Shown: positions 1 to 64,000 of the stretch, piece after piece
How the letters are laid out: each line of letters starts with the position of its first letter
Position numbering within the stretch: the stretch's first letter is position 1
Sequence record: ON287375.1
Reading direction: 5' to 3' (one strand)
DNA: 64,000 nt
Notes under the pieces: model-generated
Told to the model about the DNA's origin: nothing
The model's database searches: none
Seen by the model: the letters and a program-made list of their open reading frames with translations, nothing else
Made by a program: the position numbers and the translations under genes

Positions 1-969
1 GAATGGCGTACAACTCGTACTGCTGCGCTGAAAGAAATCCTCAGTGAGACTTATCGGAATATCAAACGTTGGGCTAACCAGCTTTCTGATAACTTCCAAA
101 CTCGCTGGGTTGAGTTGATGACCACTACTGAAGTTCTGGAGTCTCGTCTAGAATCCCTGGATGCCACTCTAGACCTCGTTACTGGTATCGTTGACGGTAT
201 CACTGATGTTGAGCTTAATGAGCTTATTGCTCGTTCTATCTCCAAGAATGGTCGTGTATTAACAGGTGATGTCGGTAAAGCACTGCAAGGTGAAATCAAC
301 TACATCATGCTGTGTCTGCGCGCTTGGGAGATGGAACAGGTTAAGTTTAAGAACTCTGTTATTCGTTACTTTGGTAATGAGCGTAACAAAGACATCACCG
401 ATATTACTCGTGAGCTTCCTAAGTTATTTGATCAACGTTATAAGTTGGCAGATGACAACCAAGGCATGTTGACTGGTAAGATGACTCGTCCTATGTTGGA
501 TGATCATGCTTTTGAAGGTATTACCTTAGAACCTAGTTGGATCAAGGCAAATATCAAATCAGAAGCTGATGGTACGACTTATGCTGATGCATTGTCTTAT
601 ACTGGATATCGTGTTAAACCTTCGGCTGATAAAGGTCGTGTTGGTAAAACCACTGTTCCGGTAATGCCAATCTCTCAGATGTATGTTGTCCGTGATGTTA
701 TCGCTACCATCATCAACAAACTGAAGACCATGAACCTGGAAGAAGATCCAGTCAACTTTAATCCTGATGACGTTAAAGATGTGTTGAACACACTGAAGAA
801 CTCTGATGGTACTGGTGACGGTCGTGCTTATCAGTATGGTCTTATTACTGCTGACTATCAGTATGATGTTAACCAGTTTAAAACTCAGGTTTCCAACATG
901 CTGACTGTTGAAGCTAGTCATCTGATCACTATGTTGAATCAACACCTGGGATGCTATAATGTCGAGTAA
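1..969 (+). CDS. 5'-truncated virion inner-head protein (phiKZ-like head paralog cluster)
   Basis: Frame 1 is open from base 1 (EWRTTRTAALKEILSETYRNIKRWANQLSDNF...), so the true start lies upstream of the window. It sits in the tandem head-protein cluster; its stop overlaps the next ATG. Confidence 0.55.
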   Translation, partial: EWRTTRTAALKEILSETYRNIKRWANQLSDNFQTRWVELMTTTEVLESRLESLDATLDLVTGIVDGITDVELNELIARSISKNGRVLTGDVGKALQGEINYIMLCLRAWEMEQVKFKNSVIRYFGNERNKDITDITRELPKLFDQRYKLADDNQGMLTGKMTRPMLDDHAFEGITLEPSWIKANIKSEADGTTYADALSYTGYRVKPSADKGRVGKTTVPVMPISQMYVVRDVIATIINKLKTMNLEEDPVNFNPDDVKDVLNTLKNSDGTGDGRAYQYGLITADYQYDVNQFKTQVSNMLTVEASHLITMLNQHLGCYNVE

Positions 970-1921
970 TGACTTCCGTCAAGCTCAACGTGATTTAACC
1001 AAGCATCTGCACACTGTGGAGGGATGTGAATCCCTCCTCGGTGATGCTTATGGTAAAGTTAAAGAAGCTGGAGCTACAATCAGTAAGAGTGTGGCCAACA
1101 AAGCTGTAGACGTTACTGCGTCCGCTCTTAAGCGTGCAAACACCGAACTCGTTAAACTGCTCGGTACTCGCCGACTGTTTATCTCTCATCTCTTTAGTAA
1201 AGCTAAGAAAGATGAACGTGGTCAAATTGAGGTGACCTTCCCTAAGACACTTCTCGCTAAAACTACTCGTGATGGTAATCCCGATGATCTGATTCCATCC
1301 ATCGATGTACTGATCCGTAATGTCGAGTCTATACTTAAATACGGTAAAGATCTCGAAGCGTATTATGCCAAAGAGTTAGAAATTCTCAAAGGCATTACCA
1401 AAATTAAAACCACTGAAGACGCTGCTCGATTAGTTAATCGTTTAGATGAATTACAGTATCCGACAATGAAATTGAAGGAACAAGTTAATTCTATGTCTCA
1501 AAGTGAGTGGTTGCCAGGTGGATATGCGTTTGGTTTCAATCATGATACTGGTCTTCTGACCATTGTTGATGATAATGAATTCTCAACGACTGAAGTCGAA
1601 GATACTCTGACAGTAGCTGACGTTAAGACTCTGCTGACTAAGTTAAATACTTTGACATCACTTTACCAAGACGCCTCTAAGTTATCTGATAGTTATGTGA
1701 ATCATTTAAAAACCTTCAATACTGTGGTGGTTAAATCATTCCAACATTTGGACTCTCTTAAAGGTGAGATTTCAACTAGTTTGTTGAGCGATCTCAAAGA
1801 CCGTTTGAATGGGGACCAACTAGTCTTTTCATTCTTTGTCGGATCTTTGCCAAAGGTAATGGTTCGCCTCGACGATTATGTGGATACATTGTCGTCCTAC
1901 TTAAGTAAACAATTTAATTAA
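959..1921 (+). CDS. putative inner-head/ejection protein
   Basis: 320 aa. The early G-C-E-S site is followed by the amphipathic helix typical of phiKZ-like head paralogs; cluster context. Confidence 0.55.
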   Translation: MSSNDFRQAQRDLTKHLHTVEGCESLLGDAYGKVKEAGATISKSVANKAVDVTASALKRANTELVKLLGTRRLFISHLFSKAKKDERGQIEVTFPKTLLAKTTRDGNPDDLIPSIDVLIRNVESILKYGKDLEAYYAKELEILKGITKIKTTEDAARLVNRLDELQYPTMKLKEQVNSMSQSEWLPGGYAFGFNHDTGLLTIVDDNEFSTTEVEDTLTVADVKTLLTKLNTLTSLYQDASKLSDSYVNHLKTFNTVVVKSFQHLDSLKGEISTSLLSDLKDRLNGDQLVFSFFVGSLPKVMVRLDDYVDTLSSYLSKQFN

Positions 1922-1959
1922 ATCGTTTTAACTCTTTCTATAGAAAAAGGTATTGAATT

Positions 1960-3186
1960 ATGTCTCTGAAGAACGTATTCGCTTCTATCGTTGGTCAAGA
2001 ATCTGCAGATCTGGATCCGGCACTGGCTGGCATCGTTGAAGTAACTGCTGAAGAAGCAGCAGAAGCTGTGATCGATAAAGAACTGGCTGAAGCAGACAAA
2101 TGCATCGCTGAACACGATCACGAAATCGAGAAGCATGAAGATGCTATCGAAGCTATCGAAGAAAAAGTTGAAGAACTGGAAGAAATCGTTGACGGTCTGG
2201 AATCTCAGATGTCTGGCGCTACTCCGTTCAACGCTGGTCTGTTCGCTCACCAGTACGCTCAAGGTGCTCGCATCGTAGCTAAAATGGGTGCTCCAGTTGA
2301 ACTGCACGGTGCTGAGTCCTACGCTGACGCTTCTACCGCTAACCTGAACGCCCTGGTTGGTGTTGAGTCCATGAAAGAAACTGCTGGTAAAGCTGCTGCA
2401 GCTGCGAAGAAATTCTTCGTTGAACTGTACAACGGCTTCATCGCTGTTATCACTGGTCTGTTCAACCGCTTCAAAGGCATCGAGAAGAAAGCTGCTAACG
2501 TTAAAGCTCAGGTTGCTGGCAAAGATGCTGCTGCAATCAAAGGCGAAGTTACCCGTACTGGTAACATGCGTTGGTTGGATGCTAACGGTCACGCTCCTAA
2601 AGTTGCTGACTCTATCGTTGAAGCTGGTAACACCCTGGCTGCAACCATGGACACCATCAACGCAGGTGGCGTAGTAGACGGTATCGATCGTGTTATCGAT
2701 AAACTGGCTAAGATGGGTACTAAGAAAGTAAACGGCGACGTCGTTGAAATCCACATCAATGGTGGCGTAGTTGCAATCCACGCTCCTAAAGATGATGCTG
2801 ATCTGCCTAAAGTTGCTTTCACTGTTAAAGCAGCAGCTGGCGAAGCTGGTAAAGGCGAGAAACTGGGTAAACCAGCTCTGGAAGCAATCTGTAATGAAGT
2901 TGCTAAAGACGCTAAGAAACTGCAGATCGCTAAATTCGATAGCCGTGCTCTGACCGCTTCCCGCGACAAAGCTATCGCTCAGATGGAAAAACGTGGCGCT
3001 GAGAAAGACGAAGACCGTAAAAACGTTAAGTCTGGCGTTGCAGCTATTAAGAACGGCCACCGTGCTGGTATGAAACTGATCCGTGGTGCATTCGGCCTGG
3101 GCGGTGACGTACTGGATGGTCAGCTGGCATTCGTTAAAGCTCACCTGGGTGGTTCTGCACCTAAAGAAGAAAAAGAAGAGAAGTAA
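1960..3186 (+). CDS. abundant inner-body/head protein (phiKZ gp93/gp162-like paralog family)
   Basis: 408 aa with an acidic N-terminal propeptide, three G-x-E-S sites (GLES, GAES, GVES), an Ala/Lys-rich mature part and very strong high-expression codon bias. Followed by a TTCG hairpin. Confidence 0.7.
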   Translation: MSLKNVFASIVGQESADLDPALAGIVEVTAEEAAEAVIDKELAEADKCIAEHDHEIEKHEDAIEAIEEKVEELEEIVDGLESQMSGATPFNAGLFAHQYAQGARIVAKMGAPVELHGAESYADASTANLNALVGVESMKETAGKAAAAAKKFFVELYNGFIAVITGLFNRFKGIEKKAANVKAQVAGKDAAAIKGEVTRTGNMRWLDANGHAPKVADSIVEAGNTLAATMDTINAGGVVDGIDRVIDKLAKMGTKKVNGDVVEIHINGGVVAIHAPKDDADLPKVAFTVKAAAGEAGKGEKLGKPALEAICNEVAKDAKKLQIAKFDSRALTASRDKAIAQMEKRGAEKDEDRKNVKSGVAAIKNGHRAGMKLIRGAFGLGGDVLDGQLAFVKAHLGGSAPKEEKEEK

Positions 3187-3216
3187 TTCTTGATCTTTAA
3201 AGCATAATGCTTAATG

Positions 3217-3244
3217 AGAGTAGGAGCCTTCGGGCTCCTACTCT
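3217..3244 (+). terminator. intrinsic terminator-like hairpin with TATG tail
   Basis: AGAGTAGGAGCC-TTCG-GGCTCCTACTCT, then TATATGCTTGTTTATTTT. Confidence 0.8.
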
Positions 3245-3303
3245 TATATGCTTGTTTATTTTGTTTTTAAGAATACTTTGATCTCACATAGGAGTTATTC
3301 TAA

Positions 3304-4362
3304 ATGACACAAGTTCTTCCTAAACCGAACGCTCCAAAAGAGTCGACGGATTATATTTATGGTAAGCGCTTAGCCAAGTACGAAGATCGCATGAACTTCT
3401 TTCTTAATGAGAAAGTAGATATCGATAAGACCAACGTCAAAGATATTGATGCTGGTACTGTAGATGGCCTGGAAAACCTTGTACAACGTTTTACCAGTTA
3501 TGGTAAACCGACATTCATCCAAGTAGATGAAGATGGCATGGTAGCCGGTACAGAAGCTTCTGGTAAAGCTAAGAAGTTTATTGATATCATTATTCAAGCA
3601 GCTAAGGATGCGGTAGAGTTTATTCTTAACTTTATTAACAACCGTATTGCTCGTTTGGATGTTCGTGCTCATCGTACCGGACTAGAGCGTAAACGTTCGG
3701 GTATCAAAGATGGCGAGGCTAAGTATCCAGCCAGTATCCGTCGTTTGGTACTTCCACAAGTAACCGGTACTAACCCTAACTGGGTTCCTCAGTCTTTAGA
3801 CAAAGTTCTTGATCTCTATAAGAATTCTGTTAAAGGTTACAAATATCTGAGTGGTCGTATTGATAAGTTTGAAGGTGATCTTCATTCAACCATCAAGGAA
3901 TCTGTTAAAGGGTTCTCTGACGCTATGGGAATGTCATACAGCGCTGGTAACTACCAGACCGATACATTACCAGGTGTGAGACAACTGCTTGTATCTGCAC
4001 CAGCTCAAGAAGAACCAACTAAGATAGATGTTTACTTCAACACGGTTAATGTTGCAGTTAAACTTCCTTCTACTACATTCCACCCAACAAGTAACCTGTT
4101 GGATAGCACTCTGGATAAAGTTAATTCGGTCATCAAAGAAATCCGTTCTAACCAATCTACTATGTCCCAGCTTTCTCGTAACTTTGAAAAGACAGTTCGT
4201 AAGTTCGAGAATAGTAAAACAGAAAAGATTGATTCAGAAGAACGTAAGTATTACGAATGGCTTATCCGGTTTAACAAACGAATGATGAATACTGTTATTC
4301 AGTACACCATGTCTGAACTGGATGCGGCAATTGATTTCGTTAATGCAGGAATCGATAAATGA
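3304..4362 (+). CDS. putative inner-head protein paralog
   Basis: 352 aa with a GGAG SD. GLEN and GTEA sites precede the amphipathic helix (KKFIDIIIQAAKDAVEFILNF). Confidence 0.6.
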   Translation: MTQVLPKPNAPKESTDYIYGKRLAKYEDRMNFFLNEKVDIDKTNVKDIDAGTVDGLENLVQRFTSYGKPTFIQVDEDGMVAGTEASGKAKKFIDIIIQAAKDAVEFILNFINNRIARLDVRAHRTGLERKRSGIKDGEAKYPASIRRLVLPQVTGTNPNWVPQSLDKVLDLYKNSVKGYKYLSGRIDKFEGDLHSTIKESVKGFSDAMGMSYSAGNYQTDTLPGVRQLLVSAPAQEEPTKIDVYFNTVNVAVKLPSTTFHPTSNLLDSTLDKVNSVIKEIRSNQSTMSQLSRNFEKTVRKFENSKTEKIDSEERKYYEWLIRFNKRMMNTVIQYTMSELDAAIDFVNAGIDK

Positions 4363-4871
4363 CAGTTGACGTAATTTCCATTAGTCGTGAAGATATAAGA
4401 AACTACGCGGTTGACTTATATGAAACGGCTAATGGTTGTCGTGCTACTGTTGATGTCAGTTCCTTAGAACCAGAAAGAATCTGTGAAACCACAACTATGC
4501 TTCAAAATCCTACCACTAAATCAGGTGTTTTGATCAAGAAGATAAACATTGCAGACCTATTCCCTAATACTATTGATATAACGCCCTACAAAGCTCCACA
4601 GGGCGTTTTAACTATTATGGAAGGCGATGATGCATCTTCTTTCAATGAGAAGCATAGTAGACGTCTAGTGAGTCCAGAGATGGATGTTCTTAAGTCTCAA
4701 ACACCTTTTGCTGTTAGGGATGTTAAAGACTTTCTTTTGTTCTGTGGTGTTTACGGTTTCTGGGAACTTGATATTGGTAGTGTGGCATTAGTCCGCCATA
4801 ATGGTAACTTGAGAATTCAAGTCAACCAAGGTAATAAACTATTTTGCGGTTCTATAGAGGTCATCGCATGA
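4359..4871 (+). CDS. putative virion structural protein (small beta-rich family)
   Basis: 170 aa; ATGA overlap with the upstream stop. The C-terminal NKLFCGSIEV resembles motifs in the 6286 and 29345 ORFs. Confidence 0.45.
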   Translation: MTVDVISISREDIRNYAVDLYETANGCRATVDVSSLEPERICETTTMLQNPTTKSGVLIKKINIADLFPNTIDITPYKAPQGVLTIMEGDDASSFNEKHSRRLVSPEMDVLKSQTPFAVRDVKDFLLFCGVYGFWELDIGSVALVRHNGNLRIQVNQGNKLFCGSIEVIA

Positions 4872-5476
4872 TCTATGATAACCAAGATCGGTACTTGCTT
4901 CTTAAGCAGTTGCTTGTAACGATTTGTTTAGTCGCCAAAAAGGCTAATCTAAATGTTAATGGTTCTCCACTTACACTGGAAGAACAACAAGGTAAAGTGA
5001 TCCAACTCATTACTGAGATCCAAGATAACTTTACGATCCCATATGGCTTACTCCGTGGTGGGTCGATCTACCTGTACCTCGATCCAATCTGTAATCATCT
5101 AAGTGGGTTATCTTCCGGTAAGCTTCCTACCGACTGCTGGGAAAATGATTACATCATTAAACTCGAAGACCGTGATGCATTGGCTGACTGTATCCTTCAC
5201 TATCCTCTTACTGAAGAGTATGTGCAAGAACATGCAGAAAACCTGAGAGATGGAAACTTCTATATCGATGGTCGTGAACGAGCTGGTGAACTGATAGCTA
5301 AAACTGAACAAGCACTAACTGCTATTCGTCGTTGGGCTGAAGGTCGTGAAGGTATGACTTTAGAGCAAGCTATCGTTCTTTGTAATGGTGTTGAGTTGGT
5401 GGAGTGGATCTTTAACTTTACTAACGATGTGAAAGGAGTTGAGAATGGACCAGACTCAGACATCCCTGGATGCTGA
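4868..5476 (+). CDS. hypothetical protein (virion cluster)
   Basis: Start reassigned to ATG 4868 (ATGA overlap with the previous stop); long ORF. Confidence 0.55.
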   Translation: MIYDNQDRYLLLKQLLVTICLVAKKANLNVNGSPLTLEEQQGKVIQLITEIQDNFTIPYGLLRGGSIYLYLDPICNHLSGLSSGKLPTDCWENDYIIKLEDRDALADCILHYPLTEEYVQEHAENLRDGNFYIDGRERAGELIAKTEQALTAIRRWAEGREGMTLEQAIVLCNGVELVEWIFNFTNDVKGVENGPDSDIPGC

Positions 5477-6284
5477 TTTCGATTACCTAGACTGGTGCTA
5501 TGGTGGTATGGAGTCTCTGCTCAATAATCATACTCAAGCTGACTTTAAAGCAATGATGGGTGGAGAGTCCTATTACTGCTTACATCTTGATGCTAGTAAT
5601 TATGCTGGCATGGAAGATAAGTTTGCTGATGGTATTAAGAAAGCAGCTAGAACTCTGTATGACAATATCACCAACATGCTAAAGCGTATTCGTGAATACT
5701 TCTTTGGTGACGGCGAAAAGGCCGCTGATCAAGCACAGGCTAATGCTGAAGCCACTATCGGTGCTCTGATGGAAATGCGTGGTGATACACCTATTCCTGA
5801 AGACTCTCCGGCCCGTAATCCTGATACCTACATTAAACCTTTAGAAGGTGGCGTCGAGTTTAATGAACTTAAAGATGAGAACACCGCTTTAGGTACTGCC
5901 ATCGATAAAGTTAAATCAGCAGCTATGAAAGTACGTGATGCAGCCACTGTTGCACAATTACGTAGCGTTTATACTGAGATTGGTAAAGCAGCTACTGTTG
6001 GTAACAAGGTGGTAACCGATACTTTACGTAAAACCTTAGGTGCTGCTGAACAAGCTTCTCGCAAACTTCAGAATGCTAAAATTCCTAAAGACGGGGATAC
6101 TGCAGAAGTTAAGTCAGCTATCAAAGCTGAGAATGCTGAAGTGGTTGCAGAGGCAAAAGAAGAAACCAAAAAGGCTAGACTGGTTGGCGGCGTCCGCAAT
6201 AAGTTTGTGGGTGCTTTAAATGCAATTAGCCGTACAGCTAAAGGTGTTAAAGAAAAACCAGTAGAACCAAAGTTCAAGGGTTAA
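5445..6284 (+). CDS. putative inner-head protein paralog
   Basis: AAGGAG SD 6 nt before ATG 5445. GMES and GMED sites precede an amphipathic helix; Ala/Lys-rich. Confidence 0.6.
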   Translation: MDQTQTSLDADFDYLDWCYGGMESLLNNHTQADFKAMMGGESYYCLHLDASNYAGMEDKFADGIKKAARTLYDNITNMLKRIREYFFGDGEKAADQAQANAEATIGALMEMRGDTPIPEDSPARNPDTYIKPLEGGVEFNELKDENTALGTAIDKVKSAAMKVRDAATVAQLRSVYTEIGKAATVGNKVVTDTLRKTLGAAEQASRKLQNAKIPKDGDTAEVKSAIKAENAEVVAEAKEETKKARLVGGVRNKFVGALNAISRTAKGVKEKPVEPKFKG

Positions 6285-6285
6285 T

Positions 6286-6993
6286 ATGACTTACTCATTT
6301 CAAGATGAGGTTATTAAGAGTCTACCTGTAGGGCATCGGTTTATTAGGATGGTCTCTGGTTCGCCAACTACCACGATCGTACACACTGTTAAAGAAGCAG
6401 TGAAGTACCAACTGGAAATGGCCAAAGTGGATATAGGAAGTTACTTTAACAAGATACCGACTATTCCACTGCCAGAGAACAGCACCTATAATGATCTCTA
6501 TGACGTCCTTAGCAAACGTTATGGTCTGGGTCTTCAGAAGAACGTGGATTATTATAACAGCGCAATCTTGGGCTTTACAGGAGACACTACTTATGTAGAA
6601 CTTCCTGTTAGTGACTCTTGTTGCGCTTTCCACGGTAATCTTCGTTGTTATATTGTCAAACACAATCTATCTAACGGGACCCAATCCCCAATAAGAGATT
6701 TAACTGATGTTGACGGTAGTCCTTATCTCAACAAGTTAAAAGCTAAATCTTATTTCATGGGTAAATTAATTTGTCTTGCCAATACTCCTTCCATTGGAGA
6801 TACATTATCTTCAGATGTTATTGAGTTATTGGTCTCTGACATGGACAAAGAAACTTACCCAGGGGCTTCTGATGGATATCGTTATATTCTTTCAGATGCT
6901 AAAGTAATTGATCTTTTTAATGATGGAATCTCTGACATTATTCTTATTGAAACTTATCAAGGTTTAATCACTGTTCGTTATGTTCTTAAATAA
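6286..6993 (+). CDS. putative virion structural protein
   Basis: 235 aa; contains the SCCAFHGNL motif shared with other small structural ORFs here. Confidence 0.45.
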   Translation: MTYSFQDEVIKSLPVGHRFIRMVSGSPTTTIVHTVKEAVKYQLEMAKVDIGSYFNKIPTIPLPENSTYNDLYDVLSKRYGLGLQKNVDYYNSAILGFTGDTTYVELPVSDSCCAFHGNLRCYIVKHNLSNGTQSPIRDLTDVDGSPYLNKLKAKSYFMGKLICLANTPSIGDTLSSDVIELLVSDMDKETYPGASDGYRYILSDAKVIDLFNDGISDIILIETYQGLITVRYVLK

Positions 6994-7200
6994 AAACGAT
7001 GGTATTGATCTTGAGACTGATACTGCGAGAGTGGTGTTAGTTAGGTTGAGTTAGATGTGTTGCGGAGAAACCGAGTGAGGGGAAAGGGGATTTATTATAT
7101 ACAGCAGAGCGTAGCGATATCTCTTTCCTATCCTTTCTCTTTTAGTTAGATTAATTACTAAGAGAAAAGAAAACGATTAATACTTAAAGTTTAACAAACT

Positions 7201-7230
7201 CCTCTTACTCCTCAAAAAGGGAGTAAGAGG
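7201..7230. terminator. hairpin
   Basis: CCTCTTACTCC-loop-GGAGTAAGAGG (11-bp perfect stem); TATG at 7240-7243. Confidence 0.6.
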
Positions 7231-7266
7231 GTTAAATGTTATGATTGTTCTAGAGAGGAATTGATT

Positions 7267-8853
7267 ATGTTTAAAGTAAAGATTCCTTCCTTTGAGACTT
7301 ACAAGATAGCAACAAGACCTGTTGTCTTGACTTCACTCAAACAAATGCTTGAGTATTTCGATATTGATTTGAATCAGAAGATCTATTTCAATGGCGAAGC
7401 AGAAGTATCTAAACTCTTAGGTGGGGAGTACAACGATAAACGTGGTGGTGACTTAAAGACAGATGTGGGTTATGATAACAAAATCTTTGTTGAACTAGAA
7501 CGAGATATTGGTGATTATAACAATGAACTAGACGGGAATACAACGGATGACACGATTCCACCTGTCTGGTTTGAACCAATCACTAAGTCTAGAATCACAC
7601 CTAAGTTTAGCACACGCATTTATCGTATCACTGTTAATAAGTACATGAAAGACCGTGTTACGGCGGAACGGTACTTGGAGAACATCAGAGCTAAGACCTT
7701 TGGTGTCAACTTCAACAGCTTGTTTGATATGGAAACCCATTACCCGGTTACCTATCCTGTTCTTCAGTGTTTCAAAGAGATCTTCGATAGACTCATTGTA
7801 GCTAAGCAAGTTCCTGAAGATACTAACTTCATTGACTGGATGTTAAAGAACTCAGTTATTCCATCAGGTATCCTGAGAAACATTATTGGTAACAACCCGG
7901 TGTTTGCTTTCAAGCAGTGCATCGAACAGATTGGAATCAATATGGAAAACCCCAATATGGCTACTGTAACAAGTGGCGCTTATATTGGTAAGTTTGAAGT
8001 AAGTTTCCAATATTGGTTCTATTGGTCTGAACATAAGAACTGGATCTTTGAGTATCCGCTTCAAGTTTACCAGCAACCAATGCCTGTTGAATACATGCCA
8101 GAAGTATTTGAGCAGAACATCCAATCTAACACCAACAGAGGGTTCTTTGAATCTTCAGCAGCTAAGGCTATTTGGGGTAGATCGGAAATCATGCCTCTTT
8201 ATCACGTACTACCTGATTTTGATAACTGGAGACCAGAACCAACCAAATGGATCTCTCCTCAGTTACAGATAGTTACTAATGTTGAAGATGTGCAAGAACA
8301 AGTTCTTATCAACATCAAAGATATCTATGGGTTTGATTGGGATCCAACATTTATCCATTATATCATGAAGTACCATGACCGAGTAACTAACCGCCATAAC
8401 AGTCCACTTCAATTCAAAGTTTATTCTGATGAAACAGAAGTTCTGAATAGTCAGATTAAGTTGAGAGAAAACGGTGACTTAGTTATTACTCGTCCGCCAA
8501 GAATGTCTAGCATCTATCGGGTTACCTTTAACTTAGATTATGCTTTACGTTTATACAGTGAAATCTGTATCAAAGATTTCCTAGATGATCCTGACTATAT
8601 GAGATGGATTATTGGTATCCTGTATCCTCACTGGCACATCCGTGATGATTGGGGTAATGGTGGGATTGATGATTGGTGGGAAATCCATAATGGTATTGAT
8701 GTAGGTGATGGTGATGAAATAGACTTCTATCTACCTTACGGTATGATGGGTCTTACTATCATTGCCCATAATTCAGAAACCTATCAGAAATACATATCAC
8801 TTAAAGAAAGAGGCATTATTAATGGCGCAGACTATTATTGGCCGACAACCTGA
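7267..8853 (+). CDS. conserved phiKZ-like virion structural protein (probable baseplate)
   Basis: About 528 aa with a GAGAGGA SD before ATG 7267. First gene of a tightly packed structural operon between the head cluster and the helicase, as in phiKZ-like synteny. Confidence 0.5.
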   Translation: MFKVKIPSFETYKIATRPVVLTSLKQMLEYFDIDLNQKIYFNGEAEVSKLLGGEYNDKRGGDLKTDVGYDNKIFVELERDIGDYNNELDGNTTDDTIPPVWFEPITKSRITPKFSTRIYRITVNKYMKDRVTAERYLENIRAKTFGVNFNSLFDMETHYPVTYPVLQCFKEIFDRLIVAKQVPEDTNFIDWMLKNSVIPSGILRNIIGNNPVFAFKQCIEQIGINMENPNMATVTSGAYIGKFEVSFQYWFYWSEHKNWIFEYPLQVYQQPMPVEYMPEVFEQNIQSNTNRGFFESSAAKAIWGRSEIMPLYHVLPDFDNWRPEPTKWISPQLQIVTNVEDVQEQVLINIKDIYGFDWDPTFIHYIMKYHDRVTNRHNSPLQFKVYSDETEVLNSQIKLRENGDLVITRPPRMSSIYRVTFNLDYALRLYSEICIKDFLDDPDYMRWIIGILYPHWHIRDDWGNGGIDDWWEIHNGIDVGDGDEIDFYLPYGMMGLTIIAHNSETYQKYISLKERGIINGADYYWPTT

Positions 8854-10123
8854 GAAACCTAAAGAGGAAGTAGCATTACCTAAGTCGTATGAGAATACGA
8901 TCATTGAGTCTCGCTATATTCCTCATACCAGTTTACTCTCGTTTGTTCCTGGCATGCCAACTAGAACGATCTACTACCGTCAGTCATTAGGTCGTGATGA
9001 AGAACAACAAGGATTCGAACCTGAATCAATCCAAACCTATTCTTCTTATAAGCGTGTCCATAACCTGATCATCAAGATCGACAATGGTAACGGTAACTAC
9101 AACTTCGATCCTGTTAATGGTCAAGGTAGTAACCAGCTTACTGGGTATGTTCTGTTTGACTTGACACCAAACAAAGGTGACTTGTTTGTTAAAGATATTG
9201 GCGATGGTAAAGCCGGGTTATATGTTGTAACTCAACAGCCTGAACTGAGAACTATCCACGCTGATAAATGTTATTATCTTGAAGCTGAACTGACAGCGAT
9301 AATGACCAATGAAATACAGCTGAACTTGGACCAGAAAGTTATTGAAGAACTTTACTACTCCAAAGACACAGCTGTAGACGGCGGTAACGCAGTACTGACT
9401 AAGAATGATTATAATCTCAATAAGAAGCTCTATGATTTTGAGTTTGCTATTGTGGATGATATTCTTGCCAACCATTACTTTATGGATGAAGATACAATCA
9501 TTATCCCTAATGAAAAGGACGATCGTCTGTACGATCCATACCTGGCAAAATTCTTAAGTTACGTATTCCCACAGAAAGTTGTCGGTGCACGTAGAAAGAT
9601 CAGACTGCTGGATCCTAACTACTATGTTGATAGTCGCAGAGCTAACCAACCTTTAACAGTTTGGGATATGTTCTATCGCAATGACTTCAGCATGCCTAAA
9701 CGCTACGAACAAAAGTATTGGACTCACGATCGTCGAGACATGTTAAACACCCGTATGTACGGTAACGTGTATTTCTCCAAGATGGATAGAATGATCAACG
9801 TATTTGAGGACTCGGCTAAACAAGGCCCTTACTCATTTACTGGTGCATTACTTCCTAACTTAGTCCCACCTGGTTATAATGGACCACGAACTCCTGGCGA
9901 AGCTTACAGTTATTTCTTCTCCGATGGGTTCTATGATGGTGCAGGTAATGAGACTGAGCAGTTTGTCTGGAAAATGTTTAGAGATAAAACCATCGATAAA
10001 CATGGGCTAGTACAAGTACTTGAGAAATACTGGACTCTGGACGATAAGACCAAACTTTATATGTCGGGCATTTATGTTGGTGCAATCAAGCAAGCCTTGA
10101 TCACTAATAGCAGCTACACATAA
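8822..10123 (+). CDS. conserved phiKZ-like virion structural protein (probable baseplate)
   Basis: Start reassigned to ATG 8822 (AGAGG SD, MAQTIIGRQ); operon context. Confidence 0.5.
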   Translation: MAQTIIGRQPEKPKEEVALPKSYENTIIESRYIPHTSLLSFVPGMPTRTIYYRQSLGRDEEQQGFEPESIQTYSSYKRVHNLIIKIDNGNGNYNFDPVNGQGSNQLTGYVLFDLTPNKGDLFVKDIGDGKAGLYVVTQQPELRTIHADKCYYLEAELTAIMTNEIQLNLDQKVIEELYYSKDTAVDGGNAVLTKNDYNLNKKLYDFEFAIVDDILANHYFMDEDTIIIPNEKDDRLYDPYLAKFLSYVFPQKVVGARRKIRLLDPNYYVDSRRANQPLTVWDMFYRNDFSMPKRYEQKYWTHDRRDMLNTRMYGNVYFSKMDRMINVFEDSAKQGPYSFTGALLPNLVPPGYNGPRTPGEAYSYFFSDGFYDGAGNETEQFVWKMFRDKTIDKHGLVQVLEKYWTLDDKTKLYMSGIYVGAIKQALITNSSYT

Positions 10124-10133
10124 AGGTAAAATT

Positions 10134-10772
10134 ATGGAATTAGAACGTTACACTTATCTTCGTAATGAATTGCGTAAACTCTATGTGATTCTTACCGAAC
10201 AAACATTCGTTGTGTCAATACCTTTAAGTTCATTTATGACTCTTAAGCAGTTAGACAGAGCGAAGAATAATCCTCCGTTGACGGGATTTGAAACGTTGGA
10301 AATTCCAGTGGAACGTCCTTTCACAGTCCAACGTATTTTACAAGCAGTAGAGATAATGGGGGATGACCTTCAAATTGGTTTCCGCAATGCCCGTCAGGAT
10401 ATTCCCTTCCTCTACAACTCAATTCAAACCTGGATACAGTACTGGATTGAAATCAAAAGAGATATCGGTTATTTACGAACTCCTGATCTAAGTGAGCTAG
10501 AACTCATTGAGCGGCTCGCTAAGCACTTATTTAGCGCATATGCCCACTACCACTATGAGAAGATCAATAAAGCGCTTGGTGTTGGTCACAGCGGCCAAAT
10601 GACGCTATTGGATGCTTTACGTGGTAGAATGATGTTTGGGTCTGATATGGATGAACAACTTTCATTCATTTCCCATGTGGATGAATACAGATCTGCCACA
10701 GGTCAAACCGGTGGGTCGGGAATGTCCTTCGGTAGTGCAAGTGGATTACTGAATGGAATCGGGGGTCTATAA
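10134..10772 (+). CDS. conserved hypothetical protein
   Basis: 212 aa with an AAGG SD; TAATG coupling to the next gene. Confidence 0.55.
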   Translation: MELERYTYLRNELRKLYVILTEQTFVVSIPLSSFMTLKQLDRAKNNPPLTGFETLEIPVERPFTVQRILQAVEIMGDDLQIGFRNARQDIPFLYNSIQTWIQYWIEIKRDIGYLRTPDLSELELIERLAKHLFSAYAHYHYEKINKALGVGHSGQMTLLDALRGRMMFGSDMDEQLSFISHVDEYRSATGQTGGSGMSFGSASGLLNGIGGL

Positions 10773-12115
10773 TGTTAGCCACTCAAATCCAAGCATTCCT
10801 TAAACAAGCTAAGTCTACTGCTGATTACGCCAACAATGCTGCAAGTACAGTTACTATGACTGCGGTGTTTATAACTCCTGAGGGTCAATATACGGCCCTC
10901 GGTGTTGAAAGGTTCATGGAGTATGGGGATTTTCTAAATAACCGCTCTGATCTCATTCAGATCCGTGTAAGGCTGCAGCCTGGTATTTACTTTAACAAGC
11001 TTGTTCCTTTCCGTGATGACTTGACTGTTCAACTCTTTGTTGATTCAGAATCTGATCGGGTACTAAGAGAGTTCGTTGCAGTCCCACTTGTATCCACTGA
11101 TGTGAGAGCTGAGGGGAACAACACCGGTGCCGTTAACATAGACGCTCTAGACGAGACTAACTTAGTTCCTTATGAGTTCCAGTTGATGTCTCGTGGATTT
11201 GCTAAGTTAAAGAACATCCCAGTCTCCAACATCTATCAGATGACCACCACTGCTGATGTTATTGCTACCGTTATGGAAACATATTCCAGACAGGCAGGAC
11301 TGACAGGTTGGGACGCTTATAAGGGAATGCAATTCCATCAACCTATCGATAACACCAACCGTTACGACTCTATAGAGATTCCTAATGGTACTAAACTTAT
11401 TAATGTTCCGGTCATTCTCCAGAATGATAATGACTATGGTGTTTATACGAAAGGACTCTGCTGTTACTACAAACAGAACTATTGGTGGGTTGTTCCACTT
11501 TATAACACAGAGCTAGTTGATACGCATCCAAGACCTTTGGATATTATCCGTGTACCAGAAAACAAGATTCCTGATTTGGATTCTACTTTCTATCGTTCCA
11601 ATGTTGCAATGACAATCATAGCTTGTGGTAAAGCTTCACATACTGACAATGCTGACATTCACAAACAGAACGAAGGTATCGGTCAAAGGCTAGTAATGGG
11701 CGATGCTATTGCTGGTGATACTGGTTATCACTATAACAATGGTCGAGCTATTACAACACGTGCTGATACAGTACAAGAGTATAAGCTTAGTAACCGTCGT
11801 GATGGTGAACAATGGATTCCACTTAACCAAGCACCTACTGGTAACTTATGTGTTCCACTTTCTCAGAACGCAATTAACGAAGGTGAGATCATAGAAGTTG
11901 AATGGCGTAATGGTGATGTAGGTTATTTGGAGCCAGGGCACCCTGTACGCTATCAGTATATGTATAGTGATAGTGAGATGATGGTAAGACGTGGTGTGTT
12001 GTTAGGATACCGCACAGACTACATACCGATCACTAGCTATGCTAAACCAATGTTGAAAAGAACAACTATATTAAAACTGTTTGTTAAACGTAGAGCAGAA
12101 TTTAAAGTTGATTAA
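10772..12115 (+). CDS. virion structural protein, possibly baseplate hub-like
   Basis: 447 aa, beta-rich, last gene of the structural operon. The hub assignment is an inference. Confidence 0.45.
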   Translation: MLATQIQAFLKQAKSTADYANNAASTVTMTAVFITPEGQYTALGVERFMEYGDFLNNRSDLIQIRVRLQPGIYFNKLVPFRDDLTVQLFVDSESDRVLREFVAVPLVSTDVRAEGNNTGAVNIDALDETNLVPYEFQLMSRGFAKLKNIPVSNIYQMTTTADVIATVMETYSRQAGLTGWDAYKGMQFHQPIDNTNRYDSIEIPNGTKLINVPVILQNDNDYGVYTKGLCCYYKQNYWWVVPLYNTELVDTHPRPLDIIRVPENKIPDLDSTFYRSNVAMTIIACGKASHTDNADIHKQNEGIGQRLVMGDAIAGDTGYHYNNGRAITTRADTVQEYKLSNRRDGEQWIPLNQAPTGNLCVPLSQNAINEGEIIEVEWRNGDVGYLEPGHPVRYQYMYSDSEMMVRRGVLLGYRTDYIPITSYAKPMLKRTTILKLFVKRRAEFKVD

Positions 12116-12121
12116 CAACTA

Positions 12122-12153
12122 CTAGAACTAGGGGCTGATGCCCCTAGTTCTAG
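12122..12153. terminator. bidirectional terminator
   Basis: Perfect 14-bp stem CTAGAACTAGGGGC-TGAT-GCCCCTAGTTCTAG between convergent genes. Confidence 0.8.
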
Positions 12154-12162
12154 ATTCTTTAT

Positions 12163-13701
12163 TTAGATATCATCAAAGTCTGAGCCACCGCCCATTGCTT
12201 CACTTCTATGTGCTAAAGATTTACGGAATGTTTTCTTCTCAAAGTTAACATCATGAACTAGACCGTTAGTTGGGTCGAGAGGATAGATACCAAAGCGAGA
12301 ACTTTCTTGAGCACCTTCACCACGCATCTTACCGACGTAGTAAGTGAACCAGCACTCATTGTTTTGAAGCTTAGCTACATGCAGACCGATTACACAGTCA
12401 ACTTCGTTAGTCAGTTTGGTTGAACCTTCTGTCATTGACTTACCGCCAACATCTCGGATAAAGTAAATTTCAGAATCATCATCTTGTTCACGAATGAATT
12501 TCTTAGCTTCTGGGTTAAGCTGGTGAGGAGTTAAGAAAGCAGCACCACGAGAAGTAAAGAAGTTACGAGCACGGTTGTACAGGTTCTGTAGTTTATCAGA
12601 ACGTGATTCACCTTGACAGCCAGTAAGATCTGCCATTGCCAGATAGTCATACGCACCTACAATGATTTCGTGACCTTTCAGTTCCAGTGTACGGATACGT
12701 TGCATGATTTCATGGATGCTATCATGGGACGGGTTAACACGGTAGAACTTGAAGGACCAACCATTCTCTTTAAAGGTATTAAGAATAGTGTTTACAACAT
12801 CCTCAGTAGTTGCTGAGAAGAAGTCTGGTTTAACACCGGTCTTAGCTGTAACGAACAATTCATACATACGTTTAAAGATTAGACCCAAGCTATCCTCAGC
12901 TGACATTAATACAACTGTTGGAATCTTGGACTTATTACGAAGTACCGGTTTGTTATAGAGTGGAACAGAAGCGATCAAGTGAGCAAGACCAAATGACTTA
13001 CCACGGTTAGTCAGCGCTTCGATCATGTACATCAGACCACGACGTAATCCACAGTCTGGATACAGAGCTTCGTTCAAACCAGCTAAACCAGTTTTGATAA
13101 TACCTTCTGGTGAGGTTTCAACTTTAAGTTGATCGATAACATTCATGATAGAGGTAGGGTCATCGGAACCCGTTGATTCAACAACTGCCTTATCAAAAGT
13201 GTTATCGTTTAAATCAGCTATCTTTTCATCAATGAGTTCATTGAGTTTCATCCAGTCTTCTTTACTCAAATCACTCTCACCTTCAAATAAGAAAGGACGA
13301 ACCATATTCTTAAATTGAATAGCGAACTTGTTACTTGAAGCAATATCACGTAACTCTTTAATAATTTGGAAGATTAGCTGTCTAGCATCTTCATTACCCA
13401 AATCTGATTTGAATGCTTCGTTGAGCAGCTTCTCAAGTTCAGGAGAAAGAAGAATAATCTCAGTTACCTTAGGGGTTAACAGTGATGTTATGATGTTAGA
13501 GTCATTCGGTTGCTCTCTAAACCACCCTAGTAATTTACGGAGCAGAGCTTCTGTTTTCTTATCTTGTTGAACTAAGCTTTCTTTGCTTTTAGGAACGTCC
13601 TCAGATAACAAAAGGATTTCATCCATTAAATCTTTGTCATCTAAACGCCAAGCTTGGAACATTGCTTGTGCCAGTTTGACTAGACGAATCAGGTTGTTCA
13701 T
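12163..13701 (-). CDS. dnaB: DnaB-like replicative helicase (phiKZ gp118-like)
   Basis: IKTGLAGLNE...GLRRG, Walker A-like ALTNRGKS, Walker B-like AYDYL, motif PHQLN and K-x-R finger (GKMRG). AGGAG SD. Lies upstream of the capsid gene as in phiKZ. Confidence 0.85.
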   Translation of the reverse strand: MNNLIRLVKLAQAMFQAWRLDDKDLMDEILLLSEDVPKSKESLVQQDKKTEALLRKLLGWFREQPNDSNIITSLLTPKVTEIILLSPELEKLLNEAFKSDLGNEDARQLIFQIIKELRDIASSNKFAIQFKNMVRPFLFEGESDLSKEDWMKLNELIDEKIADLNDNTFDKAVVESTGSDDPTSIMNVIDQLKVETSPEGIIKTGLAGLNEALYPDCGLRRGLMYMIEALTNRGKSFGLAHLIASVPLYNKPVLRNKSKIPTVVLMSAEDSLGLIFKRMYELFVTAKTGVKPDFFSATTEDVVNTILNTFKENGWSFKFYRVNPSHDSIHEIMQRIRTLELKGHEIIVGAYDYLAMADLTGCQGESRSDKLQNLYNRARNFFTSRGAAFLTPHQLNPEAKKFIREQDDDSEIYFIRDVGGKSMTEGSTKLTNEVDCVIGLHVAKLQNNECWFTYYVGKMRGEGAQESSRFGIYPLDPTNGLVHDVNFEKKTFRKSLAHRSEAMGGGSDFDDI

Positions 13702-13738
13702 TTATTGCTCCTAGGTATAAAACTTTAAAGGTAAGGTT

Positions 13739-14290
13739 ATGATCTTTAAATCTGGTCAAAGTGACATCGAGGTGTACTTCCTTCAAGAACATCACTTCGA
13801 ACTGTTGAATTCTTTAGGTCTTGAACTCTCACAATTGCCGTTGCTACCGAAGTTCCCAGAGGTCTCAGATGAAGACTGTCTGGAATGGCTTAAGTTCCAA
13901 CGTGGTGTAGAAAAACAATTATGTGGTTTCAAGAGTACAACTTATGATTATGCCAGTGATATTACAATCGGTGACATTAATCGTAAAGGCGTGGTCTATA
14001 AAACAAAATATGATGAAGTAATTAATTCTGACTCTCGTATTAATTTAGGTCATCAGTTCTACTACCATCTCTTTAATGGTAAGTTGTTTATCCTTAACAG
14101 TAATAATACTGTGAATAGCAACTGGTTTACAAATGTGCAGGGGAACCTGGCCAGTTCTCTTTACCAGGCACTGCTGTCTTCGTTTAGTATTTTTGAATTG
14201 TACTTCCGTCCAACCAAAGATTTAAAAGAAACAGTAAGCCAAAGAAACTATATTGATCTCGGTTATTTAGTTTCTAAAGTTATCAGCTAA
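13739..14290 (+). CDS. conserved hypothetical protein between helicase and capsid
   Basis: 183 aa with an AAGG SD; syntenic position. Confidence 0.55.
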   Translation: MIFKSGQSDIEVYFLQEHHFELLNSLGLELSQLPLLPKFPEVSDEDCLEWLKFQRGVEKQLCGFKSTTYDYASDITIGDINRKGVVYKTKYDEVINSDSRINLGHQFYYHLFNGKLFILNSNNTVNSNWFTNVQGNLASSLYQALLSSFSIFELYFRPTKDLKETVSQRNYIDLGYLVSKVIS

Positions 14291-14403
14291 TACTTTGTGT
14301 AACAGTTGATATCTAGCGTATATCTATCTTATGCGTAAAAATATTAGCTAACGCGAACAAATATATTTGTTTTCAAAAAGACTTTGTAAAAGGTATTTTA
14401 ACT

Positions 14404-16575
14404 ATGTCTCAAGAAATTTCTAAGAACTTCCATTTCATCACCTCTAAATCTGGTGCTGATCTTAAAGCCTTGATCAACGGTTTCTCCACCAACCCTTCTG
14501 CGCACACTGGCGCTAACCTGGGTCTGGAAAGCATCGTTGGTAAAGAATCCATGAGTTCTACCCTGCGTAACTTTGAAAAGTCCATGGGTTACAACCAGAA
14601 GAATGCAGTTAGCTCTGCAATCAACGGTACTCAGAACTTCAACCAGCGCGCACAACAGCTGCAGGACATGATCAAACACGGCGGTATGGAATCCTTCTCC
14701 ATGCAGTTGGATCAAGGTGCTGTTGCTCGTCAGAAAGCTGCTACCATCGACCTGAACGCCCGTTCTAACCGTCAGTGGGCTGCTGCTGAAGCTCTGTTCC
14801 CGACTCTGGTTGTTCCTTACGATCAAGAAGCTCTGGTTCTGCCAATCGACATCGCTGGTGTTGGTGCTTATAACAGCTCCGGTAACGCTAACGAAGCTTG
14901 GGAAGATCTGCGTCCTATCGCTTCCGTTCTGGCTGACTCCACCTTCAACGCTGGTGACGACCTGAAACTGGTTCCTGTACTGCCTGCTAACCCAGCTGAT
15001 GCGAACACCGCTATGTTCGTTCCTTCTGCTGATTGGGCTCCATGGGATGCTACTTATGACGCTAACGACCTGCTGGGCCGTGAAACTCATAAAACCAACT
15101 ACCTGGCCGTTCGCAAAATCAACAACTTGCTGAGCCTGTGCCGTGCACCTGGTGCTGCACCATTCGAGCAGAACGATGAAATCGAAGCTTCTTCGATCCG
15201 TCTGCAGTCCCTGCTGTTCAAAGTTAAAACCAAAGATGGTGAAGGCTTTGTAACTCTGGACACCGAAAACATGGCTGGCGTTGCTGCTCGTCCTTCTACT
15301 GGTGTTACTTCCGATGAAAAACGTCAGATCAACTTCGTTCTGAACGGCATCAACGTAACCAACCTGAAAGACAAAGACGGTAAAGCTACCGAACTGTTCA
15401 AGTCTCTGACTGACGCTGGTCTGAAAGTATTCCTGAGCTTCGAGCTGAGCGCTACTTACAGCCGTTCTACCCGTAGCTGGTCTCCAACCGTTTCTCCTGT
15501 TGCTATCGCTTACGTGATCAACAAAGACGGCGACAAACTGGTCCCAGGTACTCCAGGCATGCCAGAAGACATCACTGCTCTGATCACTGCTCAGGCACTG
15601 GAAGCTTCTATCCACGGTATCCTGCTGAAACTGAACCACGCGAACACCAACCGTAGCCGTTATGGTACTACTGTTGTTTACGCTAACACCGTTAAGTCTT
15701 ACAACATCAACCGTCGTCAACCTATCTCTGTTAAGTATCCAATGCTGAACGAAGATAACAACGCTGACGTGCTGGCAATGCTGGTACAGCAGATGGACGT
15801 AATGGTTACCCGTAACATGTCTCACGATGCATTTAAAGCGGCTAATATCCACTTTAACTACGTCTACGACAACAACGGTATGAAGATCGTTAATATCAAC
15901 GACGATTCCTCTTCCGTACTGCCTGGTCAGCACTTCCTGGGTACCACTGGTATCGAAGCGACTCTGAACCTGGTTAAAGAAGTATCTACTCTGGATAGCA
16001 AAGATACTCGTGACAACATCGAAGCAACCCTCGTCAACAAGATCTACGACGTGATCACTGCTCTGCGTGTTAACTCGAACATCTCTGCTCTGAAAGAACT
16101 GGACAACCGTCCTGAGTCTTACACCATCGTAGCTCACGCTGCACTGGCTCCGTTCCTGATGACCACCGGTGACTACCGTACCTTCGGTGAAAATGTTAAG
16201 TTCAACATCGTTGAAACTAACATCAGCTCTGAAGTAGGTCGTATGTGGATCGTTCCAACCTCCATGACTAAAGAAGGTTCTGTTGACATCTTCGGCGGTA
16301 TGGGTGTTTGTGTAGCTAAAGAACTGCTGGTTATCGAAGGCTCTGTAAACCAGGCTGATCGTCAATACCGTATGATCATCACTCAGCCTGCTTACCAGCA
16401 CCACCCACTGTGCCCAGTTGTTGGCCGCGTAACCATCGAAGACATCCAGTCTCTGCTGGGCGACGAAGGTCTGATCACTAAAGTGAACAAACACCTGGCT
16501 GAAATCAGTGGTAAGATTGCTGTTGAAGGCAAAGACGCTGGCACTGGTAAAGAAATCGCTATCGATGTACCATAA
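14404..16575 (+). CDS. major capsid protein (phiKZ gp120-like)
   Basis: 723 aa with extreme high-expression codon bias. N-terminal propeptide carries GLES/GKES/GMES sites, followed by ...AATIDLNARSNRQWAAAEALFPT...; strong downstream terminator; synteny. Confidence 0.85.
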   Translation: MSQEISKNFHFITSKSGADLKALINGFSTNPSAHTGANLGLESIVGKESMSSTLRNFEKSMGYNQKNAVSSAINGTQNFNQRAQQLQDMIKHGGMESFSMQLDQGAVARQKAATIDLNARSNRQWAAAEALFPTLVVPYDQEALVLPIDIAGVGAYNSSGNANEAWEDLRPIASVLADSTFNAGDDLKLVPVLPANPADANTAMFVPSADWAPWDATYDANDLLGRETHKTNYLAVRKINNLLSLCRAPGAAPFEQNDEIEASSIRLQSLLFKVKTKDGEGFVTLDTENMAGVAARPSTGVTSDEKRQINFVLNGINVTNLKDKDGKATELFKSLTDAGLKVFLSFELSATYSRSTRSWSPTVSPVAIAYVINKDGDKLVPGTPGMPEDITALITAQALEASIHGILLKLNHANTNRSRYGTTVVYANTVKSYNINRRQPISVKYPMLNEDNNADVLAMLVQQMDVMVTRNMSHDAFKAANIHFNYVYDNNGMKIVNINDDSSSVLPGQHFLGTTGIEATLNLVKEVSTLDSKDTRDNIEATLVNKIYDVITALRVNSNISALKELDNRPESYTIVAHAALAPFLMTTGDYRTFGENVKFNIVETNISSEVGRMWIVPTSMTKEGSVDIFGGMGVCVAKELLVIEGSVNQADRQYRMIITQPAYQHHPLCPVVGRVTIEDIQSLLGDEGLITKVNKHLAEISGKIAVEGKDAGTGKEIAIDVP

Positions 16576-16615
16576 TAGTACATTGTAAACGGTCTCTCAA
16601 ATAAGCAATAGCTTC

Positions 16616-16648
16616 CCTCCTACCCTGGGCATAGCCTGGGGTAGGGGG
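16616..16648 (+). terminator. intrinsic terminator after capsid gene
   Basis: CCTCCTACCCTGGGC-ATA-GCCTGGGGTAGGGGG, then TTTTTG. Confidence 0.8.
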
Positions 16649-16683
16649 TTTTTGCTGTCTATCGAAAATTATCTCTAAAAATG

Positions 16684-16708
16684 TTTAGGCAGATATTATC
16701 TACTTGTA
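16684..16708 (+). promoter_or_regulatory. putative phage early (virion RNAP) promoter
   Basis: TTTAGG-CAGATATTATC-TACT-TGTA. The same motif recurs at 23503, 52944 and 62687 and resembles the phiKZ early TATATTAC motif. It precedes the nvRNAP operon. Confidence 0.65.
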
Positions 16709-16743
16709 AACGCATGATCGTTTATAAATAAGAGGATATATAA

Positions 16744-17832
16744 GTGGCCAAAGTTAGCGGTGATAATTGGCATCACGGCTGGGACACTCCATATGTCGAA
16801 GGAATCGAGTATTTCAACTATACTGACTTTGATATTACCATCACTGATAAGTTAGGTGTAGAATGTGAAGTACTGCGATCTGATGAACGCCCAGCAAGGT
16901 TGGAGGACCGAGGGAAGGTAATCATCAGGGTAACTCGCTTAATCGATCCTAGACGTGTTAGGGTTCCAAGTACGGATGCACAACTTGCTGCAGACAGAAT
17001 GTATCTTGAATCTTTCAAGGCAGCTGTCGATCATGCAAGGGAAAATAGAATAGGGGCTTATGAATCTGAACATAATCAGATTCGAGTACCTTGTCAAGCA
17101 GAAATACGTTTAGACTTCTATCTGCAGAATACGGTTGCTAAATCCAACCTGTTGGGAATTACCATCCGTGCAACAAATAACGTTGTTGATAAATCGCATG
17201 GTAATACTCCGGAAGGATATATCAATGACGTTATAATGCAGGAATTGAAAGAAGTTGATGAGAAAGCTGATGGAGGTATTGATAAAGGTATTCGTACTTT
17301 GTTCTCTGCCAGATTAATTGATAACCATAATCGAGTTGGAACTTTATGGACCACAGGGTTCGGTGAAGTAACCAGGATTATCCCAGTAAAAGATGAGGAG
17401 CAAGCAGAAGGGCTATATTTAGCCGGTGGACTAGGATTAGAACATAAAGAATTTATTCCGATTGAAGAACTTATTCAACCTAAAAGAATGTTAGGACTGA
17501 ATATACATCGTACTGAAATAGATGCCAGGAAATTTGGCTTAGGAGAGTATACCATAACGGTTATGACCGAGAGAGACAAAATAAGAAAAGAATGTAAAGA
17601 TCTGAGAACTGAGAACAAGAAACTCGCAAGTAAAATTGATGAGCTGGAAAGTAGATCAGTTATCGATAAGATCAATAAAGCCCACAGTGATTTTAAACAC
17701 GCAGTCACTACGGAAAATCTAAAAGAAAACAACGTTAATAATGCTTTAGGTGGAATTTCGAGATTAATAAGTCTCGTGGTCACCAACATTAAAACATTCA
17801 TTAGCTTTGCTTCTTTATTAAGAGCGATGTAA
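16744..17832 (+). CDS. conserved hypothetical protein upstream of nvRNAP subunit
   Basis: GTG start with an AGAGGA SD; 362 aa with a C-terminal coiled coil and hydrophobic end. Confidence 0.6.
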   Translation: MAKVSGDNWHHGWDTPYVEGIEYFNYTDFDITITDKLGVECEVLRSDERPARLEDRGKVIIRVTRLIDPRRVRVPSTDAQLAADRMYLESFKAAVDHARENRIGAYESEHNQIRVPCQAEIRLDFYLQNTVAKSNLLGITIRATNNVVDKSHGNTPEGYINDVIMQELKEVDEKADGGIDKGIRTLFSARLIDNHNRVGTLWTTGFGEVTRIIPVKDEEQAEGLYLAGGLGLEHKEFIPIEELIQPKRMLGLNIHRTEIDARKFGLGEYTITVMTERDKIRKECKDLRTENKKLASKIDELESRSVIDKINKAHSDFKHAVTTENLKENNVNNALGGISRLISLVVTNIKTFISFASLLRAM

Positions 17833-17841
17833 CTAGGAGTT

Positions 17842-19539
17842 ATGATGGATCCACAATTTCTGAAGATGGTGAGAAAGCAACGCGGAGGCTTTACCCAGGC
17901 TTTGGTTGATGGGTGGCATAAGAAGGACATGGACAGGATTGTACCACACCTGACCAAGTGTTTCGAAAACATGTTCAGGTCTCTACAGGAAAAGGGTTAT
18001 TATTTCGATGGGATTGAGGAAGTTTGTCCTCTGGAGTTTTATAACTCCATCACTCGATCTAGTAGCAGTGGGACTAAGGACTTTGAGATTGCCAAGAACA
18101 GTTTCTTTGGTGTTCGCATTAAGAACCACTTTAAAGATCCTGTAACTGGAATTGAATCTGAACTCAAATGTCCTCTGATGTTCTTACCTTATACCAATAT
18201 CTATGGCGACGTCTATACTCGTAACTCTACATATTCCATGCAGTATGTATTGTCCGAGCGTGGGCCGTCTGTTGATGGTGGTCGTGATAAAACGATCTTC
18301 ATCAGGGTACTGGGTTATAAGTTCAAAGTAACTAAAGAGATCCACACCTTTAACCGGGTATTCCGCAGCGGTAACAAAATCAATACTGGTGCGATCAATA
18401 TGACGCTTCCAGCAAACCGCTTCTATAACTCCAAAAACGATCGCAAGATTACCAGTAAGAAAGTTCCTATTCCATTACTGGCCTGGTATGTGTTTGGTAA
18501 ATATGGATTCACTCACTGCATGAAACAATTTGCAGAATGTGATTACATGATCGATACCCTTGATACTCTGCTCGATATCTGTCCAGAGTCTGAAGGTTGG
18601 CAGATCTATTCCAACACAGGTTGTATTCATCCAAAAGCATTCGATCGCCCTAAAGGCGCTCCGCTGTTAGATGAGCCAGCCATTGCGATTAAAAGTGCTA
18701 ACAAAGGTGGTGAGATATCCAACTTGGCATTGCAGTATACTGCTGGCCTGTTGTTTATGTTTGGTGTCTTCAGTCATGAATTAGATATTCGTCGTCTGGA
18801 TGACATTAACTATTGGCGTTTGATCATTGGCAGATGTTCTATTCGCCTTCCAGCTAAAACTCTACCTGATGTCTATCTGCGTCAGATGAACGAACACTTT
18901 AGTTCTGTAGAAGAATACGCTGACGATATCACCATCGACAAGTATAATAAGTTTGACATCGAAGTTCGTGACACTTATGAGTTGCTGAACTATTTGATGA
19001 TGAACTATTCTAACTTGATCAAACTGTATGACCCTGCGAACATGTTGCATAAAGAAGTAGCTTCTATGGAATTCATCGTTGACTTCCTGATTCACCAAGC
19101 GAACGACTTTAAGTTCATGATTCGTAATAAAAGTAATATCACACCGAAGATTATCAACCGTGAACTTGACGCACACTTCCGTCTGTTTAACGCTGACAAA
19201 TCTGTACGTGAAAATAATACCATACTCGAACAGACTGGTACTGATAATCCATTCATCGACTATGGTCTGGGAATTATCCTTCAAACCAAATCCACCGTCA
19301 ATCGCGGTCCTGGTAAGAAGAAGGAAGAATTTGATCCCAACCATCCCGGTAGTATCATTCATGCTTCTCAACCATTCGTGGTGTCCTATCAGTTCTCTAC
19401 TAAACCGAGTCCAGATTCTCGTGGCTTCTTTATGCCGCGTGTTCATTTGGTCGACGATAAGTATACTGGTTTGCGCCCCGAAGACCGAGAGCTTTATGAA
19501 GCTACTGAACACAGACTTAAGTTTAGAGAACATAAATAG
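17842..19539 (+). CDS. non-virion RNA polymerase beta subunit, N-terminal part (phiKZ gp123-like)
   Basis: 565 aa. YGDVYTRNSTYSMQYVLSERGPSV resembles the beta [22 protein letters not shown] region; IHASQPFVVSYQFSTKPSPDSRG resembles the beta D region. Position after the capsid gene fits phiKZ. Confidence 0.75.
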   Translation: MMDPQFLKMVRKQRGGFTQALVDGWHKKDMDRIVPHLTKCFENMFRSLQEKGYYFDGIEEVCPLEFYNSITRSSSSGTKDFEIAKNSFFGVRIKNHFKDPVTGIESELKCPLMFLPYTNIYGDVYTRNSTYSMQYVLSERGPSVDGGRDKTIFIRVLGYKFKVTKEIHTFNRVFRSGNKINTGAINMTLPANRFYNSKNDRKITSKKVPIPLLAWYVFGKYGFTHCMKQFAECDYMIDTLDTLLDICPESEGWQIYSNTGCIHPKAFDRPKGAPLLDEPAIAIKSANKGGEISNLALQYTAGLLFMFGVFSHELDIRRLDDINYWRLIIGRCSIRLPAKTLPDVYLRQMNEHFSSVEEYADDITIDKYNKFDIEVRDTYELLNYLMMNYSNLIKLYDPANMLHKEVASMEFIVDFLIHQANDFKFMIRNKSNITPKIINRELDAHFRLFNADKSVRENNTILEQTGTDNPFIDYGLGIILQTKSTVNRGPGKKKEEFDPNHPGSIIHASQPFVVSYQFSTKPSPDSRGFFMPRVHLVDDKYTGLRPEDRELYEATEHRLKFREHK

Positions 19540-19547
19540 GTATTAAT

Positions 19548-21953
19548 ATGAACAATGGCGCACAAGTACTGACCGGTCGTACCAACCAACAACAAACTCT
19601 GATGGGCAACCAACAGAATGGTAACCTGGGTGGTCAACCTCAGGCCCAGCAAATGCAGCAGAACAATAACCCTCTGGCTCAGTTGGCAGGGTTCTCTGCA
19701 AAGATCGCAGGTCAAGTTAATAATCCAAACAGCCAAACCAGTTTGTATTCCACCGCAACATCTCGCAACAACTATGCACATTTACTGTGTCTGGAAGATA
19801 ATGCGGCTGAAGAACAAATGAAAGCCCAAGCATTGGCAGATGCTGGGAACTTGGCTACAAACATCTTTAACATTTGTGCACGTCGTATCGTTCAGAACCC
19901 ATTCTATCGTGTACACTGTGCGGCTAAGGAGCGCTTCAAATCCCCTCGTAAGAATATGCCACCAGATCAAACTCTGAGTGCGTTCATTGATGAGATCGAT
20001 AGTAACCAGATTCTGTATCAGTTCATTCTGGCGAACGTCTCCATCATGTTTACTGCAGAATTCGCTAACGCAATTATGCGTGGTGATGATCGTGTGCGTT
20101 CTGATCGAAGTGTTGTTGATGACATGTATTATCGTTGTACTGTAGATGGTATTTACATGCAGTATTTCGATTATCTAGCTCAGCATCCAGATGGTAGTCA
20201 GATTTATTATAATGCATCTCCGGTAGTTAAGGAGACACTCAATGATCTGGAACCTAAACTATATGACATGGTTCTGAGCAAGTTTACCTTTGTGAATGTT
20301 CAGTGTCCTTGGCGTAAAGGTCGTTTGGGTGAAATGCAACAGCGTACAACTCAGGCTAATCCACTTCTGGATAGCAGCAACATCATGGACATGGGTTTTG
20401 CTGGGACGTATTATGATCCCAACTATAATCCAAACATGGCAGGCTTGACAGGTCAGACTAACGATGCAGGTCTTCGTGAACTCCAGGAATATGTCCGTCA
20501 GAAAGCAGCAGGTTATACTCCACAACCAGCCCCGGTTCAGCAGGAAGATCGTATTCTGCAAACGACCTATGGTGGTTATGATCAACCTGATCTGAAACTG
20601 GAAGACATGACTCGTGAAAATCGTCTGCGTTATTCCATTGATAAATGGGGTTCTCAGATTCCTGGCACAGAGTGGTGGGTAATTCGTGAGAAGGATGTAG
20701 TGCACTTTGCTCGTGTTATGGATATGGATGACGGCATCCCATTCCGTGTTCGCGATACACGTTGTGTAGGCGCAATTCCTGTCTATCGTTTCGACTGGCA
20801 AAACGGTACATTCAACTTCCGTCTTGTTAAACATAAATTACAGGCATTTGATATCATGGGAACTTTGATCAGTAATCCTGATAAACTGTTACCGTACATG
20901 TATGAAGAAGATGGTGTTCAGAAAACTACTTTCGATCCAACCATCCTGGAAACTAACAAGTTCACTAATGAAGGGCATGTTATTCCAGTAGGTGAAATGA
21001 AAGAGCTGGAGAAAGAACCTGATATCCTGATCGGTAACAAACCGATGAAGGCCAACCAGGGTAATGAACACATCCTGAACCGCATGGACGTATTCACTCA
21101 AACTTATGATCCGAAAAAGAAACTGGATGCATTTGTAATGCCAATGGTGATTACTCGCGAATGGCAGATGGCTCCAGAGGTAAACATGGAATGTTTCTAT
21201 TCTCAGTTCCGTGTAATGGTGCAAGGCAACACTGCAGGTATGGATGACACTCTGCAAGTACTGCGAATGATCCGTGGTGCATATAACGAATGTGAAGATC
21301 AAGAGTTTAAAGATTTCGTTAAACCATATGTAACTAATCTGGTTAACCGTTATCTGATCGAAGTTCGTGGTTATGCAGAGACCAAACAGGAATCCATCGA
21401 TTCTGGTAACATCTCTTATCTGAAGTCTTCTGACATCTTTGAAGATCTGGAAGATTGGGTAGCTTGCCTGAAAGAAAGTGATCTCCCAACTCTGCGTGCA
21501 TTTGCTGATTATCGTTTCAATACTTTCATGCGCATGGGTATTGAAGTACTGTGTAGTGCTGAGCAAGTGAAAGATGTGTATACTGAAAAGTATGGTAAAG
21601 ACGATGATGAAATCTTTGTAGCTGCAATGATGAAGTCCGCAGAGAAAGCAGTAATCATTAAACGCAATACCGTATTCTTCAACATTCGTAAACAACCAGC
21701 TCCACATACCGTAGAAGCAATCACAATTAAAGAATCAGTTAACCCTGAACTCTTTGCAATGATCCGAGAAGCAACCAAAATCACCGCGAAGCATTTCACT
21801 GATACTCCGCAAGTGTTGGTTCGTTTCGAAACCGATTCCGGTAACAAAGTCTTCACTGTAACTCCAAGTGGATTCGATCCTGAGTCTGTTGTGACATTGC
21901 GACCGATTGATTCAACTCAAGCATATTGCCACCCATATCCGATCATGGACTAA
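19548..21953 (+). CDS. conserved hypothetical protein with Q/N-rich N-terminus
   Basis: 801 aa, 8 nt downstream of the nvRNAP gene. Confidence 0.6.
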   Translation: MNNGAQVLTGRTNQQQTLMGNQQNGNLGGQPQAQQMQQNNNPLAQLAGFSAKIAGQVNNPNSQTSLYSTATSRNNYAHLLCLEDNAAEEQMKAQALADAGNLATNIFNICARRIVQNPFYRVHCAAKERFKSPRKNMPPDQTLSAFIDEIDSNQILYQFILANVSIMFTAEFANAIMRGDDRVRSDRSVVDDMYYRCTVDGIYMQYFDYLAQHPDGSQIYYNASPVVKETLNDLEPKLYDMVLSKFTFVNVQCPWRKGRLGEMQQRTTQANPLLDSSNIMDMGFAGTYYDPNYNPNMAGLTGQTNDAGLRELQEYVRQKAAGYTPQPAPVQQEDRILQTTYGGYDQPDLKLEDMTRENRLRYSIDKWGSQIPGTEWWVIREKDVVHFARVMDMDDGIPFRVRDTRCVGAIPVYRFDWQNGTFNFRLVKHKLQAFDIMGTLISNPDKLLPYMYEEDGVQKTTFDPTILETNKFTNEGHVIPVGEMKELEKEPDILIGNKPMKANQGNEHILNRMDVFTQTYDPKKKLDAFVMPMVITREWQMAPEVNMECFYSQFRVMVQGNTAGMDDTLQVLRMIRGAYNECEDQEFKDFVKPYVTNLVNRYLIEVRGYAETKQESIDSGNISYLKSSDIFEDLEDWVACLKESDLPTLRAFADYRFNTFMRMGIEVLCSAEQVKDVYTEKYGKDDDEIFVAAMMKSAEKAVIIKRNTVFFNIRKQPAPHTVEAITIKESVNPELFAMIREATKITAKHFTDTPQVLVRFETDSGNKVFTVTPSGFDPESVVTLRPIDSTQAYCHPYPIMD

Positions 21954-22017
21954 ATGAGTAAAGGAAACGATAGAAAAATTAACTAAGTTAATTCATGAAT
22001 TAAAATAGCTATTGACT

Positions 22018-22045
22018 GGAGAACTGGGCGGAGGCTCGGTTCTCC
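22018..22045 (+). terminator. hairpin ending nvRNAP operon
   Basis: GGAGAACTGGGC-GGAG-GCTCGGTTCTCC (12 bp including G-U pairs). Confidence 0.6.
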
Positions 22046-22166
22046 ATTCTGCTGTCTGTATCGATCTGTAGAGACTTTAGTTATAAAGACTGATAAGTAT
22101 TAGCTTTTATAGATAAAGCTTCTCAGAAGCTCTTACATAACCGTTAAACATATATAGGAAATAGCA

Positions 22167-22595
22167 ATGAAAACCTTTACCACTTCCATCTTCGTTCCTT
22201 CCGTAACTAAAGAAGAAATGAACTTGATTGACAGACTGGAACTGGCAAGCAATTTGAACAAACCTGTCCCGCTTCCAGATAACCTGATGCACGGTGGTTT
22301 GGATGATGTTCAGGAAGGTGAAGAATTCATTCTTGTTGTGAATGGACTCCGTGAACGTCACGAGATTAAAATGCGCGGCTGTAATAAAGTAGCTGGTAAA
22401 GTTCGCTTTATGTTTGTCGAACCTGAGAAACCAGAAGTATTCCGCTTCGCTCAATGGCGTATTAAATCTCCTAACCTGATGAGCATGAAAGGCGGGAAAG
22501 AATTACAGCTGCGTAACTTCGGTGCTCAAGACCTGCGCCGTTTGATTCGCCACAGCATCGGTAACCGTGAACGTCAAATGGTAGAATATCGTTAA
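22167..22595 (+). CDS. hypothetical protein
   Basis: 142 aa with an AGGA SD and phage-typical codon use. Confidence 0.6.
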   Translation: MKTFTTSIFVPSVTKEEMNLIDRLELASNLNKPVPLPDNLMHGGLDDVQEGEEFILVVNGLRERHEIKMRGCNKVAGKVRFMFVEPEKPEVFRFAQWRIKSPNLMSMKGGKELQLRNFGAQDLRRLIRHSIGNRERQMVEYR

Positions 22596-22607
22596 GAGGA
22601 ATTTGAA

Positions 22608-22790
22608 ATGGATGGTGTAGAAGAGTTTGAAGATTTCTTAGCAGCTAATCCTGATTCAAGCTATGCTGAGATTCAATCTAAAATGGAAGAGATCATTAGT
22701 ATCTCTGGTGAAGAAAACCGAACTGAACTTGAGGAAATGATCGATGAACATTTCGAAGATTATCAAAGCACTCCCGAAGACTTCGAATAA
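22608..22790 (+). CDS. small very acidic protein
   Basis: 60 aa with a GAGGA SD; 21 D/E against 2 K/R. Confidence 0.55.
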   Translation: MDGVEEFEDFLAANPDSSYAEIQSKMEEIISISGEENRTELEEMIDEHFEDYQSTPEDFE

Positions 22791-23121
22791 AGTTAGATTC
22801 ATTGTTCATGACTTCGAACAGGGTAGAGATTCAATTAAAAATCTTGAACGGGCCGTGGCCACTATAAGGTATAAGGCATTAATAAGTATTATTTCTATGC
22901 GGCCAGACCGTATTCGTTCAGAAGTAATCTCTGATTTTGAACGGGTATTCCAAACATTCTTACGCGAGGTATTGGAGTTACAGATAACACCTTGGGAAAT
23001 AGCATTAAGGCGACAATCGGCCTGGTGGTATATTTTTGATGGCTTTGTTATTGACCTTATCAGAACCAAACTCATAATGATAGGATATGATCCTAAAGTT
23101 TGGCTAGAGGCGGGGAAATAA
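22744..23121 (+). CDS. hypothetical protein, tandem paralog A
   Basis: Shares PWEIAL and IGYDPK[V/I]WLEAGK with the next ORF. Start uncertain. Confidence 0.55.
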   Translation: MNISKIIKALPKTSNKVRFIVHDFEQGRDSIKNLERAVATIRYKALISIISMRPDRIRSEVISDFERVFQTFLREVLELQITPWEIALRRQSAWWYIFDGFVIDLIRTKLIMIGYDPKVWLEAGK

Positions 23122-23124
23122 ATA

Positions 23125-23487
23125 ATGCTCAGTAAAGACGCATTTAAAAATGTAGCATGTGTAGCTTTAACAGAAGAAGGTCTTAGAGATTTCGCTATAG
23201 TGAAATTGGATAACCTTATTGATGACTTGTCTTCCAGCGGAAGCCGTGCTTATAAGCACGTCCATACATTCTATTTAAATGAAGAAATAAAGATCATCTT
23301 TAAACGTTTCCTAATGAATGTTCTCTGGGACAATAGGTCTCCTTGGGAGATAGCTCTGAATTATCAGGATGTATACTGGAATACATTATCCGGTAGGGTT
23401 ATCGAAGTTCTTCGATTAAAATTACGGTCCATTGGATACGACCCTAAGATCTGGTTGGAAGCAGGGAAGGAAAATATAGCACCGTAA
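23125..23487 (+). CDS. hypothetical protein, tandem paralog B
   Basis: 120 aa; paralog of 22744..23121. Confidence 0.6.
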   Translation: MLSKDAFKNVACVALTEEGLRDFAIVKLDNLIDDLSSSGSRAYKHVHTFYLNEEIKIIFKRFLMNVLWDNRSPWEIALNYQDVYWNTLSGRVIEVLRLKLRSIGYDPKIWLEAGKENIAP

Positions 23488-23502
23488 TTCAGTTGAAAGA
23501 AA

Positions 23503-23528
23503 TTTCAGGTCTATATCATTTAAGTGTA
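23503..23528 (+). promoter_or_regulatory. putative early promoter (variant)
   Basis: TTTCAGG-TCTATATCATT-TAAG-TGTA, with the same spacing as the other three copies. Confidence 0.5.
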
Positions 23529-23561
23529 TAAGACAATAAATATTTATACATGGAGATCTAT

Positions 23562-24260
23562 ATGTCTCGTAATATCAAGTACTTAGGTTCTAACTGTAAA
23601 CCGGTAATTGCCGAGGCTGTAGAATCTAAACAAACTAATCAATTAAACTCTAGTAAGGAAATCAAAATGGAAAACTTAAACACTCAAGCTATCGAAATGG
23701 AAATCAATGCTGGCGCTGCAGTTGCTCCTGAGCAAGTAGCGGTGGTAGAAGAAGTAATCCGCACTAACGTGGAAAAAGTAGTTAACCCAACCGAAGAACA
23801 AACTGTGGAAGAGAAAGCAATGACTGTTGAAACTCAAGACAAACTGAAAGAAGCTGCAGAAATCGCAACTACTGTTAAAGCGCGTTCAGTTAACTGGAAT
23901 GCAGTTGTTGCTTCCGGCGTTATCGGTGCAGTAAGTGTGGGCAGCCGTCTGCTCATTGAAAACACTCAGGAAACTGAAGAAGAAAATAAACACAGTGCTC
24001 TGGAAATCGCAGGTCGCACCATCGCGGTTGCTGCAACTGCAGCTGGCCTGAGCCTGGCTACTCAGAAGCTGGTAACTAAAACAGCAACTGATGATAGCTA
24101 TGGTCTGATGGCTACAGCGATTATCGCTAACGGCCTGAGTGTAACTGATGCAATCTTCGGTGACAGTCTGGTTGAAATGCTGAATGGCGCAGCCGGTAAA
24201 GTTACTGAATCAGTAACTGAAATGTTCAACAAAGAAGAAGCTGCAATCAGCGAACTGTAA
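23562..24260 (+). CDS. hypothetical membrane-associated protein
   Basis: GGAG SD before ATG 23562. Acidic N-half, then three Ala/Gly/Val-rich hydrophobic segments; high-expression codons. Confidence 0.6.
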   Translation: MSRNIKYLGSNCKPVIAEAVESKQTNQLNSSKEIKMENLNTQAIEMEINAGAAVAPEQVAVVEEVIRTNVEKVVNPTEEQTVEEKAMTVETQDKLKEAAEIATTVKARSVNWNAVVASGVIGAVSVGSRLLIENTQETEEENKHSALEIAGRTIAVAATAAGLSLATQKLVTKTATDDSYGLMATAIIANGLSVTDAIFGDSLVEMLNGAAGKVTESVTEMFNKEEAAISEL

Positions 24261-24267
24261 TAGCTAA

Positions 24268-24297
24268 CCTCCTACTCACCGATTGGTGAGTAGGAGG
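24268..24297. terminator. bidirectional terminator
   Basis: Perfect 13-bp stem CCTCCTACTCACC-GATT-GGTGAGTAGGAGG between convergent genes. Confidence 0.8.
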
Positions 24298-24320
24298 ATT
24301 AACTTAATTACTTATTTTTT

Positions 24321-27203
24321 TTATACGTCCCAGATATCATCACCAGTTCCTTTAAGTTCAGAACCTGGTTCTAAATCTGTAGCTGCAGCATCATCAAGTT
24401 CAGCCTGACCTTCTTCCTTTTGTTCTAAAGGAGTTTCTGCGCCAGTCTGTTCGTCTTCAACCTGCTCTTGTCCTTCTTCCAAGCTTACAGTACCTGGATC
24501 TTCAGAGAGGATAGGTTCTTCTTGACCTGGGATAGTTTCATCCGCCCCTTCATTGAACTTATCCTGTTCTTCCTTCTCAATCTTATCTTTCAGATTATCT
24601 ACTTTCTTCTCAGTCTTCTTACCAGACTTATGGTAATCAGCCAAGAATTTAACAACGTTGGCATCAAGGTCAGAAGCCTTGTTAATGATATTCAAGATAC
24701 CACCTGCCTGACCATTGCTCAAGATATCTTCAAATGGCATTGGAAGGTTGAAACGAGTAAACGCTTCATTCAACAGTACAGCTTTAATTGACTCGATGAT
24801 AGACTCACCATCCAGACCAACTTCTTCAGCACGTTTACGAAGCATCTTAACACCACCGCCCAACTCAACCCAAGTTGTAGCCAGTTTCTCAACAGCTTCA
24901 ATCTTGTCTTCAAGTTTGTTAAGTGAGTCGGTAATTGCTGGAGTAGGAAGTACAACATAGAAAGTATTCATGAAGTCTTTCAGAACGACACGAATGATAT
25001 CCATTTCTTCTGCTGAGATTTCGTCATCACCATCTTCGTTAACTTTCTCTTTAACTTCGTCAGTGATGTCCAGTGCACCTTGGTCAGGTTTCATGTACAG
25101 TTTCTTGTTCTCTTTGATGATATCTACTAACTCACCAATAAGAGGTTCATTGACACGCATATGTTTACGCATAATGTCAGTGAAGTAACGAGAGAATGTA
25201 CGAGAGTAATCGTTAGTTTGGTTACGGAGTAATTCCTGGTCAGCAAGTGCTTCAATTGCGAAGTCATTACCTTCACCAGTATCTTCCAGCCAACTACGTT
25301 TCAGACCAAAGTAACCTGCAATGGTATTTAATAAGTTATCGCGAGTATCACGGTCAATCGATTTAAGTGGCTCACGTTGCATCTGACCAGCTTGGAAATC
25401 TGGAGCTGCTACATAAGGGTTATCACCTGGATTGACTTTGATAGTCAGGGTTTGTTCTTTAAAGCGGTCAAGAACAGCATCAATGGATACGTTGTTATAA
25501 CCAATGATGTCATGCAACGTAGGGTTGTTAGCAAACCACTCATCACGTGCCATTGCAATGGTATTTCGAACATCGATATCTTCACGTTCAGGAGTAATCT
25601 CCAGAAGAGTATGAGAGATAGAGTTCTCTACCTGTGCAAGAGCATCGGCAGTATCAAGAACTGCCAAACGAGTAATGTGAAGTTTAGCTTCATCAACCAG
25701 AGAACGACCAGTACCTAAACGGTTAAAGTCGATGGCTACATAAGTAACATAATCAGAAGGTACGAATACAGCACGCACACCTTGATCGCGCATAGCACGA
25801 GACCAGAACAGTTTCTTGTTCTCTTCAGTCAGAGAAATGGTAACGTCTTTATGAAGATCGCCATTCAAGAAACCTTCAATCAGTTCTTTCTCAAGAGTAG
25901 CGGAAGCAAAGTTAACCATCCACTCCATATCTTCATTACACTCAGAACCTTGAGCTACATTTCGGATATGCTGTACGATGTCGTTAATGGAGCCCATCTT
26001 CGGACCATCAGTGTTCTCTTGAGCACCTTTAGTCTTCTGATAGTATTTAACATCAGTAGTGGATTTAAGTGGTTCACCAGTTTCTGGATCGAGTAAAAGA
26101 ATGTGACCGAATGGTTTACCGATCTCACCATTAATGTTAACAGGGATGTCAGCTTCAGAAGGCCAGTGGTAATCAATACCAATACCACGACCGTCACCGG
26201 TGTAGTATTTACCCTTACGTACAGATAAGGTTTCATTCTTATCATAATGACGATCAGGATATAAAACATCCAGTTCATCTTCCAGAGTCTTTTTGGAAAC
26301 GGCATTAACATGGTTGTTATTGGTTTTGTGACGTTTACCTTTCTCTTTAACCCAACGGTTATTGATAGCGTCATCAATACCTTCCATACCACCGATCTTC
26401 TTAAGACGTTCTTCACGAAGTCTAGAAGCCAGCTCACCTACTTTGAGAACAACAGGGTTATCCGTAAAGGTAAACTTAAGATCAGGGTGAACCAAATGGT
26501 ATTCCGGGTCACGCTCTCCTACATCACCATACAGCGCTTCAAAACCAACAAAGCTACCGGCTGTGCTTTTCCTTTCCTTACGAATGTAACCAACGTTCTT
26601 AGCGGTATTCCAGTTACCATTAACAAACTGTTCAGTAAGAACCTTAGTGGTCGTACTACGGACCAAGGATTCATTACCGGAAACCTCAACTTCCATACCG
26701 TTGATCAAATGGTCCAAAGCCGCATGAGATAAGCTTAAATGGACGTATGAGCCTGTACGGAAAAGAACATCTTTAATAATTTGAGGCGCTAACTCTTCGA
26801 AAGGGTATTTTGTCGTAAAGTAGTTTTCTACTTTTTGGATCAAAAGCTCATGAAGCTTACTGTTTTTGATATCAGAACTTTCTGTATCATAGATGAGAAG
26901 ATTTCTCTGATCGCCATTAGGCTTCAGCAGAAGGGTAGTCCAGATCTGTTCAGCACGTTTGATAAAGTGTGTAATAGTACGCAGGTCGTTATTAGCCTGG
27001 ATATTATTACTGATGATGTCAGAGAGACTTTTAACTTTAGCCACTGGTGGCTTAGACATATTCTCTCTATCTTTATCATTACGAATGGTGCTATCTTTTA
27101 CTAGCAACGAACGCATGCTTTTGTCTAAAGGAGATGGATTTTTCAATCTACCTCTTACTTTAGTCCTATCGATCGGTTTTACCCCTTTGGGTAATCTAGA
27201 CAT
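24321..27203 (-). CDS. portal protein (phiKZ gp129-like)
   Basis: About 960 aa. Start reassigned to 27203 (GGAGGAG SD). G-x-E sites in the N-terminal third and a long acidic C-tail; divergent from a large structural gene as in phiKZ/SPN3US. Confidence 0.65.
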   Translation of the reverse strand: MSRLPKGVKPIDRTKVRGRLKNPSPLDKSMRSLLVKDSTIRNDKDRENMSKPPVAKVKSLSDIISNNIQANNDLRTITHFIKRAEQIWTTLLLKPNGDQRNLLIYDTESSDIKNSKLHELLIQKVENYFTTKYPFEELAPQIIKDVLFRTGSYVHLSLSHAALDHLINGMEVEVSGNESLVRSTTTKVLTEQFVNGNWNTAKNVGYIRKERKSTAGSFVGFEALYGDVGERDPEYHLVHPDLKFTFTDNPVVLKVGELASRLREERLKKIGGMEGIDDAINNRWVKEKGKRHKTNNNHVNAVSKKTLEDELDVLYPDRHYDKNETLSVRKGKYYTGDGRGIGIDYHWPSEADIPVNINGEIGKPFGHILLLDPETGEPLKSTTDVKYYQKTKGAQENTDGPKMGSINDIVQHIRNVAQGSECNEDMEWMVNFASATLEKELIEGFLNGDLHKDVTISLTEENKKLFWSRAMRDQGVRAVFVPSDYVTYVAIDFNRLGTGRSLVDEAKLHITRLAVLDTADALAQVENSISHTLLEITPEREDIDVRNTIAMARDEWFANNPTLHDIIGYNNVSIDAVLDRFKEQTLTIKVNPGDNPYVAAPDFQAGQMQREPLKSIDRDTRDNLLNTIAGYFGLKRSWLEDTGEGNDFAIEALADQELLRNQTNDYSRTFSRYFTDIMRKHMRVNEPLIGELVDIIKENKKLYMKPDQGALDITDEVKEKVNEDGDDEISAEEMDIIRVVLKDFMNTFYVVLPTPAITDSLNKLEDKIEAVEKLATTWVELGGGVKMLRKRAEEVGLDGESIIESIKAVLLNEAFTRFNLPMPFEDILSNGQAGGILNIINKASDLDANVVKFLADYHKSGKKTEKKVDNLKDKIEKEEQDKFNEGADETIPGQEEPILSEDPGTVSLEEGQEQVEDEQTGAETPLEQKEEGQAELDDAAATDLEPGSELKGTGDDIWDV

Positions 27204-27231
27204 TGATGGGATTCTCCTCCAAGGGATCTTT

Positions 27232-29361
27232 ATGCTTAACAATATCGAGTTTAAAGCTTACATTAAAAACACGATTGCTTTCGCAAGAACTATCGTTATA
27301 AAATGTAATGATATTGCCCTTCTTGATAACAGGTTGATGGAGCAACACTATGGGTTAAACCCAGGTACTGACCCAGCTAAGTGGCGGTACTACATGAACC
27401 TGAACGGCGAATATCACGTAACAGATAAAATGATGTACGTACAGTCTTTGGACAACGGCGATACGATAGAGTTTACTAAAGCCAATTTAGATCTGCACTT
27501 GGCAACTAAACGAGCTTATCGTCTGGGTTCTTATTACTACACCAGACTAGTCGAAAAATATCCGTCCCAGTCAAATCTTATTAATGGTGTAATAAACCCG
27601 ATACCGCAATCCGAATCTGTACCAGCAAAGGATTACCAAATCCTACGCTATAATACTGATTATGTTCAGTGGAACGAATACCAATTAATGCCCGCTTTGC
27701 AGAAACATATCGATGCAATGGTACTTGGATCATTCCAAACAGAATATCTTCTTACCGATAACTTGATGCTTCCTGCATTGCTCATGACTTTACATGCTTC
27801 ATTAGTTTCCAACATTTTAATGTTAAGGAAAGAAGCAGCTTACAGTCGTTATGCTCATGACTTTTATATCTGGAGTAAATTAAACTCTGTAGGTATTTCG
27901 AGCGTCTATAAAAAGTTCTTAGATCATAAACAGACAATGTGGTTATTCCGCAATATCGATTATGTTCTTCGTAAACTTGGACGTAGAGCAACCTTTGATG
28001 ATGTATTGGAAATAGTCCTCACACATCGCCGTATACCTTTATCACGTTATGAAACCATCCAAACCACCCAAGGTATGGAAGAGACATTTGAACCTCAACC
28101 AATGATGCTCAGACGTCCTATTAACTTGATAAAAGACTTCGGTATGGATAATAGGCTATTTACAGTACCGGATGTACTCAAGAAAGAAAACCCACTGGCA
28201 CTCGATAACGAGGATAACTACCCAGAAGGTGAATCTCAGACTGATTACTTAATTCGGTATGGTCTATTCGGTGAAGTGCCTTCTAAGGTACTCGAATCCA
28301 ACATGACAGATACCACAGGTCGTAACCCAGATCGCTTGATGAGAGTTTTACACAATGAATGGATTTACCTGACCTTCAATAAACTCTACAACATCAATAT
28401 CGACGTAACTGATATACGTACTGGTAAACGCTTCCGTTTAGCAATGCCTGATGCTGTGATCCTCTGGCACTATTTGATTGACAGAGCACGCGGTATCAAC
28501 AAACCTGGTAAGATCCCAGAGTACGAATATTGGCATGTCAGAAAGATCAAAGATCCGACTTGGCAAGAGCTAAGTTTACTCGGTCATAAAGACATACTGA
28601 CAGAAACTGTTTGTAAAGACATTCTGAAAGTTCATGTCGACTTCCCTGTGTTGATCACCCCTGATGCTTTCTTTAACAAATGTAAAGAAGTGCAAGATGG
28701 AATGTGGGCACATAAGAAGCTCTACTCCAGAATACTTAACCTATTCTCTGCAACCCGTCGTGAGAACGCCGTATCGGCCTGCTATGCTGATGGTTTAGCT
28801 AAGATAGGTAATTACAAGACTTATGACGAATTCCTCACCAAGCTTGATTTAGACTTCTTAGACTATAATCAGGATGAGTGTTTGGACTTGGCATGGTCTA
28901 TCTGGAGCAAAGCTACTGGATGGGAATATAACGATATACAATCTATCGGTGAACAGCAGCGTATGCTGATTAACTTGATGAAGGACTTAACAAGTTACAC
29001 CGTTCAGTATATCGGATCAACAGAAACATTAGATGGTCAATTTAACTTACCATATATGATGTTGCTTGATGGTGATTATTGGTTACCTGACGGCGAAACT
29101 TCTTTGGAACATGATAATGACTTAGTCTTTATCCCTGTGCATAACCACGGTGTTCCAGAAGCATCATTAACAGCTAAAGAACTTACAGGTGAACTCCCAG
29201 GAGATGATTGGGGTACAGTTCACGCTGAGTCTATCGGCTGCGGTAAAATAGATCTTCCTATGGTTCTGTATCGTATCGAGACGCTTCCTCAGGTATCCGT
29301 CAATCAGATTAATTCTGCTATGACATTGAGAGAAGATAAAACTAATGGACAGACTCCTTAG
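27232..29361 (+). CDS. conserved virion structural protein (phiKZ gp128-like)
   Basis: Start reassigned to ATG 27232 (MLNNIEFKAY, AAGGGA SD). N-terminal WRYYMNLNGEYH...DNGDTIEFT motif; divergent from portal. Confidence 0.6.
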   Translation: MLNNIEFKAYIKNTIAFARTIVIKCNDIALLDNRLMEQHYGLNPGTDPAKWRYYMNLNGEYHVTDKMMYVQSLDNGDTIEFTKANLDLHLATKRAYRLGSYYYTRLVEKYPSQSNLINGVINPIPQSESVPAKDYQILRYNTDYVQWNEYQLMPALQKHIDAMVLGSFQTEYLLTDNLMLPALLMTLHASLVSNILMLRKEAAYSRYAHDFYIWSKLNSVGISSVYKKFLDHKQTMWLFRNIDYVLRKLGRRATFDDVLEIVLTHRRIPLSRYETIQTTQGMEETFEPQPMMLRRPINLIKDFGMDNRLFTVPDVLKKENPLALDNEDNYPEGESQTDYLIRYGLFGEVPSKVLESNMTDTTGRNPDRLMRVLHNEWIYLTFNKLYNINIDVTDIRTGKRFRLAMPDAVILWHYLIDRARGINKPGKIPEYEYWHVRKIKDPTWQELSLLGHKDILTETVCKDILKVHVDFPVLITPDAFFNKCKEVQDGMWAHKKLYSRILNLFSATRRENAVSACYADGLAKIGNYKTYDEFLTKLDLDFLDYNQDECLDLAWSIWSKATGWEYNDIQSIGEQQRMLINLMKDLTSYTVQYIGSTETLDGQFNLPYMMLLDGDYWLPDGETSLEHDNDLVFIPVHNHGVPEASLTAKELTGELPGDDWGTVHAESIGCGKIDLPMVLYRIETLPQVSVNQINSAMTLREDKTNGQTP

Positions 29362-29683
29362 ACAATACCCGAATGAACAACGTTTAGATGTACTCATTAA
29401 TAATGAAACTAAACTTTTGTTGTTAATGGATTCACGACATGTTGAATATGAGAAACAAGATCTCTCATTTATCAATAAGCATTCCATCAAGACAGATCTC
29501 AAAACTTTGAGACCTTCCGATGTTGTGAGACTAGTACGTCCTTTGGGTGTTACTCTTTATTCAACCGATATTGAATCAATCAAAGAGATTACAGGTGGGT
29601 ATGAAATCAATATTCACCCTCATTGCTTGATTCATTACGGTACCTTTAAAATCAAATATCGTGAATACGTAAACGAAGGATAA
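29345..29683 (+). CDS. small putative structural protein
   Basis: 112 aa; C-terminal HCLIHYGTFKI motif like the 4359 and 6286 ORFs. Confidence 0.45.
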   Translation: MDRLLRQYPNEQRLDVLINNETKLLLLMDSRHVEYEKQDLSFINKHSIKTDLKTLRPSDVVRLVRPLGVTLYSTDIESIKEITGGYEINIHPHCLIHYGTFKIKYREYVNEG

Positions 29684-29688
29684 TTCAG

Positions 29689-30621
29689 ATGGCTAATGAA
29701 AGTGGGCGCGACTCCCAGAAACTTCCTAACCAGTTAGTTACTCCGAACGCGCTGGGTGTGATTATCAACGCCGCTTGTTCTACTGGGCAGACTGTTGATA
29801 TTCCAAAATGGACCACTATGAACGAACTGTATGACATCCTTGCTGATGAATCAGTTGGTCGTAAAAATGGTAAAGACTTCAAACTAGCTTACTACGGCAT
29901 TGGTATCGGTGGTTCTCGCTCTATCGGTACTGACGCTAATGGCCTGGAAGGTCGTAAAGTTTATCAGCACAAAGCAACTGACTTTGGTGCTTTCTATCCG
30001 ATCCCATTTGTTATCCGTGAAATTGCAGATGACATCGATCCAGTGATGCGTGATAATTACCGTATTCGCGTTGTTCGCAAAATCGGTGATAAGGTTTACG
30101 TAATGTATTACCTGAAACTGATTGGTTGGACTGAATTCGATCCAAGCATGAAGATCGGTGAACGTGATCCAGCAGCTGGTAACGAAACCGAACGTCCATA
30201 CATTCCAGTTAAAGAAGACCTGACTCCTAAGCCATACGAACTGCTGTCTACTAACAACATCCCAATTACCAACACCTACGTAAACGGTACTGGTAAAATG
30301 GATCTGTCCCTGAATGGGAATGACCTGGAAGAAGTTCGTAACGTTTGTCGTGTACTGTTCAACGATGCAGGTAAAGCTGCAATCAACGAAATGTACCTGG
30401 CTTATGGTATCGAATCTCGTAATACCGGTTCCATCGCGGGTGGTGGTACTGTAGAATATAAAGAACTGCAGTCAGCTTGTGTGTCCTTCCAGATTACCGA
30501 AGCATATGCTCGTGATGCTAACGCTAACAGCAAAATGCCTTACTTCTTCTGGTACGGTAACTCCCTGCCGCTGTTGGTTGATCCATCAGCCGTATCTTTG
30601 GGCGGCGCTGGGATTAAATAA
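29689..30621 (+). CDS. conserved virion structural protein
   Basis: 310 aa with strong high-expression codon bias; structural operon context. Confidence 0.55.
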   Translation: MANESGRDSQKLPNQLVTPNALGVIINAACSTGQTVDIPKWTTMNELYDILADESVGRKNGKDFKLAYYGIGIGGSRSIGTDANGLEGRKVYQHKATDFGAFYPIPFVIREIADDIDPVMRDNYRIRVVRKIGDKVYVMYYLKLIGWTEFDPSMKIGERDPAAGNETERPYIPVKEDLTPKPYELLSTNNIPITNTYVNGTGKMDLSLNGNDLEEVRNVCRVLFNDAGKAAINEMYLAYGIESRNTGSIAGGGTVEYKELQSACVSFQITEAYARDANANSKMPYFFWYGNSLPLLVDPSAVSLGGAGIK

Positions 30622-30638
30622 CCGTAAGGGGCAAAGGA

Positions 30639-31256
30639 ATGACTGAACAAGAACTTCCACTTACCCCACGCCATCTAAAACTTTCTAAATGGACCACGGT
30701 TTCGGCCGTGGCCAGTTCTGTTTATGAAATGTATGGTGATCTTATTGATCCACGGATTTATGAAGATCGTTTAGCTTATGTAGCTGATGATGGTCTACTA
30801 ACTCTTGAAGTGGTTGAAATAAGTACGGGTAAAACAATCTGGGTATTTAAAGATCGATACACTATTACTCGGCAACTTAGTCAAAACACAACGCTTGATA
30901 ATCCTAAAGCTTTCCCTTATCAAGAAGTTGTGAATAACTTTGGTATTACGATTAATACTGAAAAGGAATTGATGTTCCTTAAAGATCTTCCTTTAAATGT
31001 CTATTACGATTCAAGCCAGTTCAACGCAGATAAGTCACGTAAGTTGGCTGATCTTCTTAACCGTTATGGTGTAGGTGATGGTTGGTCCGCTAATCCAAAT
31101 GGCGGTAATACCACAGCTTACTTTATGATGCGTTATTTTGGTCCGGGTTCTAAAGCACCGGATATTTATAACTTCAACCGAGATACTAGTCTTTTAGTTG
31201 TGGTGGAGTTAGCGACGTATGGGGGTTATAAAACCCATGCACTTTTTGTAGGATAA
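30639..31256 (+). CDS. putative virion structural protein
   Basis: 205 aa with an AAGGA SD; operon context. Confidence 0.45.
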   Translation: MTEQELPLTPRHLKLSKWTTVSAVASSVYEMYGDLIDPRIYEDRLAYVADDGLLTLEVVEISTGKTIWVFKDRYTITRQLSQNTTLDNPKAFPYQEVVNNFGITINTEKELMFLKDLPLNVYYDSSQFNADKSRKLADLLNRYGVGDGWSANPNGGNTTAYFMMRYFGPGSKAPDIYNFNRDTSLLVVVELATYGGYKTHALFVG

Positions 31257-31260
31257 AGCT

Positions 31261-31854
31261 ATGACAGTACGCATACTAGGAATAGATCCAGGTATTACTA
31301 ATCTTGGTGCGGCGGCATTGGAAGTAGACTGTTATGAAAGGAAACCATTCAAACTGATTTATGCTGATACCTTACAGGGTGAGTATAATGAGTTTGGTGT
31401 TAGACAGGACAACCCACAACAGGTACGTGCTCTTGGGCTTACACGAGTCTATGGGCATGTATTTGAAATGATTGACCCTGCTGTAGTTTCTTGTGAGGAT
31501 AACTTCTTAGGGATCTCCCCATCAAGTTTTAAACGCCTCATCGAAATAGTTTCTTTCATCCACCAGTACACAGTTACTAATCAGAAAGATGTTGCCTTTA
31601 GACAAGTGCTTCCACGTCTTGCTAAAAAGATCGTAGATGCTGACTTTAGAGGAACAACCAAGGACGATGTTACCAAGGGTCTTATGAAATGTCCTTTCTT
31701 AGACTTGAATGGATTTGATCTGAACAAGTTAACTGAGCACGCCAATGATGCTATACTGTTAGGTCTTTATACTGCTGTTCAGTATTACCGAGACTTAGGT
31801 TGGGACGTGCTTGATGGAAAAGACATCGATAAAACCACCAAATATCCAAAATGA
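31261..31854 (+). CDS. ruvC: RuvC-like Holliday junction resolvase
   Basis: ILGIDPGITNLG (catalytic D), VSCED (E) and HANDAI (D): the RuvC catalytic set. Confidence 0.85.
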   Translation: MTVRILGIDPGITNLGAAALEVDCYERKPFKLIYADTLQGEYNEFGVRQDNPQQVRALGLTRVYGHVFEMIDPAVVSCEDNFLGISPSSFKRLIEIVSFIHQYTVTNQKDVAFRQVLPRLAKKIVDADFRGTTKDDVTKGLMKCPFLDLNGFDLNKLTEHANDAILLGLYTAVQYYRDLGWDVLDGKDIDKTTKYPK

Positions 31855-32470
31855 TATAAAGCGTTGGGATAAATTCCCAATAGCCTTAAAAGCGATATCT
31901 GGTTTCAGTTCTTGCATAACAGTTAATGCAGAAAGTGCTATCTTTATTCTGTCCATACATCTCTCTGTTACAGGAGGTGTCTCAACGTGGCCTGGAATAC
32001 TCACAGCACTTATCATGATGATGGGACCTATTATCATCGCATGGAACTTCGTTAACGCAAGAGCGATTATAACAACTATATTAACATCACCTGAAGATAA
32101 CCCAGGTGGAGAGCCCGTTGCTAAACAAATAGTGGTGCCTCAGATACCATCTATTGTTACTGCTAACGATTTTGCTATTGAGCGTGAACTAGTGGGACCG
32201 ACATCAGTTATTCTAAGAGCAATAGCTGGGGCTGTATCTACACATGTCATTTGTTTCTGTAGCTTGTTGTTTACTTGGACGATACACGACTCTATGATCT
32301 CTGGTAAACCTCTTCCGAGTAATTCAGAGTTACTATTAGTCGTCATAGGTCCAGTGGTTACTTCCTGGAACTTTGTTCGGGCAAGTGCTACGATTAATAC
32401 CGTTATTCAAGGTGCTAATAAACTTGAGAAGTTCCGTACTAAGCTGGCTAGTTGGATACAACCAAAATAA
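31814..32470 (+). CDS. 4-TM membrane protein with internal duplication (holin candidate)
   Basis: Two repeats, each ending GP-x4-WNFV-x-A; hydrophobic helices; converges on the spanin pair. Confidence 0.5.
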   Translation: MEKTSIKPPNIQNDIKRWDKFPIALKAISGFSSCITVNAESAIFILSIHLSVTGGVSTWPGILTALIMMMGPIIIAWNFVNARAIITTILTSPEDNPGGEPVAKQIVVPQIPSIVTANDFAIERELVGPTSVILRAIAGAVSTHVICFCSLLFTWTIHDSMISGKPLPSNSELLLVVIGPVVTSWNFVRASATINTVIQGANKLEKFRTKLASWIQPK

Positions 32471-32480
32471 ACAACATACT

Positions 32481-32513
32481 CCCCTACCCACTCCTTAATT
32501 GGAGGGGTAGGGG
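32481..32513. terminator. bidirectional terminator with TATG tails on both strands
   Basis: CCCCTACCC-A-CTCC-TTAATT-GGAG-GGGTAGGGG, with CATA at 32475-78 and TATG at 32515-18. Confidence 0.75.
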
Positions 32514-32523
32514 TTATGCTTAC

Positions 32524-33009
32524 TTATTTAACCAACTTCAAAGAGAGTTTAGTTTTCTCTGTAGAACCGTCATCAAAGTTATCGATGATCTGGTTTATGT
32601 TACTGCGTAGTCGGCCAACAACTTCGTTCAGTCCATTGATACGATCGTTAGAAGCATCAAGCTCCTTAGTAGTACCGATTAACAGGAGCCGGGTATGTAG
32701 ATAACACATTTTAAAGTCATCAGCAGCCAAGCAATCATTGTTAGCCAGGAACTGATCCAAATTACCAATCATTGGTTCTATAGGTTTCCAATCATCAGTA
32801 TATATGTTGGTTGGTACATCAGTTAGAGATGGCTTTAGTGTTACTAGCTGGCTTTTGTACAGGTTGAGCTTTTGAAGCTCCGTCTTTGCTTCCACGTACG
32901 TTTCCGCTTCCGATATCTTCGGACCGCTGCAAGCGCAGATCATAAAGCTCAGACAAATTACCAGCATCCCTTTTAGGGTCATATCCGTATTTTTGATAAA
33001 GGTCTTCAT
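32524..33009 (-). CDS. o-spanin (Rz1-like outer-membrane lipoprotein)
   Basis: AAGGTG SD before ATG 33009. Signal peptide MKTFIKNTDMTLKGMLVICLSFMICA followed by a lipobox Cys; C-terminal coiled coil; overlaps the i-spanin 3' end in another frame. Confidence 0.65.
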   Translation of the reverse strand: MKTFIKNTDMTLKGMLVICLSFMICACSGPKISEAETYVEAKTELQKLNLYKSQLVTLKPSLTDVPTNIYTDDWKPIEPMIGNLDQFLANNDCLAADDFKMCYLHTRLLLIGTTKELDASNDRINGLNEVVGRLRSNINQIIDNFDDGSTEKTKLSLKLVK

Positions 33010-33268
33010 ATTCACCTTCACGTTTAAGGTTATTAGCGTAACTAGACTTCTGTAAGTTCTCAGTCCATTCACGCTGAGCATTGGCTGTTTTAGTCATATT
33101 CTCCGCAGTTACAGAGATACGGTCAACAGCTGTAGTCAGTTTATCAATGGTATCTTTACTTACAGTACTATCCTGTTTAAAGATTAACCAGCCACCAATG
33201 AACAACACCAATATCCATAAAGCGATGGTGTTCAAAGCAGCTAGCTTATTTTTAAATGACTCGTTCAT
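32819..33268 (-). CDS. i-spanin (Rz-like inner-membrane protein)
   Basis: Single N-terminal TM (LAALNTIALWILVLFIGGWLIF), then a periplasmic coiled coil; overlapped by the lipoprotein gene. Confidence 0.65.
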   Translation of the reverse strand: MNESFKNKLAALNTIALWILVLFIGGWLIFKQDSTVSKDTIDKLTTAVDRISVTAENMTKTANAQREWTENLQKSSYANNLKREGEYEDLYQKYGYDPKRDAGNLSELYDLRLQRSEDIGSGNVRGSKDGASKAQPVQKPASNTKAISN

Positions 33269-34494
33269 CTTGTTTTTCCTAGATCAACTGCGTGAATCTT
33301 AAACATCCACCCTTTCATCAAGGCACCGGGATTACCTGGGTTGACAGTGTCGTTAGGAACCACATTGCCATCTAAGGTACCAGTAGTTAGTGTAGGATAT
33401 TTGTTATAGATACGCAAGTCATGAGACCAGAGACGTTGTCCAATTCCATAGGTACGAATATAAGGAACTGGGAACATCCCATTATCCACAACTAAAGGAT
33501 GTTGGAACTTCTCTTCAGTGTGGAGTACAGTCGGGTAATGGAAAGTAGTCATAGGACTAACATCCACACCCACACTAGGGTTATCGATTAACACGATGAA
33601 ACTGTTGTCAGCTAAAAGAGCTTGCTGTTTATAAGTATCGAACTTAGTGAGGTTCGTTAACTTAGGTGTTCTGGTATAGTGTTGATAATTGAAGTAATGA
33701 TGAATGACATCAAACGAAGTTAAATCAATAGCAATACGATCATCAGCAACTTTGTAAGTGATACTGTTGTCCACTAACAACTGACCATTGACAACAACAT
33801 AAATCGTCTTAGCACTCAGATCGTCAGTTACTTTGATCTCCCAACGTTTATTAGACGTAGTGGAGACTTCTTGTAAGATATTTTTAGTAATCGGAATAGT
33901 TTTGATCTTACCGATTTTCTGGAAATTCAATGCCCCGATTCTTAAATCTTTACGATTCTTGATATAGTCCAGTCCAGCACCCAACAAATAGATACCGTCT
34001 TTACGACCAACCGATCTGGTGAATACACCGTTCACTTGGAACAAGGCGTAATCATTAATATGGTTATAGTCGATATTTTGATACCTGTATTGTTCTATTC
34101 TAATGTCAGGTGCACCATCAGAAGTGAGTAGGTCCTGTCTATCATTTGCGAGGTTTATGTTAGCCGGATAGTGGAAGTAACCATAGGTGAAAATACGTTC
34201 TAACTTAACATAACGGTACTTATCACCAGGCATAACGTCAGATAAAGTCAAGACATCATTTACTTTGGTGTCTAGCCATTTCTGAATTGTTAAGGTTGGA
34301 TTTTTGGCGAAGTCAAGTCGGTAGTCTTGAAGAGTAATGCAGACTTTATCTTTAAACATGCTGTCATCGATGACGATGTAAAGAAGGTCAAACAGTTTCT
34401 CAAGATCAGCGACACTATAGTCAGCAATATCAACAATGTGATAGCCTGGTCTATAGTTTCTGTATCGCCCCACTGAGTATTTGTATGTATACAT
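33265..34494 (-). CDS. conserved virion structural protein (baseplate region)
   Basis: 409 aa, divergent from the fibre cluster; ATGA coupling to the i-spanin. Confidence 0.5.
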   Translation of the reverse strand: MYTYKYSVGRYRNYRPGYHIVDIADYSVADLEKLFDLLYIVIDDSMFKDKVCITLQDYRLDFAKNPTLTIQKWLDTKVNDVLTLSDVMPGDKYRYVKLERIFTYGYFHYPANINLANDRQDLLTSDGAPDIRIEQYRYQNIDYNHINDYALFQVNGVFTRSVGRKDGIYLLGAGLDYIKNRKDLRIGALNFQKIGKIKTIPITKNILQEVSTTSNKRWEIKVTDDLSAKTIYVVVNGQLLVDNSITYKVADDRIAIDLTSFDVIHHYFNYQHYTRTPKLTNLTKFDTYKQQALLADNSFIVLIDNPSVGVDVSPMTTFHYPTVLHTEEKFQHPLVVDNGMFPVPYIRTYGIGQRLWSHDLRIYNKYPTLTTGTLDGNVVPNDTVNPGNPGALMKGWMFKIHAVDLGKTR

Positions 34495-34523
34495 GTTCTA
34501 AACCTTATAGAGGAACATAGCTA

Positions 34524-35288
34524 ATGTCAAAAGATTCAAGGGTTCAGGTATCTGGTAAAATAGTCTATCCTTGGAATCCGTTCCAGGATTTGGCTGACTG
34601 CCGGATTACTAATGAATCAGCTCATGTTGAAGGTGGAGACAAAGGAACTATTATTGTTCCTCGTAATGGTCCATTCTTCAGTCGTAATTTTGTTATTAAA
34701 AAGAAAGGGTCTGATCGCCCCCTTAGTATGGAAGCTGGTGAATATAGTTTCATCCACCCATTCGGTGCTTTCATCAAACGTTATAACCGTTTAGTCTGGG
34801 GTGCCATTGTAGTTAAAGGTGTTGCTACTCCAACTGACTATGTAATCGAGTATGACACCATCGGTGGTGATTTTGTACTGAACGACGCAGCTTATGCAGC
34901 CGCAGTTGCAAATACACTCACTGCTCCACGTACGATTGACTGGAACGATATCGTTAATCTGCCTCTGGTATGGCCACCGGATCCACATGACCATCCTGCA
35001 TCTGATACCATGAACTATGGTGACTTGATCGCTTGGATGCAGTCTTATCTGGATGCCATCACAGATAATGATACCAGTGTAAGCTTCGTTAGCGAATTCA
35101 AAGCCCACTTAGAAGCAGATCTCCAGCACGCTCACAAAGCTACTTTAGAAATGCTTGGTGTTGCACACCTCAAAGACTGGGCAATGGCCACTACTGATGA
35201 TATTCAAGGTAACTCTACCGAACTACTCATCAACATGGCTGTAATGAAAGAAGCTATTCGTGGTTATAGCCGTGGTGACTGGCGTTAA
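34524..35288 (+). CDS. short member of the fibre/baseplate-attachment paralog family
   Basis: PRNGPFF... and IDWNDIVNLP...PHDH motifs are shared with the N-termini of the 35333 and 39122 ORFs. Confidence 0.55.
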   Translation: MSKDSRVQVSGKIVYPWNPFQDLADCRITNESAHVEGGDKGTIIVPRNGPFFSRNFVIKKKGSDRPLSMEAGEYSFIHPFGAFIKRYNRLVWGAIVVKGVATPTDYVIEYDTIGGDFVLNDAAYAAAVANTLTAPRTIDWNDIVNLPLVWPPDPHDHPASDTMNYGDLIAWMQSYLDAITDNDTSVSFVSEFKAHLEADLQHAHKATLEMLGVAHLKDWAMATTDDIQGNSTELLINMAVMKEAIRGYSRGDWR

Positions 35289-35299
35289 ATAACTCTCAC

Positions 35300-35329
35300 C
35301 TTAACCGGAATCTTCGGGTTCCGGTTAAG
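35300..35329 (+). terminator. hairpin
   Basis: CTTAACCGGAATC-TTCG-GGTTCCGGTTAAG. Confidence 0.6.
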
Positions 35330-35332
35330 TAC

Positions 35333-38300
35333 ATGAAAAGGTTATATCCAATGATCAAAGAAGACATTCCTTTATATAAACTTGACTTAACCGGTGAAGA
35401 CCGTTTTAATAAAGTCAATCAGGAATTCATGTATCGTCAGGATGTAAAGAATAATAACATCGTCATTCCCAATTACGCTCCTTTCTATCAGAAGTCTGTA
35501 AGACTGTATGATAAGAATAGAAAGTCACTGGTGGAGAATGAGGATTACGAGTTCTATGGAATTATGGGTAAGCTTACTAAGTTTACTGGTAAACCTGTAG
35601 GTCTCTTTATTCGCATCCTTAAAGATGAAATCACTGAATGGTACATCGATTATCAAGTTGTTGGTAACTTTAATAAGATCACCAATGAAATTCTGAATAT
35701 GCTGAAAAGCATTCATGAAGACGATCGTTATGTTGATTTTGAAAATATTCAAAACAGACCACTGTGGTTTATCCCAGAAATTCACCAACATGATTTAGCA
35801 TATCAGATCTATGGTTTCACTGACTTGGTTCGTGAACTGAATCGTATTGCTGAACTGCAAGCAACTATGGTGTCTGCACAAGACTTCATGGTTCAGATGT
35901 TGAAGGACCACCTCAAGGTATACGTAGAAGGTTACAAGAAAGTTATTAATGATCTTGTCCAGTCACATATCAACAACAAGCATGATGCCCACGGTACTGA
36001 CAAAACTAAGATAGGTCTTGACTTAGTAGATAACATCCCAGCAGCCAACCTGCAAGAGACTCTGGAAGGTTTACGAGACGATCTTACAGTTACACCATTT
36101 AATGCTAAGCGTGCCGCTATGGCAGCTTCAGGGACGAATGAGAGACTATATCCAGCAGGTGCTCTACCTATTCTGCGATACGGGTCTGACACATTCATTC
36201 CTCCAACCATCTCTGGTTCCTTCGAAGGTCTTGGTGGTTTAAATAGACAGTCAGGTGCGATTGTTGAAACTGATGGTACTCTGTTGATGCTTCAGCACCG
36301 TAACAACGGTAAGATTCGTGGTCTCTATTTTATTCGCTCCGTTAACTGGCGTTCTCAGAATCCTGACTACGAGTTTACTTCGTATCAGTATGTTCACCCA
36401 ACTGCAACAGCAGATGGTGCTCAGTTAGATACCATCATGAATGGTTCAAACCGTTACATCATGGTTGTTGGCGACTCAGTTAAGAATATCTGGTATTGGT
36501 GTGAGACCAAAGGTACCTTTAACCCTAACCGCCACGTACTCCATCGTATTACTGGTGTTTGGATTGATGAAGACCTCGCTGATAAGCGTGGTGGATGGAT
36601 TGACCACCCTACTTCTAAGATGTGTCTGTTAGCTGACTCGACTTACCCCAATACTTGGTGTATCGTTCAGGGTTATAACCTCTGGCAGTTTGAAGAACGT
36701 CGTCAATTAGAACACCCTTCTAATTGGTATAACGTTCGAGGTATTAACTTAGGTGAAGCTGGTTTCTCATTCATCGTTTTCCATAACCTTTCTAGTAAAG
36801 GTATCAGGGCTAATGTAGATTTTACTCACCCTGTGTTTGGTAATAAGAATGATAAATACTTTACACCTTGGTGGCCTGAGTTTGGTAAGGACGGGGATCA
36901 GGATTATGAGATCCTATCTCACTATGCTCGCTACGATCCACCTAGTAAAAGTATCTGGGGTCACCGTACCATATTCAGTTATTGGAAGAAAATGCAGAAT
37001 GAAGATGTCTGGAATTTTAAACTTCAGATTACTTCTGCTGAAACTGATAAACCTGGTGGATGGAATGGGTTCCATGCTCAATATAGAGCCAGACTAACAT
37101 TTGACTTTAATGGTGATAATGTCACTGTCCACATTAAACCATCTGAAGGCTCTGATAAGCTTTACACCATAGATCCTTATAACCGTAAAGCTGGTGTTAA
37201 GGAATATGACGATTATTATAAATGGGTGTTTACCGGTAGCTATCCAGATGGATGTGACTTAGTCGGTCACGCAATGATTGCGGATAACTTTATTGTATTT
37301 GCGGATGGTGCAGCAAACGGTACATTCCCAAGCCCTTACTTCATGCTTCAATGTGACTGGTTGAAAACACCAGAAAACATTCTGATGGCGGGTGGTCAAA
37401 ACCGTTATTATGATGGTGATGGTTATCGTACCTTCGATGAACTGAACCCTATTGGTTTATCAGCCGGGTTTGTTGGGAACTATTATTATCCGATGGATAG
37501 TGATGATCCTAAGTCTGGCTGTTTGATGACTAAACAGTTAATCGTTAAAGATGGTAAGATGGTCCCTCAGTGGATTGCTCGTAAAGCCGATATCTATAAT
37601 ACCGATTATAGTGTTCGTAAACCACCAGAGATCTCAGTATACGGCGGCCAAAATGTTGAGCACTATCCTTACCTATCTGAAGTTCATCAGACTAACTTAG
37701 GTCAGCAGGTACGGTTTAATAACATTTCTAAACCAGCCGGTGTAAACAACCCATATAACAGACCAAATATCTATGCCGTGTCTATGTTAGGTGCCTCAGC
37801 AGGTACTTACATTACAGGTAAAGGTAATGGAGGTCGTGGTTTTAATGGGGATGGACTTTTAGTCTGGGAAATGCAAACCAAGCTGGTCAATAATGTTATT
37901 AACTTTACTCCTAAAGTTGTATTCGATTTAAATACCTTTGTCCGTAATCAGTTGGTCCAGTTATTCGCACCTTATGGCTTTAATGCTTCTCAAGTCACTA
38001 ATTCATGGACTGTTGGTCGGTTTGTGGATACACGTGGGTATATCAGAGAAATATTCGGGGTGTACAAAATCGAAGGGAGTAAGTGTACAGCGGCATTTGT
38101 TATCGGTATGCTTGGTGGATATTCAACTCCAACTAACAAAGATGGTTATCAATACTACCGCGATGTTATTTGGAATCAGGCATCTGAAGTTCACACCATA
38201 GTAACTGACCAATTAGCTGCTCAAGGTGGGGATGACTATACATTTACCTGGTTTAATGAACTAGGTGGGTCTAAGATCTATCAAGGTGCTTGCACATCAG

Positions 38301-39067
38301 TACCATATAAAGCTCGCAACCCAGGTAATGGTCAAGTAGTTGACGATTCGACTTACACTATTAATTTCCGTTTTGACTCTAAGTATAATGCTCAGTATGG
38401 TGATGGTCGTGTAAACGTTGTTCTGGAAGTTAATGCCGCCAATCATCAGATCATGAATAGCATGCAGATGTACGGTACATATTGGAACATCATCGGATCT
38501 CTCGACCATTCCCCATGGTACGGTATGATCAACACCGATAAAGGGCTTAATCTATTTGAGACTGCAGGTAACGCAGGTACAGCCACAAATCAAAACATAC
38601 CGATCTACCAAGCCATCGCTAGTTATGATTTTTCAGGACCCATGGTAGTTGGGGCGACGAATATTATCACTCCTGCCTATACCATCTATTTCCAGAAAAT
38701 GACGAACATTCTGTTAGCAGGTAAAATGTACAACATTCCTGCTCAGTATATCGACATTCTGGATATCGATCCTGATCCAGCCAACAAGACATATTACGTT
38801 TACCTCTACTATAGTGGTGGTTTAGCGAAATACTCGGTTGGTTTAGAAGTTAGACCTGAGAGTGCATCTCAGTCCTTGATTGCTACCGTTTATTGTGGAC
38901 CTACACAGATTGACCGCATTATCCCGTATAACCGGTTCTCTCTGGATGGGGCTACATTTACAACTACCAGACAAGGTTCGTCTGTACTTGGTTCCACTGG
39001 TTCTGTATTTGAAATTGGCGATACAGATGCTATTCTGTTACCTGGTGACTTCTTACCTGAAAACTAA
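35333..39067 (+). CDS. large tail fibre/baseplate-appendage protein 1
   Basis: 1244 aa. HDAHGTDKTKIGLDLVDN fibre motif, PPTISGSFEGLGG, beta-rich body; C-terminal module shared with the next ORF. Confidence 0.65.
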   Translation: MKRLYPMIKEDIPLYKLDLTGEDRFNKVNQEFMYRQDVKNNNIVIPNYAPFYQKSVRLYDKNRKSLVENEDYEFYGIMGKLTKFTGKPVGLFIRILKDEITEWYIDYQVVGNFNKITNEILNMLKSIHEDDRYVDFENIQNRPLWFIPEIHQHDLAYQIYGFTDLVRELNRIAELQATMVSAQDFMVQMLKDHLKVYVEGYKKVINDLVQSHINNKHDAHGTDKTKIGLDLVDNIPAANLQETLEGLRDDLTVTPFNAKRAAMAASGTNERLYPAGALPILRYGSDTFIPPTISGSFEGLGGLNRQSGAIVETDGTLLMLQHRNNGKIRGLYFIRSVNWRSQNPDYEFTSYQYVHPTATADGAQLDTIMNGSNRYIMVVGDSVKNIWYWCETKGTFNPNRHVLHRITGVWIDEDLADKRGGWIDHPTSKMCLLADSTYPNTWCIVQGYNLWQFEERRQLEHPSNWYNVRGINLGEAGFSFIVFHNLSSKGIRANVDFTHPVFGNKNDKYFTPWWPEFGKDGDQDYEILSHYARYDPPSKSIWGHRTIFSYWKKMQNEDVWNFKLQITSAETDKPGGWNGFHAQYRARLTFDFNGDNVTVHIKPSEGSDKLYTIDPYNRKAGVKEYDDYYKWVFTGSYPDGCDLVGHAMIADNFIVFADGAANGTFPSPYFMLQCDWLKTPENILMAGGQNRYYDGDGYRTFDELNPIGLSAGFVGNYYYPMDSDDPKSGCLMTKQLIVKDGKMVPQWIARKADIYNTDYSVRKPPEISVYGGQNVEHYPYLSEVHQTNLGQQVRFNNISKPAGVNNPYNRPNIYAVSMLGASAGTYITGKGNGGRGFNGDGLLVWEMQTKLVNNVINFTPKVVFDLNTFVRNQLVQLFAPYGFNASQVTNSWTVGRFVDTRGYIREIFGVYKIEGSKCTAAFVIGMLGGYSTPTNKDGYQYYRDVIWNQASEVHTIVTDQLAAQGGDDYTFTWFNELGGSKIYQGACTSVPYKARNPGNGQVVDDSTYTINFRFDSKYNAQYGDGRVNVVLEVNAANHQIMNSMQMYGTYWNIIGSLDHSPWYGMINTDKGLNLFETAGNAGTATNQNIPIYQAIASYDFSGPMVVGATNIITPAYTIYFQKMTNILLAGKMYNIPAQYIDILDIDPDPANKTYYVYLYYSGGLAKYSVGLEVRPESASQSLIATVYCGPTQIDRIIPYNRFSLDGATFTTTRQGSSVLGSTGSVFEIGDTDAILLPGDFLPEN

Positions 39068-39076
39068 ATAACTACT

Positions 39077-39098
39077 GGGGCGATCTTTTGATCGCTCC
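39077..39098 (+). terminator. hairpin
   Basis: GGGGCGATC-TTTT-GATCGCTCC. Confidence 0.5.
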
Positions 39099-39121
39099 AA
39101 TAGTTTATTATCGAGGTTGAA

Positions 39122-42100
39122 ATGAAAGATTTAGATATTGTCGATATTGATTACTCGGCTAAGAAAGCAGAGTTTAAGAAAGAAGACATTGTAGATCTTG
39201 CTAAGATTTCAGCACCTTGGATTGTACCAGAAGAAGGTCCGATGTATGGGGACAACACTCTTCGTGTAATCAGAGGTGGGATTGATTTAGTAAGAGGAAA
39301 GGATTGGGAACCTTCAACGGGTGTGCCTAAACTTTCAGAACTTACTGGTAAACCTGTTTACCTTTATGTCGAATTAAAAGACCATGTCCTAGCAACTGGT
39401 GGTAAAGTTAATCTTGTCTATCAGCGAGTAGGTAAACCAGTAATCTCTGTTAAGACCTTACTGGACATGTTGGAACAAATGGTCATCGAAGGTAAACCTA
39501 TTGACTGGGAAACTCAGATCAATAATAAACCTAAAACCTATTACCCTGCATGGCACTCTCATGATATCAAAAACCCTAATGAACTAGTTGGGTTTGGTGG
39601 TCTTGTTGAACTGTTTAGCATGTTCACTTACCGAGCCAAGAATGATGGTACTAGAGTAAGAGAACTGTTAGAAGAACTCCAGAAAGAAGTTTGGGCTAAA
39701 TTGAACTATGTTCAAAAACTCCTCTGGGGCGCAATCATGGATCATAGCCGAAACTATAAGAACCCACACCACTTGAAACCAAGTGATGTAGATTTAGGCA
39801 ATGTTCCTAACTGCGCCACAGCCACCCCTCAACAGGATGCCGATGCTTTACGTAATGATCTGTTTTCCACACCAGCAGGTCTCCAACGTCTAACTGAAGA
39901 ACTAGCCCCAGATACTGAAGATTTTATTATTCAGTCTGAGTTACCATTTGGTTACTTTGGTTCTGGGATTTACATTCCACCACCGATTACTGGTTCCTTT
40001 GAAGGTTTGGGTGGTGACTATGAGAACTCAGCATTCTGTCAGGAAGGTAACGGTTGGACTATCGGATTGCTCCGTGCCTTTGATGGTCGTGTAAAGAACC
40101 TTTACTACATCTATAAGACAGATGTGAAAAATCGTGATGAGAAGTTAGTTCCCTGGCTACATACTTACGTTCAATACCAGCATCCGAGAATTACTGCTGA
40201 TGGTAAACAACCTAACTATGTAATCAATGGGACTAATAATGACATCATTGTAATGGGTGATTCTGATAATCCATATAACCCAGTTTTACCAACTGAAAAG
40301 TTTTATATCAGTTTATCTAACTCGACATTCGACCCTAACAGTCATGAGTTTAAAGAGATTAATATTAACTCTTTAGTTACCCATAATGGTAAGGCACCGT
40401 CCGTCGGATTTTGTACAATAGCCCATATAGGAGATTGGATTTATCTAATTGATTCTAGTGCTGGGCAAGATGGTGTAACACCACCACCTGGTGTTGGGTA
40501 TGAAAACTTTCAGCAAACATTCTTCAGGGCTAAATTCTCAGACCTGACTGATAAAGATGTTGAGACTGTTAACTTCACACGTGTTGATGTCACCTACGAT
40601 ACGGCAGAACGAGTACGACGTACTGGTCCTACAATGGTGATGATTGATTACAAAACAAATGCCAATGGTGAGATTACAAAAGGATTACTTAATTACAATC
40701 CCCCTGTGAATACAGCAACATCCCACCGGCGCCGTCAGTTTATCATCGTTAACAATCCTAACAACCCTAATATCTCCAGAGTTAGGATTCTGACAGTACA
40801 ATATGTTACCAAAACCCAAGGTAATGTATCGCGTGCTGGTTGGATGAACTTAGTGCTCGATTATGAGTGGAATGGTGAGACCAATACTTGGACACTTGGT
40901 CCTCATTGGGAATTTGCTACCTATGATGTCACCCAGGACAAAGTAATTTCACCAACTAAGAACTGGTCTGATTGGTGCAACGGAAATAATGAACAAAGAT
41001 ACCACTCTTTGTCATTTGGTATAGTTGCCGGTAGTTATATTCCTGGATTTGGGTTCGTATCAATTGGTTCTCGTCAAACGGGTACACCGCCATTAATGGC
41101 TATCTCAAGTCAGTATAACCGTGATGGTGACCCGCAACGTGACTATGAGTGGATGGGTCAACCTGTTAACTGGAAGACCGATACCGGTCAACAGAATGGT
41201 TGGTGGAACCGCATGATTCTGAGGTCCCCATTTGGTGTTTCTGGTTTCCCTCGTTTCTATGCTGACTTATATCGGTTGGATGGAAAGATTAGACAATCAC
41301 CTATTGAGATCTTCCAAGCAGAAACTGAAGATCAGAATACAGCCTGCTTCTATCGTATTACTGAAGGCGGAGACGGGGATAATTACGACAAACGTGATTC
41401 ACTCCAATCCAAGTATATAGCTAAACCACTCTATGGTCGTAAGACTAACTCTAACTTCGGTTCTGTCAATGGTATTCTGTATAACACCCCTACTGTTAAC
41501 AGACCTAAGAAGAAAGATGTGAAGAGTAGAGAAGTTGGTGTATTTGGCTACCTACGCCGTAACATTATCGATAACCCCGGTGCTCCTTACGAATTCAGTA
41601 AGAGAACATACGCCGATGGTAGTATCAAGCAAATGGTTCAAGAGAATGATGGTAGCATTATTGCTAACCTGAATCTTAACTTTACGATGGATCCATTATC
41701 CAAAGTTATCTTTGCTAGACCACTGCCTTCTGAACAGGTTAGGGTTCCTAAAGCTATTTGGGAAGGTGTTATCAAGACAGCGATGGAAGTTCATTACGCT
41801 AAAGCACTTGATATCGGTGTTAGCTTCTATGTCTGTCAAGACCCTGGAACTAATGCTGACCAACCTTACTGCATGTTCTCAATCATTTATCACATTACCG
41901 ACAACCCTCGTCTAACTCGTTCTATCATTGGGCGCTTTAACTGGGATGTTGCATCAGTAGGCGCTGATGGTATTCGTGTGATGAAGATCGGTGCTATCGA
42001 TTATCCATTTAGTGGAGCCAATTACTCTAAGCAGCGTTTAGTTCCGCCATCACAGAACCCCGAAAACGTTATCTCGTATAATGAACATCAGACTAATCCA

Positions 42101-42886
42101 AATGGTTCTTGGTTTAGCTTAGTTTATCGTGATGCAATCAACATTTGTTATCCACATATGGAAATTCTGGATTATCCAGAAGAAGGTCCAAGGAATATGG
42201 AACAATGTTGGTTTACGGGGATTCAGGTGAACACCGTTGGTAACGCCACAACTCAGCGTATCTTTATGCGAGTCAGGAATAACCAATTAGTGGAAGCAAC
42301 ATCTTCTACTGGTGCAGGTCAATCATTTAACGAATATGGTTGGCAAGTTCAGGCTAACCCTCAATGGGGTTGGTTACAAGGTGTTCCTGCTGCTGAGTCT
42401 GGTGGCGCAATGGACTTGATGCAACCTTGGCTTGGTCCAGAAGGTACCCTGCCAAACGTACAAGATAAATACGTTATGTTGGGTGCGACTTACGTTGAAG
42501 GTAACTGGTCAGTATTCATCAATGCGGATATCAACGTGACCTTTAATGGTTACTCGATGCCTGCTAAAATGACTAACTGGGATTTAAGAGATCTTACCGA
42601 TGTTTATCGCAAATCAACATTTTATCTTTACTGTGTGGCTGACGGTTCTACTGCTAAGTACGATGTTTCAAAAGTACTAAGACACCATAACCCATCTGCC
42701 ATCCTGGTAGCAACAATTAAAACTGATGACTTTGGTATTGTGACCATCCAACGTTATCAAAGCTTTACAATTAGTGGTTACCCGCTAACACGTCAACGTG
42801 ATACGGGTGTTCCAGTATCTTCTGGAGCTATAACGGATAAAGGTACTTACCGATTCCTGAAACGTAGCGAACTGTATACTGGTTAA
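39122..42886 (+). CDS. large tail fibre/baseplate-appendage protein 2
   Basis: 1254 aa. NPHHLKPSDVDLGNVPN fibre motif and PPPITGSFEGLGG; paralog of the previous ORF. Confidence 0.65.
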   Translation: MKDLDIVDIDYSAKKAEFKKEDIVDLAKISAPWIVPEEGPMYGDNTLRVIRGGIDLVRGKDWEPSTGVPKLSELTGKPVYLYVELKDHVLATGGKVNLVYQRVGKPVISVKTLLDMLEQMVIEGKPIDWETQINNKPKTYYPAWHSHDIKNPNELVGFGGLVELFSMFTYRAKNDGTRVRELLEELQKEVWAKLNYVQKLLWGAIMDHSRNYKNPHHLKPSDVDLGNVPNCATATPQQDADALRNDLFSTPAGLQRLTEELAPDTEDFIIQSELPFGYFGSGIYIPPPITGSFEGLGGDYENSAFCQEGNGWTIGLLRAFDGRVKNLYYIYKTDVKNRDEKLVPWLHTYVQYQHPRITADGKQPNYVINGTNNDIIVMGDSDNPYNPVLPTEKFYISLSNSTFDPNSHEFKEININSLVTHNGKAPSVGFCTIAHIGDWIYLIDSSAGQDGVTPPPGVGYENFQQTFFRAKFSDLTDKDVETVNFTRVDVTYDTAERVRRTGPTMVMIDYKTNANGEITKGLLNYNPPVNTATSHRRRQFIIVNNPNNPNISRVRILTVQYVTKTQGNVSRAGWMNLVLDYEWNGETNTWTLGPHWEFATYDVTQDKVISPTKNWSDWCNGNNEQRYHSLSFGIVAGSYIPGFGFVSIGSRQTGTPPLMAISSQYNRDGDPQRDYEWMGQPVNWKTDTGQQNGWWNRMILRSPFGVSGFPRFYADLYRLDGKIRQSPIEIFQAETEDQNTACFYRITEGGDGDNYDKRDSLQSKYIAKPLYGRKTNSNFGSVNGILYNTPTVNRPKKKDVKSREVGVFGYLRRNIIDNPGAPYEFSKRTYADGSIKQMVQENDGSIIANLNLNFTMDPLSKVIFARPLPSEQVRVPKAIWEGVIKTAMEVHYAKALDIGVSFYVCQDPGTNADQPYCMFSIIYHITDNPRLTRSIIGRFNWDVASVGADGIRVMKIGAIDYPFSGANYSKQRLVPPSQNPENVISYNEHQTNPNGSWFSLVYRDAINICYPHMEILDYPEEGPRNMEQCWFTGIQVNTVGNATTQRIFMRVRNNQLVEATSSTGAGQSFNEYGWQVQANPQWGWLQGVPAAESGGAMDLMQPWLGPEGTLPNVQDKYVMLGATYVEGNWSVFINADINVTFNGYSMPAKMTNWDLRDLTDVYRKSTFYLYCVADGSTAKYDVSKVLRHHNPSAILVATIKTDDFGIVTIQRYQSFTISGYPLTRQRDTGVPVSSGAITDKGTYRFLKRSELYTG

Positions 42887-42891
42887 TGGAT

Positions 42892-42909
42892 AGGGGAGGA
42901 AACTCCCCT
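42892..42909 (+). terminator. GAAA-loop hairpin
   Basis: AGGGGAG-GAAA-CTCCCCT, then TTCTTCTTT. Confidence 0.55.
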
Positions 42910-42929
42910 TTCTTCTTTAGGAGATTTTC

Positions 42930-45900
42930 ATGTTTGTAGATCCGGATAAGCCCTTACCACCTGCTGGTGCTAAGGTCGATACACTCGGTTCCGTCTTAGA
43001 AGCAATCATTGAAATCGGCAATGCAAAGGCTGTAAGTACAGGTGATGCAGCTGAATTTGAAAGACGTGTAACTGAAGCATTGCAAGATGTTGATAAAATC
43101 ATCGATGGCTTCCAACAGGATGCAACAAACGCAATTAAAGCCCACACTGACCTTCAAGGTGCGGTGCACGGTGAAACTAAAACTACAGTAGGTTTGGATA
43201 AGAAAGAAAACTGGAAAATGGCTACACCTCAAGAACACTTGGATGGTGAGTCCCAGGATACCTTTTGTAACCCAGTTGGTTTAGCCGCGCTTGTTAAAAA
43301 GTATATGTCGATAGATCCAGATAACTATATCAGATCTCGACTGATGCCTATTGCATCTGGTGGTCAATTGGGTAACGTCCCTCAATGGCCATTCAACTGG
43401 AAAGAAGGTGAAGTAGTAGAATCACCAAAACCAGCGATGGATTATTACACTGAGACCCCTTGGCAGTTCTCTACTGACCAGGGCGTGCGTTTATATCCAG
43501 CCATGAATGGTTCCGATATCCTCACGCAGGCAAGACCTGATACAGGCCGTGCTAGACGAGCTGTAACGCCTTGGGGCGGCACAGATGTTCGTGTTTATAA
43601 TAGCACCTTAGATTTACGCAGAACCCGTCCTGGCGTCTTACGTGCTGAATCTAATATCGAACCAAATAACCAACTGCTCAGAGGTTCACCTCACTTATTT
43701 GATCGTCACTGTGTCTACTATGTTGAAGATCAGTCGGTTAAGGTGAGAGCTTTTAACAAAATCAGGCTTCCTTTCGATATCCTTGATAACGCTGGCTTGT
43801 TTGCTAAGAACTGGGAAGGTATTGTTGAATCTCGTGAATCTACGATCTATAACCCAATTGTTACTATCCAACGTGGTAACTTAGGTTCTGGCGATAGTGT
43901 TTATTTGGCTATTGATCTCGATCTGTATAGCTTTGTTGAACACGGTACAGCTGCAAAAGACGGTCCTGGTAATCCATCGGAAACAGTTGCGACGTTAGGT
44001 GATAAATACACCACCATTAACTGGCAGGTTGGTAACAATAAGTTCAAGATTTATAACCGTCCTAATACTGGGGTTAAAGGTGTTTACTTGGATATCAAAA
44101 GTATCCTTAATTTCACTCAAGCACAGTTAGATGGTTTCTGGAATAACTTTAACCACTCTCATGCCAAACACGTTGCATTTACCTGGCTCAACCGTTTGAA
44201 AGGTGAGTTTGCTATTCGTATCCCGATTGGTTTCTACACCAAGGATAAGAAGCACTACATCAACTACTACATGGACCTGTCATTTAAGTCCAAAGAAGTT
44301 GGTGACGGTAAAACAGCAACTGTCACGATTGACTCATTAAGAGATATTGATAGCAATATCCAAACTCTTGATGACAACTATCAGGTTAAACCTACTGGTC
44401 GTTTTGTTGAGTATAACGCCGATGTAACCAATGATATTTTCCACCCGCTTGTCTTTAATGGGATCTTTGAATCTCAAGGTGGTCATATCAAAACGTATAC
44501 TTATTACAATCGTCAGTATGTTGGTTATTATCAACACAACGTTGGTGATACTAAAGAGTGGATTGCTAATGGTGATGAGATCAAACCTAAGCTTATCAAG
44601 TATAACTACGGTCAAATCTCTACACTGAACCAAGATGGATTGTACGGCGACCATTTACGTCATATCCCACTTAATGTGGAAAATGGAACTGTAAATTACC
44701 TCACTCTAACTCGTGACTGGGCTAACACTTATCGTTGGGGTATTTGTAACGCTAACCTCGATAATAAACCAGTTATGTACAGTAGCGGTGATCATGCTTA
44801 CGGTCCTTGGCGCAATACCTTAACCTGGATGAACCCTAACTACACTCGCATCCCTGACTTCTTGGTTGTGAATGAAGAGAACTCATCTAACTTTGATACT
44901 AGTTGTTTGGTATTCAATACCCAGAACGAGTTTAAGGGTTATGCTAAGTTCAGCTTTGATACTGCTGATACTCAAGCCACAGTTAAAGGTGTTGACCCAG
45001 TAGGGGTAGATGACCAGATTCTTTCTTATATCGCTACATTAGGTGGTGGTTGGACTAAGAACCATCGTCAGATGTTCTACTTCCAAAACCGTCTGTATTT
45101 CTTCTCTCAGTGTTTATCTGTGGCAGAATGGCCAGCTGATAATGTTGACTGTTATTACGGTTGGGTTAGTGGTGCTTATATTGATGTGACTGATGGTGTC
45201 AGAACCATCAAGATCAATGGTAACTTAAAAGATCAAGTTACGGCTAAACCACTCAAGGTAAATAATAAGAGATCTGCAACTGCAGATTGGACTAGTGTAT
45301 TTGGTCGCGATCGTTTCGAATCTACCGACACCTACCTGATGTTGATGAATCGTAATGGGAACGTTTCCAAATATAAGTTGATGGTCAACCTAGCGCCTCA
45401 TAACAACTTCTATTTCGAGTTTGAGTTGACAGTTGATGCTGGACAAGGGACTACCACACTTCAGCCTGATCCAGGTGCTATTGACCCAGTATTCCCTTAT
45501 GACTCAACAACTGGTTATAATGTGGACTACGAAGCAGTATCTGCATATAAAACCCTAGTTCCCCACCACATGCATGTCAACTTCCAATCCCCTGTGATGA
45601 TGAAGAAATCCTTGTGGAGTTATCGTAAGACTCCTGGGATTTATGGTGTATTTTCCATGTCAGGAAAAACCACTCTCGTCAATGGCGGATTGATGAATGC
45701 TATCGAAGGGACCAACATTTACCCTATGGGTTCATTGGTAACCATTGGTGGCGGCAACAGCTTGGTGAAACTTCCTGTTGATGCTGCGGATAAGTTATAT
45801 CCTGATGCTGATGAACTCTTTGTTCGGCAGAATGGTACTGCCCTTGAGTTGTATGGGAGAAAGTATAATCCTAACAACTATGAGACTGAACCAAACGCCG

Positions 45901-48677
45901 GTGTTGTGCCGTGTGGATTCTTGAAGAATAGTACATTTACCCACTATGACCAAGATGGTTGGCGTAATGCCTTACTTCCGGTCATCGATAGCTTGCGAAT
46001 GAACTACTATGGTTATGGTTCATCCTTCCCTGCTTTCATGGGTATCTATGGTGAAGGTAAACCTATTAACCGCTTCTTCTTGAATATCAAAGGAACGACA
46101 TTTAAATGGGATACTGCTCAAGGCCGAGCTGTTCCACTAACAGGTTCTAATGCCATTAAGATCAATGGTCAGGCTGTACAACCTAATGGAACCGGTGTTT
46201 ACAATATCCCTAGTTCGTATACTGGTGTCGTAACCTTAGAGATCTCTGGACTCTTAGAGTTGAAATGGGGTAAAGGTCTGGTTGAGTTAGTTGAGATTGG
46301 TTCTAGTGTTTCTACACTCAACTTTAAGAACTCTACTGATTTCACCATTACTGCTGAACTACCTGGAAACGTTATTGACTTAGATCATACCTTTGAGGGA
46401 GCTACTGGTTCCACGTATAAAGGGATTGAGAAGTGGGATACCTCCAATATCAGTAGTATGGAAGCGACCTTTAAGAATGCAGTTAACTTCAATGCTGACA
46501 TTAGCAACTGGGATGTTAATAATGTTAAATCCATGAAAGAAATGTTCATGGGGACTAAGAAGTTTAACCAACCCATCGGTAACTGGAATTATCATAAAGT
46601 CTTGACCATGGAATCCATGTTTGAGAACGCACTGGCGTTTAACCAGAACTTTAGTAACAACTCACCAAACAGTCTTCAAAGTGCATCTAAGATGTTCAAA
46701 GGGACAACAGTGTTTGATGGAGATATGACTAACTGGTTAACAGCTACAATTACTGATGTTTCTGGTATGTTTAAGAATGCTCAGGCATTCACAGGTAAAG
46801 GTGTTGCTAAGTGGGTAGTTACACATCTCACTAATGCTGAAGACATGTTCTCAGCAACCAAGGCATTCATGACTAGTGGGGATCTAAGCAATTGGAAACT
46901 GACTAGTTGCGTTAACCTGAGAGGGATGTTTGAGGACTCCAACTTTAATGCTAAAGTTGATAACTGGGTATTGGCGGTAGATGTCGATTGTACCAGAATG
47001 TTCTCAGGGACTCCTACCTTTAACCAGCCACTTACTAACTGGAACTTTGGGAATATCAAATATGTAACAGGTATGTTCCAACAGGCTAAAGGTTTTAATC
47101 AACCGATGCCGAACATCACTTGGACTCGTTGTGCTTCCTTTAATACCATGTTCTATGCATCAGTGTTCAACTCCACTGTTAAAGGTTGGAAGTTTGCAGA
47201 TGCCAATAGTACAGCCGGTAAGAATGGAATTGACTTCAACTACATGTTTGCATTTACCAAGGACTTTAACGATCCAGACATCGTTGATTGGGATACGTCT
47301 AACGTTGTTAGCATGGAAGGTACATTTAAAAATACCAACCTGTTTAACCAGCCAATTGGTAAATGGAATACCAAGTCTCTCCAGACCATCCAAGGGATGT
47401 TCCGGGCCGCAGTTGTCTTCAACCAAGATATTTCGATGTGGGATACTTCTAAAGTTGTAGATATGTCTGAAGTATTTATGAAAGCAGCTAAATTCAACCA
47501 AGACATTTCTGCTTGGAATACTGATTCTGTCACATCCATGTACTCCATGTTTGAAACAACTGGTGCTTTCGGGACTAACGGCAATAAGTTCTCTCTTAGT
47601 AAATGGAACACCAAATCCGTTAGGGCGGCAAATAGGATGTTTGCCGAAAGTAAGTACAACGCCAGTGTTGAAGGATGTTCTTGGGGGTTATCTGCTGACC
47701 TTACCGGGATGTTCCAAAATAACACTGAGTTTAACCAACCACTCACAGGGTGGGTAGTTAACAACGTTAGGTATGTCAAAAACATGTTCTATGGTGCAAC
47801 AGCATTTAACAGTTCTGTTAAGGATTTGAACTGGGAAAAATGCGAAGACTTTAGTTCCATGTTTGAAGGCGCCACTAAGTTCAATCAAGATTTAGGTACA
47901 TGGCAGTTCAGTAAATGGCCGAATGGAATCATTCTTAGCGCCAACATGTTTAAGGACTGTCCGACATTTAAAGGAATTGGACTTGACAAATGGACTGGAT
48001 TGAATTTCACCAGTGTTGCCGGTATGTTCCAGAACTGTACTGTTTTTGAAGCAGATATCAGTAATTGGACGATTAACCGTATCACTAACTTGATTAGTAC
48101 ATTTGAAGGATGTTCTTCTTTCAACTGCGACCTAACCAGATGGGACACTTCTAAAGTTACCTTGATGACCAGTACCTTCAAAGGCTGTTCGATGTTCAAT
48201 GGTGACATTAGTAATTGGAACACTGGTATGGTTTCTGACATGACTTCAATGTTCATGGACTGTACTAACTTCAAAGGTGATATTAGTGGGTGGAATGTTA
48301 AGAATGTAGTCAGGTTCACCGACATGTTCAATAACGCCTCTGCTTTCGATGCCGATCTTTCTGCCTGGGATACAACTACCTGTATCAACTACTCTGGCAT
48401 GTTTAAATCTGCGGTGTCCTTTAATAAGAACATTGGTAGTTGGAAAACTAGCCGAGCAGTTAACATGAATGACATGTTTAATGGTGCTGCTAAATTCAAC
48501 CAACCAATCGGTTCGTGGGATACGAGCATTGTCACAGACATGATCTCCATGTTCATGGGTGCATTGTCCTTTAACCAAGACTTGTCTAAGTGGGATGTGA
48601 AACGTGTTAACAAACACGCTAACTTCGACACGAACGCTCCGTCTTGGGTTGCTCCAAAACCTAACTTTGTACTATAA
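42930..48677 (+). CDS. large tail fibre protein 3 with C-terminal DUF285/BspA-type repeats
   Basis: 1915 aa. VHGETKTTVGLDKKEN fibre motif at the N-terminus; the last ~750 aa are W-(D/N)TSxVxxMxxMFxxAxxFNQxIxxW repeats. Confidence 0.7.
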   Translation: MFVDPDKPLPPAGAKVDTLGSVLEAIIEIGNAKAVSTGDAAEFERRVTEALQDVDKIIDGFQQDATNAIKAHTDLQGAVHGETKTTVGLDKKENWKMATPQEHLDGESQDTFCNPVGLAALVKKYMSIDPDNYIRSRLMPIASGGQLGNVPQWPFNWKEGEVVESPKPAMDYYTETPWQFSTDQGVRLYPAMNGSDILTQARPDTGRARRAVTPWGGTDVRVYNSTLDLRRTRPGVLRAESNIEPNNQLLRGSPHLFDRHCVYYVEDQSVKVRAFNKIRLPFDILDNAGLFAKNWEGIVESRESTIYNPIVTIQRGNLGSGDSVYLAIDLDLYSFVEHGTAAKDGPGNPSETVATLGDKYTTINWQVGNNKFKIYNRPNTGVKGVYLDIKSILNFTQAQLDGFWNNFNHSHAKHVAFTWLNRLKGEFAIRIPIGFYTKDKKHYINYYMDLSFKSKEVGDGKTATVTIDSLRDIDSNIQTLDDNYQVKPTGRFVEYNADVTNDIFHPLVFNGIFESQGGHIKTYTYYNRQYVGYYQHNVGDTKEWIANGDEIKPKLIKYNYGQISTLNQDGLYGDHLRHIPLNVENGTVNYLTLTRDWANTYRWGICNANLDNKPVMYSSGDHAYGPWRNTLTWMNPNYTRIPDFLVVNEENSSNFDTSCLVFNTQNEFKGYAKFSFDTADTQATVKGVDPVGVDDQILSYIATLGGGWTKNHRQMFYFQNRLYFFSQCLSVAEWPADNVDCYYGWVSGAYIDVTDGVRTIKINGNLKDQVTAKPLKVNNKRSATADWTSVFGRDRFESTDTYLMLMNRNGNVSKYKLMVNLAPHNNFYFEFELTVDAGQGTTTLQPDPGAIDPVFPYDSTTGYNVDYEAVSAYKTLVPHHMHVNFQSPVMMKKSLWSYRKTPGIYGVFSMSGKTTLVNGGLMNAIEGTNIYPMGSLVTIGGGNSLVKLPVDAADKLYPDADELFVRQNGTALELYGRKYNPNNYETEPNAGVVPCGFLKNSTFTHYDQDGWRNALLPVIDSLRMNYYGYGSSFPAFMGIYGEGKPINRFFLNIKGTTFKWDTAQGRAVPLTGSNAIKINGQAVQPNGTGVYNIPSSYTGVVTLEISGLLELKWGKGLVELVEIGSSVSTLNFKNSTDFTITAELPGNVIDLDHTFEGATGSTYKGIEKWDTSNISSMEATFKNAVNFNADISNWDVNNVKSMKEMFMGTKKFNQPIGNWNYHKVLTMESMFENALAFNQNFSNNSPNSLQSASKMFKGTTVFDGDMTNWLTATITDVSGMFKNAQAFTGKGVAKWVVTHLTNAEDMFSATKAFMTSGDLSNWKLTSCVNLRGMFEDSNFNAKVDNWVLAVDVDCTRMFSGTPTFNQPLTNWNFGNIKYVTGMFQQAKGFNQPMPNITWTRCASFNTMFYASVFNSTVKGWKFADANSTAGKNGIDFNYMFAFTKDFNDPDIVDWDTSNVVSMEGTFKNTNLFNQPIGKWNTKSLQTIQGMFRAAVVFNQDISMWDTSKVVDMSEVFMKAAKFNQDISAWNTDSVTSMYSMFETTGAFGTNGNKFSLSKWNTKSVRAANRMFAESKYNASVEGCSWGLSADLTGMFQNNTEFNQPLTGWVVNNVRYVKNMFYGATAFNSSVKDLNWEKCEDFSSMFEGATKFNQDLGTWQFSKWPNGIILSANMFKDCPTFKGIGLDKWTGLNFTSVAGMFQNCTVFEADISNWTINRITNLISTFEGCSSFNCDLTRWDTSKVTLMTSTFKGCSMFNGDISNWNTGMVSDMTSMFMDCTNFKGDISGWNVKNVVRFTDMFNNASAFDADLSAWDTTTCINYSGMFKSAVSFNKNIGSWKTSRAVNMNDMFNGAAKFNQPIGSWDTSIVTDMISMFMGALSFNQDLSKWDVKRVNKHANFDTNAPSWVAPKPNFVL
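46434..48674 (+). repeat. about 28 degenerate ~25-aa DUF285 (PARCEL/BspA-like) repeats plus cap
   Basis: Manual count of W-delimited units in the translation gave 28 plus a terminal cap. Confidence 0.85.
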
Positions 48678-48686
48678 GTCATAAGT

Positions 48687-48714
48687 CCCTACCCTTCCTT
48701 TCGGAGGGGTAGGG
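48687..48714. terminator. bidirectional terminator with TATG tails on both strands
   Basis: CCCTACCCTTCC-TTTC-GGAGGGGTAGGG, with CATA at 48680-83 and TATG at 48717-20. Confidence 0.8.
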
Positions 48715-48726
48715 GTTATGTTTGTT

Positions 48727-49704
48727 TTATGCAACAGGACCTGAGTTATCACCGCCGGATTTAACGGCAGAATGTTTGTGACCAAGATAGTTAACACCAT
48801 CAATAGTCCAACCACCACCAACTTCACCTTTACCACCAAACTGGCTAAAGCCACCTTGGACACCAACATTACCTTCAACAGTATAGTTGCCTTTCTGGTT
48901 ATAATTACCTTCGTGGACTATATTGCCTTTGATGTAAATGTCAGGGGAAAGCCAAGTTGTTTTCTTAGTATCAAAACTGATACTTTCATCAGCTTTCAGT
49001 TTAAGTTCTTTACACTGGAGATCAATATTGTTCTTACCTTTCAATAACATCCTGTCTTCGCAAGACATGGTGATGTTTTTCTTTTCGATATTCAGGAATG
49101 ATTTCTCTTCATTGATAAATGAGAATGCATGATCCATAGAGTTAATAGAGAGAATGTTATTCTCACCATCAACTATACCGAATTGACCATTACCGGTATC
49201 AAGAGATAAACAATAAGAAGTTGGTTCTCCATTCCCTTGACCAGTAACTAACTGGATCATTTTTTTATGGGAAGATATCATGAATATGTAATAGTTATCC
49301 GGTGTTACTGGAGCATTAGCATCAACATTAGGAGAGGATGAGAACGCATAGATTACAGTTTCAAGACGTAGAGTACCATCCATACCAAAATAGGTCCAAC
49401 GGTATTTAGATTGTCCTACAAACTTATAGACAACTACTTTACTGCCATTTCGAACATCAGGAGCAGTCACTCGGTTGGTGTTGATTGGCATCCAAGTTGC
49501 TGGTACTGTGTTAGAACTTAAAGTAGTACTGGAGCTGGTATCTCCTGTAGGTGTCTTGGTTGTTACAGTTTGTGTTTCGGTTTGAGTCGTGACTTCACCG
49601 TCACCCTCAGGAAACATTGATGGGATATAAACTTGAATCTCATCGGTATTAGTTTCCTTATCCATCGCAACAATGCCGACACCCAGGCATTCTAATACAT
49701 TCAT
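48727..49704 (-). CDS. baseplate central spike (gpV/gp5-like, phiKZ gp164-like)
   Basis: OB-like N-terminus (VPATW...APDVRNGSKVVV), Gly-rich beta-helix repeats and a terminal H-x-H iron-binding tip (YLGHKHSAV...GPV). Confidence 0.75.
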   Translation of the reverse strand: MNVLECLGVGIVAMDKETNTDEIQVYIPSMFPEGDGEVTTQTETQTVTTKTPTGDTSSSTTLSSNTVPATWMPINTNRVTAPDVRNGSKVVVYKFVGQSKYRWTYFGMDGTLRLETVIYAFSSSPNVDANAPVTPDNYYIFMISSHKKMIQLVTGQGNGEPTSYCLSLDTGNGQFGIVDGENNILSINSMDHAFSFINEEKSFLNIEKKNITMSCEDRMLLKGKNNIDLQCKELKLKADESISFDTKKTTWLSPDIYIKGNIVHEGNYNQKGNYTVEGNVGVQGGFSQFGGKGEVGGGWTIDGVNYLGHKHSAVKSGGDNSGPVA

Positions 49705-49725
49705 AATTGACCCTTTGAGGTTTCA

Positions 49726-52206
49726 ATGATTACAAAGCTAATTATTAAGAATAACGCTGCATTATCTAAAAAGGGTGTAACATACCTTGAGTTAGATACT
49801 CGCGATATATTCAATATCATTGTGGGGAGAAACGGCTTTGGTAAAACAACCTTAATGGGTGAGTTTACCATGCTTCCTCCAGATAACGCAGATTATCTTG
49901 CAGGTGGTTATAAAGAAGTACATGCGGTTGTTGGTAAGAACACTTACATTGTTAAATCAACTACCGGTAAGTCTTCTGAACACTTCTTTATTCATAATGG
50001 AAAAAACCTTAATGAAGGTAACACATTATTGGTTCAACGTGAATTAGTTAAGATTCACTTTGGTGTGACTCCGTTCATCAAGGAAGTTATCACGGGCCTG
50101 GATGTGCGTAATTTATTTACCACACTTTCTGCTGCTCGTCGTAAAGAATTCCTGATGGGGATCAACCCTAACGATACTTCTTATGCATTAAAAGTATATG
50201 ACAAACTTAAGTCTAACTTGAATGCATTAAAGGGTGGTTTGAAAACCCAGCGTCAGCGTTTAGCTGTTGAAGAAGGTCGTTTGGTTCAGCTAGCTTCCAT
50301 GGAACCTGAGAAGCTGCAAGAAGAAATTAGAATAATGGATGATCAGATCAAAAACGCTTTGATTATTCATGGGACATTACAGAATGTTAATCGTAATGAA
50401 TTGAGCGGAATCAAAGATGATATTGGTAACATCATTTCATTCTTGATGTCCTCCCATACTCAGGTTAAGCATTCTAAACCTTCCTTATTAACTTTAAAGG
50501 TTAATGCTGGGGCAACACTTGACTACTATAAGACACGTGAAATTAAACTGTCTTCATTGTTGGGTGAACTGTCTAGCCAGTTGTCCGGTTTAGATTTAGC
50601 TAATAACAACCTTGATACATATAAAGATCGTCTCTCTATCAACAACAGGGCGATTGAAATCAATCAGGCTGAGCTAGAATCACTGGAACGTAAGTTTGCC
50701 AACCACGAGCTGTTTAAGGACGTTTATAATGATCCTAAGTTCCAAGCATCTGGTACAGAGCTAATTAACTACTTACATAGTGTTAATAAAACTAATGATC
50801 CCAATATAAGTTCTGGGATGTATCAGTCCAAACAGGAACGTGCTAAGGAGCTAGACAACGAACTTCAAGTTATTCGTCGTAAGCTTTCAGACATTCAACA
50901 TCAGTTAGATCATTTCGAGAAAGCTGATTCAGTGGAATGTCCTAAATGCACAACTCGCTTTAAAGTTGGGATGGAGAAAGTAAACCCTCAACAAATTAGG
51001 AATGAGGGGAATATCTTACAGGAGCGTAAAGGTATTCTTGAGAAGGAAATTAAAGTAATCTCTGAATGGTTAGAGGATAACCAAGGCTGGTATGAGTCAA
51101 TGGGATCTCTGACTCGATATGCACGTCGTTTCTATAACCCGCAGTTAATCATCAGCATGATTTCCGAGTATCGTATTGGGAAAGCTGATATTAGCGTTCT
51201 TATCGATCTTATTCGGAGCACGATGGATTATGGCGAGGTCTCGAAGACACTTCTTATCCTCAAAGAAGAGAATGATAATGTCCAGAAGCAGATATCGTTT
51301 TTGGAAAGTAGCGATGTCGAAACACTCTTCAAGAGGGCACAGTTTGTGGAACGTGAACTGGGTTCAGTCCAACGTTCAGTTCGCAGAGTCCTCAATGAGA
51401 TTGCTGACTACGACAGACAGCTCGACATTATCGAACTCGATGTCCAGAAAAGAGACAGACTTGGTTACTTAATCCAGGAACTGGAATCTAAGTTAATCGA
51501 AAATGGTCAGTGGAGAATTAAAGTACGAGTAGAAGAAATCATTCAAGATTTGACTCCTCGTAAAGATCAGTTGATCTCTGGTCTGATTCGTGCTGAATCT
51601 TTAAACTCTGTTATCGCTTCCATCAAAGAAAACATTGCAGATATGGAGCGTCGTGAAAAGCATACTGCTTTATTACTCGATGGACTATCTCCTGTCAAAG
51701 GTCTGATTGGTTACTTGATGAATGACTTCCTTAAGTCAGTTATTGCCAACGTCAATGCAATCATTCAACCTATCTGGACTAACCGTTTACATGTACTCAA
51801 CTGTTCAACCAGTACGTCAGATGAAGATGTGGACTTGAACTATAACTTCCCTGTACTCACTGGTAGTTCTGATAAACCTAATAAGGATATTGGTAACTGT
51901 AGTGGTGGCGAACGTGAGATTATTAACTTTGCGTTCCGTGTTGTTCTACACCGTTACTTAGGTGATCGTAGTTGTTTACCTCTGATGATGGATGAAGTAG
52001 GTGTTGCGTTTGATGAACTTCACCGTGGTCGTTTTAATGCTTACATTGCTGAGCAAATTCGTCTCGATAAGTTTCCTCAGACATTTATGATTTCCCATAG
52101 TCATAAAGAAATATCTGCAGCAGTTCAGACAGCAAACTTTATTGCTTTAAATACCGAAGGGTTAAGAATCGGATTTGAAGTGAATAAGAAATCAATTATC
52201 AAATAA
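49726..52206 (+). CDS. sbcC: SbcC/Rad50-like SMC ATPase
   Basis: Walker A GRNGFGKT, coiled coils, Zn-hook CPKC, signature SGGE, Walker B LMMDE and H-loop ISH. Confidence 0.9.
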   Translation: MITKLIIKNNAALSKKGVTYLELDTRDIFNIIVGRNGFGKTTLMGEFTMLPPDNADYLAGGYKEVHAVVGKNTYIVKSTTGKSSEHFFIHNGKNLNEGNTLLVQRELVKIHFGVTPFIKEVITGLDVRNLFTTLSAARRKEFLMGINPNDTSYALKVYDKLKSNLNALKGGLKTQRQRLAVEEGRLVQLASMEPEKLQEEIRIMDDQIKNALIIHGTLQNVNRNELSGIKDDIGNIISFLMSSHTQVKHSKPSLLTLKVNAGATLDYYKTREIKLSSLLGELSSQLSGLDLANNNLDTYKDRLSINNRAIEINQAELESLERKFANHELFKDVYNDPKFQASGTELINYLHSVNKTNDPNISSGMYQSKQERAKELDNELQVIRRKLSDIQHQLDHFEKADSVECPKCTTRFKVGMEKVNPQQIRNEGNILQERKGILEKEIKVISEWLEDNQGWYESMGSLTRYARRFYNPQLIISMISEYRIGKADISVLIDLIRSTMDYGEVSKTLLILKEENDNVQKQISFLESSDVETLFKRAQFVERELGSVQRSVRRVLNEIADYDRQLDIIELDVQKRDRLGYLIQELESKLIENGQWRIKVRVEEIIQDLTPRKDQLISGLIRAESLNSVIASIKENIADMERREKHTALLLDGLSPVKGLIGYLMNDFLKSVIANVNAIIQPIWTNRLHVLNCSTSTSDEDVDLNYNFPVLTGSSDKPNKDIGNCSGGEREIINFAFRVVLHRYLGDRSCLPLMMDEVGVAFDELHRGRFNAYIAEQIRLDKFPQTFMISHSHKEISAAVQTANFIALNTEGLRIGFEVNKKSIIK

Positions 52207-52243
52207 CCCCAGCAATGGGGTTTTACATTACTAAGGAAAATAA

Positions 52244-52798
52244 GTGAAACGTTTATTCCCAATTTGTAATCAAGCTACCCGTGATCTGTTCATCCATCCT
52301 TCTATCTGCCAGGCGTGGGATATCGTTGATGCTGAAGGTTACACCAGTGGCGAAGAAACCAGTTATCTGAAACCTGGTAAAATTAAAAACCTGGCTAAGT
52401 TGTGTAAACCTGAAAACGTTTACTTTACAGTAACCGAAGAACCTAATCCAGATACCATGATGATCGACGAGATTATGATTGGTATTAAAGATAAAGACGG
52501 TTACTGGAAGAATGTTAATGTTTCTAGTGTCGCAACTAAGCTGGAAAAGTTGAATGCTGCGCAATGGGGACTGGATGGTCATGTTACCGTTGATGTTAGT
52601 GAAGGTATCGGGATTGGGCAGGATGGTGAGAAGATTGATCTTGGGGATGTTAAAGTCCTGAACATTCCAATCAAACTCCGTTATGATCGTGCAACTCGTG
52701 CTCTGGAATTCTCCAGCTCTGCAACTTACGATCGTGAAGGTATGGAAGTCCTGGGTCTGATTCTGGATCTGGAATGGCGTGACGCTAAAGTTATTTAA
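52244..52798 (+). CDS. conserved hypothetical protein
   Basis: GTG start with an AAGGA SD; 184 aa with phage-typical codons. Confidence 0.6.
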   Translation: MKRLFPICNQATRDLFIHPSICQAWDIVDAEGYTSGEETSYLKPGKIKNLAKLCKPENVYFTVTEEPNPDTMMIDEIMIGIKDKDGYWKNVNVSSVATKLEKLNAAQWGLDGHVTVDVSEGIGIGQDGEKIDLGDVKVLNIPIKLRYDRATRALEFSSSATYDREGMEVLGLILDLEWRDAKVI

Positions 52799-52809
52799 TG
52801 GAATACCTC

Positions 52810-52845
52810 CTCAGACTTCCTAGGCGAAAGCCTAAGAGGTCTGGG
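52810..52845 (+). terminator. GAAA-loop hairpin
   Basis: CTCAGAC..TAGGC-GAAA-GCCTA..GTCTGGG with a T-rich tail. Confidence 0.55.
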
Positions 52846-52943
52846 GTTTAGGTAATATCTTTTATTGTTTGTTTCAATACTTTGCTAACACGCAGCGTAT
52901 ACACCGTCTAAAACGGTTGTATAACTTTATTACTGTCACATAT

Positions 52944-52969
52944 TTTCAGGCAGATATTATCATCATGTA
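52944..52969 (+). promoter_or_regulatory. putative phage early promoter
   Basis: TTTCAGG-CAGATATTATC-ATCA-TGTA. Confidence 0.65.
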
Positions 52970-53015
52970 AAAGTATAATCTTTTATTCTATTTAATTAAA
53001 CTTATAGGTAACAAA

Positions 53016-53825
53016 ATGAACAGTAAGACCCAGAGCAGCCTAATGAGCATATTTATCTTGCTCATGTCACTTGTATGGATCTCCACTGTTTCGACTGCAC
53101 ATGCATCTGTCGGAGCTAATCCAAACGAGTACACCACTAAAGTAGTGATGAAACGTTTTGATGGTTTGAAAGAGCATCTTTATGAAGCTTCTAAAGTAAG
53201 TGGATTCGACATGGTTGATTTAGTAGCCATATCAAGTATTGAATCTACTTTACGCCCCAATGTTAAATCGCAGTACTCTTCTGCGAATGGTGTGATGCAA
53301 TACACCCGCTCAACTTGGAAACAGGACCGTAAATTGTACGCCAAACAACTTGGTCTACCTGCTACCGTTCAAGTCACTAATCCAAGAGCTAATCTACTTA
53401 TTGGTGCAACCGCCCTATACAACGTTAAACAATTACTCATAGAAAAATCACATCTAACCGACAAGACAGTCCGTATAGGTGATCTTTATATGAGCCATTT
53501 GGTTGGTACTGGTGGAGCACTTGCTGTTATCAACTCTAATAGCAATAAACCTGTAAATCAAATACTCCGGATTACCAAGGGTAATTGGAGTATGTATTAC
53601 AAACCGAATGGCCAAGTGAGAACTGCCCGCGAATTCCGTTTGTATATGGATTATCTTGTCAAGCGTGAACGTAGCTTCTATGAGAAAGAAGTACGCCGCT
53701 TCCAGATTGCCAAAATTGCTGCACCTATCGTTAGTCCATTCGAAGACAACCTCTGGGGTAAGCAGCTAGCTCAAGCTATTGCCAACACCAGCAAGTATGT
53801 CGGATATAACGATTTAAATAGTTAA
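53016..53825 (+). CDS. lytic transglycosylase (SLT, phiKZ gp144-like catalytic domain) with N-terminal signal peptide
   Basis: ISSIES (catalytic E), SANGVMQYTRSTW and DLYMSHLVGTGGA motifs; signal-like MNSKTQSSLMSIFILLMSLVWISTVSTAHA. Confidence 0.8.
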   Translation: MNSKTQSSLMSIFILLMSLVWISTVSTAHASVGANPNEYTTKVVMKRFDGLKEHLYEASKVSGFDMVDLVAISSIESTLRPNVKSQYSSANGVMQYTRSTWKQDRKLYAKQLGLPATVQVTNPRANLLIGATALYNVKQLLIEKSHLTDKTVRIGDLYMSHLVGTGGALAVINSNSNKPVNQILRITKGNWSMYYKPNGQVRTAREFRLYMDYLVKRERSFYEKEVRRFQIAKIAAPIVSPFEDNLWGKQLAQAIANTSKYVGYNDLNS

Positions 53826-53886
53826 TATCTACGCGCCTGATGATGTTGTGATAGGAACAATATTTTTTCACAATGAGGTCGCTCAA

Positions 53887-54150
53887 ATGAGCAATAAACA
53901 GATTCAATGTATTTTTGATCAGCAACTCGTGCTGACTCCGTCTGCAATGCAATGTCCCAATTCCGTATTAGTGTCAGTCCAATATCAGCAGAACCAGCAT
54001 TCTGGTAAAACAGCTGTTGTATCTTGGAGTGGTTGTACTCGTGCTTTCATTACCTTCGATCCTACTGGTAATCAAGTTCTGAGTTACACGCTGGCGGTAC
54101 AAGACTATGCGACTCAACAATCCATCGAAAACATCATCGGGTTACTTTGA
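53887..54150 (+). CDS. hypothetical protein
   Basis: GAGG SD before ATG 53887 (MSNKQIQC...). Confidence 0.5.
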   Translation: MSNKQIQCIFDQQLVLTPSAMQCPNSVLVSVQYQQNQHSGKTAVVSWSGCTRAFITFDPTGNQVLSYTLAVQDYATQQSIENIIGLL

Positions 54151-54160
54151 TTATAACACC

Positions 54161-54192
54161 TAACTAGGACTGGTTAACTCCGGTCCTAGTTA
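54161..54192 (+). terminator. hairpin with TATG tail
   Basis: TAACTAGGACTGG-TTAACT-CCGGTCCTAGTTA, then ACCTATGTTTGT. Confidence 0.7.
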
Positions 54193-54216
54193 ACCTATGT
54201 TTGTCTGGAGAAAATA

Positions 54217-54939
54217 ATGAGCTTTGAAAGTAGTATCTTATTTGTTGAAGGTCCATTACGAGTCACCTTAAAGGGCTTGAATCCGACCAAAGGCAAGAAG
54301 AAGGAAATCCTGGAAGTAGATTACGTCGGTCATCCAATGATCCAGTGGTCTATCGAAGGTGAAGGGCTGGAGCCTATTAGCAGTCGTCAGACCGTGATCC
54401 GTGCGTTAGGTGTTTGTGCGAATGACATGTTTAATGGCTTCCCAGAATGTCCTAAGGAATACAAACGGATTTGGAATGCAATGATTCAACGTTTGGGTAA
54501 ACGTGTTTATGCACCAACCCTGCAGGCTGAATTGGATCGCTATCGCAAAGAGATGAAACCATCTTACCACTATAATCCATTGTTTAAAGTGAGGGATAAA
54601 GATGCTGCAATTACTTTGTTTAAACCTGACACGAGCGACGATGAATTTAAACTTATCTTTAAAGTTAGCAAACCAAGTCACTACAGCGTCCACGGCACTG
54701 TTTCAATTCGCCATGATGGTGTTATGCGTCACCTCTCTTACTCTCGTGATTTCGGGGTAGAGAATATTGACTTCTTGACTAACCAAATCAAAGAGTGGTT
54801 AGACACTGCAACCGAAACTCAACGTTTAAATGAGCGGCGAGTTACCAATATGTTCAATAATGTTAAATCCAACATTAAGAAGAATAAGTCTGCAATTATT
54901 TACTTGCTGGACAATCTTAATGCCGGTAATAACATATAG
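54217..54939 (+). CDS. hypothetical protein
   Basis: 240 aa with a GGAG SD. Confidence 0.6.
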   Translation: MSFESSILFVEGPLRVTLKGLNPTKGKKKEILEVDYVGHPMIQWSIEGEGLEPISSRQTVIRALGVCANDMFNGFPECPKEYKRIWNAMIQRLGKRVYAPTLQAELDRYRKEMKPSYHYNPLFKVRDKDAAITLFKPDTSDDEFKLIFKVSKPSHYSVHGTVSIRHDGVMRHLSYSRDFGVENIDFLTNQIKEWLDTATETQRLNERRVTNMFNNVKSNIKKNKSAIIYLLDNLNAGNNI

Positions 54940-54946
54940 GTTAAAT

Positions 54947-56920
54947 ATGGATACTGAAAAGTTAAGACGCATTCTTGATTTGGAAGCAAAGATCAAATAT
55001 CACGATTACATGTATTTCAATCAAGATATGCCAGTTATTTCAGATTCCGAATATGACGACTTAGTTCGTGAATATAAAGATCTGTTAGAACAAGTACCTT
55101 CATATAAATCCACTGTCCGTGTTGGGTTTGTTGAAGTCGATAGTAAACTCGGAACTGTTGAAATCTCTGAACCAATGATTTCCATCAGTAAGAAGAAAAC
55201 ACCAAAGGACTTTAACGTATGGATTGCTCGGCATGTTAATGCCAATGAAGTCTACGAAGATAAGCTCGATGGTATTGCAATACGTCTTATCTATACTCGT
55301 GGCGTGCTTACTGCTGCTCATACCCGTGGTCGTGGCGACATTGGGGAAGATGTAACTCACCGTCTAGGTTTGATAACTAATATCCCAACTGAGATCGAAG
55401 GTTATAAAGAGTTCGAGAAACGTACTATAACTGGGGAATGTTTCTGTACCTTTGCTGACTTTGATGAATATCTCAAACGTCATGGTCTTGATCCTAAGGA
55501 AACTGATACCCGTTCTCTGGTCTCTGGTTTACTTCGTCGTCAAACCCCAGGTGATCGTGAAGATCTTCCAATTAAGTTTAAAGCCTATAATGCTGACCTA
55601 GAAACTCGTAAGCAATTTGATACGTATGCTGAGTTAGCAGATCACTTTATTTCTATTGGATTTGAAATACCTAAACAGTTTAATAAAGAAGAAGTTAATG
55701 CAATGCTAGAGTTAGCTTCTAAGCCAATCGGAGAATATCCAATTGACGGTATCGTTGTTAAACTGGGTAATCTTCGTGAATGGGAGAAGGAACGGACAGG
55801 TGAGTATTATACTTATGCCACTTGTTATAAGTTCCCTACTCTCAGTTACGAAACTAAGGTAACGGGAATTGATTGGTCTTTAAGTAATGAAGGGCAATTG
55901 ATCGGAACACTAATGTATGATCCAGTAGAATATGACGGGACTAAGTTGACTCGTTGTAAACTTGATTATGCAGGAAGTTATTTTGAGAAGGGATTACGAA
56001 TTGGGTCTGTGATTCGTATTACTAAAGCTAATGAAATCATTCCTAACTTAGTTGGGTTAGTTGAACCTGGTGATGGTAAACGTCTCAGTTATCCTGAGAA
56101 CTGTCCTTTCTGTAATCATCCGATCGAATATTATCAGCTCTATGGTACTGCGTACTGTAAGAACGAAAACTGTGAAGGTCAGTTAATCAAACAACTTACT
56201 CGACTCGTTTCTAAACAAGGTCTGAATGTTAAAGGTCTTGGTGATGAACGTGTTCAGGCGTTGGTTGATAATGGCTTTTTATCTGAACCGGCAGATCTGT
56301 TCAAATTGACAGAATCTGATTTTATTAACTCTGGTATTGGTAAAGGTGATGCGGAAAATATCCTCAATCAAATCAGTCGGGCTTCTGACCGGGATATTGT
56401 CCATTGGTTATATGGTTTGGCTATCCCTGGACTGGGACTCGTACGTGCTGCGGATATTAGCAATCTGGCTGCGACCAACGGCTTAAATGATCAACTTCAG
56501 TTACATGACGCTTATTCGTTCGTAACTGTACTCAGTGACGCCAAATACATGTCTGATCTATTTGGTCTCGATGGGTTGCCGATGGTCTCTCATGTTAAGA
56601 AAAATGCTGATGAGATTCAACGCTTCTTGAGCTATTACAATTTCAACAGACAGTCGGTTGTTAAAGAAGTAGGGATTCCAATTGCCATCACTGGTACTTG
56701 GGCAGCTCTGCCTCGTAGTATGATGGAAGAAGGATTAGCTGCAGCTGGATATACTGTAACTGATTCTGTAACCAAGAGTTCCAAGTGTTTGCTGATTGGT
56801 GATAAGCCAGGAGCAAGCAAACTGGAGAAAGCAAATCGTTATGGTATACCTAAGTACAGCATCACTCAGGTTCATACCATGACGGGCATCATTGCTCTTA
56901 TTGAAAGTAAACCACAGTAA
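54947..56920 (+). CDS. ligA: NAD+-dependent DNA ligase
   Basis: Domain Ia YHDYMYF..ISDSEYD, adenylation motif KLDG, PIDGIVVK, YKFP, Zn finger CPFC..C..C, HhH motifs and a C-terminal BRCT. Start reassigned to ATG 54947. Confidence 0.9.
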   Translation: MDTEKLRRILDLEAKIKYHDYMYFNQDMPVISDSEYDDLVREYKDLLEQVPSYKSTVRVGFVEVDSKLGTVEISEPMISISKKKTPKDFNVWIARHVNANEVYEDKLDGIAIRLIYTRGVLTAAHTRGRGDIGEDVTHRLGLITNIPTEIEGYKEFEKRTITGECFCTFADFDEYLKRHGLDPKETDTRSLVSGLLRRQTPGDREDLPIKFKAYNADLETRKQFDTYAELADHFISIGFEIPKQFNKEEVNAMLELASKPIGEYPIDGIVVKLGNLREWEKERTGEYYTYATCYKFPTLSYETKVTGIDWSLSNEGQLIGTLMYDPVEYDGTKLTRCKLDYAGSYFEKGLRIGSVIRITKANEIIPNLVGLVEPGDGKRLSYPENCPFCNHPIEYYQLYGTAYCKNENCEGQLIKQLTRLVSKQGLNVKGLGDERVQALVDNGFLSEPADLFKLTESDFINSGIGKGDAENILNQISRASDRDIVHWLYGLAIPGLGLVRAADISNLAATNGLNDQLQLHDAYSFVTVLSDAKYMSDLFGLDGLPMVSHVKKNADEIQRFLSYYNFNRQSVVKEVGIPIAITGTWAALPRSMMEEGLAAAGYTVTDSVTKSSKCLLIGDKPGASKLEKANRYGIPKYSITQVHTMTGIIALIESKPQ

Positions 56921-56924
56921 TAAT

Positions 56925-56948
56925 TAGGAGAGGGGAAACTCTCTCCTA
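56925..56948 (+). terminator. GAAA-loop hairpin
   Basis: TAGGAGAGGG-GAAA-CTCTCTCCTA, then TACTTTTG. Confidence 0.65.
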
Positions 56949-56973
56949 TACTTTTGTCTATTCATCTGGAGAT

Positions 56974-57303
56974 ATGAAAATGGGTTCAACTATCGCTAAA
57001 ACTATTCTGTCCTTTAAACGTCGTTTAGGGGAAGCCACTGTTTCTATTATTGAAGAAATTGTGGAACAACATGAAAATGTGATGTTGATTAATATCAACA
57101 GCCACTCTGTGGAACTGGCATGTGATTTAGGTTTCACCCCAGACGTAAATACCATTGTCCGTCAAATTGCTGACCGACAAAAACTTCGTGTCGATCGTGT
57201 CTGGTTTGATGAAAGAAGTGAAACCACCTACGTTCCAATGACTACCATCATTGACTCAGGCATTCAGGCAAATGCTGCAAACAAAATTAAGGATCTCTTC
57301 TAA
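56974..57303 (+). CDS. hypothetical protein
   Basis: 109 aa with a GGAG SD; TAATG coupling. Confidence 0.55.
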   Translation: MKMGSTIAKTILSFKRRLGEATVSIIEEIVEQHENVMLININSHSVELACDLGFTPDVNTIVRQIADRQKLRVDRVWFDERSETTYVPMTTIIDSGIQANAANKIKDLF

Positions 57304-57881
57304 TGTTAGTTGCTAACGGAAATGACTGGCACTTTGGCATTGATGTAACGATCTCTCAAACTCACCAAACTGTCAAGCGTAATTTAGGCAGTGGTGAATA
57401 CAGTGATGATATTTATGGTTCTAAGATCATTACTCCTGAGGGAACAACCTCTATCATCATTAATAATCCTAAAGAACCAAATATCGAAATGAGTTTGGTT
57501 AATATTCTCAAACTTCATAAACAACAGTGTGATTATTTTGCTATTGCTACTCCTGGAGAGTATACCCCAATCCCTCAGACACTCACTCAGATTTTAGTTT
57601 ATCTCGGTGAGGAACCGCACAGTAATGTTCGTAACTGGTCTCCTATTGTATTTGTTGATGGGTCTTGGGAACGTTGGGAAAATGATTACCGTTTCACTCT
57701 GGAACGTAAGTATAATGGAAGTGGTTGGTTTACTCGTGTAACTGCCACTAAAGAGCGCAGTGGGTTTAAACCTAACGACAGTTCTGAATTCCTGGCAATA
57801 CGTTCTGATAGTAGAACACTGTTTTCATCAGAACCATCACCAGTTCATTTCGATAACGTAAAACGCTTGTTCGACCTGTAA
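57303..57881 (+). CDS. hypothetical protein
   Basis: 192 aa, translationally coupled on both sides. Confidence 0.55.
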   Translation: MLVANGNDWHFGIDVTISQTHQTVKRNLGSGEYSDDIYGSKIITPEGTTSIIINNPKEPNIEMSLVNILKLHKQQCDYFAIATPGEYTPIPQTLTQILVYLGEEPHSNVRNWSPIVFVDGSWERWENDYRFTLERKYNGSGWFTRVTATKERSGFKPNDSSEFLAIRSDSRTLFSSEPSPVHFDNVKRLFDL

Positions 57882-58621
57882 TGGAATCCTTTGGAGGGGA
57901 AATCCGTCCCCTCCTTAATAAGGATAAAAAAGTGAAACAACTACCATTAATAAGAGTATACGATCCTTCCATCACTAGCAATGGAATGTCGAAAGTATGG
58001 AGAGTTAGTGATGAAAGTAATCGCTTTGGGGATATGTACGCAATATCATATCCTAGTATGGATGCTATAAGTAAATGGGTTTATCGGGGTGATGATTATG
58101 AGAATTCATATTTCGGTGGGTTACTGAGCATCGGAGATAAACCATTTATAGAATATACGACGGTAGTCTATAAAAACAAAGTTAGTTCTGATGTACCTGA
58201 GCTGGAAGAACTTCTTCACAACATGAAATTACTAGAACTATTGAGGTCTCAACCATACCAAACTGTAGATAAAGAAAATAGTACCATTTTAGATACGATA
58301 TTAAAATCTTATCAAATAAGGACATTGGATACATCCCAGTTTACCCAGGTTAAATTAGGTGGTAGTGGGATGGATTTAGAAATAATAGCTACCAAGGATA
58401 GTATAAATTATAAAACAATAGCTAACATTTCCCTTTTTAGAAAGATAATCGGATCTGAAATTGTCTCCTTATATATAATGACCCCGGTAGATGATAGATT
58501 AGAAATGACAACAAAAATCGTCACCACTACCAATATTAAAACCGTACTACATTTATATAACCAAGATGAATTATTAGATTGGTATAATAGTACGTATAGT
58601 GATGACTGGAGAGTATCCTAA
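57881..58621 (+). CDS. hypothetical protein (AT-rich, atypical codons)
   Basis: 246 aa, rich in ATA/TTA codons. Confidence 0.55.
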   Translation: MESFGGEIRPLLNKDKKVKQLPLIRVYDPSITSNGMSKVWRVSDESNRFGDMYAISYPSMDAISKWVYRGDDYENSYFGGLLSIGDKPFIEYTTVVYKNKVSSDVPELEELLHNMKLLELLRSQPYQTVDKENSTILDTILKSYQIRTLDTSQFTQVKLGGSGMDLEIIATKDSINYKTIANISLFRKIIGSEIVSLYIMTPVDDRLEMTTKIVTTTNIKTVLHLYNQDELLDWYNSTYSDDWRVS

Positions 58622-58626
58622 TATAC

Positions 58627-58652
58627 AAGAGGGGTCCTTCGGGATTCCTCTT
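58627..58652 (+). terminator. TTCG hairpin with TATG tail
   Basis: AAGAGGGGTCC-TTCG-GGATTCCTCTT, then CTATGTTGTTTATTTTT. Confidence 0.75.
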
Positions 58653-58716
58653 CTATGTTGTTTATTTTTATTAAACCTTTAATACTAAGTACGGAGTTAA
58701 ATAACCTGGAGAAAAG

Positions 58717-59247
58717 ATGGAACACCGTGTATTTTCCGTTTTCACAGACGGTTCTTGTTTGGACAATAACCCTTCTGGTGGGCCAGGTGGTCTAGCTTGG
58801 GTTGCTACTTATGGAGATGTCCGGGCTGAACACAGTCGTGGGTTCTTCAAATCAACTAATAACCGAATGGAGATAATGGCAGTAGTGGATGCTTTATCTA
58901 GCATTCAAGAAAAGTCCGTAGTAAAGATTTATACGGATAGTCAATACACTATTGATGGTGCTACAAAGTGGGTGTGGGGCTGGATTAAAAATGGATGGGT
59001 AAGAAAGACCCAATTTGGTGCAACGGAAGACGTGAAGAATAAAGATCTGTTCCAACGTCTGCATGCACTCACTCGCTTTCATAAAGTTGAATTCATTAAA
59101 GTAAAAGCACACTGTGGTATCCCTGATAATGAACGTTGCGATGTGCTAGCTAAGTTAGCGGCAGCCAATCCCAATGAGATTGATGAAGGGTTTATTCCTA
59201 CAGTGAAGGATCCCAATAAGCCTAAGTTTAATTATTGGAAACGATAA
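58717..59247 (+). CDS. rnhA: ribonuclease HI
   Basis: FTDGSC, TNNRMEIMA, YTDSQY, VKNKDL and VKAH-G--NERCD motifs. Confidence 0.92.
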   Translation: MEHRVFSVFTDGSCLDNNPSGGPGGLAWVATYGDVRAEHSRGFFKSTNNRMEIMAVVDALSSIQEKSVVKIYTDSQYTIDGATKWVWGWIKNGWVRKTQFGATEDVKNKDLFQRLHALTRFHKVEFIKVKAHCGIPDNERCDVLAKLAAANPNEIDEGFIPTVKDPNKPKFNYWKR

Positions 59248-59310
59248 TATGAGAAGGACGTCGGGTAACACCTTCGTCCTTTATTCATTCCTTTTATAAG
59301 TGAGTTAACC

Positions 59311-61182
59311 ATGCAATTAGTTTTCTCTGTGTTTCCAGGTGGTGGTAAATCTACCATTTGTAATCGTGCCGAACAGTATGGGTTGAAACACGTTGGCGTT
59401 TCTGCTGATGGTGTTATAGATGTTCCTGCCCCTGCTGGAACTGTTCCGGTATTCGATTCTGATAGTTCCTTATTTGATAAGGAATATTTCCCAGGCAATT
59501 ATATCGAACACATTAAGGAAGTTCTCAGTAACTATCCTAATGTTGTAATCATGGTATCTAGCCATGACAACGTCCGTAAGGCAATGGCCGAAGCGGGTAT
59601 CCCGTACACTCTTGTTTATCCAGAACGTGAACTCAAGGGTGATTACCTAGAACGTTATGAGGGCCGAGGTTCTCCAGAAGCGTTTGTTAACATGATGGAC
59701 AATAAGTGGAATGATTTTATCGACTCCACTGAGTCAGATCCTTCTCAGGATCACATCGTTTTATCCGAGGGGGAATATCTCGTGGATAGAATTTCTGATC
59801 GTATTAAACAAGCTGTTGAAGCAGCAGAAGCTACCCCTGTAGCTGGTTTTGAATCTCTGACTGATCATAAGGTCAATGTTGATCCTGAAAAGAATGGGGA
59901 TGATATCAAACCTGCAGGTGGTCCTGAAGTAACTGCTGCCATCATCGAAGTTAATGCTGATGCAGACAACCCAGTGCACATCCAACCTACTCCAACTGGT
60001 GATGTGGTACTTCCTGTTATCGACATCCCAGAAGACCGTGATGATTCAATTGAAGAAACCGCAGCTTTGGAATTGGCTGAACCTGCTATTGTCGCTTCTA
60101 CTGTTGAAGACTCTGCTTTAGGTCCCCAGGATCCAGATGTAGCCGGTAATGAAGATCACATCGGTACCACTGGTCCGGTCGATGGTGGTGAACATCACCA
60201 TGATGAAGATCGTTATGATTTGATTGAAGCTAAGTTCGACATGGAAAATGATATTGACATGTTGGACAAGGTCATCATTGTTGCCAAAGATCCAGAACAA
60301 GCTGGTTTCGAAAACCTGGCTGATAATGGTGAGATGATGGTTTCTATCTCTACCGATATCAAAGATCGCTACGACATCGAAGTAGAACCTACCGTAGAAG
60401 GTATGGAAGGATTTGTCGAGACACTCAAAGATGCTTACAATAAGCTCAAAGAGAAAGTCAAAGGCATCCCATCCAAGAAGGTCAACGCTCAGATCATCAA
60501 GCATCTGGATGCTGCTGAGAAAACTTTCGATGAATATAACACCGAGAAGTGGCAGTCGGAACAGTCCTTCAAAAATGTAGGCAAGACTAAACTTCAGGCA
60601 CCTAAGGCATTCAAAGAGGTTAATAGTATTTCTGATGTAGATACTATTATCAAGATGATTACCAAACGTGCGGTGGATATCTACGATCGTCATCACAGCA
60701 ATGGCAAGTCTCGACTAACGGCTGGTCTAAAGGTCTTTAACGCATTCAAAGGGAAGCCCGCTGATACTCCTATCAGCGAAGTGGATGCGATGTTACCGAT
60801 CAAACCAGAGCTATTAACTGGTGGCTTGGTTGATTCCGGCCTTAAAGACTTCGACACCAAACTGACGCCTGTGGAACTTCCAGTTCTGACGAAAGCCAAT
60901 ATCAAAGAAGTGACTGATGTTGTCAGTTTCATTCTCAAAACCCAGACTGGTTTCATCGATAGTGAAGAATTGTATTATGATAATGCCCTGGATGATTCCT
61001 CGTTCTATGATAGCGAGTTCTGGGATAAACATTTCTTTACCAAACAAGCTAAAGAAGTTTGGAAAGCAACCGAGTATCATTCATTGATTGATCAGATGGA
61101 TCAGATTGAAGATACTTATCGTAACAAAGTTCTCAATGTTCTTCAGTTCTTGCAGCGTTGGATCCTGAGTTCGATCAAGTAA
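59311..61182 (+). CDS. fusion: N-terminal P-loop/kinase-like domain + acidic linker + inner-head paralog domain
   Basis: VFPGGGKST...FDSDSS...VSSH...RGS in the first ~155 aa; AGFES/AGNED/AGFEN/EGMEG sites; C-terminal helical head-type domain. Confidence 0.6.
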   Translation: MQLVFSVFPGGGKSTICNRAEQYGLKHVGVSADGVIDVPAPAGTVPVFDSDSSLFDKEYFPGNYIEHIKEVLSNYPNVVIMVSSHDNVRKAMAEAGIPYTLVYPERELKGDYLERYEGRGSPEAFVNMMDNKWNDFIDSTESDPSQDHIVLSEGEYLVDRISDRIKQAVEAAEATPVAGFESLTDHKVNVDPEKNGDDIKPAGGPEVTAAIIEVNADADNPVHIQPTPTGDVVLPVIDIPEDRDDSIEETAALELAEPAIVASTVEDSALGPQDPDVAGNEDHIGTTGPVDGGEHHHDEDRYDLIEAKFDMENDIDMLDKVIIVAKDPEQAGFENLADNGEMMVSISTDIKDRYDIEVEPTVEGMEGFVETLKDAYNKLKEKVKGIPSKKVNAQIIKHLDAAEKTFDEYNTEKWQSEQSFKNVGKTKLQAPKAFKEVNSISDVDTIIKMITKRAVDIYDRHHSNGKSRLTAGLKVFNAFKGKPADTPISEVDAMLPIKPELLTGGLVDSGLKDFDTKLTPVELPVLTKANIKEVTDVVSFILKTQTGFIDSEELYYDNALDDSSFYDSEFWDKHFFTKQAKEVWKATEYHSLIDQMDQIEDTYRNKVLNVLQFLQRWILSSIK

Positions 61183-61200
61183 AACAAAACTAAGATAAGG

Positions 61201-61226
61201 AATAGATGGGGGAAACCCTGTCTATT
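61201..61226 (+). terminator. GAAA-loop hairpin
   Basis: AATAGATGGGG-GAAA-CCCTGTCTATT with a T-rich tail. Confidence 0.6.
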
Positions 61227-61311
61227 CCTACTTTGTCGTTTATTTGCAAAGTCTGAAAATACCGAGCCTTATCGCTCCGTTAAAATCACGCTTATTAAGG
61301 AAATAATTTAA

Positions 61312-62613
61312 ATGTCCCGCACTTCTGATATTCGTCAATACATGATTGCACAGTACCCGTACATGTCTTACAGCCAGATGCTTAAACAGGTCAAGTGCAT
61401 TCAAGACGAATTCATTACAGAAACTAACAAACTCACTAAAGGTGGGGATAGCCATCAGCTTGGGGTCATTAGTGATGCTTACGCTCAAGCCTCGTTTAAG
61501 ATCAAATCCAATATTGAATTCAGTGCTTTAGATTCGGACGCTACATTCACAGCCTCCAATCTTAATGCCTTTGTTCAGGAATTGGAAGCACTGACTAAGA
61601 TTAATAAAGAAGGTCAGTTCTATGACATGATCATTCCTCGTACTGGGGATATCATGTATGCATTTGGTAATAACTTGGAAGATATCGCTAACCTAAATGG
61701 TGCCGTATATTCTTATCTGACTCGCCGTTATAATAACCGTGGACGTAAGGGATCTACTAACGATATTAAATTCAGACTGAAGTTTACCGAAGGTACGGTA
61801 GGTGAATTCTGGATTAAGAACATTGAATTCGGTAATGGTCTAGTTTCCTTTAAACTGGGCTGTGAATTCGAGATCATTCATAACTCCTTCAAGAGCATGT
61901 ATGATTTCAAGATCATCACTCCTGAATTGGGGCAAGCGGTTAAGAAAGTTAAAGAGATCTGTCCCCCAGTAAACAAGCAGGGTAATATATTCACTAAACT
62001 GCTTAATCAGGTTAATGAATCCATTTTGGATTATTCAGCCGATGGGATCCATCCAGAACTCCCTCGTACTCTGGTTATGGGGATTAGTCGTCTGTTCACT
62101 AAGGAAAGTGTAGGTGAAGTAGGAATTAAAATGGGTGTCTATGATTTCACTTTCATACGTGAGCCGGCGCCTGGTTATTGCTTCATTGAAGTTGGACTGG
62201 AAGACACTGTCGTTTATTCAACCAGACATGTTTCCATTATCGAAACCTATAAGGGTATTGCTAATCTGTCTTTACCATCTGTTTATTCTTCTCAATGGGT
62301 ACAGGACCCAATGGAATTCATTAATGAATACATTGGAGATAATTTCAAAGAAAGTGTGGTAGATGAATTGATTAAGATTCGCGATGAGAATCTTGCCAAA
62401 GTCATTTACAATAATTCAACTAAAGGGTTGACAGTACGAGCCATCGGTAAAGAAATCGAAGGTAGAGTTTACCATAAGGTTGAATTCTCCTTTGATAATC
62501 TGATCTACACTTCTTCTCGTTTGTTTGATCTTACAAACCTGAAACCAATCACTAAACCAGTTAAAGAACCAAAGGGTTTCTTAACTCGTCTGCTTTCTGC
62601 TTTCTCCTGGTAA
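61312..62613 (+). CDS. hypothetical protein
   Basis: 433 aa with an AAGGA SD. Confidence 0.6.
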   Translation: MSRTSDIRQYMIAQYPYMSYSQMLKQVKCIQDEFITETNKLTKGGDSHQLGVISDAYAQASFKIKSNIEFSALDSDATFTASNLNAFVQELEALTKINKEGQFYDMIIPRTGDIMYAFGNNLEDIANLNGAVYSYLTRRYNNRGRKGSTNDIKFRLKFTEGTVGEFWIKNIEFGNGLVSFKLGCEFEIIHNSFKSMYDFKIITPELGQAVKKVKEICPPVNKQGNIFTKLLNQVNESILDYSADGIHPELPRTLVMGISRLFTKESVGEVGIKMGVYDFTFIREPAPGYCFIEVGLEDTVVYSTRHVSIIETYKGIANLSLPSVYSSQWVQDPMEFINEYIGDNFKESVVDELIKIRDENLAKVIYNNSTKGLTVRAIGKEIEGRVYHKVEFSFDNLIYTSSRLFDLTNLKPITKPVKEPKGFLTRLLSAFSW

Positions 62614-62620
62614 TATAATT

Positions 62621-62648
62621 CCTAACACTTCCGCAAGGGAGTGTTAGG
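62621..62648 (+). terminator. GCAA-loop hairpin
   Basis: CCTAACACTTCC-GCAA-GGGAGTGTTAGG with a T-rich tail. Confidence 0.75.
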
Positions 62649-62686
62649 GTTATTATCATACTTTTATTTTTGCACTTGAATATAAG

Positions 62687-62711
62687 TTTAAGCAGATATT
62701 ATCAAAGTGTA
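62687..62711 (+). promoter_or_regulatory. putative phage early promoter
   Basis: TTTAAG-CAGATATTATC-AAAG-TGTA. Confidence 0.65.
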
Positions 62712-62755
62712 TATGAAATACAATTTTTCAATCAACTTATAGAAGGAATGAGATT

Positions 62756-63490
62756 ATGTTTAATCAAGCAACTATCGAACAACTGGGTTTCTATGTTTAC
62801 TCTCTGACTGATCCACGTACCAATAAAGTTTTCTACATTGGTAAGGGTTGTGGTCAACGTATCTTTATGCATGTTCAAGATGCACTTAAAGATTCTCGTA
62901 AATCTGACAAGCTCGATCTGATTCGTGAAATTCACGCTGCCGGCCTGGAAGTGGAACATTGTGTTATTCGTCATGGCATGTCTGAAGAATCTGCTTTTGA
63001 AGTAGAAGCGGCTATGATTGATTTCCATCCAGAACTTACCAATGCAGTAAAAGGTCATGGTGTATACCGTGGTCCTCAATCAGCTCAAGAGCTGGATATC
63101 AAATATGCCGCTGAAGAAGCAAACCTTGATGGCGTTAAGGTAATGATTATCAAGATCAATAAAAGCTTCGGTAAGCTTAGCACATGGGACGCTACGCGAT
63201 TCTCTTGGGTGGTCAACCCAACTATTGCAATGCAAGCTGATATCGTCTTAGGTGTCGCTAACGGCATTATCCGTGGTGTATATGTACCTGAGAAATGGGT
63301 CAAGTCCATTGAAGAGGAAGAACCAGAACTCTTCCGTTATCATAATGTTACTCAGAAGAATCAAGAAAACCGTAAAGTACTTGTTGGCCATGAAGCTCCA
63401 GCAGAAATGCAGGAACGTTTCCTGAACAAACAGATCCCAGCAAAATACTCTATGAAAGGTTCAATGAACTCATTCCGTTATAACTTCTAA
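62756..63490 (+). CDS. LEM-3-like GIY-YIG nuclease domain protein
   Basis: FYVYSLTDP...FYIGKG...R..H...K...IREI...E..A..VEAAMID...LTN...GH, the bacterial LEM-3-type GIY-YIG pattern. Confidence 0.8.
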   Translation: MFNQATIEQLGFYVYSLTDPRTNKVFYIGKGCGQRIFMHVQDALKDSRKSDKLDLIREIHAAGLEVEHCVIRHGMSEESAFEVEAAMIDFHPELTNAVKGHGVYRGPQSAQELDIKYAAEEANLDGVKVMIIKINKSFGKLSTWDATRFSWVVNPTIAMQADIVLGVANGIIRGVYVPEKWVKSIEEEEPELFRYHNVTQKNQENRKVLVGHEAPAEMQERFLNKQIPAKYSMKGSMNSFRYNF

Positions 63491-63504
63491 CAAAGAGCTA
63501 TCCC

Positions 63505-63783
63505 ATGTCCATGTGCTCAACACAAAACACTGACGTTATCCTAAACGCATTGTTGCCTGTTGTGATTTCCCAACTCAACAAACGACTGAAGACAATGACG
63601 TCTAAGGATTTCTGCAAACAGAATCACATTAGTCCATCAACTATTTCCCGCCTACGTAATTGTGGCGGGTTAAATATTTCACTAGATACGGTAATAGGTA
63701 TCTATCTCAAGCTTGGAGGAGAACTGGCAGTTATCGGCTCTCTAAATGGCGAAACAATTAACGCAAACTTTAGAAGGAAATAA
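63505..63783 (+). CDS. XRE-family HTH protein
   Basis: TSKDFCKQNHISPSTISRLRN...ISLDTVIGIYLKLG helix-turn-helix. Confidence 0.7.
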   Translation: MSMCSTQNTDVILNALLPVVISQLNKRLKTMTSKDFCKQNHISPSTISRLRNCGGLNISLDTVIGIYLKLGGELAVIGSLNGETINANFRRK

Positions 63784-63786
63784 ATC

Positions 63787-64000
63787 ATGAGCAAATACAA
63801 TAACGGTTCCGTATTGAAAGCTAAAAATCTGTTGGTATCTCGTTTGTCTTACATCATTCAGTGTAAACTTGAATACACTAGTCAGCGAGTACTGGCAGAT
63901 CGCATTGGAATGAGCGCTAACATCATTTCAAAGGTTAAACGTCAAATTCATAAGGGTGTTAGTTTCGATGCCCTACTGGAGCTTGCACGTCGTCTGGATG
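63787..64000 (+). CDS. XRE-family HTH protein, 3'-truncated (not in ORF track)
   Basis: Own translation: MSKYNNGSVLKAKNLLVSRLSYIIQCKLEYTSQRVLADRIGMSANIISKVKRQIHKGVSFDALLELARRLD...; AAGGA SD; open to the window end. Confidence 0.7.
   Translation, partial: MSKYNNGSVLKAKNLLVSRLSYIIQCKLEYTSQRVLADRIGMSANIISKVKRQIHKGVSFDALLELARRLD

Follow-up and report, generated by a model that had tools for sequence, protein, structure and literature searches.

YUBABA_00410 of the Serratia phage vB_SmaM-Yubaba encodes a phiKZ-gp144-like lytic transglycosylase that carries a conserved Sec-type signal peptide where gp144 has a peptidoglycan-binding domain, stands behind a promoter motif of the published early class, and coexists in its genome with a second, signal-less lysin. 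The fold and catalytic residue, the architecture and conservation of the signal peptide, the promoter class and the co-occurrence with another lysin are directly supported by the comparisons described below. Our preferred reading, to which we give an even chance, is that the product is exported early through Sec and, as an accessory transglycosylase, conditions the sacculus without needing the holin.

The window, by which we mean the whole 64,000-nt stretch analysed here, comprises bases 1-64000 of ON287375.1 (255,663 bp), and the 1.1 kb around the gene matched this record at 100% identity with identical coordinates. NCBI places the genus Petsuvirus, to which Yubaba belongs, in Chimalliviridae, the nucleus-forming jumbo phages. 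The open reading frame (53016-53825, + strand, 269 aa) is labelled "putative endolysin" in the record, and the gene, its family and its promoter have all been annotated or published already. New here are the second, signal-less modular lysin of Yubaba, which makes YUBABA_00410 an additional enzyme, the family-wide retention of the signal peptide, transglycosylase and early motif, and the anti-correlation between the gene and host bulging. We found no paper on this signal peptide, its coexistence with a canonical lysin, the conservation of signal and early motif, or the anti-correlation with bulging, and a search combining Chimalliviridae, transglycosylase and signal peptide returned no secreted-transglycosylase paper among the results listed. 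The statements about this gene in a sequence-only reading that preceded the present work all proved correct where they could be checked against the sequence.

A gp144-like catalytic domain

On sequence comparison, YUBABA_00410 is a family-1 lytic transglycosylase of the phiKZ gp144 type with its catalytic glutamate intact, and as such it would be expected to leave 1,6-anhydro-MurNAc ends. The earlier description of a gp144-like SLT domain with an intact catalytic E was borne out. The protein scored 29.3 bits against Pfam SLT (PF01464; gathering cut-off 21.3) and matched the PHROG transglycosylase family phrog_4067 (E 2e-43). In a phmmer search of the PDB, phiKZ gp144 was the closest solved protein (E 1.4e-8), with E. 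coli MltE also close, and the alignment placed I75-E76-S77 on gp144 I114-E115-S116. An AlphaFold2 (AF2) model built from 26 homologues had a mean pLDDT of 83 and an all-helical, goose-lysozyme-like fold; its best Foldseek match was 3bkh (gp144; E 9e-8, rmsd 2.8 Å over 166 columns), followed by MltE in second place and then by MltC, MltF and Slt.

The catalytic residue E76 (codon 53241-53243, +) is invariant in 26/26 aligned homologues. Across the same alignment E76, S77, G92, D156, Y158, H161 and G164 are wholly or almost wholly conserved, and a D-x-Y-x-x-H-x-x-G motif downstream of E76 is invariant. The gp144/MltE-like domain spans approximately residues 38-215; behind it comes a helical tail (residues 216-269) that shows little conservation and has no counterpart in gp144. 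The predicted mature enzyme, residues 31-269 (53106-53825, +), is a 27-kDa protein with a pI of 9.8 and no cysteine. BLASTP of YUBABA_00410 against the tail lysin YUBABA_01390 and against YUBABA_01420 gave no significant similarity, so that neither is a recent paralogue of it.

A conserved Sec-type signal peptide

The N-terminus of YUBABA_00410 (residues 1-30; 53016-53105, +) has the features of a classical cleavable Sec/signal peptidase I signal, from which export and cleavage are predicted. Its n-region contains the only lysine of the segment (K4), its core is rich in Leu, Ile, Phe, Met and Val with a Kyte-Doolittle 11-residue maximum of 2.9, and A28-H29-A30, at positions −3 to −1, directly precedes S31. 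With no lipobox and no cysteine anywhere in its sequence, the protein is not a lipoprotein, and without an RR in the n-region its signal is not of the Tat type. A signal peptide with these elements, replacing the peptidoglycan-binding domain, had been read from the letters alone; it is indeed present, and its architecture is conserved in the homologues.

A word search recovered 48 database homologues of 251-269 aa, many of them from contigs as long as jumbo-phage genomes. The n/h/c architecture of a signal peptide is present in all 48, most of which have small residues at −3 and −1, and it is present too in the orthologues of Kc263, D6, PS1, Joad, RAY, Miami, ChrisDB, SPLA5c and PCH45. In the 26 aligned homologues, position −1 is always alanine (23) or glycine (3), position −3 is alanine (20) or valine (4) in 24, and position +1 is serine in 25. 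Mean identity among the aligned homologues is 30% in the signal-peptide region versus 57% in the mature catalytic domain. The letters of the N-terminus thus drift while its properties are kept, which is the pattern in which a functional signal peptide evolves.

An early-class promoter and a predicted two-gene unit

Directly upstream of the gene lies an early-type (virion RNA polymerase) promoter motif at 52942-52975 (+), consisting of a T-rich element, the core GATATTATC at 52953-52961 preceded by TTTTCA, and then a conserved TGTA. A repeat finder joined 52942-52986 to two further intergenic sites (repeat family D1), and the motif with core AGATATTATC has about 28 copies in the Yubaba genome, mostly at operon starts. 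An iterated position weight matrix (PWM) gave 29 genome sites, 28 of which are on the + strand. When left out of the matrix, the YUBABA_00410 site scored 31.5 bits, and 15 bits or more was reached at only 28 of 511,268 genome positions. Copies of the motif precede YUBABA_02220, the nuclear shell protein chimallin (phrog_4795, E 9e-125), and YUBABA_02370, a homologue of the phiKZ non-virion RNA polymerase (nvRNAP) subunit PHIKZ071 (E 3e-35). In phiKZ, too, an early promoter motif stands before the shell gene, and the early genes include those for the nvRNAP.

The motif corresponds to a promoter that has been described in close relatives. The N1M2 paper reports essentially the same consensus at 31 sites, equates it with the OBP promoter, which according to the same source was deemed early by Cornelissen et al., relates its core to phiKZ TATATTAC, and remarks that it precedes a "putative lytic murein transglycosylase" (PMC7058600). 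The phiKZ-like early promoter is an extended −10 plus a T-rich element (PMC8244752), and the Yubaba motif has both an AT-rich, −10-like core and a T-rich element, in about 28 copies that include those of hallmark early genes. Wherever transcripts of RNA polymerase-encoding jumbo phages were profiled, the one motif accessible to bioinformatic search was the early promoter, while the middle and late promoters of these phages are not predictable (PMC7598289), so that later or continuous expression of YUBABA_00410 is also possible. The '−10 centred' rule of the same source predicts a transcription start near 52967 and a 5′ UTR of ∼49 nt. Assignment of the motif to the published OBP/N1M2 early class is well founded as a class assignment, by which the gene would be expressed early; the earlier claim of an early-promoter copy directly upstream of the gene holds in this sense, as a statement on promoter class. 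Sigma-70-like promoters were no commoner in the region than in shuffled sequence, and transcription by the host RNA polymerase is therefore not indicated. In public sequencing data the stretch is present in 20 runs; the four RNA-type libraries among them, prepared from ticks or wastewater, yielded only short contigs scattered across the region.

Two hairpins lie upstream of the promoter. A strong terminator-like hairpin (52805-52846, +; −32.1 kcal/mol, z −6.6) lies 3′ of the upstream gene YUBABA_00400; none of 200 shuffled sequences folded as well, the same sequence is kept in N1M2 and OBP, and it appears to mark the end of the preceding transcription unit. A small second hairpin stands ∼20 nt upstream of the promoter (52898-52923, +; −9.1 kcal/mol, z −1.6 in Yubaba). 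This pre-promoter hairpin is kept in Yubaba, N1M2, OBP and Kc263, with counterparts at ∼5826-5851 of locus L009 and ∼2834-2861 of locus L013, and the OBP and Kc263 equivalents have other stem letters (z −2.6 and −3.7). As a separate observation, YUBABA_00400 (52244-52798) has a sub-threshold match to PF25620, the phiKZ major-capsid-protein family (18.9 bits versus a cut-off of 27), and its Kc263 counterpart is annotated 'putative capsid protein'.

Translation of YUBABA_00410 would start behind a weak Shine-Dalgarno sequence, AGGT (53006-53009, +), 6-7 nt before the ATG and within a recurrent ACTTATAGG element. An element ACTTATAG(G/A) recurs just 5′ of the start codons of six + strand genes, at 53000-53008 and 62735 of the window and at genome positions 74966, 113762, 121682 and 192286 (all +). 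Four of the six genes stand downstream of an early-promoter copy, and the element is also found upstream of the transglycosylase in N1M2 and OBP; it could be a translation or processing signal.

No terminator was found directly 3′ of YUBABA_00410. The downstream neighbour is YUBABA_00420 (53887-54150, +), a signal-less 87-aa protein of phrog_16812 (unknown function) that holds this position in eight phages. The next terminator-like hairpin, with a 13-bp stem, comes only after it (54161-54192, +) and is the probable end of a two-gene unit; in phage Miami a terminator is annotated at the equivalent place. The arrangement therefore looks like promoter, transglycosylase, small ORF and terminator. 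By position, YUBABA_00420 is probably co-transcribed with YUBABA_00410, and a functional link between the two proteins is possible. The gene lies in the midst of replication and repair genes (SbcC, ligase, RNase H).

A second, signal-less lysin and the lysis genes of Yubaba

Outside the window, at 155341-156204 of ON287375.1, Yubaba carries a modular endolysin candidate, YUBABA_01420, which is annotated as hypothetical. It lacks a signal peptide and combines a transglycosylase domain with two PG_binding_1 repeats. Over its N-terminal 105 residues it shares 50% identity with the peptidoglycan-binding repeats of OBPgp279, the biochemically characterised modular endolysin of OBP (PMC3352856), and its position is syntenic with that of the gp279 gene, which stands just after the virion RNA polymerase genes of OBP. 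The C-terminal domain matches PDB 9udh (E 5e-30) and is of another transglycosylase type than the OBP catalytic domain; YUBABA_01420 has thus kept the OBP-like repeats with the catalytic domain swapped for a 9udh-like lytic transglycosylase. Searches of the Yubaba genome for Phage_lysozyme, Amidase_2, Peptidase_M15_4 and GH108 found none of them, and a GH19 search matched only in the giant tail protein.

The presence of this signal-less modular lysin makes YUBABA_00410 an additional enzyme. A canonical holin-dependent endolysin has no export signal, is late and lysis-linked, and is the soluble lysin of its phage, and YUBABA_00410 departs from this description; the view that it is unlike a classical late endolysin gains from both the separate lysin and the signal peptide. 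In phiKZ, lysis proceeds through a classical holin-endolysin-spanin cassette whose endolysin, gp144, requires the holin gp142 (PMC12894885), and knock-down of gp144 protects the host. By analogy with phiKZ gp144, the signal-less lysin would be the main lysis enzyme in Yubaba, and YUBABA_01420 rather than YUBABA_00410 is probably its main endolysin.

An overlapped i-spanin/o-spanin pair lies at 32524-33268 on the − strand. It was identified from an N-terminal transmembrane domain in a 149-aa ORF, an overlapping-frame lipobox-like I-C-A-C and a weak match to an Rz-like spanin PHROG. Its distance from YUBABA_00410 is 19.7 kb, in accordance with the figure of about 20 kb proposed earlier. The o-spanin (32524-32772) seems to be annotated too short: its frame runs on upstream (32524-33081, −), and the extension contains a signal-like segment and the lipobox-like I-C-A-C and overlaps the 3′ end of the i-spanin gene (32819-33268). 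Across the Yubaba genome, the spanins and a 4-TM holin candidate are located elsewhere, with no endolysin adjoining.

Distribution among relatives

At least 10 chimallivirus lineages retain the combination of signal peptide and transglycosylase. Within Petsuvirus, orthologues are present in Yubaba, Sureiya, N1M2, SXP01, Survivor, pEt-SU and OBP, for which the N-termini of Yubaba, N1M2 and OBP were read. Orthologues with a signal peptide are also present in Kc263, the Aeromonas phages D6 and PS1, Joad, Miami, RAY, ChrisDB, the SPN3US group and PCH45, and six genera share the gene order SbcC, (ORF), transglycosylase, small ORF and, further on, ligase. In 11 of 13 genomes the promoter motif lies within 150 nt upstream of the orthologue and is the single best PWM site of the fetched locus; the RAY and PCH45 orthologues have no PWM-detected motif in these 150 nt. 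No orthologue of the secreted transglycosylase was found in phiKZ or Goslar.

In every tested genome that carries the secreted enzyme, a signal-less lysin with a peptidoglycan-binding domain is encoded as well. Full-length YUBABA_01420 orthologues are present in N1M2 (91%), PS1 (52%) and Miami (39%), PG_binding_1 ORFs of 245-336 aa in OBP, Kc263, D6, Joad, PCH45 and RAY, and a GH108 ORF in ChrisDB, while gp156 of SPN3US combines GH108 with PG_binding_3. In OBP, for example, the orthologue OBP_149 coexists with OBPgp279. Replacement of the canonical lysin type on several occasions, with the secreted transglycosylase retained, argues for a distinct role of the latter. The SPN3US gene for gp156 (JN641803.1 135425-136042) is annotated as hypothetical and its product has no signal; on its domains, gp156 is a likelier canonical endolysin of this phage than gp198, which bears that label and for which we found no paper mentioning it.

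A proposed role in conditioning the sacculus

In our preferred reading, YUBABA_00410 is the first gene of a two-gene unit whose promoter belongs to the class recognised by the injected virion RNA polymerase, and it would be transcribed early in infection. The protein would be made in the cytoplasm and exported via the host Sec system, signal peptidase I would cleave after A30, and a 27-kDa, basic, soluble enzyme of the endo type would be freed into the periplasm, where it would cut glycan strands without a holin. Its likeliest use would be the thinning or remodelling of the sacculus over the long latent period, leading to a fast final lysis by holin, endolysin and spanins. We infer the early timing, the export and cleavage, the activity before lysis and the benefit to the phage. 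When soluble periplasmic transglycosylases are over-expressed in E. coli, cells become larger and rounder, and lysis is partial and survivable (PMC10139938). Since E. coli tolerates such enzymes, one that reaches the periplasm early would weaken the wall without necessarily being lethal straight away. Against the preferred reading stand the RAY and PCH45 orthologues without the early motif. In addition, an early onset of transglycosylase activity in the periplasm might do harm, and the enzyme may instead be held inactive.

Such inactivity is central to the most serious rival, a latent secretory endolysin of the Lys44 type, which we consider doubtful but worth weighing. Here the enzyme would be exported and processed early, would stay inactive until a holin or pinholin collapses the membrane potential, and would act as the main or a co-equal lysis enzyme. 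A cleavable Sec-type signal on a gp144-type catalytic domain is consistent with this, as are the annotation of orthologues in SPN3US-like phages as endolysin and the 4-TM holin candidate and spanins of Yubaba that stand without an adjoining endolysin, and Sec-route, holin-independent endolysin export is presented as a known strategy in the available excerpt of PMC7143992. However, a signal-less lysin that includes a peptidoglycan-binding domain, the type proven as the phiKZ lysis enzyme, is encoded by every tested genome, and the gene stands among replication and repair genes behind an early motif rather than with late or lysis genes. Furthermore, no regulatory element for potential-dependent activation is visible.

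A quite improbable reading, in our judgement, is an early envelope role with no part in the final lysis, such as cell enlargement or shape, a division block, superinfection exclusion or muropeptide release. The early-type promoter and the predicted holin-independent export fit such a role, the enlarged and rounded E. coli cells show that enzymes of this kind can act on cell shape, and the strict co-occurrence with a separate lysin across lineages in which the lysin type was swapped suggests a distinct and conserved function. In contrast, one form of this idea, which the sequence-only reading had offered as bulging of the cell around the phage nucleus, fails. Marked host bulging is described for phiKZ and Goslar and little shape change for RAY and PCH45 (2026 review); bulging thus occurs without the gene, and the gene occurs without marked shape change, which argues against a role in bulging. 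Of the proposal of a holin-independent, early wall-remodelling enzyme, the part that stands is the one supported by the non-classical endolysin character, the Sec-type signal and the early promoter class, and the part that falls is the bulging example. More speculatively, and in our view unlikely, many nucleus-forming phages would share a step of 'envelope conditioning', conserved and independent of the holin, in which an enzyme secreted within the first minutes of infection reworks the host sacculus to an end other than lysis (rival-phage exclusion, control of growth or division, or muropeptide signalling), with the 87-aa protein as a dedicated cytoplasmic partner.

Least probable by far is a membrane-tethered or SAR-type enzyme, kept on the inner membrane by an uncleaved N-terminal segment until release: the Yubaba h-region is rather long (about 14-20 residues), but it is strongly hydrophobic (Leu/Ile/Phe/Met/Val-rich, with a Gly/Ala/Ser/Thr fraction of 0.27) rather than weakly hydrophobic, Gly/Ala/Ser-rich and free of a cleavage site as a SAR domain is, the conserved A-x-A and near-invariant Ser +1 follow the signal peptidase I pattern, and the signal peptides of several homologues, at only 17-19 residues, are too short for a stable anchor, so that the SAR endolysin put forward earlier as an alternative is not supported.

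Our preferred reading of an exported accessory transglycosylase bears on a process that has only recently been worked out in nucleus-forming jumbo phages, for phiKZ (PMC12894885). Judging from the genomes, a large part of Chimalliviridae carries an extra muralytic enzyme that would bypass the holin and whose production seems to begin as soon as infection does. Should this early timing prove true, phage attack on the wall would not be limited to entry and exit, and the enzyme would offer a handle on how the envelope is managed through a long latent period. For annotation, the "putative endolysin" of Yubaba and SPN3US-like phages is probably not the main endolysin, and the likelier candidates are labelled hypothetical. 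YUBABA_00410 also provides a transglycosylase scaffold that is basic, Cys-free and predicted to be naturally secreted.

Comparison with known systems

The closest solved protein, phiKZ gp144 (KZ144, PDB 3BKH), shares with YUBABA_00410 the Glu-Ser motif, the endo-type family-1 domain and an origin in Chimalliviridae. It differs in having an N-terminal peptidoglycan-binding domain and no signal peptide, in belonging to a holin/spanin cassette and in being holin-dependent (PMC12894885). YUBABA_00410 instead has a Sec signal and an early-type promoter, is separated from the spanins by 20 kb, and lacks an orthologue in phiKZ. E. coli MltE/EmtA is, like YUBABA_00410, a single-domain, endo-acting transglycosylase with Sec export to the periplasm. 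MltE, however, is an outer-membrane lipoprotein, whereas YUBABA_00410 has a 50-residue helical C-terminal tail and neither a lipobox nor a cysteine, and should therefore be soluble.

Holin-independent Sec export of a muralytic enzyme is likewise found in Lys44 of the Oenococcus phage fOg44 and in the SAR endolysins P1 Lyz and phage 21 R. Each of these secretory and SAR endolysins is, as far as is known, the only one of its phage; production is late, and activity is gated by the membrane potential. In contrast, Yubaba has a separate canonical lysin, an early-class promoter and an N-terminus that is not SAR-like. In excerpts of the literature available to us, enzymes of the VirB1/EtgA type and MltA-like enzymes of Bdellovibrio appear as Sec-exported small transglycosylases for local, non-lethal opening of the wall; no envelope-spanning machine is encoded beside YUBABA_00410, and the likeness to these enzymes is one of logic only.

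The nearest described relatives are the 'putative lytic murein transglycosylases' OBP_149 and N1M2_122. A term search found no mention of a signal peptide in the N1M2 paper (PMC7058600) or the OBP endolysin paper (PMC3352856), and the available part of the N1M2 paper does not discuss coexistence with an endolysin. Both proteins are true orthologues of YUBABA_00410, with 55% (OBP_149) and 85% (N1M2_122) identity, stand behind the same promoter, and share the Yubaba gene order of SbcC, one intervening gene, transglycosylase, small ORF and ligase.

Follow-up and report, generated by a model that had tools for sequence, protein, structure and literature searches.

The gene YUBABA_00490 of Serratia phage vB_SmaM-Yubaba encodes a single polypeptide in which an N-terminal domain, a long acidic spacer and a helical C-terminal domain (C domain) follow one another. 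From its predicted structure, we assign the N-terminal domain with confidence to the P-loop kinase fold, with catalytic residues intact and conserved. Comparison of homologs indicates that the three-part fusion is ancient and conserved, and that G-x-E sites resembling those of phage head proteins separate the two domains. We see about an even chance that this polyprotein becomes part of the prohead and undergoes cleavage there by a maturation protease of the phiKZ gp175 type; we infer both the entry and the cleavage. The window analyzed here is a 64,000-nucleotide stretch, identical in sequence to the first 64 kb of the Yubaba genome (ON287375.1, 255,663 bp). Yubaba, a member of the genus Petsuvirus, is one of the jumbo phages in the OBP group of phiKZ-like phages. 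The features of the region are as follows.

59311..61182, + strand: whole ORF YUBABA_00490, 623 aa, consisting of kinase, acidic spacer and helical C domain; annotated in the record as "hypothetical protein"
59311..59853, + strand: P-loop kinase domain, aa 1-181 up to conserved site 1, the fold itself covering aa 1-174; phrog_4182 at E 4e-53, AF2 pLDDT 89, with fold matches
59332..59355, + strand: Walker A (P-loop) FPGGGKST, aa 8-15; F8, P9, G10, G12 and K13 invariant, stand-alone homologs included
59845..59853, + strand: site 1, G179-F-E181, then SLTD; VAGFE/SLTD in Yubaba, consensus A.I.G.E/SIGD, directly after the kinase; in ~36 of 41 homologs
59854..60312, + strand: acidic spacer, aa 182-334; net charge -32, predicted disordered to ~299, one predicted helix at 301-326; length varies among homologs
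60304..60312, + strand: site 2, G332-F-E334, then NLAD; consensus AG.E/..D; all 30 aligned sequences have G332 and E334
60313..60408, + strand: module between sites 2 and 3, aa 335-366 (32 aa); helix 341-354, Y354 invariant, VEPT..G.E; kept in kinase-less homologs
60400..60408, + strand: site 3, G364-M-E366, then GFVETLK; consensus VEPTLAGME/GFLD.LK; G364, E366 and F368 invariant; in 41 of 41 homologs
60409..61179, + strand: helical C domain, aa 367-623; predicted mature product 29.4 kDa; length constant at 251-267 aa in full-length homologs
59254..59281, + strand: terminator-like hairpin separating YUBABA_00490 from the RNase HI gene
61198..61229, + strand: terminator-like hairpin just past the YUBABA_00490 stop codon, 14 bp stem

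Integrity and Distribution of the Fusion

The first-pass annotation of this DNA described one continuous ORF at 59311-61182, and its 623 codons are indeed uninterrupted. All the strings quoted there are present in the translation, namely VFPGGGKST (aa 7-15), FDSDSS (48-53), VSSH (82-85), YLERYEGRGS (112-121) and GMEGFVETLKDAYNKLKEK (364-382). The same annotation raised the possibility that a sequencing error had fused two genes. The idea that the long ORF is a sequencing or assembly error joining a kinase gene to a downstream head-protein gene stems solely from the occurrence of separate kinase and C-domain genes in some phages, and we found no support for it. Logan contigs from three independent DNA studies span the entire ORF with substitutions only and 0 indels. 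According to tblastn, the same frame is open in phage Sureiya (99% identity) and in Klebsiella phage N1M2 (71.5%). A word-based search with YUBABA_00490 retrieved 40 homologous clusters of 499-993 aa from independent assemblies, including OBP_161 and pEt-SU_097, all with an identical order of parts. An artefact is therefore excluded for practical purposes, its residual probability being negligible, and the fusion that the first-pass annotation proposed to seek in other jumbo phages is present in about 40 clusters. Tblastn added further fusion relatives in AH04, where the protein is named "kinase", and in Kc263, where it is named "polynucleotide kinase". No conserved internal start was found in YUBABA_00490, the methionines near sites 2 and 3 varying among homologs. 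In the RNA run X15, the gene is covered by a 186-base contig only, which has no bearing on its transcription.

The N-Terminal Domain Adopts a P-Loop Kinase Fold

The model of the kinase domain displays a three-layer alpha/beta fold with a parallel sheet and a lid helix, and the domain is a full-length member of phrog_4182 sharing the invariant residues of that family. Besides the five P-loop residues, the positions invariant in both fused and stand-alone kinases are D49, D51 and S52 after strand 2, S83, H85 and R89, and R115, R119, G120 and S121 in the lid; K13, D49, D51, R115 and R119 are thereby kept across members of either kind. S14 and T15 of the Walker A motif are nearly invariant. The first-pass annotation had proposed an NMP-kinase-like domain of about 155 aa while allowing that a P-loop fold might be absent. 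The P-loop kinase fold was confirmed by the phrog_4182 membership, the AF2 model and the fold matches, and the length was revised, as the last helix reaches ~174. Its doubt about activity, raised by the valine at the first Walker A position, is minor. This position is V in Yubaba and A, V, C, G or T among homologs, with G10, G12 and K13 invariant, and its variability means that V does not speak against activity.

The structure search establishes the fold class only, because the scores are tied across kinase families: CthPnk ranks first or second, less than 1 Z unit from hCINAP, GMP kinase and adenylate kinase. More broadly, the polynucleotide 5'-kinases (CthPnk 4gp6, T4 Pnk 1ly1, the fungal Trl1 kinase and PNKP) tie with NMP kinases, hCINAP and shikimate kinase, and YUBABA_00490 differs in having no phosphatase domain. 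No Pfam match above the cut-off was found for the kinase domain, and a PDB profile search gave E 0.06 or weaker throughout, apart from repeated B domains. We judged the latter match, to the Protein A B domain (sub-threshold in Pfam, E 1e-8 in the PDB profile search on repeated B domains), to be spurious, reflecting a short FI.S...DPSQ likeness within one kinase helix. The other Pfam matches to the ORF, BROMI_N (20.7 bits against a cut-off of 25) and AAA_17, were also below threshold. We take the D-S-D motif of the domain to be closer to those of shikimate and gluconate kinases.

Stand-alone copies of the kinase, 135-170 aa long, occur in ~250 phage records, among them T4-like Acinetobacter phages, T5-like Salmonella phages, AR9, Lu11 and GAP32. 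The stand-alone members of phrog_4182 (e.g., in Acinetobacter phage 133, EPS7 and AR9 g174) end right after the kinase fold, in contrast to the OBP-like and related jumbo phages, in which alone the spacer and C domain follow; in PaBG, the kinase domain is part of a 292-aa protein. Genes for three kinds of end-repair enzymes lie near the kinase gene across phages, namely DNA ligase, RNA ligase 2 and RNA 2'-phosphotransferase. An NAD-dependent DNA ligase gene is located directly upstream of the kinase gene in PS1 and PS2 and shares its block in Yubaba, OBP and AH04; the RNA ligase 2 gene is found in Acinetobacter phage 133 and the RNA 2'-phosphotransferase gene in PaBG. The structural ranking and these neighbors, which provide context only, make a polynucleotide 5'-OH kinase of the end-healing kind our preferred guess for the activity, with slightly less than an even chance of being correct.

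The Acidic Spacer Carries Conserved G-x-E Sites

Residues 175-299 are predicted to be disordered in the full-length model (pLDDT ~30). The spacer proper (182-334) is composed of 26% D+E, 5% K+R and 8.5% P, in agreement with the D/E/P-rich linker of the first-pass annotation. The four G-x-E sites counted there become six between the domains in Yubaba (E181, E206, E281, E294, E334 and E366), three of which are conserved in the family (E181, E334 and E366). Among homologs, sites 1 and 3 lie 149 to 409 residues apart, and the sequence separating them is acidic in every case. Two islands in the spacer are conserved, T..IVDVNA and DR.DLIEA..DM.NDID.LE.V, the second of which coincides with the helix at 301-326.

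Invariant columns were taken from an alignment of 30 sequences with 32-78% identity to the query, and the presence of sites was counted over 41 homologs. The 226 residues from 175 to 400 contain as invariant columns only D314, G332, E334, Y354, G364, E366 and F368, so that four of the seven invariant inter-domain residues are the P3 and P1 positions of the G-x-E motifs at sites 2 and 3. The middle residue of the motif varies among F, L, M, N, V, I, T and S. Invariant P3 and P1 positions flanking a free P2 are the signature of a protease recognition motif, and the alignment supports strong selection on the inter-domain G-x-E sites.

The G-x-E Motif in Head Proteins and the Maturation Protease

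The 52 proteins of the window contain 21 G-x-E motifs with S or N as the next residue, against ~10 expected, and two of these 21 are in YUBABA_00490. Such sites cluster near the start of the major capsid protein, at E42, E48 and E96 within its first 100 residues. The phrog_5750 internal head protein has four of them, and others are found in a portal-region virion protein and three further proteins of the head block. A match between the inter-domain sites of YUBABA_00490 and the motif at the N-termini of the Yubaba capsid and internal head proteins is supported by this comparison. The genome encodes a homolog of the phiKZ protease gp175 at genome positions 158656-159504 (36% identity, E 4e-28), annotated as a prohead core protein protease, which was missed by a search with Pfam Peptidase_S77 and found with phiKZ gp175 as the query. 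The Yubaba protease carries VGGME/AL near its own C-terminus. The cut motifs reported for such proteases are S/A/G-X-E in phiKZ, S/A/G/T-X-E in 201phi2-1 and A-X-E in SPN3US (PMC5694885, PMC10052503). By cutting at several places, proteases of phiKZ-like phages strip off as many as 254 N-terminal residues, and they also shorten themselves at the C-terminus (PMC5694885, PMC10052503). The papers on N1M2, ZPAH34, AerS_266 and SXP01 contain no virion proteome, and the literature searched yielded none for Yubaba or a close relative.

Kinase-Less Relatives Retain Sites 2 and 3

Homologs of the C domain without the kinase are found in ZPAH34 (329 aa, likewise positioned after RNase HI), PS2 (PS2_0153, 339 aa), Aeromonas phage ACP1 (ACP1_0058, 327 aa) and OBP (OBP_162, 423 aa, adjoining its paralog OBP_161). 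The PS2 kinase is a separate gene 7.5 kb upstream of PS2_0153, right after the ligase gene. In all four proteins, a short extension at the N-terminus retains sites 2 and 3, and OBP_162 carries the module between these sites twice, in tandem. ACP1_0058 is located in a head-gene module, flanked by the gene for a virion RNA polymerase beta subunit on one side and the gp177/gp176/prohead protease genes on the other. The kinase-less homologs look like ordinary propeptide-bearing head proteins.

The Helical C Domain

The C domain is modeled as mainly helical, with pLDDT >90 in nearly every ten-residue block from residue 400 of the full-length model. Tblastn with this domain retrieved 29 phage records, all of them from jumbo phages; a word-based homolog search with the C domain alone gave no matches, a blank attributable to the method since tblastn finds these records. 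No Pfam or PHROG family was found for the C domain, and PF12699 (phiKZ_IP) gave no match to YUBABA_00490 at E <=1. A match to phrog_5750 covers residues 361-384 only (E 0.019) and was seen in 2 of 30 members.

The first-pass annotation stated that the helical domain starts like other head paralogs. This holds for the cleavage-site motif and the next helix, as the window's head proteins open after their last G-x-E with a helix of similar flavor (TVEGCE/SLLGDAYGKVKEAG in the protein encoded at 959-1921, TVEGME/GFVETLKDAYNKLKEK in YUBABA_00490), but not for the domain as a whole. Neither BLAST, nor a whole-genome search, nor two rounds of hhalign, in which the family profile was compared with each window protein and OBP and phiKZ orthologs were added, gave anything significant for paralogy with the window's head proteins. 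The best hhalign results among window proteins, to those at 959-1921 and 1960-3186, had 3-4% probability, and BLAST to the protein at 959-1921 gave E 0.5, a motif-level likeness.

Structure comparison gave a modest fold match, for a helical protein, to phiKZ gp86 (PDB 8y6v chain G), which belongs to the inner vertex-binding complex as a minor capsid protein. The phiKZ protein is elongated and helical, and gp175 cleaves off its N-terminal part (PMC11297242). That N-terminal part has no enzyme domain, and sequence similarity between the two proteins is undetectable (hhalign <1%); homology of the C domain itself to gp86 at the sequence level was rejected at an hhalign probability of 0.3%. In a viral model library, most matches beyond the C domain's own family bear the names of virion structural or internal head proteins of 201phi2-1, Psa21, Noxifer, PhiEaH1 and Phabio, with E 1e-7 to 1e-4 and low TM-scores. 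The nearest ESM Atlas cluster contains PF12699, the phiKZ internal head protein, in 12% of its members; the cluster was matched at a score that serves as a lead only. These weak and agreeing lines, none of them proof, point to a modest resemblance of the modeled C domain to phiKZ gp86 and phiKZ-type head proteins.

Proposed Processing in the Prohead

According to the prohead reading, the YUBABA_00490 polyprotein would be incorporated into the prohead, where the gp175-type maturation protease would cut it after E181, E334 and E366; additional cuts within the spacer may occur. The expected products are a free P-loop kinase (aa 1-181, predicted 20.0 kDa and pI 4.5), acidic disordered spacer fragments, the 32 residues between sites 2 and 3 as a peptide, and a helical protein of 29 kDa. 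This last product, the C domain (29.4 kDa), may remain with the capsid, on it or within it, as a minor protein of the inner capsid or inner head, like phiKZ gp86. The acidic fragments would leave the head, and the 20-kDa kinase would be set free inside the shell. Within the kinase, S/A-x-E occurs only at SPE123, STE141, AVE170 and AAE173. These positions all fall inside the modeled fold, and stand-alone enzymes conserve SPE123 equally well; cuts there are therefore unlikely, and the kinase should remain whole. We favor this reading because the G and E of G-x-E are invariant around a free P2 within a hypervariable spacer, and because the N-terminal parts of the capsid and head-block proteins are enriched in G-x-E preceding S or N. 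It is also suggested by the gp175-type protease encoded in the genome, as such proteases cut S/A/G-X-E (PMC5694885, PMC10052503), and by the kinase-less homologs, which keep sites 2 and 3 and, in the case of ACP1_0058, reside in the virion RNA polymerase/protease module.

Alternative Readings

The genomic setting of YUBABA_00490 suggests another role. The gene sits in a ligase/RNase H block among DNA-metabolism genes, outside the head block. The order ligase ... RNase HI followed by the YUBABA_00490 homolog is kept in Yubaba, OBP, AH04, ZPAH34 and PS2, and the kinase gene of PS1 and PS2 begins straight after the ligase stop codon. Hairpins flank nearly every gene here, with 16 terminator-like sites in 56.9-62.8 kb against 3.4 expected. 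An early-type promoter motif, AGGCAGATATTATC, occurs at 16687, 52948 and 62690; the copy at 52948 is upstream of YUBABA_00490 and heads the 52.9-62.7 kb block. No late-promoter motif could be defined. Stand-alone kinases are early, non-virion genes, as exemplified by AR9 g174, which lies in an annotated early operon and bears no virion-protein mark. Many proteins in the OBP record are labeled "putative virion structural protein", whereas OBP_161 and OBP_162 are "hypothetical". The labeled proteins are presumably those found by mass spectrometry, and the labeling points against an abundant presence of OBP_161/162 in virions. Some head-block proteins that have G-x-E sites, namely OBP_114-117, likewise lack the virion label, so proteins that are removed or present in few copies may have escaped detection in OBP. 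YUBABA_00490 might accordingly be a non-virion, two-domain repair enzyme acting alongside the neighboring NAD-dependent DNA ligase and RNase HI, either in the infected cell or in the phage nucleus, with the C domain as an accessory, localization or oligomerization module and the G-x-E sites as uncut structural or binding motifs. The synteny, the ligase-abutting kinase genes, the early stand-alone kinases, the missing OBP labels and the promoter motif all speak for this alternative, which we consider rather unlikely, though a serious contender. It leaves unexplained the invariant G and E with a free middle position in a hypervariable acidic spacer, the motif shared with the N-termini of capsid and head proteins, and the retention of the sites in the short N-terminal extension of kinase-less paralogs. 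The position of ACP1_0058 in the protease/virion RNA polymerase module and the phiKZ-type head proteins as the nearest folds of the C domain are equally unaccounted for by it.

A different alternative accepts that the protein enters the prohead and is cut, with the kinase as a mere passenger. The kinase would derive from a local fusion of neighboring genes, would serve as propeptide bulk or be active only before or during assembly, and would be expelled or degraded at maturation, so that no enzyme is delivered. PS2 has separate kinase and C-domain genes in one block and ZPAH34 has no kinase, which makes the fusion a lineage-specific rearrangement. Head propeptides of giant phages are generally absent from mature heads (PMC10052503), and gp161 is missing from the OBP virion annotation. 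Against the passenger role, the catalytic residues of the fused kinases are as conserved as those of stand-alone enzymes, across fusions down to 32% whole-protein identity, which argues that activity is selected. A folded 20-kDa domain with no conserved exposed internal cut site would not obviously be able to exit a closed shell. Taken together, we regard the passenger role as improbable. The most far-reaching form of the prohead reading is a subset of it, in which a working 5'-OH polynucleotide kinase is freed in the head, ejected with the DNA and present in the next host before phage gene expression; we hold this to be unlikely as well, if marginally less so than the passenger role.

Comparison With Known Systems

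Several elements of the prohead reading are already known, namely the loading of enzymes into heads (T4 Alt and the phiKZ-like virion RNA polymerases), long propeptides with multiple cuts, and two-part precursors (gp93 and gp162). Among phiKZ proteins, those annotated as RNase H and DEAD-box helicase are marked structural. In T4, the enzyme Alt and the internal proteins IPI-III are loaded into the prohead, trimmed after glutamate by the prohead protease and injected with the DNA (PMC5694885), as proposed for YUBABA_00490. The T4 proteins have an N-terminal targeting tag of 10-20 residues and C-terminal cargo, whereas the enzyme of YUBABA_00490 is N-terminal to the sites, in a 366-residue "propeptide" position. 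In phiKZ, the head protease splits the precursors gp93 and gp162 into N-terminal and C-terminal helical pieces, both thought to be functional (PMC11297242). The N-terminal pieces of gp93 and gp162 are extended capsid-binding fibers, in contrast to the globular enzyme of YUBABA_00490. Fusions of cargo enzymes in encapsulin systems are alike in placing an enzyme inside an HK97-fold shell through covalent fusion to a shell-associated protein; they differ in having no protease release step and in their biological context. In the literature searched, we found no head protein with a globular enzyme placed ahead of its maturation sites.

The heads of giant phiKZ-like phages are filled with dozens of proteins, many of which are ejected, and both the choice of what is packaged and the roles of long propeptides are open questions in the field (PMC5694885, PMC10052503). 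The family described here offers a conserved test case, having a recognizable enzyme, three sharply conserved candidate cut sites and natural variants with and without the enzyme. If the prohead reading is true, a folded enzyme can enter a capsid upstream of a cleavage site, and a portable targeting module would be defined. The kinase would then join the pre-packaged takeover and repair enzymes, with cargo in the "propeptide" position as the reverse of the capsid-targeting-sequence layout of T4. The tandem-duplicated 32-residue module between sites 2 and 3 could be a targeting or docking element. Should the prohead reading fail, the G-x-E islands would need another explanation. Whichever reading holds, the phrog_4182 kinases form an uncharacterized family that is widespread in large phages and recurs beside ligases.

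Prohead protease and candidate processing sites

The homolog of the phiKZ prohead protease gp175 in Yubaba is encoded at positions 158626-159504 of the genome (1468-2346 in the local numbering of stretch L012) and carries the sequence VGGME|AL, with the bar denoting the predicted cut, approximately 30 residues before its C-terminus. Such a position fits with reports that phiKZ gp175 and SPN3US gp245 cleave themselves near the C-terminus. The major capsid protein (window 14404-16575) contains three G-x-E|S motifs within residues 1-96 (GLE42|S, GKE48|S, and GME96|S), which look like maturation sites of its N-terminal region. N-terminal G-x-E sites are also found in the head-block protein encoded at 5445-6284 of the window (GME23, GGE41, and GME57). 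Some of the G-x-E-rich head-block proteins, including this one, map to the OBP gene run OBP_114-117 (OBP stretch L008), which bears no virion-protein label in OBP; these may be scaffold or core proteins that are lost when the head matures.

Relatives of YUBABA_00490

OBP_162 (L004:6444-7712, OBP) is a kinase-less paralog adjoining OBP_161, the OBP homolog of YUBABA_00490. Its N-terminal 165 residues contain two tandem copies of the "G-x-E ... YG..VEPTL.G.E" module, corresponding to the 32-residue segment between E334 and E366 of YUBABA_00490, suggesting that this module functions as a unit, either in targeting or in docking of the protease. ACP1_0058 from an Aeromonas phage (L016:6887-7867) is a paralog of the C domain, in which both candidate cut sites are present. 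Its gene is inserted between the gene for the virion RNA polymerase beta subunit and those for gp177, gp176, and the prohead protease; Yubaba has the same module of genes without the inserted one.

As for the kinase domain, phage PaBG carries it as the C-terminal half of the 292-residue PaBG_00151 (L019:3060-3938), flanked by a RecB/Cas4-type exonuclease gene on one side and an RNA 2'-phosphotransferase gene on the other, possibly forming an RNA/DNA end-repair cluster. The kinase helix KWNDFIDS.E.DPSQ of YUBABA_00490 (residues 132-164, window 59704-59802) matched the B domain of Protein A in Pfam and PDB profile searches. We rejected this identity and judged the matches to be spurious; the helix is a pitfall for automatic annotation.

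In the phiKZ record (L010, phiKZ 207063-212767), the RNase H gp199 and the DEAD/DEAH helicase gp203 carry a structural-protein label, which adds to the examples of enzymes reported from virions of these phages.

Probable transcription signals

Terminator-like hairpins are strongly over-represented in the ligase/RNase H block (window 56900-62800; 16 found versus 3.4 expected), bordering almost every gene. The motif AGGCAGATATTATC, probably the early promoter of this phage group, occurs in the window in two exact copies and one with a single mismatch:

16687-16700, upstream of the gene at 16744
52948-52961, upstream of the lytic transglycosylase gene at 53016
62690-62703, upstream of the GIY-YIG-like endonuclease gene at 62756

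Only these three copies are meaningful, since the number of AGGCAGATATTATC matches with up to three mismatches did not exceed chance.
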